Assembly (NCBI RefSeq): GCF_041146345.1
Contig: NW_027191419.1
Location: forward strand, 372,001-436,000
Direction: 5' to 3'
Length of the DNA: 64,000 nt
From: Neodothiora populina
Taxonomy: Eukaryota
How positions within the stretch are numbered: position 1 is the first letter of the stretch; each line of letters begins with the position of its first letter. Both the position numbers and the translations under genes were made by a program. Shown piece after piece: positions 1-64,000 of this stretch. The notes under the pieces were generated by a model that was not told where the DNA came from, did no database searches, and saw only the letters and a list, made by a program, of their open reading frames with translations.

Positions 1-1
1 A

Positions 2-1123
2 ACAGGACTCGCACCGACGTCGTCGTCGTCCTCCGCTACTATCCTCTCACAAACTGCAGTCACCGTCCCGACGTCCAAGAATCCACCTGCGCGTTGGTCG
101 ATGCAATCTGCTTACACTTTTGATTCATCCATAGCCAGCTCGCCGCCTTCTACCACCTGTCGAGCCCCGTCGTTGTTCGATCGTGGTTTCAGCGATGCTG
201 GCATGGACTCTTCCCGACCCACAACCCCCGACAGCGAAGACCTGGGATCACCACTTTTTCTTCCTACGCAGTACCAGTCGAAAAGGGGTTCCGCGGGTTA
301 TTTTCGGAGCATTCCCGCGCCTCCTTTTCGTCATGGCGGTCAAGATGATACTACGCCGTTCGATCAGTCATCGGATACCATTTCTTATGAAGCTGATGGA
401 GATATTTCTGCGATGGACCATGGCACCATCCTTGAAGAAGATGAGCCAGATTTGCATGCTGCTGATGATCCAGCGTCTCCTGACCGGCATGCTTCTGACT
501 TTGCCAAATTCCAAAAAGACAGTAATACACCGCCCAGGACAGACCAGGACATCCCTAATCGCACACATCGCCGAGTTGGGTCCCATGAATCTCTTATATC
601 GATACATGGCATGGACATTCACACACTGAAATCTCGCCCTTCTCAGCTGCTCACAGCTCGGAGCCCGCGGCCATTCACAGGCGGCCGATCGTTCTCCTCA
701 CAGCCAGTAGTCAGCGCAACAATGGCACACGCTGCGCGACCTGCCATGACACCCAGAACTTCCGATCCAAGCCACAGCTTACTCAGCGGCATGGCGGCCG
801 ACCAGAGAGCCATCTCTGCCGGCGCATCCGCAAATAAAGCCCCGGCAAGCAGAAAAGCAGGTGGTTGGTTGTTTGGAAGATGGGGCTTTACTCCGACACC
901 GACAGTCACGGTGTCTACACCTCTCGAGCACATGAAGGTGCAAAAGGTGCGGGAAACCGCAACGACGACGAAAGCAACTGCGTCACCAACGAAACTACGT
1001 CCCCCGGGCATCAATCAACCAGGCCCGATTCTCGGATTTCGAACACAGCCTGTGAGGGTGCCGCAACCCGTCCTGGTTACCTTGGACGAGGAAGCTCTGC
1101 GGCAAAGCCTTAGCGAGGCTTGA
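2..1123 (+). CDS. Hypothetical Ser/Pro/Thr-rich protein, C-terminal part (5' end probably upstream of the window)
   Basis: Frame open from base 2 to TGA at 1121-1123. C-terminal block GWLFGRWG...LRPPGINQPGPILGF...LDEEALRQSL looks protein-like; family not recognised. Confidence 0.7.
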   Translation, partial: TGLAPTSSSSSATILSQTAVTVPTSKNPPARWSMQSAYTFDSSIASSPPSTTCRAPSLFDRGFSDAGMDSSRPTTPDSEDLGSPLFLPTQYQSKRGSAGYFRSIPAPPFRHGGQDDTTPFDQSSDTISYEADGDISAMDHGTILEEDEPDLHAADDPASPDRHASDFAKFQKDSNTPPRTDQDIPNRTHRRVGSHESLISIHGMDIHTLKSRPSQLLTARSPRPFTGGRSFSSQPVVSATMAHAARPAMTPRTSDPSHSLLSGMAADQRAISAGASANKAPASRKAGGWLFGRWGFTPTPTVTVSTPLEHMKVQKVRETATTTKATASPTKLRPPGINQPGPILGFRTQPVRVPQPVLVTLDEEALRQSLSEA

Positions 1124-1711
1124 TTTTGTTTTACTGATTGCGAGCGAGCGAGCGTAGCCAACCTACATATGTACCTAAACTTCTGCGTTCTCTTTTGTCT
1201 TGATACCCGGTGCAGGCACTTTGCCTTGCACCTATTCTTGTCTTGCTCTTTTCTAGCCTGTTTCTTGGTACAGTCGCCCTTCTTACTGTAGACGCTCGTT
1301 AGTTCTATCTTTTTCTCAGTTGAAGTTTGCCTATGGTGCGCACTGCAGGTTGAGCGCAGTGGGCTGCGGCAAAGCGCTGGTACATAAGAGTTAGATATAA
1401 TCACCGCTCTATCTATTCTCACTAATGAAATAAATGTACAAATAAAGGAATTTTTTTTGGTTTGGAATACATGCAAGTGATGTTTCTTTTTGGGTGCCGG
1501 TATTGTTGTTTGGGTTACGATGAGAGATGGAAGAGAGTTCTTTCTTCCGCTTCTTGTCAGATGATTTACTTTCTCAGCCACTGTAACAACGACACTGTTT
1601 CAGCCGATTATTCTATTCAGTTTCTTGTCTGGCAAAATCGCATCCTGATCTCCACTGCGGAAGAAGAACCTCTGACGTGACATTTTACAGCAGTTGTGAA
1701 CGTCTCCAGCC

Positions 1712-3316
1712 CTACAACAAATCCACAATAGCCGTGTAAGCTGCCTTGGGCTTAAAGCTGCCATCGAACAGCAAAGGAGTAGACGATGCCCTCCACGAGT
1801 CCGTGTCACGCACACCCCACTCGGTGATACCGATACAGTTCTCGATGTCCAAGCACGCCTGCACGACGGTCTTGTAGTCGGCGGCAGCGGCGCCAGCGAC
1901 GTCGAGCTCGGTGATTGCGCATTCGGGCGCGGCGGCGCAGACGGCCTTGAGGCCCGCGGGCTCGTTGGCCGCGGTCGGGAAGCTGGAGGACTGCAGGTGG
2001 GTCTGCGAGCCGATGCCGTCGATGGGGATGCCCGCGGCGATCCACTTCTTGACGTGGCTGATGAGGCCGGTGGTTTTGGCGTAGGTCGCGCTGTCGAGGT
2101 TGTATTCGTTGATATACAGCTTGGCGGTCGGGTCGGCGGCGTGGGCGGCCTCGAAGGCGATCTTGATGTAGTCTTCGCCTAGCACGTTGTAGAAGACGTT
2201 GGCGCGCAGGCTGCCGTCTTCGTTGAAGGCTTCGTTTACTACGTCCCATGCGTAGATCTTGCCCTTGTAGCGGCCTACGACGGTGCTGATGTGGGTTTTC
2301 AGAACGCTGGTCAGAGTCGTGGCGTCGCTGATTTGGGATACCCATGATGGGAGCTGCGAGTACCATGCCAGGGTGTGGCCTATGTACATTCACAAGGGGG
2401 GATTAGTCCGCGTCGTTCTCTCGTCATTTTTCTTTCTATGCTGTTGCGAACTTACCTCTGATCATCTTCGAGTTGGCAACAGCCCAGTCAACGAGGTAGT
2501 CTGCTTCGTCAAAGCTGAAGACGCCCCGGGACTTTTCGGTTGCGTCCCACTTCATGCTGTTCTCGGGGGTCACGCAGCCGAAGTCATTCTGGATGATCTT
2601 GACGTTGTCTTGGACAGTCAAGCGGTTCTCATCTGTAGTGCACTTAGTCATATTTCTGCAAGTTGCACCCGGGCCCGACCCCGCGATTCGTTCTTACCGG
2701 TAGCCACGCCAAAGTACTTCTTGTTTTTTGCGATCAGAAGCTTGTTGATGCTGTCGGAAGGCTGCACAGCTGCGGTGGCGCCTGCAGCGGCCACCTTGAC
2801 TGCCTTGGTGGACGTAGCTGGGGCTGCAGAGCTAGCGTGAGACGCGACGGTCGAAGACGGCTTTATCGGAGCAGCACTGGTGGCGGCCACTGTTGCATGA
2901 GTTGCACTTGTCTTCGCGACTGAGACGGGAGTGGCTGCTTGCTTTCAGTATCAATCCTGCCTTCATGTTCGATTCCCTGTTCGACTGACCCTGTCCCTCG
3001 ACACACTGCGAATAGTAGTCATTCGCCTGAACGCACTGCCAGCCCGAGACACCTGCATATGGTCAGCTCATGTGTGCCATGCGCAGTATTGTTACAGTCT
3101 TACATGTGGTGGCACCGGTCCAGCCCACACCACCACCTGGAAGCGTGTCAGTTCTGTTTGTGCATCATTTTACTTCCAGTCTGCCTTACATTGGCCGTAC
3201 GCAGAAGCCTCAGCACGTCTGTGGAACTGCTTGACCTTGGTGCGCCAACGAGGCGCAGGAGCTGCTACGGCAAGGGAAGAAGCCGCAAGAAGGGCTGTAA
3301 TTGAAGAAAAATGCAT
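1712..3316 (-). CDS. Secreted endo-1,4-beta-xylanase, GH10, with N-terminal CBM1 and Ser/Thr/Ala linker; 5 introns
   Basis: ATG at 3316 gives signal peptide [18 protein letters not shown]. Spliced CBM1 reads [33 protein letters not shown]10 motifs [20 protein letters not shown] (acid/base) and ITELD (nucleophile). GT..AG introns with CTGAC/CTAAY-type branch sites. Confidence 0.95.
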
Positions 3317-4264
3317 GTTGGATTAGAGAAAGACAATGCAAAAGAGAATGAGCGTATTTGGTCAAATGAGCGACTTGAATGAAAAAAAGAAAGTTAGACA
3401 GAGAAACACAACTACCTGAGCTGTATCACTAGAAAAATGGCACGTAGAAGAGAGAGTGAGGAAGAGGCAAGCATGGTTATATCATTGTCGCCAGTGGCGG
3501 GACTTTACTTAGTCTGGATCATGCTTAGCGATCTCGTTATAGTGGTTCCGCTAGACATGCAAATCTAGAGCGGCCGTAGGTGAAACCCCTCGCATATTTC
3601 AAAGGTGGATGTATATCGTAAAGGGATGTTTCCAAGGCCAAGCGAGCTTGTAGGTTGTTTGAGGTTGATGATCAACGTCTGTGCTTTGCCCGTGCTTCCT
3701 TCGTTTAAACATCAGCCATAATGTGACTTATAGGTGTTCAAGGCCGCTCAGTGGTCGTCGATATTGTTCTGGGTCCAGCAATTGCTATAATATCTATGCA
3801 TAAGCCGCCGAGAACAATGAGGAGGGTATGGAAATAGACCGACTCAGCCGTTTTGGTAGCCATATGTTCAGTATGCACTTTAGGCACCCTTCCACTCACA
3901 TCCTTTCAGAGTGACAGGGATAGGCGAGGTGCCTATTCGACTATACAAAGTCGAATGAGTATAGGAGGTTATTGGCATAAAGTCTGTAACGGGAGGTCAA
4001 TCTTGTCAGATGCACTGTGTCGTGACATAGGGTCAGAATCAGATCCAATCGAATGAGCAAAGAAATCATATTCTCTATTTGCATTTTCTTTTTTAACTTT
4101 ACACGAGGATGAATCCCCGTTTACAAGGAATCTGATACTGGCTCTTGGGTTTACATGATAATGTATCCTCGAGTTCGGCTTTTTGTGACCAAATGACGTG
4201 TTCTCGTTCTTGGACGGGTCGAATTCCAAATTTGCACCGCAAGACGTCATAAGTTACAGGACAT

Positions 4265-5266
4265 CTATCGGTCCTTCTTGGGAGTGCTGTCAGCGGGAGA
4301 GACAGAGTCACCGAGGCGGTTGTACTCTGCAGACAAACCCGAAGCCTGCTTCTTAAGAGTCTCGATGTCACGGTCCTTGGCAGCAAGCTCACGCTTGAGG
4401 CGGCCGATCTCGCCCATGTCACCAGCGTTGTCGAGACCACCAGCGCTTTTGCCCTTGCTGACGGCGGGGTCACCCTTCATGCGCTTGTTCTCCTCTTCAA
4501 GGCGGAGGACGTCGAGGATCATGGTATAGGTACGGTTAAGGATGAGGGAGAGGAAGAGGGTGAAGCCGCAAAGGTACATGTTGCGTTGAGAGTAGAACTT
4601 GCGAGCCTGGACCTCCATGCGTTCGGGACCACCAATGGCAGCAGCACTGTATAGCAGGATTAGCGTCGTGTCAAGAGGCTCAAAGAAAGGTGAGAAAACT
4701 CACCCAGCACCCATGGCTGCTCCCTTGGCAGCTTGAGAAAGCTCAAGCTGGACGCGGTAAACGCGGTTGACACTGTCAATAAACAGGATCAAGATGAAGA
4801 CGAAAGTGATCTGGGACAAACGATGTTTAGCATGGCAAACGCACTCGGTCGACCATTAAAGAGAGTGATACCTTGATCCAATACTGCAATTTAGCTATAG
4901 CTGGACTTTCGGAGATGAAAGTCAAAAGCTTGCGCTTCCAGGTGAAGGGCATGGGGATGATGAGCGACATGAAGACGACCATCTCGAAGACCAAAAGGCC
5001 GAATACCTAGAAGAAAGCTATCGTCAGCAGAGCACGAGGCAGATAGCAGACAGGGATGTGCAGATGGACAGAAGTCAGAGAAATGCAGAAAACAGCACCG
5101 GAGAGTAGATCAAGCCCGCCATGTTGGTATGCAGAGGCAGAAACCCGAGACAGAGCTCGAGGGAGTATACGTGCTTGGTAGAGTTTTGGCGTAGACGTGG
5201 ATAGAGAAAGGTCTAAAATCGAACAGAGAGGCAGTAGTCACTTACAAGGCTGTAGTAGAGAGTCAT
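4265..5266 (-). CDS. YET3: BAP31/Yet-family ER membrane protein; 3 introns
   Basis: Spliced MTLYYSL|VFGLLVFEM...LFIDSVNRV...ARKFYSQRNMYLCGFTLFLSLIL, coiled-coil tail, C-terminal KKDR ER-retrieval signal. First intron 5007-5245. Confidence 0.9.
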
Positions 5267-5957
5267 GATGACTTAAATAAATTGAGCTGATCTGCTCGAT
5301 AACCCTGTCGGTGTGTTTTGTGAGGTGGGTATTGATTGGGGGATTGAACTGTGGACGTGCCAGCCAAGTGGGTCACGATAGGTGGTGTATATGATATGAA
5401 ACCGGGAATGCAGATGCTTCAGGTGTACGTTTTAGGAACAAGAGATACACTATCAGACAAACGATCGATCACGAGATTGATGCAGAAGTTGGAAAGCAGC
5501 AAAGTGGGATGGATGGAGACAGGAAAGGGTGAGGTGGCTCTTGTATGCAAAGTAAGGTAAGGTAGAAGCTTGGAACAGACGTGGTAGAGTGTTTAATCTA
5601 CGTCATTGTAATGAGGGCTCTGTGCGCTCGGGCCGAGGGCTATTTTCGATGACATTGTGTCTGAATAGAGGAAGAGATTTGGAATTTTAGATGACGGAGA
5701 GGTGGGCCTTTTCAGCAGAGATTGAGCAAATATTCGAGGTACATTTCAGTACGTACGATAACTCTCAGTACAGTGTGGCAAATGACTGGACAATTCGCTG
5801 ATACAATAATGGCAGGCTTGGCAATGTCTTCCCGCGGCTGCTGCTTATCGATAAAAAATCACGTCCGCAAAGGTTGATTGATTCTGCCAGCTCTTGCACA
5901 TCTGCACTAACCACCTTTCCTCTTCCTCTGCACATCAGTTCACTTGTCTTCGCTAGA

Positions 5958-8416
5958 ATGGACGGTGACGCAGCAAAGTCGCTGAATGGCGCTGCGACGG
6001 ATTCAGCCGCGCCCCTGACCAACAATCCTCTGGCACTCAATGAGACTTTGAAGAGACCAGCACCAGGCCAGGGCGAAGCAGATGTCCACCCTCAGCGGGA
6101 GGTGCTGCCTGGTGACTCCGCCGTCACTCGCGCTGAGAAGATCGAGCGCATACCACTGTCAGAAGCTGCACCGGTGGCGGGCGTGGAGGTGGCGGCCGAG
6201 ATCGACTCGCAGGATGCAGGTCACCCAGCCAAGCGCATCAAGACGCACAACGAGGATCTCGTGGAGGACCAACAGCAGGCCAATCAAACTGCGACTACAA
6301 GCGGTGGAGCTGAGGCGCCGACAATGCAGAGGCAGAAGGGTGCTGCTCCCATCAAGAAAGAGTATCTCGTCGAGAACCCCGTCACACGCAAGCCAGATCA
6401 GTCCGCCGAATCAGCCGTACCCGACGACGACGCTGCCGAAGCCGGTGGCAAGAACGACGGCGGCAACAAGAAGAAGAAGGAGCGCGGACAAAACAAAGCT
6501 AGGACTTTCGGAAGCTCCAGAGATGAACTGCAATTGTGCAAATCGCGCACTTACTCGCCTGAGTTCTCTCCGCAAGAGTGCCAGTTCGGCGATTCTTGCA
6601 GGTTCGAGCACAACCTGCGCACTTATCTCTCCAAAGGCAAGAGAGCGGATCTCACGACTTTCAACTCACAGTGCCCCATTTTCCAGATCAAGGGAAAGTG
6701 CAGCGCTGGCTGGAAATGCCGATTTGTTGGATCGCATTCGACAGAGCGAGACACCGAGGATGGACGCAAAGAGCTGGTGCTGATCGAGAAGCCTAACCCA
6801 TCAGCTTCAGCCGCTGAGGAGGATGAAGAGGAAGGCCTCGGTGTTGTCAACATTGTCCCCATGTCGGTCAAGATCCAATTGAGAAAGAAGAAGACAAAGC
6901 TGCCCAAGTCCGAGGCCTACGTTGCCTGGCTGGACAAGAGACAGAGTGAAGTGGACAGGTACTACAAATCCGTCAAGGCTGAGGCTACGACGGACGACAC
7001 CACAGAGCAACAAGACACCAAGCAGGACGTCAGAGCTGCCTTCACCGATCCGCCTTTCCGTCCATCAGAGAAGAGACGCATATACTATGGAGCTGAGACG
7101 CCCGTGCTTGCTCCATTGACCACCCAGGGTAACCTGCCCTTCCGTCGTCTTGCAGTTGACCTTGGTGCTCAAGTCACCTGGTCCGAGATGGCCATGGGTC
7201 TTCCACTCATCCAGGGCGAGAAAGGCGAGTGGGCTCTCGTCAAAGCTCACGAGTCCGAGCTGAAGCCTCCAAGGTACACGCCGAAGTCACTGGTTCAGTC
7301 GTATGACAATTCCAAAGACATCAAATTCGGTGTCCAACTCGCTGGAAACAAGCCCTGGAACGTTCTCAAGGCCACTGAAGTCCTCACCGCCAACTGCCCC
7401 TACTTGCGGGCTATCGACCTCAACTGCGGCTGCCCCATCGATCTTGTCTATCGCCAGGGAGCAGGCTCCGCTCTGTTGGACTCACCCGGAAAGTTGGAGA
7501 AAATCCTCCGAGGCATGAACGCGGTGTCCAATGAAGTCCCAATCACGGTCAAGATCCGCATGGGAACGAGAGACAACCATCCGACCGCCGACAAGCTTGT
7601 GCAGCGTCTTGTTCTCGGCGGCGAGGAGTCCGTCGACATTGGGGAAGGGCCCGCCGGTGTAGCAGCCATCACACTCCATGGCCGAAGCCGTCAGCAGAGA
7701 TACACTCGTGATGCCGACTGGGAGTACATCGCAGATTGTGCCGCTACAATCAACAGACTCCAGGAACAGCAAGCAAAGGTCACCGATACCATCAGACAGG
7801 CCGACGACCGAGATCTGACCTCTTCCAACAACGGAAATGTCTACTTTTGCGGAAACGGAGACTGCTATTCTCATATTGACTACTACAACGCCATCGAGCA
7901 CTCCAAGGTCGACTCCGTCATGATCGGACGTGGCGCCCTGATCAAACCGTGGATCTTCGAGGAAATTGCGTCGAACCAGTACCTCGACAAGAGCGCATCA
8001 GAGAGACTGGGATACATTGAGCAATTCGTACGATACGGCTTGGAGAACTGGGGATCGGACGAGGTTGGAGTTGGCGTCACCCGTCGTTTCCTGCTTGAGT
8101 GGTTGAGCTTCAGTTGTAGATACGTGCCCATTGGACTTTTGGAGCATCTGCCTCCTCGCCTAGGCGATCGTCCCCCTGCGTATCGTGGCAGAAACGAACT
8201 CGAGACTCTCCTCGCCAGTCCGAACTACAAGGACTGGATCAAGATTAGGTCAGTACACTATTACGTGGACCCCATGTTGTTGAACAACAACATCCTTGGT
8301 GACGAACGTCGGCTAACATATGACGTAGTGAAATGTTCCTTGGCCCAGCTCACAAGGACTTCCAGTTCGTGCCAAAGCACAAGTCCAACAGCTACGAGAT
8401 CGAGGCGGAAGGCTAA
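5958..8416 (+). CDS. DUS3: tRNA-dihydrouridine(47) synthase
   Basis: CCCH zinc fingers, [36 protein letters not shown]. Intron 8249-8328 restores the conserved tail EMFLGP...[10 protein letters not shown]; stop TAA 8414-8416. Confidence 0.95.
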
Positions 8417-9312
8417 ACATGTAGCTGGTTATAGACGTAGTTCTTTTACGCGACACGTGCCGAATTATATACAGACACGTTTTGTGAAAGACGATTATAA
8501 TGTCCTCAGCTGTGGCTCAATGACCAGAGTGGGACGCAGGGGGGGGGGGGGGCCTGGCTTATCTTCTGGCTAAATCAAATGGTTACCTACCAATCTAACC
8601 TATCCTTTGTAGAGCTAACGCACTACCCCCTCCCCCCCTCAAATCGAGTCAATAAAGTAAACTGCTGCTATGGGACCATGTATCTCAGCTTGCATCATGC
8701 ATGCACGATCTCGCAATAGAATAAACAGGTTACACACTGATTCGTGCAAAGAAAAGGGTGAGATGATGTGCGCCCTTTACATGGCTTGCGGGGTTGCATG
8801 CAGACCGGACGGCCCTCGCGACGACCTTCGGACAGACGGACGGGTCTCCAGGAGCACATTCGACCTATCATAATACGATATAAAGGACGAGCAGAAGAGG
8901 GCAAATTGACATGGGAATATACGCTAGGAACCTGGTAAGGAAAGGGAAAGACGAATCTGTAAAATGGGGGACTGCTCGCTATCTCTTATCCTCGCGTTCA
9001 ACAAAAAAAAGTGTTAGGAAAATCATAGAATCTCACAACACCTGGATGATGCACAATTAATCCCTTGGCGGATTATATGGTCGCGTCACAGATCCGCATA
9101 CTTAGTACCTTAAGGTAGTGTACAGAGCAGCAAGCAAGCAAGCATGTGGCACAAGTAAGGTACCTTACTGTACAAGCTTGCCATACCTAAGGTAACAGTA
9201 CAATAGCTCTTACGGACGTCGTAGATCCTAATGTGCGTCATCAGCACAGACGCCGCGCAGACAAGCATGCGGTAAGGTACACCTACACGACAGCAGGGTA
9301 CCTTACCTTGCC

Positions 9313-11389
9313 TCTTTGCCCTGGCAATCCATATTATCTGCTAGGCGGCGGCGGCGGCTGCGGCTGCGGCTAGCTGGTGCGGTATTTCTTGGTTGGACAT
9401 TTCCGTGGAGCTGGACCTTTACGATTGAAGTCACTCGGTGATCGCGAACCAGACTCTGGTGAAGGCCTTCGCGATGCGTACAATGGGCTCCATTATTTCT
9501 GACAACATACAGTGGTCGTGTCTGAACCACCATTGCAAGCGTCTACTTGTGATGGGCGGGTAAAGGGAAAGGTAGGGCACGATCGAGAATACGCGCCCAA
9601 CAATCTTATCTAGCTCCTCGATTATTGCTTTACACTTTCGTACAGCTCTGAAGCAACGAGGTCTCCCGTTCTGTAATGTTGGAGAAGCCGGTGAACCCGC
9701 GGCTTGAACGGTAAGAGATAGGAGTGGTCGCGGCTATTGCTCGACTGTCCCCAATACGGTAACTCTCGGACGACACCAAAGGCAGGTCGGTCAACAGTCC
9801 ACATACAAAGGTAGTTGTACACACTATTGTTTGACCTTGGTGGCAGGCCTCGCCAGGAAGCAATATCCATCGTAAATGAATACCCCGACTCACGCGCAAC
9901 AGCTAAGTACGGTGAGACTAGTCAAGCCAGCCGAGTCACGGCGAACAAATCCCGAGTAATGTCTTGGGTTAAACCACGGGGACCATTGTGTCAAAGCGCA
10001 AGATTCCGGGCCGGTCATTTCTTCCTAAGGCGACGACTTGTCTTACGACTTGAGATCCGCCGGTCGACGTGGTCAATAAGGTACGGAGCACATAGACTTT
10101 CCACAAATGTACCCTACCTTTGTAATCCTGACAGCTCTTTTGCCCAAGCGGTCACAGGTCGTTCGGCCGGCCTTTCTTCGTGTAGGAGTACTGTAATTTA
10201 TGTTCAAGGGTCTCAAGTCTTTTTTTATTGCAGCCAGTCCATATAGTCGCCAAGACTCGCGGAGGCGGTAGAACCGGTGAAACTACTGGGTGTTATTCAG
10301 ATTGCCGTGACTTACCACCCCCTCTGACTTAGAACAAGCTACTGTATGTAGGTCATGAGGCATGGGTGTCGGATACACAGACGGTCCAGTACCAAGGTGT
10401 GCAGCTCAGCCCGGACGGTCAAAGGCGTGGGCGGCGACCGGGCCTGAGGGTGGTGCGGAGGCGCAAGGTCCGAACTTCACACGACCCTGGAGCTAAGCAA
10501 GATTACCTTACCCTAACCCGCCATGTGAGAGCGCCAGCACAAGTACCCCTGCTGTGCTTGCTGTGTTCCACGTCTTTGCACAGGCTCACCTGGATGTTGG
10601 CTGGGAAGGAGGATTGGGTAGTGCTGTAAGCATAGCTCGTACAAGAAACTCTGTAGACTGTTGAGGGTTACCCTTAGGGAGACGACGGCGTCGGCAGATC
10701 CCACCCCATCCTCCACGGATGGCAGCGGACAACGTCTGACACGAAACACGACCGTCGAGCAATAGCGATAACGAGTAGAGGATGGCGACAGTCGAGCTTG
10801 TAGCTCGACTACTGATATGATATCGAAAAGAGACACGAGGCTGCGACTGCTGCTGCTATTGCTGCTATTGCTTCACGCCGTTGAAACCATTGTCCCTCGA
10901 ACTTATATTACTCGAACGCAGATCGATTTACATCATTGTCAGATCAAGAGTGGAGAACAAGAAGAGAGCGACGAAACAATGGAGATGCAATGCATTTATG
11001 ATTGCTTTTCCAACTGTATCATGGCAGAGGGTTCGTCCGGGGGCATGTGTGCCTTCAAGGGTGCAAGACAATTGCGGTTGATCGACATCGATCACGGTCC
11101 TGACTTATATAACCGAGCATGGCTCTAAGCGTCAAGGTTAGAGAAATCACACATTTTACCAGCCAATCAATCAGGCCGTGCGTCGTATTCATACACATTT
11201 GTTTTGAAGAAAGGGTATAGGATGGTCGACAGCGGAATAATAGATGATGGGAATAAAACAAACCCATTATTGTTGCCCAGCATCAAGGGAAAGCACAGCA
11301 TCTACCCGTTGGTCATGGCACAAAGGTTTCCCGGTGTAATGGATGGCCCCATAGCGGTGGCATTTAAAAATGGGCACAACGGGCAGAGA
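9313..11389 (+). ncRNA. Candidate large structured non-coding RNA (about 2 kb fold-back; possible telomerase RNA)
   Basis: No credible CDS. More than 12 nested complementary segment pairs, e.g. 9733-9749/10750-10766, 9933-9944/10302-10313, 10047-10058/10208-10219. ACCCTAACCC at 10510-10519. Ends and strand are inferred. Confidence 0.5.
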
Positions 11390-13111
11390 AAGTTCCAGAG
11401 AAGGGTTCCAGAAAGTCGCTAAGTGTGGGAAGGGTCAGGGAACGCTGCACGCAGCCGGTGCTTCCCCGGTATGGAGCATAAGATGACTTGCGATCTGCCC
11501 AGCCACCAAATCGACGGTGCAGCACAAGGTTCCGTCTTGGATTGCGCAGAGCGTCGGCGAAGATCTTTGATGTGATGTGATGGGATTGGGGAAACAAGAG
11601 AGATGGACGAGAGAGGGGCCCCAGAGCTGGAGAAGAAAGGAGTAGAGGAGTTCGGAAAATGGACAGGTCGGAAGCGTACAGTGCAATATGCGCACATAGT
11701 CAGGGAAAGTCGAGTTACGTTATTCGTCGATCAAGCGAAAGGAGGCAGACATATGCGAGGGATAATTACTTGTGTTCGTACCGAGCGAGAGCAGCACGTC
11801 TAAACTTCACGACTTTGAAAGTCTCACCTCGGAGTTTTGAGCGCACGGATCCGCGAATTGTGAAGCAAGCACGATTTAGACACCATCCCGGTCCAACTTG
11901 CATGGGAAAGTTGACGCAATGATTGGGATCATTTGCCAAGCCAGCTATGGCAAGACGAGACAGACACGTCAATTGGCTGGAGCACGAGTCCTGATACGAT
12001 TAGCGCCTAAAGAAGGTTTGCCGGTCGAAGCGAAGCCATTGCATATGGGACGGTTGCGAGTGGCGCCCTTCATATTCACGAGGCAATGATTCAAAGGAAC
12101 GCCGCCGGTTGCACGCAACTAACTGACAGCTAAGTAGTGTCAGAATGCTAGGTAGGTCACTGGAATGGTACAAGCCAGGTAAAGCAATGTGCAAGGCGAG
12201 GTGCCATCATTCGAGTCGACGAATAAAGATACATATCTATCGACGAGTATCGCTCGAGAGCTTTCCCTTGTCTTTCCCCCAGACTTTTTCCCGTTGCCCA
12301 TAATCTATCATCCTTTCCTCCAAGGAAAAAAGAACGACCAACCACTCGTTGTTGCCACAGAGCGCAGAACAGATAGTCCCGTAACAGAGCAGAAAGCAAG
12401 CAGAGAAAGCAGCCGTCATTACCTTGACAGAGTTGGCAGACCGCGCTTACAAACGTACCACTTTTTTCCCGTCACTTTGACATATTGTTCCTGAGCGGAT
12501 CTGTCCACTTGCCCACGTCAATCATAATTGCGAGGTTGCCGACTCGAGACATTCGCCGAGGCCCTTGCCCTTGACACTAGACTAGTGACTAATAAAGATA
12601 TCCGCCCTACCGACTACCCTTATTATTCTCCACTTCACCCGCCAACCTGGATTCATCACCAGCATTAGCAGCAGAAGCAGCAGGTGTAGCAGCAGCGAAA
12701 GCAGAAGCGGTAGCTACAGAGACACAGAGAGAAGGCACTTGCACTTCTTCCTCCATCGCATCCTCACCTCCCACACCTTCGCTTGCCTCTTCGCCGTCTG
12801 TATCCAGCAGAGGCAGCAGCAGCAGCAGCAGCGGCAGTCCAGCCAGCAGTCTATATAGCCGTCCTACGGTCGCCGTCGACTCTGAAATCTACCACTCACA
12901 TTTCCGGGAGTGGCGGACTTTCGAGAATAAATTCCCACAGCATCCGCTTGAGCACCAGACAGAAGCCTGCGTGCCTGCGAATCCGTTTCCGTCTTACTCC
13001 ATCGATAATAAGTCCCCATTCGAGCTCGAGGATCTGATCTTCCTGGTCGACGAGGAGCCGAGCGAAGTAGACCAGACCGAATTTCCCAAGAACCGAAATT
13101 TCCCAGCCGCC

Positions 13112-14978
13112 ATGTCTTCCGCGGCGTCACCAATAGACATCGCCACGCCTCGCGCGTCACCCCCAAACCAAACTTCCAACTTGACGACCCAACTCCAAGC
13201 AGCTGGCGCGGGCAGCCGCAGCAATGGCCACCATCACGGTGCTGCTGACCACGATAGTCATCTTTCCCTAAACCCAGCGATGGAGCGACGAGGCAGCGAG
13301 TTTCGCCACGGCTCTCTAGCACCTGGTACTTCTTTCCACTCACGCCCGATCTCCATGCGAGACGCGCAACGACGCGACAGCCAGAACCTGGCTGGTAGCC
13401 TGATGGGAGGAATGAGCTGGGGCGGTCTGTCAGTAGGCAGCTTCATCCGTGACGAGTAAGGCTATTCCTGCATTCGTGACAAGACGTGTTCATCTATTGT
13501 GTCGACAAGACTGACGTCCATTTCTTTTCTTTAGCATTCTCATGGCGGGCACATCACCCTACCAGTTCCAGTCGCCGTCTTTCCACTCGTCTTCTTACCT
13601 CCCGAAGATGGAGGCCAACTTCATGAAAGACTACATCTGCTGCGGTATCACCCTTGACTCTCTCCACGAACTATTACAACATTACGAGGAGGCACACGCC
13701 GGCGTACCCACACAGACCATGGGCCGCACGCCGAAAGACCAACTGAACACGTTCGCCAACGCGCGAAACACCAATGGAGGCACCGCCGCCGCCCTTCTAC
13801 AACAAAACTCCAACCAACAGCAAGCCCCTACATCAAACATGCCCCAATTCAACCACCCTTCAGGCCTCTCTCAGGGCTTGGTGCGTGATCCCCTTCACTC
13901 CGACGCTGACATGGACGATATGGACATGGACATGGATGATTCATCTGCTGCTCCTGCTGTGCAAGATCCTTACCAGAACAACTATCACCCGCAACCCAAC
14001 TTTGGCCGTCAGCAGTCTAGGGCGCCGTCGCTCAACATCGGCATGGCGAGCGCCTTCCAAAACCAACAAGGGTTTGCCGCCGCTGCCAACACCAACGCAA
14101 CATCCACTCCTACCACTCCTCAACCTGGCCAGACTGTCCAGCTCGGTCACAACCCTACCGTGTCCTCTGTCAACACACCGACTTTTGGCCAGACAACCGC
14201 CTCTCGCAATGTCAGCCCGCCCGACTCCGCCGCACCGCATACACCTGGCGAGCTGGATCTGAACTACAACTTTGACACTTCAAACACTGCATTCAATGGA
14301 CAGATGCAACACCCCGACAACTTCGGATTTGGAGATGGCAACGTGGGCAATGGAGACTCTCCCTTGTGCATCGACGACCCTGCGAAACGACTACTGAGCA
14401 AGCAAGGTGGCGGAGGTGGATTTGCCGGCTTCAAGAACGGTCTGGCCGGCAACCATTTTGCCAACAACAGCGAACTGGCCAAGCGCCTCCGCGAACAACA
14501 ACTCATGTCTGGATTCGGCTTCCCTGGTGAGGAGGCTAAGCCGTTCAGATGTCCTGTCATTGGGTGTGAGAAGGCCTACAAGAACCAGAACGGACTCAAG
14601 TACCACAAACAGGTAAGCTAATCTTCTGATCGTCACACTTATGCGATCTCGATACTGATTACATCACAGCACGGTCATCAAAATCAGCAACTCAAAGAAA
14701 ACCCCGACGGCACCTTTTCGATCGTCGATCCCACTACTTCCATACCCTACCCCGGTACCGTCGGCATGGAGAAGGAGAAGCCGTATCGCTGCGAAGTGTG
14801 CGGCAAGAGATACAAGAACCTGAACGGCCTCAAGTATCACCGTCAACATTCGCCTCCTTGCAATCCAGAGCTGAAGCTCAACCCCTCTGCTGTTCCCGGG
14901 GTACCAAACACCTTCCAGGCCAATGTCAATGTTGCCGGTGCAGGTCTATCGATGGGCGTAGAAGGCATGGGCTACTGA
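13112..14978 (+). CDS. SFP1: Sfp1-type split C2H2 zinc-finger transcription factor (ribosome biogenesis, TOR); 2 introns
   Basis: [85 protein letters not shown]. Introns 13456-13534 and 14613-14669. May have a CUG-initiated extension from 12647. Confidence 0.93.
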
Positions 14979-15621
14979 CCTCGTGTCGCGTCAGATTCTG
15001 AGCCTCTACAAGAGTAATTGCGGATACTCGGTTCCAGGGAAACCACTGCATCTTGACGTTGGCCACCACGCTCCGCTCTTGCTCTCGACTCACGAAACTG
15101 CTCATTGCCACCTTCGCAATCTTGCAAATCGCAGGCCTGCTTTTCCATTCTTGTCGACGGGGTCACCTGCTTGCCTAAATTTGCCATTCGGTACTGTTTT
15201 ACGGTGTCGGCGGGACCGATGATTGCCCATATATTCTATACCCTAGTGCTCTGAGTCGCACTTCCCCCATCATCTCCCACTAAGATACCCGCATAGATTG
15301 TGCATTCAAAAAGTTTGTCGACTCGCACTTTTCGGTTTCGGCCCGTTTTCTGTCTTTTGTTTTCGCTACTGGTCCCTTTCACTCGACAGCGACAGAGAGG
15401 ACCGGTTGCTTTGTTTTTCTTCCTGGCGGAGTTGGCGTTTAGTGGTGCAAAATTATAGCAGAAAGAGCGCTTTCAGAGTAGTTCAGGCGCTTGTTTGGTT
15501 TTTTCCTGGGATTGGATTGGATTCTTGACGATATCGAGACACGGTTTCTTTTTACTTTCTTTTCGCATTGTAATATTTGCAGATGACCAAGCAGAGAAAA
15601 CCGAACTTTTGTTTCAAATCA

Positions 15622-15625
<4 letters not shown>

Positions 15626-15659
<34 letters not shown>
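15626..15659. repeat. (CT)n microsatellite
   Basis: About 17 CT units between the convergent SFP1 and dioxygenase genes. Confidence 0.95.
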
Positions 15660-15661
<2 letters not shown>

Positions 15662-15902
15662 CTTCGGTGGGTCTAGACTGGTCCGTAGAGTCATGCATGC
15701 ATGTGTGGATGTTTGTGTATACCGCAACTTCGTGTGTGTGCTACCATGCATCCCCCGCTCACTTCGAATCTATCCTCTACTTCGCTGCTGGGTATTGGAG
15801 CTATTCATTGATTTTACTTGTTGAAGCTGAGCTACATTTCACAGGCTATGTGAAAAAGAAGGAAAGGGGGGGGAAGAAAAGCGACAGATTTTAGTGAACC
15901 TT

Positions 15903-17323
15903 TTAGTGATTCTTCTCCACAATCTCCTTTGCAAAAGTCGCAAAGTCGCGCTTCTCGTCTACCATTTCCCATAGATTTGGCTGTTTTCGAGATAAGAGAA
16001 TCGGTTAGTCTTTGGTGCTTTTCTTTGCTTTCCTCGTATAGAGAAGAGTCGGCCCGTAATAGAAACAGAGGAATAAGGCTTTCGCCGGAAGGAGTCTAGA
16101 ATGGTGCGTTTGGGGATATTGGGGAATAGGCAGGATGGTAGTAGTGATGTGGAAATGAGATATTGGACACGTACCTGTGTGAAAACAGCAAGAGTGTTTC
16201 TAGCGATCTTGCCACCACCTCGACCAGGCGCGACTCCCTTGACAAAGTGCGGCACGGCGCGGAACCGGCTTTTGGTGATGACCTCGAGGGCCTCGCCGGT
16301 CTGGAAGGCGAGACAGTCCTTGGGGATGTTGACCTTCGTCACTTTGCCTGAGCGCGAGTGGATATAGAGTCCCGCGCTGGGGTCCGGTGAGCGGTCGAGT
16401 TCAGGCAGGGGCGTTTCGACCCTCGAGAGAGTCTGTGCCTGAGAGGGGGGGTTCTGGGCCTCGTCCACGAACATGGCGGAGGTCAGACCTGTGAGGCAGC
16501 CGTGGTCTAGATGAGTGGCGCACCAGTCGTCCTCGGAAGCAGCGGTGGCGCTGACCCCTTGGTCTTGGGGTGTATCAGCCGATGGGCTGGGGAAGTAATG
16601 CAGGAGTCGAGCCTTGGTGGATATGCTGGTCTTGACGACGCGCTCGAGATAGCCGGTTGGGTAGTCTGGGACATTGCTCGACGCATACCCGTCACATGCT
16701 CTGGCCACCAAGGCAGCTGTGTCGACTATCAGATTGCACAATTGTTGGAAGGTCGTCTCGAAGCCCGGAAGCACGTCTGTACTGGGCCAGACATTTGGTG
16801 CAGTGTACTCGGGAAGGCCAGGATACTTCTCGAGGGCTGTTCGAGCAAAGTCCGCATTGTGTACTGGATTCGCATAGTAGCTGCCTTTCAAGGTGTCATA
16901 GCGGCCGTCCTTGAGGGTTTCCTTGCCACAGGACCATCCGACTAGCCACTTGGACTCTGGCGATTCGAGCTTTACTTTGTTCACGTGGTGAGTTTGATGC
17001 TTATCATTTGAATTTTGATTCGCGTGTTTATATACCCAATTCAGTCGCCGGCAGATTCGCTAGGTATGATGAGTAGGAGAGTAGTCTCTTTCTGAGAGTG
17101 ACAAAATCCGAGGGCAGCCCGCTCACGACGATGATTCCGAGTGAGTCGGGACCAAAAGCCTCCTCTAATTGTGTAGATGTAACACGGCCTAAGGCACAAT
17201 AAGTCTCTCAATATTGTGTTATCATGGAGGGTTGTGGCATAGCTCACCCACTTGCAGATCTTCGAGGCTGACAACCACTGGGGAGGCCACTTCGACGTTG
17301 TTCTCGTTCACTTTAACAGCCAT
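15903..17323 (-). CDS. 2-oxoglutarate/Fe(II)-dependent dioxygenase (IPNS/clavaminate synthase-like fold); 3 introns
   Basis: Spliced EEAFGPDSLGIIVV, GWSCGKE, KGSYYANP, RLLHYFP. HxD...H triad in WCATHLDHGCLT...AVPHFV, then RNTLAVFTQ|P. Last intron 15981-16174. Confidence 0.88.
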
Positions 17324-17590
17324 GTTGTGCTAGGGCTCACAACAGATGATGTGGAAGTTCTATGACAACAGGTAAACTCGAAAACAGCAGGTATAATTTA
17401 GTTTGGATATGCGAATCAATATGATATATGTACTCTTTACCTATCGATTAGAGTCCACCCCGCCGCGTGATACACATAGAATAAGAGACCCCTCTAAAAA
17501 CTGCAAGTGTAAAGCCATTACTATCTCCGTATCATTGAGTTTCGCGGGGCTCCCCGATCTTTCTCCAAACCACCACCCGACCTTCCCATC

Positions 17591-18670
17591 ATGGTCAAGG
17601 CACTTTCCTTCAAGGGCGACAAGAAGGTCAAAAAGCGCAAGCGCACAGCGGTGGACGGCGGAGATCAGGACACCTCGGTATCCAGAACAAACCCGGCAGA
17701 AGAGGGACAGGATGAGGAGTCCTGGGTGTCAGCAGACAAAGAAGAGGACCTCAAGGGACCTGTCCTCTTCGTCTTGCCCACGCAACCAGTGACTTGCCTC
17801 GCTTGTGATGCCAATGGCAAAATATTTGCCAGTCAGATTGAGAACATGATCGAGGACTCGCCTTCGACGGCGGAACCTCATGATGTGCGGCAGGTCTGGA
17901 TCGCAAATCGAGTCGCTGGCACTGATAGCTTCAGCTTTAAAGGTCACCATGGCAAGTATGTCCTGTCGATTTCTCATTACAACTTCACTGCTCTTAAGAA
18001 CTCCATTTGTGTTGTATTCGACTACATGCAAGACTCCTTATCACCCTTTTCGTTCATCCTTGCCCACTTTCATATCCTTCACTTTCATGAACCTCCTCTT
18101 GTTCTTTCAACATGGGCTTGTGCTTCCTCTCTTCCACTTCTTCTTTCGCTTCCAGCGAGAATCAGACATTTGGTTATCGTGGAATGCATCAGCATGTCTT
18201 TCAACAGTGCTGTAACGCGCCCCGACTGACACCCTACGCATAGGTACTTGAGCTGTGACAAGTTTGGCATCCCAAGCGCATCGACAGAAGCTATTTCGCC
18301 CGAAGAGTCCTTTTACTGCTCTCCCAACACCGAGAACATGGCCGGTACGTTCAGCATCCGCACCACGCGCGACAAATACTTTGCAGTCACAGAAGGCTCC
18401 GGCGCACCAGAGATCAGAGCCGATGCCGACGAGATCAGCCCCGACACAGCGTTCCGTCTCCGCATGCAAGCACGTTTCAAGCCTACTCTCAAAGCATCCA
18501 AGGAGGAGCAGGTGAGAGAAAAGATCAGCAGAGCTCAGCTGGAATCCGAGGTCGGCCGTCGTTTGGAAGATGACGAGGTCAAGAAGCTCAAAAAGGCTCG
18601 GAAGGAAGGAACATATCATGAAGCTCTCCTCGACGTCAAGGTCAAGGGCAAGCACGACAAGTTCGCCTGA
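17591..18670 (+). CDS. FRG1: FRG1-like (fascin-like, spliceosome-associated) protein; intron 17956-18243
   Basis: MVKALSFKGDKKVKKRK, EPHDVRQVW, FKGHHGK|YLSCDKFG, RMQARFKP, YHEALLDVKVKGKHDKFA. Confidence 0.9.
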
Positions 18671-21600
18671 GCATGAGGCGCCTCGAGAGGTTAAGGTACA
18701 CTTCACTGCTGCACCTTCGTTGCTGCGCGGAGAGGTCCTCCCATAGCAGCACAAACCTCCCCTATACCAACTTGCTGATTTGAGGGAGCCATGAACAAGC
18801 CAGCTGAAGGAAGCAAAGCAAGTCTTCCAGCGACTTCAATCGCATGCTTTCCCCACGAGTATACCGCACCTCACATGAAGCAGATGCGACCTAGCTCGAA
18901 GGATCCAAAGTGCCGCCGCTGGCTCTTAGCTCAACGGTTGGCCATGATATACAAGTATCTAACCTATGGCTGGAGAATCTGTCTCTTTTCAGCGAGATAG
19001 CCTGGTCAAAGCACCTATACCAAAGCGTACAGTATGACCGGTCAAGTGATAACTTACTTACCCACTCCTTAATCCCGACGTAAATCCTGCCCCATATGTA
19101 CTGTAGCGTGTCCGTTGCACGCACAAGCCTTGCCAGACGGTCCGTCTGTCCATTGATCAAGCACTCTCCGAAAAGCCTCAAGCCGCAGTGAAGCGCATGA
19201 AACGGACAGAGACATCGCTCGATCCGAACCGTGTCCCACTTCTGCACTGAGTAAGATCAGAGCTGCCGAAATCACAATATCCGAAATCTGTACCAAGAAA
19301 TCCTTCCCACCTCATCTATTCCGAAGCTCTCCAACCATCGAATATCAAGTCCCTGTTTCGCGTCTTACTATTATGATGAAAGAAATGATGATATTGATGA
19401 TGATGACGAGCGATGATGATGCTATTAGTTTCAAACAGCCGCCCAGCCCGCCCGCCTCACGCCAGTGCACATTACTGTACCTTATTCCTAGAGTGTGGAA
19501 ATTCATCTTCGTAGTTGGTCTTCATGCCGACTTGGTGCCGGCCAACAGTGGGGTAAAAAAAGATGGCTGGATGGGACAACAATGGGCTGGCTAGGTATCT
19601 TAGCCACATGGCTTCTGTGCTTGTTCTTCTTCTTGTTCCATTTCTTTGTTCTAGTCCTCGGTGTTTTGCCCGAAAGTGTATATTCGTAATGATGTAACCT
19701 TGTTGCCTTTTCGACTTACAGTCCTATGAGGTAAGATATCTACCAGTAGGCGAGGTACTTTGGTTCTGGTACCTGGTTTCCTTCCTGATATGCTGCTGCG
19801 GTGACGGAGTTTTGAAATTGTGTAGAGAGTGTCAAAAGTGAAGTCAAAAAAGGTTACTTCTATAACCCCGAAAAGAGGCAGATAAGGTCTACGTCCGTCC
19901 CTGTACATCGGAAAAGGCACCTTTACCTTACTCTATCTTGCTTTACAAAACCATAACCCACAGCAAATGTACAACAGTACCATACTCCCGCCCTCCGTTC
20001 ACGAGTTCACACTAACCACGGAGTTCTTCCACAGCACTATACGACACGGCCAACGGTACAGTAGTACAGCAGTCCAGCAGTCCAGCAGTGATCCAACTCT
20101 CCCTTGTTCCTCGATGAGAAAGTCCCAATACAAAGCCCGTCCCGCCCCATCTCTATATCTCAAGGTTCAGAGAATCTCGGAAAAATCCTCGAAGCGAACA
20201 CCGACAACGTACGGTAGTGAACCTAAAGCCACCATCCCAAAGAGAAAAAAAAAGGTGCCAGAGTAAGATACATGTACACATACACGGTAGGTAAGGTCCC
20301 TGTACCTGTACGGCGATAAAAAAGACATACTTTCCACCATTTTTGTCTCTCTGTGGCTCTAAAGTGGATAGGGTCAACGTCCGGATGAACGACGGCGGAA
20401 CGGCTGGGTTGGACTGAACTGGACTACTGAACTGATGCATGCACGGAGTCAAGGCCGAACCGTGACTAAATGGGTGTGTGCATGAGAGAGAGATGCGCAG
20501 GCTTGCGTGCATATACAGCTACAGTCATGGCACCTTACCTACTGTACTCTACCTCTCAGGCATCTTCCAGCAATGGAAGGAATGTCGTTTTTGTCTTTGC
20601 TTAGCGAGAATTACTGTAGCTTGTTGTTTTAACGACGTGCGAACTCCAACTTCACGGCAAGTAATGGGGTCGATATAAGGTACCTTAGTCGGTTGGGTCG
20701 ATAGAGTGGTTGTGATGATGATGATGGTGATGACGGATCGGGCGAGCGGACAGTCAGGTAGGCAGGCAGGCAGGGGGGACCTTTTCTCGAATAAACTACT
20801 GGGGTTGAAAAAGGAAGTCAGGAGGGGGAAACACCACACTGTTGTAGACAGGAAGACTAGTCCTTGACTTGGTTGTACATATTTTCGTATTTTGAGCTAT
20901 TCGTATTTACATCATTATTCTTGTTATTCGGGTAATTCAGAATCCTCCTTTTTCTCCCGTGCGTGTGTCTCATGAATCGTCCACCCCAAAAATGAACGGA
21001 CAGCACGTTAGCATGAAACGCTTTAGCTTGCTCCTTGCACGCTCAATCGATTCTGATGTGCTGAGCCACAATATGCTGGAGCGAACTATGCTAGCATCCC
21101 TGGCTAAATCCACCGTTACGGCTGTGTGTAGTGAAAAAGTAGCCATGCTAGAATAGGCTACGACGGTGTCAAAGATCTGTTGTACACGTGTCGCCCGATC
21201 TGATTGCGGCCTGATTGCTATCGACGGTCCACTTTCTGTACAAGGTGCATGCGCCTTCGCAACGAAGAGTATAGGATAACCGCCGTAGCCCCATGATCTG
21301 AGAGCAAAGAGCTATCGTGATAAGTGAGTTCGGCGTCCTTCGAGTCCACGGTGGTTAAGGCGTGCCGGACGACGAACAAAGCAATATCCCTCGTTTTTGT
21401 CTAGCGTATCGAGCTTCTGCACGACGCGGCTTTATGTCATGGTAACAAGACACTTTCGTCGTGACTTGGTCACCCGTGAATGGCTTGTCCATTACCACAC
21501 TCTTGCAGATGTCCTGACTATGTCGCTTTTGTGACTATGCCTCTGGCTAAACAGCACGACAGTTGCATCATGATCAAGCGTGATCGCACAGCTACAACAT

Positions 21601-21739
21601 GGCAGCTGGTTGTACATGAATCGTTGTGGTCATCGCTAAGAGGGGCCTCCCTGTTGAATCGTAATTGGAGGCGAGCAATCTGTTGTCACTTCTAGGCAGA
21701 CACGCTCGAGCAAAGGGTGTCCAACCCGAATGACTTGCA

Positions 21740-23014
21740 TCATGTCTCGTAGCTGTACGGATGATGACCTGCGCCATCACGGTACGATATCGCCAGAGAC
21801 TGCGCATGTGTCGGTTGTGTTTGTAAAAAATGCGGTGATCCCGCAGAAGTGGTATAGACTGGAGCAGCTAAATTCCCACGTTGGATGCCCGAGCTCGAGA
21901 AGTCACTCGGAGGCTGGACTTGACCTGGGCCAATTTGATAAGCTGGATGTGCTTGAGACTGGTCATGAAAGGTCGTTTGCTGTGTAGCTGGATAAGTGGA
22001 GAGCGGTTGATAGTCGCTTTGAGGAACCAACCCGGGCGCATGGTATGCTGAAGTCGTTGGTGGCAACTCGTTCGTGGGCGCCGATACACTTTGAAAATGC
22101 GGAGGTTGGGTTTGCGGAGGGAAACTTAGAGCTTGAGGAGGTGCCGGAGTGTAAGTTGGAGCTCGATCTGCTGGCCGGACCTGATATCCGTAGCCTGATG
22201 TGGAATTTGCCCACGGAGTTCGATCGGTGACACCATGAACGACTGGGAAGCCCCTCGACTTCTCTGAGCCTTGATCGATGCGGTTTTGGGGAGAATCCGC
22301 AGCATCGTTGGCTCTCCAAGAGGCATTCTGGGTTCCATTGCCAGCTTGTGCCGAATCTGTCAGGAATTGGGTTGATCCTGTACTTCCTGCGTGAGTGAAA
22401 GTACCGTGGTTCCTCCACGAGTCTGAAGGTTGAGAATGATGAAGAGGAGCGATGGGCATGCTACGGCTTGTCCCACTCGGCGAGGACCTGGGGATATTGG
22501 GTTGAGGTGACGATCCCGAGGTGGAAACACCGTAGTCCGTAGGCTTTCCTGACTTGGGCATTAGTCTCCCTTGCCTATGGGCTCCCACGATCAAAACACG
22601 TTGCTCATGCTTACCCTTTCTTTCAGCCTCAGTCACATTGATGGTGAAAGTCTCACCACCGAGTCTGCTCCTCAGGTAGGCATTCTCCTCTTCCAGTTCT
22701 TGGTTGCGTTGTTGAGTAGCTACAAAGGTCTTCTCCCTGTTATCGTGGGACATTGACAACTCGTTGATGCGACGCTCCAAGGCTTCAATATGGTCTTTAG
22801 TACGCTGTCTGATGGCTCGCTGCGCTTCTCTGTCGTTTGCGCGTTTCCTCTCAAGTTGTGCAGCGGAAAGGGTAGTCACACTACGCGTGCCCGCCCTTGA
22901 TGCTCGTTTCTGTGACATTGTTGACTTGGTTTTGGTATCCGATCCGGGAGAGACGTAATCTTGTCTCGGACTCAGCTGGGAGGCTGAACTTGCAGAAGTT
23001 GCATCCTGATTCAT
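21740..23014 (-). CDS. bZIP transcription factor; probable 66-nt intron 22549-22614
   Basis: Basic region LSAAQLERKRANDREAQRAIRQRTKDHIEALE, then a leucine zipper and a Gln/Pro/Ser-rich C-terminus. Intron GTAAGC...CTAAT...CAG. Confidence 0.85.
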   Translation of the reverse strand: MNQDATSASSASQLSPRQDYVSPGSDTKTKSTMSQKRASRAGTRSVTTLSAAQLERKRANDREAQRAIRQRTKDHIEALERRINELSMSHDNREKTFVATQQRNQELEEENAYLRSRLGGETFTINVTEAERKGKHEQRVLIVGAHRQGRLMPKSGKPTDYGVSTSGSSPQPNIPRSSPSGTSRSMPIAPLHHSQPSDSWRNHGTFTHAGSTGSTQFLTDSAQAGNGTQNASWRANDAADSPQNRIDQGSEKSRGFPVVHGVTDRTPWANSTSGYGYQVRPADRAPTYTPAPPQALSFPPQTQPPHFQSVSAPTNELPPTTSAYHAPGLVPQSDYQPLSTYPATQQTTFHDQSQAHPAYQIGPGQVQPPSDFSSSGIQRGNLAAPVYTTSAGSPHFLQTQPTHAQSLAISYRDGAGHHPYSYET

Positions 23015-25954
23015 TGCCTTTTGGAAAAGTGTCGACCTTAAGTTGCGATTATAAAGGTGGTGTTATAGTCCAGTGTACATTCTGTACTCTTGACCACGGA
23101 AGCTAGATGTACAATTGCGCTAGGCACTTATTCATGTATACTGCAGTAACGAAAGTATGAACTCCTCAAGCTTGTATGGCTTTGAATGTATAATAGTGCT
23201 CGGTCAGGTATGATACAGCTGCTGCTTTGCGCACTTGACAAGGAGTGGGGCCCAGGGCACATATGTAGCGTCGAACTTCCTTACTGTATATTAAAGAGGA
23301 AAGAGGTCTGGCCCATGCATGTTGTGCAGACCACAACGGAGGATGAGCTTCTACTCTTGAAAGGTTCACTTGTGCCTCAGAGTTCTGGGCGAGCCTGACC
23401 AAATCTAACTGGAGACGTGCACACCGACCATGTGACGAAAGACCTGGATCTTAGTCTCGACTTTAGTCGCGACTATCCGGCATCCAGCGAGATCATACAA
23501 CGGTTGATGCCTGGCAGGCGCGATGATGATGCGGGAACAAGTCGCGCCTGGCTGCACAGACATGTTGGAACAGGTGAGTGAAGGGATTCCCGCCAATTGA
23601 ACAAGGCACAACCGCCGGCAGACTTGTGGCTGGATGCTAAGGAAAGACAATGGCGGCGTAGATCACTTTGGGTGCCAACTCGGCCTAAACGCCACGGCGC
23701 GGTGTAATGATTTCACCTTTTCTGAACTTCGGCATCCTCACTGCCAACATTAAGGCTTGGACCGAGGCCGCAATGACTTCCACGTGGAGCCTGCGTGACG
23801 GTGAGAGCCATCCGGAAGTCTTTCTCTGCTGAGAAAATGTTCTGGCACCAATCACTGTTTGCAAGCTTCTCTTACCAGTGGCCATTGCATAAGTTTTCCA
23901 AACATAAATTAGGAGGCTCATCCGCGCACATCCAGCACCTGCTTTCCCTGAACCGTATTGCTTAGCATCATCGATTGATCTGCGTTTCACGACTCGACAA
24001 CACTCCACATTTCGTGGTGTGCACAGCACTCCAAAGGGACCTTGTCGGAAGTACCCCAAACGTTATCGCTGCGAAGTGCAAGCCCACCCTGTGAATCTTG
24101 GACTTTTTTTGTACTTGTACCCATATCCGTATATTGCCGGTCAAGCGGCTTCGACAATGCTTCCAGACTATGGGCTCTGTTATACTACAGTACTTGGGCT
24201 CCTCTGCCCCTCCCGCCTTTCAAAGAAGATCTATTGCGGCTCTAGTGGCTCAATGAACCAAATTTGGAGCCGCTTAGCCACCAACGAGCTGATTGGAAGG
24301 ATCACGAAAACAGATTTAGCAGATCCAGAGTGAGGCAAGGGAGCCAACAATGATGTAAACTGAGCATTCTTGTGGCGGTATGGCAGGTCACTCTAGTACA
24401 GAACAAAACCAGATTTCGAGAAGCCTTCCGTTGAGAAGTCCGGACGTTATTGTTAATCTTGCAGCTGAGGCAGGGTGAGCCGGGATCATCAAGGTTAAAA
24501 GCTGCCGTAACTCAATCTAACGTGGTTTGCTTGGGAGGACAAGAACAACTGTATATGGACAGATATTTTTGACAGGCCACTTGACGTGGGTCGAATTGAC
24601 CATTGTACGGGACAGGTAGAAAGTCAAATTAAATTGCAAAAGCCACCGCAGCCAACAGGTGCCGATCGCAAGGACGACTGATCGAGGCAACGCATGTAGA
24701 GCCGTGGTCTATTAACCATGAGTTCCCTGTAATCAATAGGAGTCAATTCAGATACTGTGGTACTTTAACGCAACCTACCTTAGTGCAGCGCTGGTGTCCA
24801 TGCTTGACCAACGACCGTCTTGGCATATCTAGCGCCAAGGTGAGGACCTCATCCCCTGCATTTTGCAGGTGAAAGTGAGAAAGAATGCGTGTGTATCGCA
24901 TCTGGGTATGTATTCCTACGAACTGCAGTGAATGTAGAGAAAGTCTACTTTGGGATTGCAGATCCAAATCAAAATCCTTTAGATTGGGTGGAAACACTTC
25001 GCACGAAAGTACAGTATCCACGCTCCGCTTTTCCCTCGAGGATTGCTGTCTTACGTACTCAATTTTATTGATTTTCCAATTGGCCTACTCAACAAAGACG
25101 AGTATCAGGAGACATTTGCTAGCCTCAGAGGCGTCCATGCACGGAGTTTTGCGCTTTCGCGGTTCTCGAAGCACGCGATCTAGACATGGCTCGGATGTCG
25201 AGCGTTTGAGACCAGCATGGAAGCCACTCTAGTCGACGCTAAAAAGCCGCTGGTGTTGAAACGCGCGGAATGCTTGATCGAACAATGGCGTTATTCCTCT
25301 ATGGTCGAAATGCTGTCACATGCAGGACTACCAACCTGCATTTATATTCCTGAGGGGGAGAGACTAAGTATAGCCATTGGCGGAGAACAGATTTCGAGAT
25401 CAATGCTAGTACCACATCCAGGAAATCGCCCCTACACATACAGCACACACGACCAACCAAAGTCCCGACCGGCACTTCCGATAAGTGGGACTTCGGAAAT
25501 TCTCGCTCATTGGGTTATACTGTATGACCGGATAGATGGATAGACGAGTTTTCATCATAGGGCAGACCCCGGACAAAGACACGTTGTTTAGGTTTAGACT
25601 CGAATATGGGTAAACGACGGTTCGAAAAAAGGGCATAACTCGGACAAGCCTCCACCCCGCGGAGTTTAGTAGCGTAATGCTGCCCCATGCGTTATTACAA
25701 TTGAAAATAGACTACAGTTTGTGGATACAGGGATGGGGTTCTGGAGTCATCGCGGTGATGCCTGAAGCTCCCAGACACCTTGATATCGACAGACCGCCCC
25801 GGTGACACGACCGTGAGGCTTGAGCCACCATGAGCATGTCACGTACCTTGTGCTTTTGTTGTTGCGCTGAAACATCTGATCTCGGTGATCATGTTGATCC
25901 CGATCATTGCGTTACCCGTCAAGGGCTGGGCGCAGTCGCACAGGTCATGACCTT

Positions 25955-27922
25955 TTACCATTTCTGTACCTCACCTGGCTGTGCTCTGACCACCTTGTCG
26001 CAGTTCAGTAGGCACAATGGGTCAAACGCCTGCTTCATCTGTGCAACCCATGTCAGTTGTCGTTTTGTCTGTTAGGGGGAGCGGATGGCTCGATACCTTT
26101 CTCATCAAGTCAACGGTGGTAGTCCCGAGCTCGTGTTCCAGATAGTCTCTCTTCACTAGACCAACACCATGTTCACCGGTGGCAGTACCTTCCATCTCGA
26201 TGGCTCTTTTGACCATTTGGTGTACCAGCTCCTCGGCCAGGTCATACTCCTTGTCACTGTACAGGAGAATTGCTGCCTGTGGTTAGTTCATTGCTATGAA
26301 ACGCAACATCGAGGTAGACTCACTGTGAAAGTTGCCATCGCCGACATGGCCAACGATTGCGCCGGTGAGACCGCTACGGCTCACTGCGTCCTTGGTCTCC
26401 TCGACGATGTCAGCCAAGCGCGAGATGGGTACAGCAACGTCAGTCGTCCAAACATGGTCGCCATCGTTCTTTCTCTTGGCCATGACACTCCAGAGAGCCT
26501 CTTTCCTTGCGCTCCATAGTTCGTCTGCTTCATCCTTGGTCTTGGCGAATTCGAAAGTGCGACTTCCTTCACCGCGTGCAAGCTTCTGGACCATTGCGAT
26601 GTGCTCTTTCACGCTGGCGGGGGTTCCGCTGAACTTGAAGAACAGAGTTGGGGCTTCTTTCCATGAACGTGAGGTTTGTCCTGCGTCATTGATACAGCGC
26701 ATCTGTACGTCGTCGAGAAGTTCAATGGCGGCGATTGGTACGCCCGCACCGACGACCTTGAAGACGGCATTTGCAGCTGATCTGACTGTATCGAAAGTGC
26801 AAACGGCTACGCTGATGTTCTGCGGTTTGACTGTGACTTTGAGTGTCGCCTCGGTGACGAGACCAAGAGTGCCCTCACTTCCCACGAAGACCCTCGTAAG
26901 ATCGTATCCCGCGGAAGACTTGCGAGGTCTCTGTTTTGTCTTGACGATGGTACCATCAGCGAGCACGACAGTAAGACCTAGCACCCATTCCTTCATTGTG
27001 CCGTAACGATAAGCATTTGTACCGCTGCATCCGGTTCCCACCATGCCGCCAATCATGGCACCCGGGCCTGGATCGGGGGGGAAGAACAAGCCCTGTTGCC
27101 CGAGTTCTTCATTTAGTAGTTCCCATCCCACAGCCGGCTGTACCACAACGTCCAAGTCGTCTTTGTGAAGGTGTAAGATCTTGTCCATGCGGCTGAAGTC
27201 GACGCAGATGCCTCCCTTTGTTGCTGCAAAATGACCTTCCAAGCTGGTACCACCCGAGTAGGCAGTTACTGGTATGCGCCGTCTATGGCATATCTTCATA
27301 ATCTCACTGACTTCCTCGGTGGTCGCAGGCTTGACGATCAGGAAGGGACGGTCCTCTGGTAATGAAGGATGCGAGCTCCACTCGGAACCCGAGTGGGATG
27401 CCAATTCGGACGCTTCAGTGGAAAGATTTTCCTGGCCAACGATATCTCGGAAGTCTGCCCATGCAGCTTCGAGGTTGGTAGGGGCGATGTTGTGGGAAGG
27501 AGGCTGTGTCGTGGAGAGCGGAGCCGTAGACGTCGCCGGCGGTGCAGCGGGTTTTTGGCGGCCGAGCATGTAGCCACCGACAACACCCGTCAATAGAACT
27601 ACGCTGCAGTCAGCAACTGGAGAGATATCAAGAGGACAGCCGCCTTACCCAATGGCGCAACCCATGCTGGTGCACCATTACCAGCACCGCGCTTTTGTGA
27701 TTCTCGAATGCTGGCAAAGCGTGCCTGGTCTGCTCTTTCTCTTTGCAAGCGCTGGTGGGTGCTGTCGTATAACTGGCCCTTGAATGAAGGCTTATCCCCG
27801 GACTCAGAGGCGTATGCTCGCCGACCAGGCCGTAGTCCGGAGCGGATGCATGGCGACCTGTTCACACAGCGAAGGAGCTGTGGACTCTCGCAGTTTGACA
27901 GTCGAGAGAGAGAGCGAGACAT
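25955..27922 (-). CDS. DLD1: Mitochondrial D-lactate dehydrogenase (cytochrome), FAD-linked; 3 introns
   Basis: Arg-rich presequence; GGTSLEGH, FFPPDPGPGAMIGGM, RKSSAGYDLT, GSEGTLG, GHVGDGNFH, TGEHGVG, AFDPLCLLNCDKV. Confidence 0.93.
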
Positions 27923-29644
27923 GGATTGGTCGATATGGATTAGTCTGTGTTGTCCCTGTCGAGTTGAGACACGATGGTCTCGGTGCAATTGTTGCAAGTA
28001 ACGAGAGTGGCTATCTCACTCGTATACTCCGGACAGTATATAATTTATGTTCCACCGTGAGACGTACTGTACAGGAAATAATAATTGCTCGGTAAGCTCG
28101 ACTTGAAAACCGGCGGACAGAAGAATGCGGGGGAGGCACTGGATTTGTCGGAAGTTACCTTCTTCCCTAAATCCGACACTACCGAATTGGTTACATTACA
28201 GGCATGTAGCGGCATTGCACGTCCGGCAAGTCTGATGGTGTCCGCCCTGTAGACGTCTTGTGTACGGATGCAATCACTAAGGTCTCAACGGGCTTCGCCA
28301 TTGTTTAGGATTCAGACGATAAAGCGGGGAGCATACTACCATGTGTACGATGTGTGGTTCTGAAGTGAAGGTTGAACAAGGTGTTCTCTGGAAACTGGGT
28401 AACGCAGCTACGAGTCCTTTGGAGAGCGATACCGCGTGATGCAACTCTTATGCGTCTTCTGATGGCAGCAATAAGCGTACATTCAAGAGGCAGTTGCGGC
28501 GAAAGACGTGGCCGAAAGCACTCGATTACAGTGGTCATAAGGAGGGGGACCCTGTCCACAAGGTCCTATCACTGGGCGTTCCGAGCCAGGTAATGCTGGT
28601 GGCACGTGGGCCTGCCTATTGGATGTTTCAAGGACAGCGTGAGCTGATGTTGACGGGGTTCAGCGTATCAAGCCGCTATAGGGGAGATGATAGCCGTTCT
28701 CGAAGGCGTGGATGATACTAACGAAGCGTTATACACGGGTGAAGGACATGATCATGCGGCGAGTAAGGTATACGTCCTGCCACTCCCCGTTTCTTCACAC
28801 GTCGGACTGGTCTGTCAGAATGGCAAGCAATGCACATGCCGACCGAAGCTTGGCGCAGCGGATCCATACTGAGGGTGCAGTACCTGTGAGGAAACGTAAG
28901 GTACAGTAGCAGGAGATCTGAATGCCTCTATACAGTAAATGCAGCAACAATCACTGTAGAGCCCGGTTCATAAGCGCTTGGCATACGGTATGTTCACTGT
29001 AGATCCATCGGCGATAGTATCGCCGGTTGTTACCGAACACAAGAGATTATCAGTAAGGATCTATGAGCCAAGTGACGATTCCACCATACCTGTGAGTTAT
29101 GATTCGACAATCTATCTCAGCCCTCGCCGCCCCGAGGGTTTGTGCACCGTGTACGAAGGCAGAGCCGAGCTAGAGTCGCTGCATTCCCCGCGTCCTTTCT
29201 GATTATATTACCGTATGTTCACTGTACGATTGTTGCAATACCACACGTCTGCCCTGCGTCATGTCACGATAACCCCAGAGTCGAGGACAGGGAGATACAG
29301 CATCTACCTCAACCATCAGATCCAGCAAGGGGAGGCTGATCACTGGCGTCGTCGACTGTTGGTAACCTGGATCGTATGTCCCATCGTGCACCAAAGCTTG
29401 TTAGACGATATACCGGGTGTGATTCGTCAATGGTCGTCGTCTGACATGTCCACAGGTACACAAGGTCCGGGGCACAGTCCGTCCAGACCAAACCCTAAAG
29501 GCTGCTTTCACCTTCACCCACAGCGGTTGCGCTTGGAGATTCTGCCCAGCAAAAAAGGACCGGAGACTAGATAGAAACTATGCAGAGCCAATCCTGAACG
29601 CGCCGCAGGGGACACATTGGAGTCAACGTTGACTGTTCTTTTTC

Positions 29645-32600
29645 ATGAATAGTCCCAGTCCCGACTCCATCCCGTGCAATAACACTGGAGAATGTCATCG
29701 AGGGGAAGCGGGAGAGGAAGACGACGAAGACATTCAGCGGCAACAGCAAGAACAACAACAATATCAGCATTCTAGTTGTCGTCATCAGCATCAACACCCT
29801 CCTTGTCAGCCTCGGCAACAACATCAGTCGCAGCCTCAACGACGACAGCGACGACGACGACGACCACATTCGAGCCCGTGTCTGGACTCAAGCGCGCCTT
29901 CGAATCAATCACTAATACGCGCACGTCGAGAGGAGGAGGCGGAAGCGGAATCAGAGAAGAATCAGGAAGGAGCAGAAGAACAAGGAGGACAACAAGGCCG
30001 ACAAGGACAACGACGACGAGAATCCCCCGACTTCATCAATCGCAGCCGCGTTGAAAGAGCATCACATCCGCCTCCGTCTTCGCCTCCTGCCGCTGCTGCC
30101 TCTTCGCCTCCCGACTTGGCCTCGGCTTCGGTTGAATTCGTGCGACAGAAGCAATCGATAGCGCTATATCCACAGGATGCGTCCATGACAAGCGCTCCTT
30201 CCACCTCAAATATCCCTGGCAGTGTCGAGTCGCAGTCCTCTCCCCCTTCCAGAAGCCCTCCTGTCGCCTCCACTTCTCGTGATCCAGCTTCAGAGTCGCC
30301 GCTACAACATTCCTTATCCCCCTCCCAAAGGCGAGTCCCCCCTCAGCCGTCTACCTCGAGCCCTGTTTCCGGCCGCATATACACTCCTTCGACCACTCTG
30401 GGGAAACGTGGTGCACAATCGTCCGCATCTCCTCATTCGCCGCACACACCCGGCTCCGAGCCACTGCACAAGAAACCTCGACTGCTGCCCCAATCCAGGC
30501 ATACACTCGAACGCTTCTCCTTCGCAGGTCCCTCTATCGAACGGCAACAACCACCGTCTCCACTTTTCTTCTCTCATTCCCCCCATCTCAGACCTCAACT
30601 ACCCCCACGCTTCTCCTCCTCAGAGGCCGGCGCTAAGATGTTGAGCAAAGTCAAGAGCGAGGATAACCATGTCAAGACCGTCACCCTGGCAAGAGGCACT
30701 GTGGCCGCCACTCCGGGCCCCACAAGCGCTCCGGTCTTTAACCTTCTCGATAGGTCGAGTCTGATGAGATCAGTCTCTCCCGATTACTCGACACGGAGTG
30801 ATGGCCTACAAACGCCTCTCGGCAGCATTGGAGTGACAGAGCTGTTGGAGCAAGATGATCGGCCTACAATGATAGTGGATCTCGGCGATTCCTCCCATGC
30901 CCGGGCACCATATATCCGTCCTGTCTTTGTCAACGCGTCCTTGCGCTCGAGTCCTGCTCTGCTCGCTTCACTTTGCGGCACTGCACAAGAACCCTCCCCA
31001 GATGACTCGCCAATGAGTCCATTCCAGCAGTTCAGAGCTTGGCTGCTCCCGTCGGCTGGGAATCCCGATTCTCCTCAACTCGTCCCGCAGCAATTTTCCC
31101 TTGCCGGCATTACGTGGCATGCCTCGACCCTGCGAAGGAGGTTCAAGGTCGTGAGCGGTACGCCTCGAGACTACAAGTTTTCCACCAATAGCGCTTCCTC
31201 ACAAAGTGGAGCATCAGGAGTGTTTGCGAACACCTCGGTCACTCCCGTTCTTCCCTCGCAGCAAGTTGGAGCTGCAAGCATAGATGAGCCCCAGGATTAC
31301 TTTGGCGAAACTGCTGCCTCTTATCCTCCTGCAACCAAGGATGCTGCGGCATCCAATTCTGCTGTCACATCCCCTAGCGTTGTCATACCCACCACAGAGG
31401 CAGCAGATACCAACGCTGTGATGCCAAGCGACGTCCTCGGCTCTCAGTCCAGCTCCATGCTTGCAAAAGGTGTCATATCGCCCTCGAGTCTGGCTGATCC
31501 TGTGGCGAAGCTCTCTCCGTTTGACACCATCATGTCCCCACGCACATCCACAGGATTTGATGCCACAATCGACTCTTCACCCGCCATCATTGAAGGACCG
31601 TCTTATGATTGGACGCGTCTGCCGGCCTCGGACACAATGCCAGAACACGTTCAATTCGCCAGGGGAATAGATTGGGCCAACACTGCGCTTGGGCCTATAG
31701 AAACGTGGAGCGCGGATCTGAGGCAGATGTGCAATCTGATCATGGCTAGTCCACACCCTGCTGCGATGTATTGGGGCGAAGAGCTCATCGCGATATACAA
31801 CGAGGCCTACATATTGTTAGCTGTAAGTCTTTGCGCCACGTGAGAGATGATCATCGACAGCTGAATAATATGCACAGGGCCAAAAACATCCGAAACTAAT
31901 GGGGCAGAGCTACAAAGAGGCATGGGCCGAGATCTGGTCTGACGTGGAAGGAGTCTTCGCAAACGCCATGGACACTGGTGAAGCAACAATGAAGGACGAT
32001 GACCGCTTGTTCATGATGCGCAACAGCTTCCTTGAGGAGACTTACTTCTCGTGGTCTATCATACCCCTGGTCGGTGGTGATGGTCGTGTAAAAGGTCTTT
32101 ATAACCCGGCTTTCGAAAAGACTCGGAGGAAGTTGGCCGAGAGGCGTATGCTTACACTCAGGGAAATCGGTGAACGCACAGCCTCTGCGAGAGATGTCAA
32201 GGCTTTCTGGGGCCAGGTGCTCGCTGCGCTCGAGATGAATGAATATGACACACCGTAAGTCCCAAGCAAAGACTTCTTCGAGGCTATATAGCTGCGCATT
32301 GCAGAGCTGGGATGGTCGATCACCCTGCTGGCATTACGAAGATGGTTGCTGATCACAATAATTTGTATAGGTTTGTCCTGTTGTACTCGGTATCAGACGA
32401 AGCGGACAGCGACACGTCCTCGATGCACTCGAATAGCGTGGTATCGTCCTCGAAACAATGTATCCTGGAAGGCACTCTCGGGGTTCCCGAGGGCCACCGC
32501 GCCGCTCCTACCTCCATTGATCTCGGGAGCGGCACAGCCGGTTTCGGACCGGTCTTCCGAGAGGTCATGAAGACGGTGAAACCTGTCTTGCTCGAAGTCG

Positions 32601-35091
32601 GGTCGCGCGATCTACCTCCGAACCTTGTCGCTGGTCTACACTCGCGAGGCTTCGGCGATCCATGCCAAGGTGTCGTCGTCTGCCCTATCCACCCAACCAC
32701 AGGCGAGTCCGTCCTCGGATTCTTGGTCGTGGGTGTCAATCCTCGTCGGCCCTATGACGAAGACTACAGCCTGTTTGTGCAACTCCTCAGCCGTCAGCTT
32801 GCCACATCATTGGCGTCTGTGGTGCTGTTTGAGGAGGAGATCCGTCGGGGCCAGAGAGCTGCCAGGCTCGCTGCGCTAGACAGGATGGAGTTGTCCGAGC
32901 AGCTGGCTGCGCGAACTCAAGAAGCCATCGAGAGTGAAACCAAATTTACTCGTATGGCCGAGTTTGCTCCTGTAGGCATGTTCATCGCAAACCCCGAGGG
33001 TAAGATCATATACTGCAACAAAACCTGGTTCGACATTTCCAGGGCCAGCGGCTCTCGTGACAACAACACTCCTGATGATCACTGGATGGACGCAGTCAAA
33101 GACGAAGACAGGGATTTGGTCAACGCTCTCTGGCGCGACATCATCATTGAGAAAGAGCCGCGAACGGGAAGTTTCAGGTTCAAGGAGCCCTGGGAGGATA
33201 GCCACGGCGTGCCGGGCGAGCGCTGGGTGCTCTTCTCCGTTTACCCTGAGAAATATCAAAATGGCGCGCTCAAGAGCGTGTTTGGCAGTTTGACAGACAT
33301 CAGCAAGCAGAAATGGGCGGAAGACTTCCAAAAACGCAAAATGGAAGAGGCCGTGGAGCTGAAGAAGAGCTTGGAGAAGTTTGTCGACATGACGTCTCAC
33401 GAAATGCGCAATCCTCTGTCGGCGATATTACAGTGCGCCGACGATATCACTAATACCATGACACGTTTACAGACGCATTACGAGGAACGAGGTTATGATA
33501 CTCCATATTCTGGCAACAACGGCAAGGAATCCCTCAAAGATGCCGTCCTTTCTGTCATTGACAGTAGTCAGACCATAACGCTGTGCTCGCAGCATCAGGT
33601 AAGCAGACAATGTGTAACAATATTGAACCCTCATTGCCCTTGCTGACCTCTCTCTTCCTCGAAATCAGAAACGTATCGTAGACGATGTCTTGACGCTCTC
33701 GAAACTCGATTCGCAATTACTACTGGTGACACCGGTCGATGCGCAACCCCTACGTCTCGTCGAAAACGCCTTGAAGATGCACGAGGGAGAGTTGAAAACG
33801 GCAGATATACAGCTCAAATTTGTTATTGACCCGTCATACAAAGCTCTAGGAGTGGGCTGGGTTAGATTCGATCCTTCGCGCGTCCTACAAGTCTTGATCA
33901 ATCTCACCACCAACGCCATCAAATTCACAACAATGGAACGCAAGCGCACTATCACGGTGACGATCGGCGCATCTCTAAGTCAGCCTTCCAAAGCAGAGAA
34001 AAGGGTAGTAAACTACTTCCCTACGCGACGGAAGAGCTCAGGTCCCGTTGATGACAAGGACTGGGGAACCGGCGAAGAGATCTATATCCATTTCTCCGTC
34101 CAAGACACCGGTCGAGGTTTGGACGCCGAAGAGAAGAAAATGCTCTTCCTCCGATTCTCTCAAGCTTCGCCAAGAACACACGTCCAGTATGGTGGGAGTG
34201 GCTTGGGCTTGTGGATCAGTAGAGAACTCTGCGAGCTGCAAGGTGGCGAGATAGGGGTTGAGTCTGAAGCTGGTGTGGGCAGTACCTTTGCGTTCTATGT
34301 CAAGGCAAGACGCACAGCACCGCCAACGGATAACAAGTATGATGGTCGAACAAGAGTGTATGCATCATCGACGACAAGGAACCCTGCTGCAGACAAGCAA
34401 GCGATAGCTGAGGCGACCCCAGCGAAATCGCCTCTCAAAGTTTTGGTATGTCAACGTACTTTCCCTACCGAGCTTTGACAGAGCACTAACGAAGCGCAGA
34501 TCGTCGAGGACAACCTTGTGAACCAACGAGTTATGGCAAAGCAGCTGAAGAATCTTGGCTGCATTGTATACACTGTGAGTGTGCGCGGGTGACCTTCTTA
34601 TTGATCATGTTGACTCAGTTGTATTTCTTTCAGGCGAACCACGGAGGAGAAGCTTTGGACGTCCTAGCCAAGTCGACGTATTGGAATCACGGCACAAACC
34701 CCAAGGTCCCAGTGGCCGAGCGAATCGAGCTCAGCGTCGTGCTCATGGACCAAGAGATGGTATGTGGATTCTTCTTTGGCCAATTATTCTGACAGATACT
34801 GACCTTCTCCCAGCCTGTCATGGACGGTCTCACTTGCACCAGAAAAATCAGAGAGCTAGAGAGATCTGGTGAAATGCTAAAGGTGAATATCGCCACCCCG
34901 AAGTCCTCACACGCATTGCTGACATCGTGAAATAGCATGTTCCTATCATCGCAGTGACAGCCAACGCCAGAAGTGAACAGATCGAGACTGCCTTGCAGGC
35001 CGGTCTCGATGCAGTGCAGCCCAAACCGTTCCGCATCCCGGAGCTCATGGAGCGCATGACAGAGCTTTGTGCAAAGATGGGCGTCGATTGA
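29645..35091 (+). CDS. Hybrid sensor histidine kinase (PAS/GAF-like - PAS - HisKA - HATPase - receiver); about 7 introns; start may be ATG 30185
   Basis: H-box DMTSHEMRNPL, N-box INLTTNAIKFT, G boxes VQDTGRG and GGSGLGL. Receiver IVEDNLVN...LMDQEMPVMDG...AVTANAR...KP. Stop TGA 35089-35091. Confidence 0.93.
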
Positions 35092-35973
35092 GCCCATAAA
35101 GCCAGCGGAAAGGTCATGGTTGAACGAACTCCGAGTCATCGTCGAGTGAGTGCACTCGAACAAGTCCACACGAAGGAGATCAACGTCATCACAAAACAGT
35201 AATAGGCCTTGGGAGCCAGCATAGAGGACCATAGAAAGGCCGCGCCGGACAAGCCCACAGGACTGTTAGATTTCACGTTGTCCTTGCTGTTAACACATTT
35301 CAGCAGAAGTGGTATCTACGCTCGGTCATGACGAGCGGGTGTGCATTATGGGTATAGCACCACCGAGCATTGAGTATCAAAATGAAGAGTAATGAACTAC
35401 GTGCATCGTTTGTGAGCGAGTTTTGGATACCTCCGTCATATAATACGACGAAGCCTCCGTAGCATGACGAGACAATCCCGTACTACGGTACTGTACTTCC
35501 ACCATACTCCTTACATTCGCGTCTATATTTATATCCACTGCCGTTGATCAAGGCTAGCTGGTGACTGTACCAGAGAGTCTCGGCCAGCGCAATCTGAAGC
35601 CGCGCATACATGCATGATGCATACGTGAATGCATACACAAGGCATATAACACCTTACCATACCCTACTGTACGGCTATATATAAGATATGCAACAGCAAA
35701 ACATGTACTATACGTGTCGCATGGCTTGCTAGCCGGCCACCTACCTCTGTCCTTTACCTTAAGGTAAGGTACCGTGCAGGCAAGCAAAGCACACGCGAAG
35801 TGGTAAAGGTACAGTAAAACAGTCCCAACCCTTCCCTTTCCCCCCAACACACGCATACGCATATAGTAAAGTACAAGTACAGACAGGGCAAGTCTCCAGA
35901 GGCGCAAACAACGTCAAACGAACGCCGCGCCCAGCCACCACGACGTCCGCCGCCGCTGCCCCCCCGCCAGCCC

Positions 35974-35999
35974 GCCGCGCCGCGCCGCGCCGCGCCGCG
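35974..35999. repeat. (GCCGC)5 pentanucleotide microsatellite in a GC-rich intergenic patch
   Basis: gccgcgccgcgccgcgccgcgccgcg read directly. Confidence 0.85.
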
Positions 36000-37094
36000 T
36001 CTCAGCACGTCAGCACGTTGCAGGTCGCCAGCATGTCTTCGGAATATTATGCGGTACCTGCGTTGCTTTTGTCGCTGTGACATGTATTACGGGCTGTTCT
36101 GTGCAGTAAGTACAGGGGAGTGCAGTGGAGTCACAATGGGATCACTGCCCTTACAGTAGAGTCGTGAGGTTGTGCAGTGGATGTTGAGTATGCAGGTTCT
36201 TCTATGCTTGTGTTTTATGTGTTTGCGTCTTCGTCAGTAGGTATGATACGGTGGGGTTATCTCGTCTCCCGGTGGAATGGTGGGCGGGAATTACAAGGGC
36301 TGCTGCTGCTGCAAGGTACTGTTCGAAGTTCTACAGTACAACAGTAGGCAAGGTACGTAATCGAGTACCCAGCGGACGGGAGTGAACAGCGTACAGTGTC
36401 AGTATCCAGTATCAGGCAGGAAGAAGGAATTGGGAGAGGAAAACCGTTTTGCTGGAGGATTCGATCGCGTAAACAGTTACACGCACCCGCGTGGTGACCA
36501 ACCTTTACACCAACGGTGGTGAAAGATTAGCCTCTTCCTGCCATGCTACTGTCGTGGTCAGAGTACGATATAGTACAGCGAGTAGCGCGTGCGTACCCAC
36601 AAAACCCACCACCAAGTTTTTTTTTCTTTTTATATACTCTCGTGAACCCAGCCTTCACCTGTCCCCATTCCCTCCTGTGCTGTGCTGCAGGAACCAAACG
36701 TTGTCCTGCCTCTGCTGTGTGACGATCGCTACCTCCGAAGTTTCACGCTTTTCCGCCCCGCTGTAATTGCCCATAGCGCGCATGAGTGATCGATCACGAT
36801 GCTGATCTCATGTGCACACACACGCTACGCACTGTAGGCTATGTAATGTAGGTGGAGTGGTTTCCACTTCTACGCTTCTCGCTCTCTTCTCTCTTATGAT
36901 AAAGAGTTGCGGAAGTGCGTTACTTGTGATCACTTTGGCTTGTCTATCTCTCTCTCTCTCTCTCGCTCGCTCTTGCTCGTGCCTTTCATTTGCCGGTTCG
37001 CATTGAGATCAGAAGAACATAGTAATCCTTTCTACACTCGCTGAACTACAGGTCTCCCGAACGTTCGTTCCTACTTCTATTTGTATTAAAAATA

Positions 37095-38609
37095 ATGCTA
37101 TTCGGAGTCTTTGCTTTCGCGGCCACGGTTGCGGCTAGCCCGCTGGCCGAGTTCGCTAAGAGACACCCTGTCTCTCCTGGTTCTCCTGGTGAGTGACCTG
37201 ACACCCGGATTTTATCTCCGACCCTCGACGCAATGGAGACAGTAACTGACATTTTGATGAAGCCGGTCCATACCTCTCTCCATTCCATCCGGAATTGATC
37301 AAGAAGAGATCCTCGGCCACGTTGCAGAGAACTAACAAAGTCCTGTCTCTGACCCGCAAGGAGAGCAAGAGCGGCTCCAGACTTCTTCGCGCAGCTCGTG
37401 CCGAAAATGCATCATGCGTTGACGGCGACTATGGCATTGCCGAGCTCTCGACCACGGAGGAAGGTCAAGTAAGTCAATTCCACTGCTCACTTCGTTTCTG
37501 ACCATGATTTCTGACCTGGTTCGCAGATCCTGATCACAAGTGTGCAAGTTGGAGACGAGTCATACGAAGCTGTTGTCGATACTGGCAGCAGTGACACTTG
37601 GGTCGTGAGAACTGGCTTCCAGTGCCAGAACCAATTGGGCGGCAACGAGACCGAGGCCTACTGCAAATTCGGCCCATCGTACAACACTTCGTCGACCTTC
37701 ACCCCGATCCCCGATCAAAACTTCAAGATCAGCTATGCGGACGGAGAGGGCCTGACAGGAATCATGGGCTACGAGAAAGTGACGCTCGGCGGTATCACTG
37801 TGTACAACCAGACCATCGGAGTGGTCGACACTGCTGCGTGGAAGGGTGATGGCTCTACTTCGGGACTTATCGGACTCGCATACCCTGCTTTGACATCCGC
37901 ATACAACGGCACTAACGTCACTGCTGACACCCGGGCCTCCAAGGTCGAATACAGCCCGATCTTCACGAGCATGTACAGTCAGGGAAGCGTCGAGTCGCTG
38001 TTCACACTCACACTCGAACGCGGCAATGGCAACAGCACGTTGGCCCTCGGCGGACTTCCTCCTGCAGAGCCCGGCTACGAGAACCTTACCTTTACCAGCG
38101 TCGATATCGAAATCAAGCAGCTGAACCCTGGACAGAACTCGGAGTACAAGACGCATAACTCGTATTACACCATTACCCCTCAGGGGTTCCAGTACCGAAA
38201 TGCATCTCTCATCAGCGGCATTCTTCCTACACGAGAGACGATGAACACAACCTATCCGACAATTGTCGACTCGGGTACATCTCTCATCTACCTACCTCAG
38301 GCTCAGGTGCAGTACATCAACTCTGCGTTCTCGACCCCTAGTGTCTACGACGAAGAATACGGCTACGACACGATTCCATGCAACGCCACCGCACCCGAGT
38401 TCGGCGTAGTGATTGGAGGCAACACTTTCCCCATCAACGCCGAGGACATGATCCTGGACCTTGGACTGGAGGATGGCATGTGTGTCAGCGGTGTGCAGAA
38501 CGGTGGCGGTGCAGTGAACATCCTGGGCGACGTGTTCCTCCGCAACGTCATCGCCGTATTCGACGTGGGTTCCGCTCAGATGCACTTTGCCCCTCACGCA
38601 TACTATTGA
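37095..38609 (+). CDS. Secreted pepsin-family (A1) aspartic protease; 2 introns
   Basis: Signal peptide MLFGVFAFAATVAAS, KR sites in the propeptide, catalytic motifs VVDTGSSDTW and IVDSGTS, flap ISYADG, ILGDVFLRN. Confidence 0.93.
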
Positions 38610-39076
38610 TTCGTGATGTGAGCAACACGAGACGGACAGGGATCAGGTGCATATGCAAAGGCAGTCCAGAGGAAAAAGTGGAGTTCAGTGTGCACCCTGG
38701 AGGTGGACTGATATCCGACAACACTTCATGTAACATCAGCCCGACAGGGTCATCTGCCAAAGCAGCAGTGACTCTGGTGTCCAGAGGACAAAGATAGGAC
38801 TTTTTCTAACAACAGCGTTTTTGCTTTTTGACTAGACGAAATGAAAAATGATTACAGTGACAAGTACCTTACAGAGCACCTGCACGTAGGAAACAGGAGG
38901 CGGAGTGGAAGAGAGCAAGGGCTTGGCAAATGACTCGTGCGCGACTCAACCCCCGGACTTTTTTGACAGTTAGCGTCGGTCTCAGGTAGAAACTTCGAAG
39001 GACGCTGAAGAAATATTTCTTGACAATTCCCAAGCATCAAGCAATTATACCCAACCACGTTTTATTAGAACTCAAG

Positions 39077-41060
39077 ATGAAGCGTAAATTGAACGAGAAC
39101 GATGTGCCGGAGCCGACGTCCGAGACGGTGAAATCGACCAAGAAAACAGCCGTGACTTTCGCAGAACTCGGCCTCGATTCGAGGATTTTACAGGCAATCA
39201 CGGGCGAGAAGTTCGCTGCGCCCACGCCTGTGCAGGCAAGAGCGATTCCTCTTGCCTTGTCTGGAAGGGACATTCTAGGTAGGCTGCTTTGCTGTCATTC
39301 TTTCCTTCTTTTCTCGACTGACTTTCTTTCTGCTCTCAGCTCGCGCAAAGACAGGTTCAGGCAAGACGGCGGCATATGTCCTTCCTGTTCTTCAATCCAT
39401 TCTTCATCGCAAATCCAGCGCCTCTGCGTCCAGCAGCAAGGCGACCTCGGCTCTCATCCTCGTTCCCACCCGTGAGCTTGCTGGCCAAGTCACCAAAGTC
39501 ATCCACTCCTTTTCGGCCTTTTGCGGCCAAGCCATCCGCGTAGAAAACCTCACCCGCAAGGAAGACGACAAGGTCCAGCGCGCCCGTCTGCTCGATGTGC
39601 CCGACATTGTGGTTGCCACTCCTGGTCGAGCAAACATTCTGGTCAACACCGAAGCCCTGAAGTTGGACCAGCTCGCACACTTGGTCATTGACGAGGCCGA
39701 TCTCGTGCTCTCCTACGGCCACGATGAGGATCTACAACAGCTCGCCAAGTCGATTCCCCAGGGCGTTCAGACGTTCCTCATGTCCGCCACTCTCAAGACC
39801 GACATTGACACGCTGAAGGGCATGTTCTGCAAGGATCCCACGATATTGGAGATGGATGAGGAAGAGCAGGACACGGGCAGGTTGGATCAGTACGTCGTCA
39901 AGTGTGGAGAGGACGAGAAGTTCCTGCTCATTTACGCCATCTTCAAGCTCCAGCTTGTCAAGGGCAAATGCATTGTTTTCGTCGACAACATTGACCGATG
40001 CTACCGTCTCAAGCTGTTCCTCGAGCAATTCGGCGTCAAGAGCTGCATCCTCAATTCAGAGCTGCCCGTCAACTCGAGAATCCATGTCGTCGAAGAGTTC
40101 AACAGAAACGTCTACGACATCATCATTGCCAGCGACGAAAACGAGGTCGTTGGCAGCGAAGAGAAGAGCAGGAAGCGCAGGAAGGTCGAGGAAGTAGAAG
40201 AGGACGAAGAGGAGGCTGGAGCGAGCAAAGAAGACGAGGAGCAGGGGGACAAAGCCAGCAAAGAAGACGTCAACGGAGACAACGAGGCAACCGCCGACGC
40301 AGACGAGAGCGCCGAAGTGACAGCAGCGCCGAGGAGGAAGCAGAAGAAGGCCAGACTCGACAAGGAGTACGGCATATCGAGAGGCATCGACTTCAAAAAC
40401 GTCGCCTGCGTCCTCAACTTCGACCTACCCACAACCTCCAAATCATACACTCACCGCGTCGGCCGGACAGCACGCGCCGGCAAGACTGGCATGGCTCTGT
40501 CGTTCGTCGTCATCAAAGAACTCTACCGCAAGCACAAACCCACCAGCATCCCCAGCGCCGAGCACGACGAGGAAGTCCTCGCCAAGATCACCAAGCACCA
40601 ACTCAAAAAGGGCCAGGAGGTGCAACCGTACCACTTCGACATGAAGCGACTAGACGGCTTCCGCTACCGCATGACCGACGCTCTGAGATCCGTCACCCGC
40701 ATCGCCATCCGCGAAGCCCGCACGCGCGAGATCCGCCAAGAGCTGCTCAAGAGCGAGAAACTCAAGCGCCACTTCGAGGAAAACCCCACCGATCTCCAGC
40801 ATCTGCGTCACGACCAGGAGTCGCACGCCGTCAGGGTGCAGCCCCATCTCAAGCACGTGCCCGACTACCTGCTGCCCGGCGGCAAACAGGGCGTCGCGCA
40901 GACCGACTCCGCCATGGTCGGCTTCGGCAAGACGAGCGAGAACCGCATCAGGAGGGCCAGAGTGCAGAATAGAATCAAGGGCAGAGGGGGCAGGAAGCCT
41001 GGTGTCGGAGGGAAGAAGGTGGATCCGCTGAAGTCGCTCAATGCTAAACGCAGCAAGTAG
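39077..41060 (+). CDS. DBP9: DEAD-box ATP-dependent RNA helicase (60S biogenesis); intron 39279-39339
   Basis: MKRKL start, Q-motif [62 protein letters not shown]. Confidence 0.95.
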
Positions 41061-41228
41061 GGTGAATGAGGCCCAAAGCGATGAAGGCCGTTTCTTATCC
41101 CATAGATCAAGGTAGCTATTCCTCACTGCACTGTGAACCACACCACCCACTTTCACTCACTTGTCCACATCTCTTCTTAAACCCGTACATTCGCACCCAT
41201 GCTCTACAGGCAAGTCACCGGAGAACTA

Positions 41229-41360
41229 GTCCTGCGCGGACGGCGCCACTGCGTGGAGCCCTCTCTTCATCAAAGTACAGTAAAGCAAGGTAGAGGTAAA
41301 CAGAGCGAAAGGTCGAATGTCCTGCGCGGACAGCGCTACTGCGTGGAGCCATCTTTCTTC
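41229..41360. repeat. Two-copy 40-bp imperfect direct repeat, period 90
   Basis: gtcctgcgcggacggcgccactgcgtggagcc at 41229 and gtcctgcgcggacagcgctactgcgtggagcc at 41319 (30/32 identical). Confidence 0.9.
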
Positions 41361-41667
41361 CCCCTTTGATGGTGGTTGTCGCGCTGTTGTCAACTGTTCG
41401 AGTGGGTCGTCATGTGGCTGATACATGTTGTTCTATGCATATCTGACGTGCTCGAAGATGAGTCTGGTGTCCGTCTGCTCCAGACATTGATGCGTCAGCT
41501 GCTGCTGCTGCATGGATGTCACCTGTCCCAGATCATCATGATCCCGCAAAAGGGGCGAAGTACCAAGCGCACAAAACGACAGGACGAAACAGCAAGGCAA
41601 CAGCTTTATTTCCTTGCGCGCAAGCCTACAAACATCAAGAAGCGAAGAAATACACGGCGCGAAAACC

Positions 41668-42418
41668 CTAAGCCTTCTCGTGCCTCCCGTCATCCCCATC
41701 CTTATACGGGCCACCACTCTCCAGCACTCGTCCCTGGCTCTCGTTTTCCTTCTTCGAGACCCGACTCCACGCCGGCGCCTCGTCCTTACCGCTCTCCTCC
41801 TCCTCGTCGCCCTCTTCTTTCGTCTGGTGCACGCTCTGCGGGTCATGTTCGGCGGGCGAATACACCGTCACGAGCTCGAGAGGGGATGAAGCCGAAGTAT
41901 TGAGGAACTGATGCTGCGTGCCAGCAGGCACTATGACGACGTCTGAGGCTTTGATTTTCTGGCGTACGTCGTTGCTCTGTTAGCTCCCTGGCGCGCTAGG
42001 TTATGGTATGGAGAAAGAAGGGGATTTTTACCTGTTCTTTCCCGGCGACGATGGCCAGCCCCTCCCCGGAAGTGAAGATGAGTACCTGGTCCACGAGATG
42101 CACTTCGTCCCCGATCTCGCCGTTGGGCGGAATCTCCATCGTCACCAGCTGCGAGTAGAGCCCTGTGTGCATGACTTTGCGGAAGACGCCGAACGATCGC
42201 ACCGTCGAGGTTAGGCCTGGGAAGTAGACCATTGAGTGTGGCGGTGGAGTGGTGGGCATTTTTGCGTCTTTGGACATTTTGGGGGGTGTGGTGCTTAGGG
42301 GCCGGAGTGTTTGTCTTGCGGTTCTTGCTGATGCGTATGAGAATGAGGACAGAGGTTGGAGGATGCGACGAGTTGGAATGGTTTGTTTGAGGCCTTGGAT
42401 GGCGCGAGTGGAAAGCAT
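41668..42418 (-). CDS. Single-domain RmlC-like cupin with a putative mitochondrial presequence; intron 41959-42031
   Basis: FRKVMHTGLYSQLVTM, GEIGDEVHLVDQVL, VIVPAGTQHQFLN, TVYSPAEH. Second in-frame ATG at 42277. Confidence 0.88.
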
Positions 42419-43106
42419 TGAGATGGAGTGAGAGGGGGATTGAACAATAGTAGAGATATAAGAAGGAATGTCACGAGATAGATACTTATTGATTTGTCTT
42501 CGAAGAGCTATCCTGGTGATGCAGCAACGAGTAACAGTAGAGCGGTAGTGTACGAGTAATCGAGCTACGCAAGCGTACTAGATCTGTTTCAGTGATGATG
42601 AGGTGAGATATCTTGGTTGCCGGTTTTACGCTACCTCACCTTACCCCTACCTCGCCATCACCCCATGACATTATACTTTGTAATGGGGGGTTCACGAAAG
42701 GCACTGCAGAAGTCAAGGCAAGGTCCACAGTCCTGAGATTCGGGACGCAAGTAATGACGTTCGACCGGGGTAAGCTTATGTGGGGGATAAGGTCATCGTC
42801 CCGTACCCTCGATTCATGAAATGCCATTTTGATGAGTGGTTTCTCGGACTTTGTTCGCGCGAGAGTCGCGCCATTGTGCACTGTGTTGATTTGCAAGGGA
42901 CAGAGAGAGTTGCATGACGATGAACCGCATATCTTCTCCCTCTCCTTCCTCGGCATGGTATCATGTCTACACAATCGACTGATTGCAAGGCCTTTCTGGA
43001 ACAATGTCCGGGTCAATGGCTCGATAAAGCAAAAGATCAAAATAAGGCTATGTTGATACAGTCAATGGAATATGGGTATAAGCCTGGGCGACAAAAATCA
43101 AGCGCT

Positions 43107-44713
43107 CTACTGCGCACCTAGCATAGCTGCAACATCCGAGTCAATGCCGACTCCCTCGTTTCCTCCGAAGATGTCATCGTCCATGTCGGAAGGCTTGTGG
43201 CTCGTTTTCCTCCGCTTTAATCTGGGATCCGCAGGCGCATCTGCAGATTGAGCACTTGATGTCCGGACAGGGTGCGGTGGTGCAGCCAGGGTCTTCAGCA
43301 GTGCCTCGACGTCAGGCGTAGCGGCATTGGCTTGCATAGCCGGTGGTGGCTCAAAGGCTGGCGGTGGCTCATTGTAGGAGGGATGTTGCTCTTGAACAGG
43401 GTCAGGCATATACGAGTCCTGTTCCGGGAAATCTTGGCCGTACGCTCTGTCGTCGGCAGGATAGCTAGGCTCAGGTCTGGGAGAAGCGGTCGGTGCGAAC
43501 GTCTCTACGTCAGGGGGCGGAGGGGTGAAGGCCTCCATTTCAGGACTCGTGTCCGCGCTGTTGTTGCCCTCGGAACCATTGGATTGACCAGGAAGAGGAG
43601 CGTTGAAGGTCCCGGCGGATAAGCCGCGCATGATGCCATCCTCGACCTCTTTCTTCTTGGATTCGGTGGTGCAGCGACGGGTGGACAGCTCGGTGGCGGT
43701 ATTCTGATCTTCTGCCAGCTTCGTCGTGTTGTCATCCAAAAGCTTCTCCAGAGCAGTGATGAGCTCTTGTCTGGCCTTGATGCTGTCGTTCACCGCTCCC
43801 TCTGCACTGGCAAGGTTCTTCAACAGCGTAGACAAACGGGCGGCATGGACAGGGGGAGTGGGTACTGGAAATGCAGGATCCGTCATCTTGGTGTATTCGG
43901 TGCTGGCGGTGCTGAGAAGAGGGCGCATGGCTGATTCTGCGCGAGCGATGTTGTTCTGTGGTTGCACCAGCGGTTGGAGCTCTGAAGGCACAGAAGACGT
44001 AGATCCGAATAGAGAGCCACCTAGACGGGCTCCAGCGGGACGGGCAGAGGAGCGCGACTTGTCAATGTCGTCGATTCGCTTCTCGACAGCATCCTGAATG
44101 GCAGTCTCGAAGATGCCCCGTTGTCTCCACACCTCGACGACACGCCTGATCTTGAGTTGGACCTCCTGGGTAGAGCCTTTGTAGGCAGTTGCAGCCGCAT
44201 CGGCGATGATCTGCAAGGATTAGCGAACAGACTCGCAATGCAGCGTCTCAGAAGTGCATGACATACTGGGCTAAAGGCAAGCAGAAAGTCTTCCTTCTTG
44301 CGCGCTTTCGACTGCTGGACTACTTCTGTTCCGTGTCAGCAAGCATACGGAAGAGATATATTGTCGATCAAGACTATTCCCCGTACCATTCGCGAGATAT
44401 ATGAGATTCAGCTTTTTGCTGGTGTTTGACTCTTTGAGTCTCTCAAGCCAGAGCTCGGCAGTGCGATCTGCATGTCTCCTGCGAGCAGAGATGTGTGGTC
44501 AGCGGCAATGATATTGTGGTTATATCGACAACAGCAAGCTCTTGGCGCGTTTCGCGGAGGAGAAGGCGGGAGAGCTTTGGCTAAAAGTACAGGTGAGGTA
44601 GACATGATCACTCACCTATGGAACATGACCCATTGCGCAACACTGACAATACTGTCCTGAGTCTCGTTGAGAGCAGACAGCTTTGCTCTGACGCCGTCGT
44701 CTGCGTAGGCCAT
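43107..44713 (-). CDS. RTT103: RNA pol II CTD-interacting (CID/RPR) domain protein; 3 introns
   Basis: Spliced KLSALNETQDSIVSVAQWVMFHR|RHAD...KKLNLIYLANE|VVQQSK...RRVVEVWRQR, followed by a coiled coil. Confidence 0.88.
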
Positions 44714-45139
44714 GACTCTCTAGATGGAATTATCCTGGTGATGGTGGATGATCAGCGAACACAAGATAGATAGACCCTGCTGGCAAAGGTGCAGTAACGC
44801 GGAGAGAGAGAGTGGACTCTACTCACGCGGAGCGGGGCGGAGCGCACGGCCGCGGAGCTGTAGCTTGGCAGGAACGTACCCTAGCAACAACAGGGCAGGT
44901 GCATGTGTGTCCCATACATACTTTACCTTAGCCAGATGCCACTCAGTGTGATACAGACATACAGCGATTCAATTACATACATTTCCAATTCCTTGTGTCT
45001 CCACTTGTCTGATTGCTTGTCGCTTCACAACCGAGGTTACGCAACTCGTGAAGTCTGTCGACAGCCGATCTGGGCGCATCCCTTCTTGCCAACCACGACA
45101 CCTCAATCATAGCACATAGACACATACACACACCTCAGC

Positions 45140-46052
45140 ATGGCCGACAGATTCCCGTCACTCGAGGACATTGATGCCGGTAAGGACACAACTGTGTCAT
45201 GTATGCGACAGCGACAGCGACAGCGACCCTCTCGTTGCTGACCTCTACCCTCTGCCAGGCAACACCGAAGTTCAGGGCGACGCCAACTTCGACGCCTTAG
45301 AATCCACCGAACCCTCCGACTTTCTCTCCCGCGAGCGCGCCATCCTCGGCGACGACGCAGACCAGTTCAGCGGTCCAGCAGACAACAGCGCCACTGTCCA
45401 AGACGGCGACGATGACGACCTACTCGGCGGCGGCGACGACTTCCAATCAGCTCCTGCCGCACAGTCAATGGGGGAAAGGGACATGGGAGACTTTGAGTCA
45501 AGCTTCCCAGTAATCGACACAGGCAACGAGGTATGTTCTGCCCTGTTTCTCTTTGCTTATCGATCGAGAAAAAGACTGACTCTGTATGCCAACCCACAGG
45601 CAGTAGCACCGGGCGGCACAATCACCGGCTCCGCGCTCCCCATCAACCCCTCGTTCCAACAAGCCTCGTTCGCCGACGAGGAAGAGCCCGGCGTCATCCG
45701 CGAATGGCGCGAGCGCCGCGACCTGGCCATCCAGCACCGCGACGAGGTCTCGGCGAACCGCAAGGCCGAGACGGTCAAGGCCGCCCAGCAGGCCATCGAC
45801 GACTTCTACGAAAACTACAACAACAAAAAGGACAAGACGCTCGCCCAGACACGGAAGGACGCCGACGAGTTCCTCGCCAAGCGCGAGGACACCACTGCCG
45901 GAGGCACCAGCTGGGAGAGGATAGCCAAGCTCGTCGATCTCAGCGGCAAGGGCGTCGGCGGCGGTGCCCAGGGTACCGGCAAGGCCAGGTTCAGGGAGAT
46001 GTTGATCAGTCTGCGCAAGGACGAGAACGCTCCCGGAGCCTCTGGCGTTTAG
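45140..46052 (+). CDS. CLC1: Clathrin light chain; 2 introns
   Basis: MADRFPSLED, DFLSRERAILGDDA, FESSFP, IREWRE, IDDFYENYN, GTSWERIAKLVD, PGASG. Confidence 0.95.
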
Positions 46053-46782
46053 ATTTTCGTTTCTATCCACCCGCACAGGGATACAGAAAGGAAAGAGAGA
46101 GAGAGGACGTCTGTTCCCCAGGAGAGATCTCAGTGTAGCGAGAAAAAGAAAAGGAAAGAGAGCGGAATCCATACCCATTCGCGTCCTGCTTCTTCTTCTA
46201 CTCGCACACAACTCTCCTCTCCGTCGGACTTTAGACAAGGCGTGGCTTGGGAAAGCTCGTGGTTTCTGTAAAACCATGAAAACCACATTCAATTAATTCT
46301 ATACGAAACGCACTGCCGAATACATGTTCTATTTCCTTCCTGCCTCATTCTTTTCCTTCTTCTGGTTGAGAAACTTGAACATTCCCTATGAGGGGCAACA
46401 GAAGAGTAAGAAACAGAAGTGATACCGAGCAGAGCAGAGCAGAACTGTATTGTATAAGATCATGTTACATGCGTAAATAAGTATATACTGCAGACAAACT
46501 CCAGAACGAAGCTCCCTTGTTCCTCCTTCATCCTCCCTTCCGCCTTCAGAGGTCCGTGTGAGCCCACCTGCCATCATCTATGTTGCTTCATCTTCCTTTT
46601 GCCTTCCTTTAGTCCTGTCGGGCTTGACGCCTCTTTTATGATTCGGATCTACCAGGATATTAAAGAGAAAACATGCAAGATGAAAGATAAGAGAGAGAAG
46701 AGAGGTATTTTGGTGTGAACAACAAGTAGAGAAGCGGAGAAAAAGAGATAGAATACCCCTTTCTATGCACACGAAACACCAT

Positions 46783-49250
46783 TTACCGGATACCGCTGCT
46801 CCTGTCGTCGGGCTGGACTCTTTCGGCAACAGCCTCGGCCTTGGTGATGTCGTCTTTCCTTTCCGTGCTTCCTTCTTCCTCCATCAGATCCTGTCCTTCG
46901 GCGTCGTGCTCCAGTACGTATTCCATTTCTTCTTCTTCCGTCACCGCGGGACCTCTCTCGCGCGATCTCGTCTCGTTGCCCGAAAGCTGCCACTCCATCA
47001 GCTTCTTGAAGGCGCCTTCTTTCTTGTTGCTCAGCTCCGTAAAGGTGCCTGTCTCGGCGACTCGGCCGTCGTTGCCGATGCATATGATCGTGTCTGATCG
47101 CTTGATGGTCGAGAGACGATGGGCGATTGATATCGTCGTGTTGTTGCCTTCCAGTAGAGAATTCAGGGCTTCGTTCACGAGCGTCTCGGACTCCGCGTCT
47201 AGAGCACTGGTGGCTTCGTCGAGGATGAGAATGTCTGGGTTTTTGAGCAGGGCACGTGCGATTGCCAAACGTTGCTTCTGTCCTCCCGAGAGCTGGGTGC
47301 CTCTAGCTCCTACGTGAGTCTCAAGACCATCGGGCTACAGATAGTTAGTTCTCCGAAAACAAAGAATGCGTCACACAGGCAACTTACAAAGTCGGAGATG
47401 AAGGTGCAATTGGCTTTCCTCGCTGCTGCGACAATTTCCGTCTTGGTGGCCAACGGACGTCCGTACGAAATGTTCTCAGCAATAGTACCCGAGAAGAGCA
47501 CCGGCTCCTGCCCGACATAACCAATCTTTCTCCTCAGTGCCTTGGCATTCATGTCGGCAATGTTTCGGTCTCCGATCAAAATCGTACCACTGGTAGGAGA
47601 GTAGAAGCGCATGATCAGACTTGCAACGGTGGACTTGCCGGCGCCGGAGGGAGCGACGATGGCAACGTTGGTGCCCTGCTTGATGGTGAAATCTAGGTCG
47701 TTGAAGATAGTGACTGCCGGACGAGTAGGATAGCTAAAGTTGACCTTTTGGAAATGAATGTCTCCACGAGCGCTCTTGACTGGCTCTCCCTTGGTCGGAC
47801 TGATGGTCGGCTTCCGGTCCTGTAACTCAAACAGTCGAGTGGCCGCACCGACACCCTTCATAAGCTCGGAATAAAATGACGAAAGACCGAAGAGGGAGGA
47901 TCCAGCGTAGGCCGTGTACATCAAGAAACTGGTCAGATCTCCGAGGGTGATGGCACCCGACTTGACCATACTGCTACCGAAATACAACAAGGCCAGGAAG
48001 GTCATGTTACCCATGAAACCGGAGGAGCTGAAGAATATCGCACTAATGTATGCTTCTTTTTTTCCGAGGTCAAAGATGGTTCGCACCTGGGTGTTATACC
48101 GGTGGACTTCCTGCTGCTCACCAGCAAATGCCTGCGAGGTGCGGACATTGCTGAGACGCTCCTCTGCGATCTTGGTCAGGGTACCGAGGTTCTTCTGGAT
48201 ACGTCTCGAGAGGTTGCGGATTGCACGACCGTAGACGAATGCTCCAATGGCGACGGGTGGGAACATCAGTGCCAGGATGCCTGTGAGCTGCAGACTGACA
48301 TAACTCATCAGTCCGAATCCGGCTACGGCAGAAACCAGCGATCGAAGACCATCTGAAACATTCTGGGTGATGCTCTTGCCCACAATGATGGTGTCAGAGC
48401 CGAGTCGCGAGATCAAGTCACCCACACGGTTGGCATCGAAGAACTCGGCGTTCTGCACAAAGGTGCGCCTGAAGAGCTGGGATCGCAGCCTAGTGACAAC
48501 GCGTTCACCAACGATGCGCAGAATGATGATCCTGCCATAATTAGCGGCAGCACCGACAGCCAAGATACTACCAAAGGCGAGATAGAAGGCGGGCACGGTC
48601 AATCCGAAGAGCTTGTCCAAATCAGGATTGGTAGATGAGTCGAGGATCTTGCCTATGAAGTAAGGCAACGACATGGATATGGACGAAGAGATCAGGAGGA
48701 ACATGACAGCCCATGACAGAGTCTTGACTTCGGGACGAGCAATCTTCAGCAGACGCGTGATTTCTCCTTTGCCGCCTTTGCTAGAGCCTTCATGGCTCAG
48801 TTTGGCCGAGAGGTTGAGCTGAGCAGCCTGCGAGGCCTTCTCTGAGCGCTTGAAGGTCTGCGATTCATCCGTCTCTTCTTCCTTGTCCGGGTCGAGTTTG
48901 TCTTTGATCTCGTCCTTGTAGGCGCGTTGTGATGCGAATCGACTCGAAGAAGTGGTAAAAGCGCGGTAAGCCAGAGGTACAACAGACTGATGACGAGGAT
49001 TGACGGCAGTAGCCAGGCCGAATGGTCTGGCGGAAGACAACCCGGAGGCCGACCATAGCGAGACACTAGTCGAAGCAGTCAAGCGGAGCGTGGGCGATGC
49101 TGACCGAGACAGCTGCTTTGGTGAAGCTGAGCTCGATAATCGCTTCGAGCAGGTCCAGGATGATTGTGGTAATTGAGGGAGCAGAGAGCGAGACAAGCAG
49201 GAATTCACGGCATTCACAGCCTTGCCTGCCAACTCGTGTGAGCCGCGCAT
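46783..49250 (-). CDS. MDL1: Mitochondrial half-size ABC transporter (ABCB10/Mdl family); 1 intron near 47337-47387
   Basis: Long Ser/Arg-rich presequence; TMD with [14 protein letters not shown] and [13 protein letters not shown]; Walker [11 protein letters not shown]-loop QEPVLF, signature LSGGQ, Walker [20 protein letters not shown]. Confidence 0.92.
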
Positions 49251-49965
49251 GGCTCAGCGCAGCCTGGATGGACGGACTTCTTCTTGTCCTGGATTTGGAT
49301 GTGTCTCTTGAGTCTACCGTGTGCTTTGGATCGATAGGGAGATGGCCATGCCGGGGAGCGGTAGGTTGACAGAAGTGAGCGTAGTATGGCTGGACAGCAG
49401 CTGTGTTCCGCTATCGGACAATTTGGTCGACTGTCACAGCCGGATTGGAGTTCTTCGTTTGGGATGAGAAGAAGCACAGTGTTTGTCGTGCACAGGATCA
49501 GTGTCGCTCTGTTGCGGTCTTCAGAAAGACAGCTCGGGTCGCAGTGACTTCCTTTCTTACACACTGCCTGCCGTACCTGCCTAAAGTAACTTGCACCAGC
49601 GAGATGGTGACGGTATAATTTGGCTTCCGTCGTTTGCGTCGACATTAGGGTGCGGTCAGTGCTCAAACCGCGGCTCCTTGTGCTTTGTGCTTGTATCCGC
49701 ACAGCACCTTCCGTCCGCTGCTGTGCTTTCCTAATTGTCCAGTACAATCAAGCACAGCTCGCACGGACTTTGTACATGTTTCCATACCCCTCCATCCTCG
49801 ACTATCCACTGCCTTTTGTCTTCGATACAACAAAGCACATAACTTCTGCGAAACTCAATCTTGTGAATCTTCACATCAATAGAAGGGAATAATCTACACT
49901 AGACCATCCAGACCCGATCGCTTCTCTCCCCTCTGCAAGTTTGTATTCTCGGGTATCAAAGCACA

Positions 49966-51557
49966 ATGCCCGTCGATTACAGCAAATGGGTATGCTCACC
50001 TCCCATTCCACGAGCCTGACTCGTATTCAGCTAATCGCGTCACAACAGGACAATCTCGAACTTTCGGACGATTCAGACATTGAAGTCCATCCCAACGTCG
50101 ACAAGCGCTCCTTCATTCGTGCAAAGCAAAGCCAGATCCACCAGGAACGCCTGAGCAGAAAACACCAGATCGAGACGCTCAAGTATGAGAAGATCATCAA
50201 CGATGGCCTCCTCTCCCGCATCGATGGCCTTCTCGAGTCTTTGGAGTCACACAAAGAGCGAGCCGAGCAAGGCGCCAGTGCCGAGAGCCTCGTCTTCGAA
50301 GCTCTCATGGCAAATCGTGGAAGTCAAGATAAGGATACACCGCCCACACCACCACCCGGCATCCACGCAGGCGTCGAACAGCCCAGCTATACCAAGATGA
50401 TGGCAGCCCTTGTCGATCAGTGCAAGACCGCGGTTGACAAGACCAATCCTACCGATGGACGCTACCAGGCCTTTGTCACCGAAATCACCTCTCACTACAC
50501 CAAGGTCGACGATCTGCAAAAAGAATTGCTGAAGAAGCTTGCCGAGCTCCAAAAGGAAGAGAAGAGTAAGATCACCAGCGAGAGTATACACACCGGCTTC
50601 GACAGCTCCTTCGTGAGCAAGTCTGCCCCGTCCGCGAGCAAATCATCTGAACCCGAGCTCCTGAATCCGAGCAGACCTTCGTTGGCTTCCGCCGAGACTG
50701 GCCAGTCCTCTGGGGCCGACGGTGACATCGAGGAAGGCTCTATAGTCGCCAGAGCTCCAGCGAACGCCGACAGCGACGACGAGGACATGCAGGCCTCGCC
50801 TGTGGCCAAAAAGTTCGCCAAGATCAGGTTTGGTGATTACCGCTCTTCGTTAGAGTTCATCTCCAAGAACCTGGAGGTGCTGGGCGAGAAGAACACCGAC
50901 GGCCTGCTTGTCGAAGCGTTCAGCGCTCAGACCGACCACAAGGACGACTATGCAAGACAATGCGTCCACCAGGCTTTGTTACTACAATATTGCAGACAAC
51001 TGGGTAAAGACGGCGTGCAGCTATTCTTCAAGCGCATCATGACTCCCGGTCATCAGGCACAGAAGCTATTCATGGACGATGTAAACACGACCTACGCACG
51101 CATCAGGTCACGATGCAGAGAACTTGAGGAACAGAGCAAGAGGGACGAGGCCGAGGGAACTGGTGGCGTCGAACAAATTCAGCTTCACGCAGTCGATCCG
51201 AACACGACGATTCATATCCAAGTTCCGCCAGCCGACTCGTCCGATGAAGACACGAAACAAGCCCGCCAGATCTTTGAGACATTTCCAGCTGGCCTACAGC
51301 GCGCACTGGAGAGTGGAAGCCTCGACAGGGTGAATGAAGTCTTGGGCAAAATGAGTCTTGATGAAGCAGAAGAGGTTGTTGGCCTGTTGGGCAACGCCGG
51401 CATGCTGAGTATGGAGGAGGGCGTCATAGATGCCACCACCGATGAGGGCAGGAAGCAAATGGAAGAGATTGAGCGCACAGGGAGATTCCCTGGGCAAGGG
51501 GAAGAGCAAGGGACGGGACACGTCGTCGAGGAGTACGAAGACCCTGGCATGGACTGA
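49966..51557 (+). CDS. CDC37: Hsp90 kinase co-chaperone; intron 49990-50048
   Basis: MPVDYSKW|DNLELSDDSDIEVHPNVDKRSFIR, IHTGFD, VHQALLLQYC, EQIQL. Confidence 0.96.
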
Positions 51558-53078
51558 TGCAGAACATCGATCACGTCGACGAATCAAATATACATGTGAC
51601 GAACTCACCCCCATATTCCCGGGACATGCTCGCGTACGAGAGTTCTCGTCCGATGCAGCCGTTCAGAGTCTGTACTTGTACCCGCGAAGGGTTCTGTACG
51701 CGTGCGCAGTAGCAGTGTCGATCACCACTGGACAAACAACTGCCAAGTCAGTAGTCAGGAGGGCATTTTGTGCACAGATGGGCGGCGAGAAAAGTGTAAT
51801 GCTAGTGACTGAGGAGGAGCGTATCATCGCGCGAATGACGCGACTCTGAGCATTTGGTCGGGCAGGATTTCTGGTGCATGAAGTGGACGAAAAATGTTGT
51901 ACATAAAGTAGGAAAAGGGCAACCGAGCTGTGTAACCCTCCAAAACATAGCAAGGGGCCAAGAAGCACCAGGGATGAATGCAAGGAACTTAGTGAGATTA
52001 TCCCCTTACACTTGTCTAGTTGGAACGACGACAGCTGTTGTGGCACTTTTGGCACGTAAGCTGAGCATCTTAGTTCATGCGGCACATCGGGTGGCTTGGA
52101 ACGGCGCTAGAAAGATTCTTTTGATAATCAAATCAAAAGATCTGATATTGATCATTTCCGACGGCCGGGAGTGCGGTGCATAAGGAAGGTTCTGCGAATA
52201 ATCGTCAGGTCAGGGCGGACCCGGATCTGTGACCAATGAAAGTGCGCTAGTGACGGAGTTGACCTTCCATATGAAGCAAGTTGCCACTAAGAAAATGTAG
52301 GTAGCGAGGCTCAAGACGCGGTTCCGTTGCCGGAGCTGGTCACGATCGGATCGCAAAGTTGCCTTGGCAGGCAATAGTTCGTTCCCAGCAGACCCAGACT
52401 ATCTGACATCAACCCCGGCGGGTTTTCCACAGCGCTGGTCCGGCCGTGTTCGCCTTTCTCGACTGCACCGTTCACAAATGCCGGCGATCTCGAGACTCTG
52501 CTGCCACGGCTTGGGTTCCATTAAAGACGACGGACGACGGCCGCCGAGACTCTCCACATCCCACTCTCTACTGTCTCACTGAATATACTTTGGACTCTCT
52601 CGCTCTCTCTCTTCCCTCTCTTGCCCTCTCTTCTGTTCCATTGCCTCTCCGACATTGAATTCTATTTACACTCTTACAGTCCACTCTCAACCATATCACC
52701 ACTCGCCCCCACTCCTGGACGTTTGTGAATATCCGCCACATCGGTACCAAGTACTTCAACCACAATTATTTGGAAGGTGCATCCCGCATTGCGCACTGCT
52801 TGGTGGAGGAGGACGCCGAGTCGAGATTATCTGATCAAATTTATCAATCGCCCAAAACGTGAGTGGCTTATTCACAACCCCGCCGCTGCGGTATTGTTGC
52901 CGTCATTGCCATCTTGTCACGAATGTCACGAATGCTACATCTGTCACACCATAGCTGTCGACGAGATTCATAAAACGTGTCCCAATGCCGACTGATCGAC
53001 CGACCGGATCGATGCTGCAGCCATCCCACGACGACGATCTGTGACGTTTTTCTGACAATTCTTACAGTGCCCGCTACA

Positions 53079-55232
53079 ATGCATCCAGAATCCGTGCTGG
53101 CCATGAATTCGGCCATACACACAATCCCCCACACGACATGTCCGACAACCCGCACATCACACCCGGACAACCCAATCCCGACTGAGCCGACAGACTTCGA
53201 CCAGAAGATGGCTCTGCACACCAAAAGCTCATTTGCGTCGTCACAATCGCCTCGCTCCTCGAGTGCCTCGCTGGTCTGGTCAGAGGTTCCCTCCGAGTCT
53301 TCGTCCGAGTCAGATGCTGCTTCCATCACCACACCCTCTTGCGAAACCGCCGATGAATTCAACGACTTTACAACGCCCAAGGGGCAAAAGGCCTCTCACT
53401 CTGATGCTGCAGTCGAAGCCAAGAGTTCAGGACCCCGCCGTGGGTCGACGGTGCAGATGAGCTCGAACGTGCAGGACATTCAAAAGTTGTTGGGCGATGG
53501 CGAAACCGGCACCAAGTTCCTTCAGAAGTTCTGCTGCGGCGGAGGCTGTTGCAAGGTCCAGGCCATCCCCCCAGACACCACCCAACCTGGCTTCCGCTCT
53601 GTGCAGCCTCCAGACAACGCCGCCTTCCGTGCCCTCAACCTTAAGATCGACCTCTTAACCCTCGACACCGGTCTCTCCAACATTGTGGATCTGCCCGAGT
53701 CAAACATGTCCATAATCCAACTCGCTGAGCCTGTGGTGGAAGAGCACAAAATCACAAAAGCTCAAATTCACCCACCAGAGTTTGTCCAGCCTCACCCTCC
53801 ACACAGCGTCTTTTCCGCTCCCGTGTTCCACGCTCGTTCACTCACCAAAGAGGGCGCCGAGAAGCGGACTATTCACTTCGACATCGATGTCACCGACTAC
53901 CCTGACGAAGGCGACGTCGATTTCAAGGTTGGTGGTGCTGTTGGTATCTGCCCGCCGAATGACCCGGACATTGTCGACGACATCTTCAATCAATTGGGCC
54001 TTCCAAAGCACGTGCGTGACAAGCCCATCACACTGAAGACCAAGGGCGGCCGCTGGCCAACAATCTGGGGAGAGGATGAGCCAAGAGAACTGCACACGAC
54101 GCGGAGAGAGCTTCTGACTTGGTGTGCCGACATTTCCTCCACCGCTCCAACCAAGCAACTCTTCCGACTACTTGCCGAGTACGCCTCTGAGCCTACTGAG
54201 AAGAAGATTCTCATGTACCTTGCAAGTGCACAGGGTCAGGCAGCGTTCTGCGACCTTCGCACCGGACCCAACCTCACACTCTCTCATCTACTACACGCTT
54301 TCCCATCTTCGAGGCCTCCTCTCGAAGCTTTGTTGACCCAACTCAACCAACTCATGCCCCGCTTCTACTCGCTCTCGAACGATCCACACGTGTCATCCGA
54401 CAGGCAGGGTCTTGCTGGTAGAAGACTGATTGAGGTTGCTGTCACTGTGCACGAAGCTCAGAACTGGGATGGCTCTCATCGTACTGGTATCGGATCCGGC
54501 TATCTTGAGCGTGTTGCCCGTCAGTTCGTCACCGCCGAGAAGAAGGCAAAGGAAAGTGGCAACCAATCGGAGATGCCCGACCTACGCATTCCTATGTTCC
54601 GTGGACTGATGGCAAACCCTCTGTCGAAAAAGTTTGATTCGGATGGCCCGATGATCATGATCGGAGCAGGCGTCGGCATGGCACCATTCCGAGGCTTCAT
54701 TCTCAACCGTCTCCGCAACTCCAAGTGTGCCAACAAGATCTGGCTCATCCAGGGTATTCGTGACTCCATGCTCGACGAGATTTACTCTGGTGAGCTTGGC
54801 GACAACGAGAAGGAGATCAAGAAGGTGGTGCAGTCCCGTGCACGCGCTCCGCCCGTCGACGAGCAAGACGCCGGAGTTGTCAGCATCTCCCCGACCGAAA
54901 GCGAAGGTGGCGGCAAGGTTGTCAGCGCCGACAAGGCTAACCAGGTCGCAAAGTACGTTCAAGATGAGGTTCGCTTCCAGGCAGATATCGTCTGGTTCGT
55001 CAGCAACGCCATCGATGGCCGTATCTTCGTCTGCGGTAGCTCCAGAGGTATGGGAGAGGGTGTTCACAACGCTCTTGTTGATGTAGCAATGGACAAGGGC
55101 GGCATGAACAAAGAAGAGGCCGAAGAGTTCTGGACGCAGAAGGCCGAGAGCGGACAATATGTTGCCGTAAGTTGACTGATACTGTCTTATTTTCTGATCA
55201 AGCCGCTAACACTAGTCAAGGAAACCTGGTAA
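53079..55232 (+). CDS. FAD/NADPH-binding reductase of the CPR/methionine synthase reductase type, lacking a recognisable flavodoxin domain; last intron 55167-55220
   Basis: GGAVGICPPND, FAD motif PRFYSLSN, GIGSGYL, NADPH motif MIGAGVGMAPFRGF, KYVQD, IFVCG, spliced C-terminal ETW. N-terminal CCGGGCC. Probable 5' UTR intron 52859-53067. Confidence 0.85.
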
Positions 55233-55857
55233 ACACCAAGACCGCATTGTTTGTTTGATCATGCATCGGTCGAGGGCAGACCTGTGAGCAGAAATCGCAA
55301 ACCTCGACACGGGCGGCGTATAATGGTGTTCAATGGGCGGCAAAAAGGAACTGCATCTTCGACATTCTCACAATGGGTTGGAAGTACAGTGTTTTCACCT
55401 AACTTTATTTTGGCATTTGGGAGACCTATGATATTTTTTGGGGTTTGAGCATGCATACATGTTTGGCGGCGGCGGCACTCTTTGTTGCTCTTTTTTTGGT
55501 TCAGTGCTTCTCTGATTTTTGATCCGAGAACTGAAAAGCCCTCTGCGTAGGGCTGCTTACCCGACTGAACAGACAGCTAGGGTAAGTTTAAGATCAATGT
55601 GTTGTGGCTCTCTCTGATGATACCTCTGAGCGAATCCTGTTTGTTCACATGGATTTTTTTCGGTCTTTGAAGCGATACAGACGGGGTCTAGTTTAGTGTA
55701 TGTATTGTATATAGCCACTTCGAACACAAAATTAAAACATCTCTCAACTTGGTGACTGTCATCAGCCGAATATGCTGACATCGACATTTCTGATTCTTTC
55801 GCATTTATTGCCCATATCTGTTGAAGTATATAGGTATAGGGACAGTTGGTGAGATAT

Positions 55858-56592
55858 TGATTGATTGCTTATTCCTTCCTAAGGAAGGGGAAAGGTCCTT
55901 GACTATATACACTAGAATTACTCGAGTACCAGCCTCCTCTGTAGATCTGTCCAGAGGCTCTGAATCCTCCAGCCTCCTTATATTTCAGCAATATCCTCTC
56001 ATTTTTCTTTGATTTGGGGTTTCCCTATTCAATGGCATTTTCGGTGAGAGTTCTTTCGGTCAGAGTCAAGGTAGGACACGAGAGATATGCAAGTACAGTG
56101 GAACTCACTTTGCAAACCGATTGACTCGATTGACAGCTGCTCAGACTCTCAATGAACCGGCTAGCCTCTATAGGCTAGTGTGGTCGGGGGCGACTACAGC
56201 TGTCACTTCTCAATTCGACCAGCAATTGTAAGTCCCACGAAACGTCGTTTCACAAATTATTTTGCATTGATAATACCCCTATAGTCTGACTTTAGGCATA
56301 GGGTCTTGTGGGGTTCTATGTGAACATGATTTCCATGATGATCCAATGCAGTTGGCTTTGAGCCGTGTCGCAAGATCCACAGTTTGAAGATGTATTGAGC
56401 TCAAGTCATATGTTTTTCATCTCTATCTATACCGAGCAAGTGGATGGTACCACTTCTGAGAAGGCTGGTACTCGAGGGACTCGAGCCATGCTGTGAAGGG
56501 ATAAGCCAACAAGGGGGTTGGACCTCGAGCAATTAGTGTATGTAATAATCAAGGCCTATTCCCCCTGATTACAAGAATCAAGCAATCGATCA
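55858..56592. repeat. Diverged inverted repeat (possible relic of a non-autonomous DNA element)
   Basis: Reverse complement of 55921-55939 matches 56458-56476 at 18/19. Reverse complement of 55858-55926 aligns with gaps to 56524-56592. Confidence 0.7.
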
Positions 56593-57352
56593 CCGTATGT
56601 TCCTCCATACCATTCCTATTCTCAACAACCACCTGCTACGGGTGAAGTGCAGTGACGCTGAGAGGTGGCGATGAGTCTCTGAGCAGCCGAATTGCATCAA
56701 ACGTGATAGAATCGTAGCACGCTCTGTGGTCATGAATTCATGTTGCATTCATTCAGTATCGCCCGAGCATGGATAGATTTGGATGATGATTCATACACCA
56801 TTATGACCTTTCGAACACTCCCGTCCGCGACTTTGCACTGATGGTATCTGCCCACCGTATGCGCGCTAAAAGGCCTCAAGACTGTCTTAACAAGCAAAGC
56901 GGCAGCGAGCACTATACTAGCTTCCGATCCGATATCCGTGTATAGGTGTTCCTTTAGGTGTCGTAATTGTTGGCTCCCAAGGGTTCCCAGGAGTTTATCG
57001 ATGATCGAGGACGGACGCTGTGAAAGGACACCGCTCCGCCTGGACTTAAGTGCACAGATCATGGTTCGCGAAGATCTCTGACGTGGATGGAGACTTTGCG
57101 CTGGTTGTGCGCAGGAACGATGCGAAACCTGGTCAGATATCAGGTTTAGAAACTTTATCAGGTCATCTGATAACGATCATGGGCCTGCTCTGTCGAGCTT
57201 GGAAAACACTCCTTCGGCGTCAACAGGTAGGATGAGATCGACCGGTGGTACATGAGCAATATGCTGATTCGGCCAACGTATCTTCTTGTACAGCACAACA
57301 AGCGTACAATAAGAGTGACACAGAATGCCGTCTGAAGAAGTGTAAAGTGCGA

Positions 57353-57978
57353 TCATAGGCACTTCCTCGCAGCAGCAGCCACCCGACTTCGGAAGACCGG
57401 GCTTGTCACTGGCCTGTTGACAATGTAGAAGGGGCTCATGATGCACTTCACCCAAGCCTCATAGACCTCGGTCATGAAAGTGCGCACAGCCTCTTCGGTA
57501 ACGGGACTAGTCGGATTACTAGCAATAGAAGTGCTGTGTCTCGAGCTGGCAGTAGTGGGTCGCGCCGAGCTCGGGCTTGGGTAAGATGAATATGTCGTTG
57601 AGTTAGGATCCGGATTCATCAAGAGCATGAACTTGACATTTCCTCCAGTCAGAAAGCAGTGAACGTAGTTGTTTTGGAAGCGATCGACATTCTTGAGGTA
57701 TCTTCGCCAGTTAGATATTGCTGAATGCGAAGTTTGTTTCATTCAAATGAGGCGGTAGACCGCAATCAAATGCAGACAACACAGCAGACTTACAAGCCAT
57801 TATTGCCCCATTGGACCTCTTCGACAATATCAAGACTGCTGTGCACGATGAACTGGTTCATATGACGGGCCTCTTCCCGAAATCGGGATACACCGTCGCC
57901 ACCAGCCTTGGAAGTGCCAAATTCGTGTTCGAAAAGAGGGTTATCCCTGGTGCCGATGATTGTGAAATAGTAAGACAT
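57353..57978 (-). CDS. TRS20: TRAPP complex subunit (sedlin/TRAPPC2); 1 intron
   Basis: MSYYFTIIGTRDNPLFEHEF, NQFIVHSSLDIVEEVQW, YLKNVDRF, FLTGGNVKFMLL, SPFY...SPVFRSRV. Confidence 0.94.
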
Positions 57979-58405
57979 GATCTGACAAGATTGAGTAGTT
58001 TTTGCAAGATCGGTATGAGCTAAGTCGAGTGGGCAAGATGCGATGATATGCGTCTGAGATCTAGAGGATCTAGCGGGGGAATGTGGAAAGGTAAGGTATG
58101 TCAGAATGCAGAGGTGCTTCATGGTGTTGATACTGGAGACGTCTGAAATGTAGTCTTGCCCAAAGCAGATTAGTCTGCATTACACCCCAGATTATGGCCT
58201 TGGCCACCTTTACATGCCTCCGCCAATTGTATGTCCTGCACCCACAGCGCAACTACCTTACCTATCCACTACAGGAACACACCATTTCAAGGTGTCGTGC
58301 CTAAAGCAAGTCTTTGTAACATGAAATATAGACATCTGGCTCGAGCTTGATATAGGCAATCAAGGTTCTGCTTTTGCACATCCGGCTTTCCAGCGTTCAA
58401 GAAAC

Positions 58406-59207
58406 ATGACTCCCGCAGACCCAAGTGACTCGCTTCCTGGTGCGCCCATAACTGTGGACGCCCATTTCGTTGCCTCTTTGGCCGCTCTGCTAGATGGTGG
58501 CGACATCCCACATGTCTTATGGGACAAGTGGCTTCTAAGATCACATGGAGTACCGACTATTGTTGATGTCTGTCCGGTTCCTGCCTAGGTCGCATCTGTG
58601 AGTTGGTTTCCTTGCTGATACGCACCACTACCGTTCGGCGTCGCATTTGTTGTAGTCGACGATGCATTTCAGAAAGCGTACAACATCCTCGACGGAGCTG
58701 GATTTGCATTCACGCCCTGTGAACTTGGCGACACTTGCATGTGTTCCCCTGAAAGACACCGAGTCACACCAGCGCCAGCTGCTCATCTGCATATAAATCT
58801 GCATATCACGAACAACATGATTGTAATGCTGTACAAACAATCCGAAACCTTGTGGCAAATGCCCCCCTCTATCAGTAATGTCCAACCGAAATCCAAACAA
58901 GCCCGATCTTATCCTGGCTTCGGATCCTAACAGGCTCCCCGGTGCCGATCGGCTCGACAGGGGAGGCAGATTTCCCTCAGATCTATATCCGGTGCGCATA
59001 TTGTCATGCTGGCGCTTCGCTGAAGCATGCGTACTCTTTCTTCAACGAGACGACAGATACGACGGCTACTTCATGTCACGTCTGTGCCATCTTGCCGATT
59101 ATGTAAAGGACAAGGTCGTTTTCGATCCGGATGACCTGCAGCCAACCCACAAAGTGGTGTTCGACGCCATGAGATATGGAACTGCGAATCCGTGGCATCT
59201 CTTGTAA
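58406..59207 (+). pseudogene. Probable pseudogene of an uncharacterised fungal protein
   Basis: Three protein-like blocks (IPHVLWDKWLLRSHGVPTIVD; AFVVVDD...PAAHLHI...LYKQSETLW; ILASD...GGRFP.DLYPVRI). The last two are out of frame near a C6 run (58862-58867). The intron after 58567 lacks an AG at the expected place. Confidence 0.5.
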
Positions 59208-59726
59208 TGGTCAAGTTCATCACGGAGAAGCAGAAGCTGTTGCGTTGGTGCAAAGTCTAGTATGGCATTGGGGGCTTAATCTCCTGTGTATCATATGTCA
59301 AGTATTGATGAATTCATTCAGAGAATTGGTCAGTTTCTCGGACTTTTGATGTCTGTACAGTGCGCGAACGCTTGATACAACTTATTCTGATCGGATGGCA
59401 ATCCTCAAGCTGGTTAGAATGAATTATGATCTCCTCCACTGTGCATCTTAGGCCGGTGATTACAGAGACAGCATTCCATAATTAGCACGTTATCGCCGGA
59501 CTGTGTTTATATATACTTGTATGATCAGATAAGAATATACTGTAGTCACATTGAATGGATGCGGCGCGTCGGGGACGCTATACCGCATGGGGAAGTCGAT
59601 CAAGGCGTGAATTTACAGGCCGTCGTCCGTCCTCTTGCGGTACGGCATCGTCCATCTCGTTGCAATTATTATTGAAGGCTTGCATGTCCATCCATTGAAC
59701 ATCAACCTTCCACAATCACAGCCACG

Positions 59727-60588
59727 ATGTTCGGCGCGTTTAAACCCACACAGGCTCTATCCGGCGGTCTCTTATGGTTCGACACAAAAACCCTCGCCGC
59801 TGCCCAGACAGGCGCAGCGGCAGTAGCAAGAAGCCTCAGCTAAACCCTTGCGCAGGAAAATACCATGGCGACTCTCTCCACCGCAAAAGCTGCGCCATCG
59901 CAGACGCATGCGAAGAGTCGACAACGTCGTCAGCGTGCTAGATAGCGCGCTGCAGAGAGCCGCTCAGCAAGTCGCTTCCTCCGCCACCAGACAATCATCA
60001 TCATCATCATCATCATCCTCCTCCACAACCCCAGTCACCGATTCGCTTCCCTCAAAAGTCCCAAACACCCTCGAGGCCCAGAAGGGATCGACGAAAGTGA
60101 CGCCCGAAGAACTTGCCACCACAGCGGAGGGCCAGCGCCTCCTGAACACGGAAGCCAACGCCGAGCTGAACGAGCGACGACACGGCCGGGGACCGAGACA
60201 GGGCGAGATTCTCAGTGGAAGCCTGCCCGCTGGCAGAGTGACGATGCTGGGCGACCACGCCAGGACGAACGGCACGATCAAGTTGCTCGAGAGGTGGAAG
60301 GTCGAGATGCCCACCGAGGCCGAGATGCTCCCGAGGGATAAATACACCATGTTCGATCGCAAGGCGAAACATTACAGGAAGGGCGTGCACAGTAAGAGAA
60401 TATCCTTTCCATATTTGTTCTCAGGACTGCTCGCCGCGCTCGTCTTCTGCTTACTCCCTCCTCCCCGAGCACTGGAATCAGCGCAAACAGTAAACCCAAT
60501 TCACGCGCGCATTTACTAACGCATTACCTTCACAGAGCTCCCCAAATGGACAAGAGTGTCCCAAAGACTCAACCCTCCCGGTTTCTAG
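59727..60588 (+). CDS. MRPL31: Mitochondrial large ribosomal subunit protein mL60; introns 59777-59855 and 60392-60535
   Basis: MFGAFKPTQALSGGLLW|KIPWRLS..QKLRHRRRMRRVDNV...MPTEAEMLPRDKYTMFDRKAKHYRKGVH|KLPKWTRVSQRLNPPGF. Confidence 0.93.
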
Positions 60589-61188
60589 ACACAAGCATCG
60601 TCTCTTTTCATTTCACAAACTCAGATCAAACAAATGCCCTCTTATCAGGTCACAAAAACTGTATTATAAACATTTGCATACAAAGTGGAGTCTTCTTCCT
60701 ATGGGAACTCTTTTTCGGTCAGACTCCAAGAATCAAGAAAGATTCGAAATAAAATTAGCACAATGGTCGTGTCGGGACATGTCGTGTGAATGACCCGCAA
60801 TTCTGAGAGCTGCGCTGGCTGGGATGCTGTGGATGGGACTTGTTTCTTGTATTGTATTGAAAGAAAAGGAATCCACTTCTGGGGTAGGTATGGCTCGTTC
60901 GCGTTTAGACATGAATCACAAGGTCGAGTCTACAAGGTCATGGTGCTCTATCATCTAGGCATGAGCCTCTTACTGTTCATTCCCGTAACTGCCAATTTCG
61001 TCTATAGGATACTCGACAAGCTCGGACGCGCGAGTCGGAGTTGGAACTGACTATCTAATGGGGAGGAAGAGGAAGAGGAAGCAGTACTTGTTGGTTTTCC
61101 GATGATCCAAGATATGAGAAAAGTATAACATATAGTCTGTGCTACAGGAATCACCAACACAATTTCCCAATCTATATAATGCTTCCTT

Positions 61189-64000
61189 TCACCGTAACAT
61201 GGTGCTCTTACTCCCATCTGGAGCGCGTCGCTCGCCAAAATTATGCAGCCGCTCGCCAATCAGGTACACTTCGTCCTTGATCCTGCCTCTCCATCTGCGG
61301 GTCGCCTTGACTAGTTCCCAAACGCCCCATATCACGAGTGCTTGGCTCGCGCACAGCGGGTAGCTGTAGCGATACATCTTAACGTGAAGCAAGTGGGGCA
61401 TAGAGTCCATGGGGAAATTCAGGGCGAGGAGGATACCGTTCGTGACTTTTGCGAAGACGGGTGGGAAAAGCAACAAGACGGAGAAAAGGAGTAGAGTGGG
61501 AGCGATGACTGCCCTTGTCGCCAGCTTGGCGTTGGGATTCATGTACCCGTCCCTTGTGATGAGTCGCAAGGCTGTGGCAGGCCGGGAGTTGCGGCTCATC
61601 ATGACGATGCGAAGGCCGACCCGGAAATAGAGTAGCCCGAGAGTCCATGCTTGCAGCATATGGATGTTGTGGCCTGCGAGTAGCGACATGCTTGTGGACT
61701 TTATACCACTGGGAGGCCCTGAGCTTTCCGCGTCTGAAGTAGCCGACCAAGACGTAGTATAGGTGTGAAGAGGCAGTATGAGATATAGCTCGAAGACAAG
61801 AGCCAGGAGAGATGGCACCACAACCACGCCGAAGCTATAGACATACAAGCTTCTTAGCACCCGGCTTGCCACATCACCGGCTCTCGTCATCGCAGCCATG
61901 ACCATCTCTCGGAACACGTTTCCACGAAGCTCTCCATATGCCGCTCTGCTTCTCAGGACAATCCACAGTACTGTTCCAAGTACGACGAGACCGACAGAGA
62001 AGGCATAAAGATCGTTGAAGTCGATGCGCTCTGGGGTCATCATACCTAGCGTGAGCCGACCGAACACCATTGGCAATACTGTCAGGCAGACACCAGTGCC
62101 AGCGGCGAACAGCCAGAGGCTGAAGATGAATAGCGAGATTCGCAAGCGAAACCAAGGTGGGATGTAGACCTTGGTAAAATTCTTGTTCTTACGTCCATGC
62201 AGGCCAGTCCGAGGATCTGGTCGGCCGTCGACTCGCCTGTTATCCGCAGTGACCTCGAGGAAAACCTTGTCGCCCTTGGGGATTCTGACCTGGTCTGAGG
62301 CTGGCGCGCGAACATACTTGCCATCACGCACGAATTCGGCCTTCCGCGAATCGCCAGGAGCCGTTGAGGAAGGCATCTTAACAGTGTAGCCTTCTTCATC
62401 CCTCCTTCTGTCACCGAAGAGGAAATGAGACAGGCGTAAAGCCCTTGCGCAGTACTGCAACCAGGACTTGAAGATATCCTCGAGACCTTGTGACGGTAGG
62501 AGGTGGCGCGCCACGATAGGTGCAACAAGATTGTATACCAGGAAATCCATGGGGAACTCAAGTAGTGGCTCAGGAGTCGCCCACCGTACGGGGAAGACCC
62601 CTGTGAAGATAAGATCGATACCCCAAACAACCCCTCCTAGGCAACAGATGACTAGACCGCCATAGACCATGGCACTGAAGGCTATCTTGCGTAGTTGAGT
62701 CGTGACATTCCGCTCGAGAACATCGCGCACAGGATGGAAGGTTGGGTCATCTGGATCTCTGATAAAGTACAGTACTCCTTTGCGCATCACTCTTCGGCAA
62801 GCTGAGACGAAAAGTGCAAAGTGGAACATGTAGCAAGTGCCGATGAACCAGTGGATGAATGCGAACATCCAAGGCGACCGCAATGCGAAAAGCACTCGAA
62901 TGCCGATAGAGGCCTGTCCGAACAAAGGCAAGAGGGCAAAGTCGAGAAGCATACCGCAGTACAACGGGAAAGCAAGCATCTCGATACTGATGATGAGAAT
63001 GACCTTCAATACGCCACCAGCCTGCTTCAGGAAGTCGGTCAAAGCCTTTTCGACTCTCTGTAGGCCAGGATTGCTAAACAATGGCTCTTGTCTCAGCAAA
63101 TACATCGTGCCAATTGTGGCGAGGAAAATGTAACCCGCAAGAATAGTCATGCAACGGTCGGTTGCGCTCCAGTATGCCAGCGACGGATCCAAGTGCGTGG
63201 GCGCTCTATGATCTGTCAGGATCAACGTGCCGTTGTCGATGCTAGTCGCAAAGCTATTGCGCAGGTAACCTTGAGCGAGTAAGTAATACCTCTTCGCTTG
63301 TGCCAGTTCTCGCGCAAAACATGTCATCAGAGAGCTTAGGATCTGCCCAGTCGTGGATCGCTGTAGATGATTGGTTAACTTTGCAGCGACATGCACTGAG
63401 AACGCCACGACTTGGGCGGCCTCTTTTTGCAAAGTTTGCAAAGATTGGTGTGCATGAAGCGATACCACGAAGACTCCAGCTTCAAACGGACTGTCTTTGG
63501 CAAAGAGACCCGACAAGCGACTGCCAGCCGCGGTGATTGCATTGTGGGCGCGTACAGCTACAAAATCGAAGGACTTTGCCTCGACCTTCGTGTATGTGAC
63601 TCGAAAGATCCAAGCTGAGACATGAGATAACAGTTGCGCAGCAAAGTAAGTCACCAGGCCGCCAAGATATATGGTCGAGTCGATGAGAGCGTCAGAGACC
63701 AGGGAAATTATTTTGATAGGCGCCATGATGGAGAAGACAATTGGATCACCAAGGAACAAGAGGGCAAACTTGCCGAACATGTATGGAGCACCCAGGGCAG
63801 CCCACAGGGTTGTCGTTATGAGGACACCGCAGAACATGGCTGTTTGGAGTAGCCCAACCAGTGGACCTTGCATGCCGATAAGTTCCAAGATTCCCTCGAG
63901 ATCTTCTGCCTCGTCCAACGCATCGGCATCAAGACCAACATCGGCCGCAGCCTGAGCAACTTCCGGGTCTTGAGCGGGAACGTCATTGTCGAGACCCGCG
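61189..64000 (-). CDS. DOA10: ERAD E3 ubiquitin ligase Doa10/MARCH6, C-terminal part (continues beyond the window)
   Basis: EDLEGILELIGMQGP, IEMLAFPLYCGMLLD, HWFIGTCYM, TD-domain LYFIRDPDDPTFHPVRDVLER, C-terminal element IKDEVYLIGERLHNF. Frame open to the window end. Confidence 0.93.
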   Translation of the reverse strand, partial: AGLDNDVPAQDPEVAQAAADVGLDADALDEAEDLEGILELIGMQGPLVGLLQTAMFCGVLITTTLWAALGAPYMFGKFALLFLGDPIVFSIMAPIKIISLVSDALIDSTIYLGGLVTYFAAQLLSHVSAWIFRVTYTKVEAKSFDFVAVRAHNAITAAGSRLSGLFAKDSPFEAGVFVVSLHAHQSLQTLQKEAAQVVAFSVHVAAKLTNHLQRSTTGQILSSLMTCFARELAQAKRYYLLAQGYLRNSFATSIDNGTLILTDHRAPTHLDPSLAYWSATDRCMTILAGYIFLATIGTMYLLRQEPLFSNPGLQRVEKALTDFLKQAGGVLKVILIISIEMLAFPLYCGMLLDFALLPLFGQASIGIRVLFALRSPWMFAFIHWFIGTCYMFHFALFVSACRRVMRKGVLYFIRDPDDPTFHPVRDVLERNVTTQLRKIAFSAMVYGGLVICCLGGVVWGIDLIFTGVFPVRWATPEPLLEFPMDFLVYNLVAPIVARHLLPSQGLEDIFKSWLQYCARALRLSHFLFGDRRRDEEGYTVKMPSSTAPGDSRKAEFVRDGKYVRAPASDQVRIPKGDKVFLEVTADNRRVDGRPDPRTGLHGRKNKNFTKVYIPPWFRLRISLFIFSLWLFAAGTGVCLTVLPMVFGRLTLGMMTPERIDFNDLYAFSVGLVVLGTVLWIVLRSRAAYGELRGNVFREMVMAAMTRAGDVASRVLRSLYVYSFGVVVVPSLLALVFELYLILPLHTYTTSWSATSDAESSGPPSGIKSTSMSLLAGHNIHMLQAWTLGLLYFRVGLRIVMMSRNSRPATALRLITRDGYMNPNAKLATRAVIAPTLLLFSVLLLFPPVFAKVTNGILLALNFPMDSMPHLLHVKMYRYSYPLCASQALVIWGVWELVKATRRWRGRIKDEVYLIGERLHNFGERRAPDGSKSTMLR

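Follow-up and report, generated by a model that had tools for sequence, protein, structure and literature searches.

Does the apparent 5' leader of SFP1 in Neodothiora populina encode protein ahead of its annotated start codon and, if so, from what kind of start? The gene lies in a 64,000-nucleotide stretch (hereafter the window), for which a preliminary description had proposed a CUG-initiated N-terminal extension and two protein isoforms. Spliced, the gene gives a 576-aa product whose C-terminus is identical to a named N. populina record (P0001), and Sfp1 had a single match in the genome. Its C-terminal part carries two C2H2 fingers with a spacer between them, encoded in exons 2 and 3 (below the Pfam cut-off), and the source names of homologues are 'transcription factor SFP1' or 'transcriptional regulator of ribosomal biogenesis proteins'. 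Judged by its fingers, family-wide similarity and these names, the gene is a member of the Sfp1 (split zinc-finger) family, and a role in ribosome biogenesis is ascribed to it from database names and yeast papers. A 287-aa 'FgSfp1' (PMC11603076) was rejected as a family counterpart; it is far shorter than the Sfp1 family, and the passages on it mention no start codon. Coordinates are collected in Table 1.

Table 1. Features of the SFP1 locus, in window coordinates
Feature	Position	Strand	Remark
ATG-free stretch, all three frames	12190..13111	+	probable extent of scanned leader and extension
CT-rich tract	12261..12321	+	probable neighbourhood of transcription start, inferred from CT element
In-frame TAA	12593..12595	+	closes frame 17 codons before CTG
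Near-cognate start site GCCAAC-CTG-GAT	12641..12652	+	CTG at 12647-12649
Sfp1 N-terminal extension, 155 codons, Met-free, predicted disordered	12647..13111	+	homology to extensions of P0024-P0026
Ala/Glu-rich in-frame insertion, ~25-32 codons, limits approximate	12665..12751	+	not in closer relatives (alignment)
Ser/Thr-Pro block, S/T residues four apart (GSK3-relay-like)	12749..12799	+	T-P-x-x-T-P form degenerate in window
Acidic-hydrophobic patch, EDLIF core	13013..13057	+	pattern count and alignments with relatives
SFP1 coding exon 1	13112..13455	+	main AUG GCCGCC-ATG-T; start of P0001
SFP1 intron 1, 79 nt	13456..13534	+	GTAAGG ... TAG; spliced to give 576-aa product
SFP1 exon 2	13535..14612	+	ends in first C-terminal C2H2 finger
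SFP1 intron 2, 57 nt	14613..14669	+	spliced-product check
SFP1 exon 3	14670..14978	+	second C2H2 finger and stop codon

A long ATG-free frame precedes SFP1

The description of the leader as an open, ATG-free frame held on recounting. The frame of the ATG at 13112 is open from 12596 to 13111 (172 codons); its last upstream stops are TAA codons at 12590 and 12593, and the next stop past the ATG, at 13457, lies within intron 1. No ATG occurs from 12190 to 13111 in any of the three forward frames, and the last one on the + strand before 13112, at 12187, is out of frame. The resulting 925-nt gap from ATG to ATG is the longest in the window on either strand (1084 ATGs on the + strand and 1069 on the - strand), the next longest being 502 and 485 nt. 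Given the base composition of the leader, the chance of 172 open codons is 0.002 and that of 921 nt without ATG is 4e-5, both calculated after the fact. GC skew becomes negative at about 12200. The CT element is a common fungal feature near transcription starts, and the CT-rich tract in Table 1 is a probable case.

The open stretch contains 11 in-frame near-cognate codons. The CTG at 12647 comes first and is the only one to combine a purine at -3 with G at +4; its context is gccaacCTGgat, with the A at -3 and G at +4 originally noted. Initiation there would yield a protein of 731 aa (78 kDa) rather than 576 aa (62 kDa), and the frame count agrees with the 155-residue gain first proposed. The acidic-hydrophobic patch said to end the extension is present but is not terminal, since it stops 20 residues before the Met.

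The weak start codon is conserved among relatives

We compared 53 SFP1 locus clusters, of which 34 have the extension: 30 with a non-AUG start (22 CTG and 8 GTG) and four with an ATG in poor context. The start column was located from protein letters alone. In it, Leu was encoded by CTG in 22/22 cases and Val by GTG in 8/8, compared with coding usage in exon 1 of 29% and 25%, respectively. Five other conserved Leu columns used CTG in 0/34, 4/26, 7/18, 12/33 and 13/32 cases, and six off-site matches to the start-site pattern included no CTG or GTG. The base at -3 was A in 28 of the 30 CTG/GTG clusters and a purine in all 30, and the codon preceding the start differed among loci (AAG, AAA, AAC, ACC or ATC). 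G at +4 and Leu/Val were requirements of the search pattern and carry no independent evidential weight.

In the four ATG clusters, the ATG lies one codon earlier and is preceded by a pyrimidine at -3, and its +4 base is never G; the following codon is CTC, CTC, ATC or TTC. Among named Eurotiomycete long models, the second residue rules out G at +4 in 12/12, and a profile built from the CTG/GTG extensions was matched by 10/10 of those tested, with scores of 27-60 bits. Start codons divide by group, with CUG in most Dothideomycete-like and Lecanoromycete-like loci, GUG in two lineages and a poor-context AUG in Eurotiomycete-like loci. A quick tree suggests about 12 CTG and two GTG lineages by the analyst's count, but it is built on 130 columns with 57 of 127 forks open and permits coarse placement only. 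These comparisons point to a weak first start, and not a particular codon, as the selected feature. Among near-cognate codons, CUG is generally the most efficient and GUG the next (PMC5666671).

An in-frame stop lies 8-134 codons upstream of the start site in 28 of the 30 non-AUG clusters, and the other two reach the contig edge. The downstream Met is kept in 34/34 extension clusters, with a purine at its -3 in 29. We also counted A-n-n-near-cognate-G by frame in the 600 nt upstream in 51 clusters: four codons pooled gave a weak excess (41/30/8), and CTG alone gave 21/5/3. Because of shared ancestry among the clusters, nominal p values exaggerate significance.

The extension is absent, having been lost, in 9 of the 53 clusters, comprising Penicillium-like loci, one Leotiomycete-like locus and one unplaced clade. 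Because of these losses, it is evidently dispensable in some lineages, as judged from their sequences. Stops or frameshifts in close relatives had been named as evidence that would count against the extension; this objection holds in part, and at a distance, through the nine clusters.

Coding constraint begins at the start codon

In a frame-blind count over 12 pairs of relatives, substitutions at codon positions 1/2/3 numbered 127/89/242 in the extension and 92/84/88 in the 200 nt upstream (difference p 1e-6, nominal). We used this count for the upstream control because protein-guided alignment of saturated sequence biases dN/dS there, and a value of 0.65 for the 40 upstream codons was discarded for that reason. 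Over 14 pairs, dN/dS was 0.32 in the extension and 0.13 in exon 1. The comparison of leaders among relatives, proposed earlier as a check, gave a conserved open frame (34/53 clusters), a conserved CUG (22 with CTG) and dN/dS below 1. Indels were multiples of three in 27/40 cases in the extension and 24/97 upstream, a partly circular comparison given that loci were chosen for open frames. The substitution tests were made on relatives' loci, the window having no close DNA partner, and they show that coding-type selection begins at the weak start codon there.

Codons of the form NAT preceding G, which would create an out-of-frame ATG, made up 2/159 in the extension, against 150/466 before other bases in the extension and 63/138 in exon 1. 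Two loci (L020 and L062) have one out-of-frame ATG each within the extension. This purging of out-of-frame ATGs keeps the downstream AUG reachable. Predicted folding of the 70 nt after the start at six loci gave -10 to -16 kcal/mol with no common hairpin, in a calculation that had no shuffle control.

The extension is divergent in this genome

The window extension is unusually divergent for its family. Against the profile of the other 29, it scored 0.4 bits, inside the shuffle range, and MAFFT left its CTG outside the common start column (as it did for L001, L002, L004, L040 and L071). What ties it to the family is a set of three closer relatives (P0024-P0026), which score 12.7-24.2 bits against the family profile and whose alignment score with the window extension was reached by 0/1000 shuffles. 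The window CTG aligns with the L-D-S start of these relatives, which are protein sequences in which the codon for that Leu is not visible; two of the three were called from a Met nine residues before it.

A ladder of S/T residues spaced four apart is the most widely kept feature, occurring in 32/34 extensions, the window included. The patterns described here were picked after viewing the alignment. [ST]Pxx[ST] occurs in 34/34 extensions (shuffle mean 17), and [ST]Pxx[ST]P occurs in 27/34 (shuffle mean 2.6) and is missing from the window. The acidic-hydrophobic pattern occurs in 27/34 (shuffle mean 0.6) and is the feature best kept in the window. The family's xLFP pattern is lacking from the window extension. 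A pattern count on 109 proteins was abandoned, as it was often mis-anchored (39 with no match and 15 with no Pro block).

An AlphaFold2 model from a 43-row alignment gave the extension no secondary structure (in P0194 the homologous part had pLDDT 38-50; whole-model pTM 0.26), and the extension is predicted to be disordered. Pfam returned no match for the window extension with exon 1 or for the extension in P0194 and P0192, and an ESM Atlas search with the P0194 extension returned no usable match. Among 17 Sordariomycete-like and Leotiomycete-like N-termini scored against the extension profile, 16 reached at most 1.6 bits and one reached 10.1, with shuffles up to 11.4; these scores give no support for their homology to the extension.

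Alternative sources of the open frame

Could the extension instead be translated from an upstream AUG exon spliced into its frame, making the CTG an internal Leu? Just downstream of an ATG at 12145 stands a donor-like GTAGGT (12152). It could splice into the frame through any of 16 AG sites, of which the first follows 12662, and upstream exons of this kind are invented in many relatives' database models (789-877 aa). However, the shortest such intron would be 511 nt, compared with real introns of 79 and 57 nt, only one of the 16 acceptor candidates (919-nt intron) has a branch-like site within 40 nt, and the splice would take out the conserved first residues of the extension. An AG immediately precedes the start codon in only 13/30 loci, ahead of the Leu the database models have no sequence in common, and an internal Leu would neither be CTG in 22/22 cases nor exchange with GTG. 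Two intron-less contigs from relatives (L006 and L007) place the start codon on mature mRNA in those species, as may also apply here: measured from the contigs' 5' ends, the CTG begins at a distance of 64 and 189 nt, with an in-frame stop upstream and no upstream ATG in any frame. These contigs speak against both an upstream ATG exon and a transcription start downstream of the CTG, the two objections raised at the outset. We consider the upstream-exon explanation highly improbable.

The extension might also be real in the clade and decaying in this genome, its frame and CTG being relics of little or no function. The profile score, two lost family motifs, the low-complexity insertion and independent losses in other lineages all lean that way. 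Yet all 155 codons, those of the insertion among them, have stayed free of stops, the CTG has an optimal context, no other ATG-free stretch in the window is as long, and the S/T-P block and acidic patch are common, far above shuffles, to three closer relatives that themselves match the profile; decay therefore seems improbable. It is similarly doubtful, and a shade more so, that functional Sfp1 is mainly or solely the long form, produced at a low level from the weak start, with the downstream AUG of little importance. Annotations of Eurotiomycete genes give the long form, and in four Sordariomycete-like clusters the first in-frame AUG has G at -3 and lies 408-555 nt before the internal Met, but these Sordariomycete N-termini do not match the extension profile. 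Moreover, out-of-frame ATGs between the starts need purging only if ribosomes must reach the second start, the main Met and its purine are kept as described above, and Penicillium-like genes make the short form only.

A proposed two-isoform model

The core claim of a CUG-started extension and two isoforms thus has strong comparative support from the start codon, coding constraint, AUG purging and the intron-less contigs. These data indicate that the apparent 5' leader of SFP1 is a conserved protein-coding extension with a weak start. We think it highly likely that both forms are made in vivo from the window gene, and leaky scanning on one SFP1 mRNA very probably gives two proteins, the long one rare and the short one common. 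A minority of scanning ribosomes would initiate at the strong-context CUG at 12647, and the remainder would cross the AUG-free stretch and initiate at the AUG at 13112. Swaps between CUG, GUG and poor-context AUG from lineage to lineage argue that the leak itself is selected.

What the extension does is a more tentative matter. The disordered extension may be a regulatory module of long Sfp1, most likely an S/T-P phospho-ladder read by GSK3 or proline-directed kinases and a Cdc4-type ligase, which could allow the long form alone to be turned over or switched separately from the short form. We give this somewhat under an even chance. An acidic activation or partner-docking domain in place of a phospho-degron would be consistent with the patch in 27/34 extensions, best kept in the window, with the predicted disorder, and with the co-purification of Tra1 and NuA4 with yeast Sfp1 (PMC13254600); the most widely kept feature is nevertheless the S/T ladder, and we regard a mainly acidic function as rather unlikely. 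With similar reserve, the patch is a putative co-activator or docking site. More speculatively, filamentous ascomycetes might use Sfp1 to couple ribosome biogenesis to start-codon stringency, with changed stringency or elongation under nutrient stress shifting initiation to the weak upstream start and yielding long Sfp1, whose putative phospho-degron and activation patch would have a different effect on growth genes. We judge this coupling unlikely. Of the feedback loop proposed at the outset, in which stringency would set the ratio of the isoforms, the weak-start half is seen in SFP1.

Relation to known systems

Wei et al. (J Biol Chem, 2013) reportedly listed conserved near-cognate extensions of N. 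crassa. The closest parallel is cpc-1 of Neurospora crassa and its Pezizomycotina homologues, whose N-terminal extensions are near-cognate-initiated (Ivanov et al. 2017, PMC5487733). Both genes encode fungal transcription factors, and in both the main AUG is preceded by a long open frame whose near-cognate codons are conserved and flanked by A at -3 and G at +4; automated annotations of both include the extension without resolving its start. Unlike SFP1, cpc-1 carries a pair of AUG uORFs, the second of which (uORF2) is bypassed by several near-cognate starts; in vitro experiments showed that these starts are used, and in vivo evidence agrees (PMC5487733). SFP1, where use of the near-cognate start is predicted from sequence, differs in its AUG-free stretch, single conserved start, CUG/GUG/poor-context AUG swaps and several losses.

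Sfp1 (C2H2 fingers) and c-Myc (bHLH-LZ) are unrelated proteins. The Myc1 extension is short, about 15 aa, and the T58/S62 degron is present in both Myc forms, whereas the degron-like ladder of Sfp1 is confined to the 88-155-aa extension. Like the predicted Sfp1 pair, c-Myc1/c-Myc2 are forms of a regulator of growth and ribosome biogenesis, the minor one started at an upstream CUG and the major one at an AUG, and the c-Myc CUG form is reported to increase on amino-acid stress (PMC5666671; bioRxiv 10.64898/2026.06.01.729300). Sfp1 phenotypes have been described as c-Myc-like (PMC6411004).

Fungal isoforms from upstream poor-context AUGs, and autoregulation of eIF1/eIF5 by start-codon context, are also described (Wallace et al. 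2020, PMC7049704). These genes resemble Eurotiomycete-like SFP1 in having a weak first start and a stronger in-frame second start, but most of their extensions target the protein to mitochondria, and in the remaining cases the gene encodes a stringency factor (PMC7049704), in contrast to the acidic, Ser/Thr/Pro-rich extension of SFP1. The Fbw7/Cdc4 degron comprises a central phosphosite plus a +4 phosphosite, primed for GSK3 (PMC8797792), and the Sfp1 extension is alike in its S/T-P sites, S/T at +4, repetition every four residues and predicted disorder. This likeness is a pattern match alone, and the window keeps the ladder and not the doubly proline-directed form.

Implications

To our knowledge, few non-AUG extensions have strong phylogenetic support. 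We found no SFP1 non-AUG extension in published article texts; supplementary genome-wide tables could include SFP1. By its sequence, SFP1 appears to add a new case to the class represented by cpc-1 and c-Myc1, one that covers at least three fungal classes and concerns a central growth regulator. It also offers a natural experiment, in which lineages differ in the start codon (CUG, GUG or a poor-context AUG) that they use for one and the same extension. The weak-start extension accounts for the disagreement among the family's database models over the N-terminus (short, long or with invented upstream exons). Tagging, complementation or overexpression from the annotated AUG would omit one isoform. 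If the coupling to stringency is true, fungi would have arrived convergently, in Sfp1, at an equivalent of the c-Myc1/c-Myc2 switch, its leak tuned in evolution through swaps of CUG, GUG and poor-context AUG at one position.

The SFP1 locus

As the preliminary description had stated, the frame of the SFP1 ATG is open upstream, with no ATG in any + frame from 12190 to 13111. The 925-nt gap between ATGs at this leader is the longest of the window on either strand (runners-up of 502 and 485 nt; 1084 and 1069 ATGs). The CTG at 12647 (gccaacCTGgat) is the earliest near-cognate codon in frame within the open stretch; no other there combines a purine at -3 with G at +4, in agreement with the strong context claimed for it. 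Initiation at the AUG yields 576 aa (61.7 kDa), matching the named Neodothiora populina record (P0001), and initiation at the CUG would yield 731 aa (78.2 kDa). The gene has one match in the genome. Sources of homologues call them SFP1, and yeast Sfp1 is the putative orthologue.

For a conserved Cys-Cys...His...His segment at the start of exon 2, the model of the family protein P0194 predicts two strands plus a helix (pLDDT 83-89), suggesting a third, degenerate zinc-finger-like fold; Pfam gave no report for this segment. The long region 5' of SFP1 includes a stop-to-stop frame with a run of Leu; this frame had no Pfam match and is probably not a gene. A microsatellite follows the SFP1 stop codon by ~650 nt, and farther downstream an oxygenase-like frame (Pfam E 0.023, below cut-off) lies head to head with an FRG1-like gene (PF06229, 29.6 bits).

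Coordinates of SFP1 features and neighboring elements in the window
Feature	Position	Strand
Stop-to-stop frame, 118 codons	10772-11128	+
No ATG in any + frame	12190-13111	+
TAA codons preceding the open frame	12590 and 12593	+
Open frame of the main ATG	from 12596	+
CTG, candidate start	12647	+
Main ATG	13112	+
SFP1 intron	13456-13534	+
Predicted zinc-finger-like segment	13629-13697	+
SFP1 intron	14613-14669	+
(CT)n microsatellite	15626-15660	+
2OG-Fe(II) oxygenase-like frame	15959-17059	-
FRG1-like gene	17513-18229	+

Distribution of the extension among relatives

Protein searches with exon 1 covered 23 longer proteins, the best 150 of 156 representatives and the best 120 of 707. Many relatives' models extend 5' of the main Met, with no common sequence ahead of a Leu that precedes Asp/Glu/Ala/Gly and Ser, past which Pro-rich, Ser/Thr-Pro and acidic-hydrophobic blocks are held in common. 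Annotations of this region begin with a Met in the named Eurotiomycetes Aspergillus niger, A. flavus, A. thermomutatus, A. wentii, Monascus, Thermoascus, Rasamsonia, Talaromyces, Paecilomyces and Penicilliopsis. In Pleosporales models (P0008-P0011, P0014, P0015, P0185, P0225, P0236), the N-termini 5' of the conserved Leu are mutually unrelated and are probably invented exons reaching an ATG.

Scanning metagenome contigs produced 273 matches to the pattern; 128 were confirmed, and the best 80 of these loci were grouped with the window into 53 clusters. Genera such as Aureobasidium fall outside this sample because the scan pattern demanded G or N ahead of the conserved GMSWGG. The extension was present in 34 of the 53 clusters and contig ends cut off four more (L009, L047, L049, L067). 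Four Sordariomycete-like and two Leotiomycete-like clusters had a different N-terminus with an in-frame AUG start. The remaining nine carried no recognizable extension: three Penicillium-like clusters (L018, L029, L030) with a stop 4-13 codons 5' of the AUG, L058, and an unplaced clade (L050, L055, L061, L065, L080).

The Penicillium-like leaders remain ATG-free for ~580-635 nt, and, unlike these genes, Aspergillus and other Eurotiales retain an AUG-started extension. Four clusters of the unplaced clade (L050, L061, L065, L080) have an out-of-frame, poor-context ATG 34-38 nt 5' of the main AUG, and in L055 the upstream ATG is in frame; this ATG is possibly a different leak-based control replacing the extension. 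Sordariomycete-like SFP1 (L066, L068, L070, L079; P0140, P0166, P0102, P0128, P0160) begins with Met and a Leu/Trp-containing stretch, followed later by an S-P-rich block, and is ATG-free in every frame over 408-555 nt up to an internal Met. Two isoforms are likely here as well; homology comparison of these N-termini with the extension gave no demonstrated relationship.

Start codon usage

We searched for the start site from the protein sequence only, as [LV][DEAG][STP] preceding the Ser/Thr block, and separated on-site from off-site matches by position, a choice of our own. A site was found in 30 clusters without an adjacent ATG, with Leu encoded by CTG in 22/22 and Val by GTG in 8/8. Background use in exon-1 coding sequence was 29% for CTG and 25% for GTG (17% and 22% before G), and six off-site matches used CTT, CTC, TTA, TTG, CTT and GTA. 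At five other conserved Leu columns, CTG occupied 0/34, 4/26, 7/18, 12/33 and 13/32 loci. The base at -3 was A in 28 and G in 2 of the 30, within codons for Lys, Asn, Thr or Ile; G at +4 is no evidence because the pattern required it. Since clusters are related, nominal probabilities overstate the case.

Four further clusters, three of them spotted by eye, carry an ATG one codon 5' of the site (L025, L028, L042, L054). This ATG lacks G at +4, its -3 base is T, T, T or C, and the codon following it is TTC, ATC, CTC or CTC; CTG is not retained where AUG has replaced the near-cognate start. All 12 named Eurotiomycete long models among the matches listed have a second residue that rules out G at +4. 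Against a profile of 29 CTG/GTG extensions, excluding the window, scores were 42-86 bits for the four ATG-type extensions and 27-60 bits for 10/10 named Eurotiomycete extensions, and therefore both types are one element. The conserved CUG that had been proposed as a check is found in relatives, with swaps to GTG and poor-context ATG. In a quick tree built from 130 columns of exon-1 protein, extension excluded, CTG occurs in Dothideales, a Myriangiales-related clade, Mycosphaerellales-like, Pleosporales and Lecanoromycete-like groups (~12 lineages by our count). Two groups apart from each other use GTG, and weak ATG is found chiefly in Eurotiomycetes.

In L008, L010, L011, L012, L019, L020 and L037, GTG also occurs in frame two codons 5' of the CTG, frequently preceded by A at -3, and gene callers begin there in P0007, P0194, P0219 and P0251. 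It is not conserved as a start, since GCG, GTT, GTA or GCC is found elsewhere.

Coding constraint and ATG depletion

For 12 close pairs aligned as nucleotides without regard to frame, the extension had 127/89/242 substitutions at codon positions 1/2/3. The corresponding counts were 92/84/88 for the 200 nt upstream of it and 56/46/288 for exon 1. The third-position excess of the extension has a chi-square p of 1e-6, a nominal value given related clusters. Pooled over 14 pairs, some with common members, dN/dS came to 0.32 for the extension versus 0.13 for exon 1, so the predicted value below 1 holds in relatives.

Extensions contain two out-of-frame ATGs in 10,776 nt versus 71 predicted from the exon-1 rate. 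This shortage arises because synonymous choice avoids NAT before G: NAT was used over NAC in 2/159 cases before G, 150/466 before other bases, and 63/138 in exon 1. The main AUG has a purine at -3 in 29/34. Purging is needed only if scanning ribosomes cross the extension to the main AUG, and on this ground we favor two isoforms over a single misannotated start.

The proposal of a CUG-started extension with two isoforms, supported in relatives by the conserved weak start, constraint and ATG purging, fares less well in the window itself, whose extension scores 0.4 bits against the family profile, inside the shuffle range. At 155 aa it is the longest of the set (88-137 aa in the others, with a median of 100) and the most divergent, and MAFFT places its CTG outside the common start column. 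Closer relatives P0024-P0026 score 12.7-24.2 bits against the family profile and align with the window at the L-D-S start, Ser/Thr-Pro block and acidic patch, around a window insertion of 25-32 residues. Each comparison with the window was matched by 0/1000 shuffles, and a three-protein profile gave 26.6 bits versus a shuffle best of 6.8; these were protein comparisons, and two of the three models are called from a Met nine residues before the Leu. We place the window extension in the family because these proteins bridge it to the profile.

A late transcription start or an upstream ATG exon had been named as grounds for rejection. Four of the 80 contigs (L006, L007, L009, L074) lack both introns and for this reason appear to derive from mRNA. 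The CTG lies 64 nt (L006) and 189 nt (L007) from the contig 5' end; the frame has a stop 17 and 40 codons upstream, respectively, and no ATG precedes the CTG in any frame. In these relatives the start is therefore on the transcript, with no AUG exon able to join the frame. In the window, a formal alternative is an exon from an ATG at 12145 with a donor-like GTAGGT at 12152, which 16 AG sites could join in frame, but the shortest such intron is 511 nt versus 79 and 57 nt for the real introns, and a branch-like site lies near just one of the 16, requiring a 919-nt intron.

Candidate functions of the extension

AlphaFold2 gave no structure for the P0194 extension (pLDDT 38-50), and Pfam and ESM Atlas returned no matches. 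With motif patterns picked after viewing the alignment, Ser/Thr residues four apart ending in S/T-P occurred in 32/34 extensions including the window (shuffle mean 4.8), and the [ST]Pxx[ST]P form in 27/34, the window lacking it. The acidic-hydrophobic patch reported in the window is present and recurs in 27/34 extensions (shuffle mean 0.6). Such a patch has the look of an acidic activation or docking segment. In yeast, Sfp1 co-purifies with Tra1/NuA4 (PMC13254600). The Ser/Thr ladder resembles, as a sequence pattern, the GSK3-primed Fbw7/Cdc4 degron, described in PMC8797792 as a central phosphosite plus one at +4. We tentatively prefer that the long form may be phospho-regulated and separately degraded, at somewhat below even odds, and rate a plain extra activation domain slightly less likely.

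Near-cognate-started extensions are known from cpc-1 (PMC5487733), poor-context upstream AUGs from fungi (PMC7049704), and the same start mechanism from c-Myc1 (PMC5666671; bioRxiv 10.64898/2026.06.01.729300). The phenotypes of Sfp1 have been likened to those of c-Myc (PMC6411004). Among the papers listed on non-AUG and weak-start extensions, none dealt with an SFP1 extension; cpc-1 was the only Pezizomycotina near-cognate case among the matches listed, and the published Sfp1 work found treats other questions. Judged from sequence comparison, the weak-start extension of Sfp1 is real and conserved, and its translation as a minor long isoform is very probable. The SFP1 site has swapped naturally between CUG, GUG and poor-context AUG in an unusually clean way.
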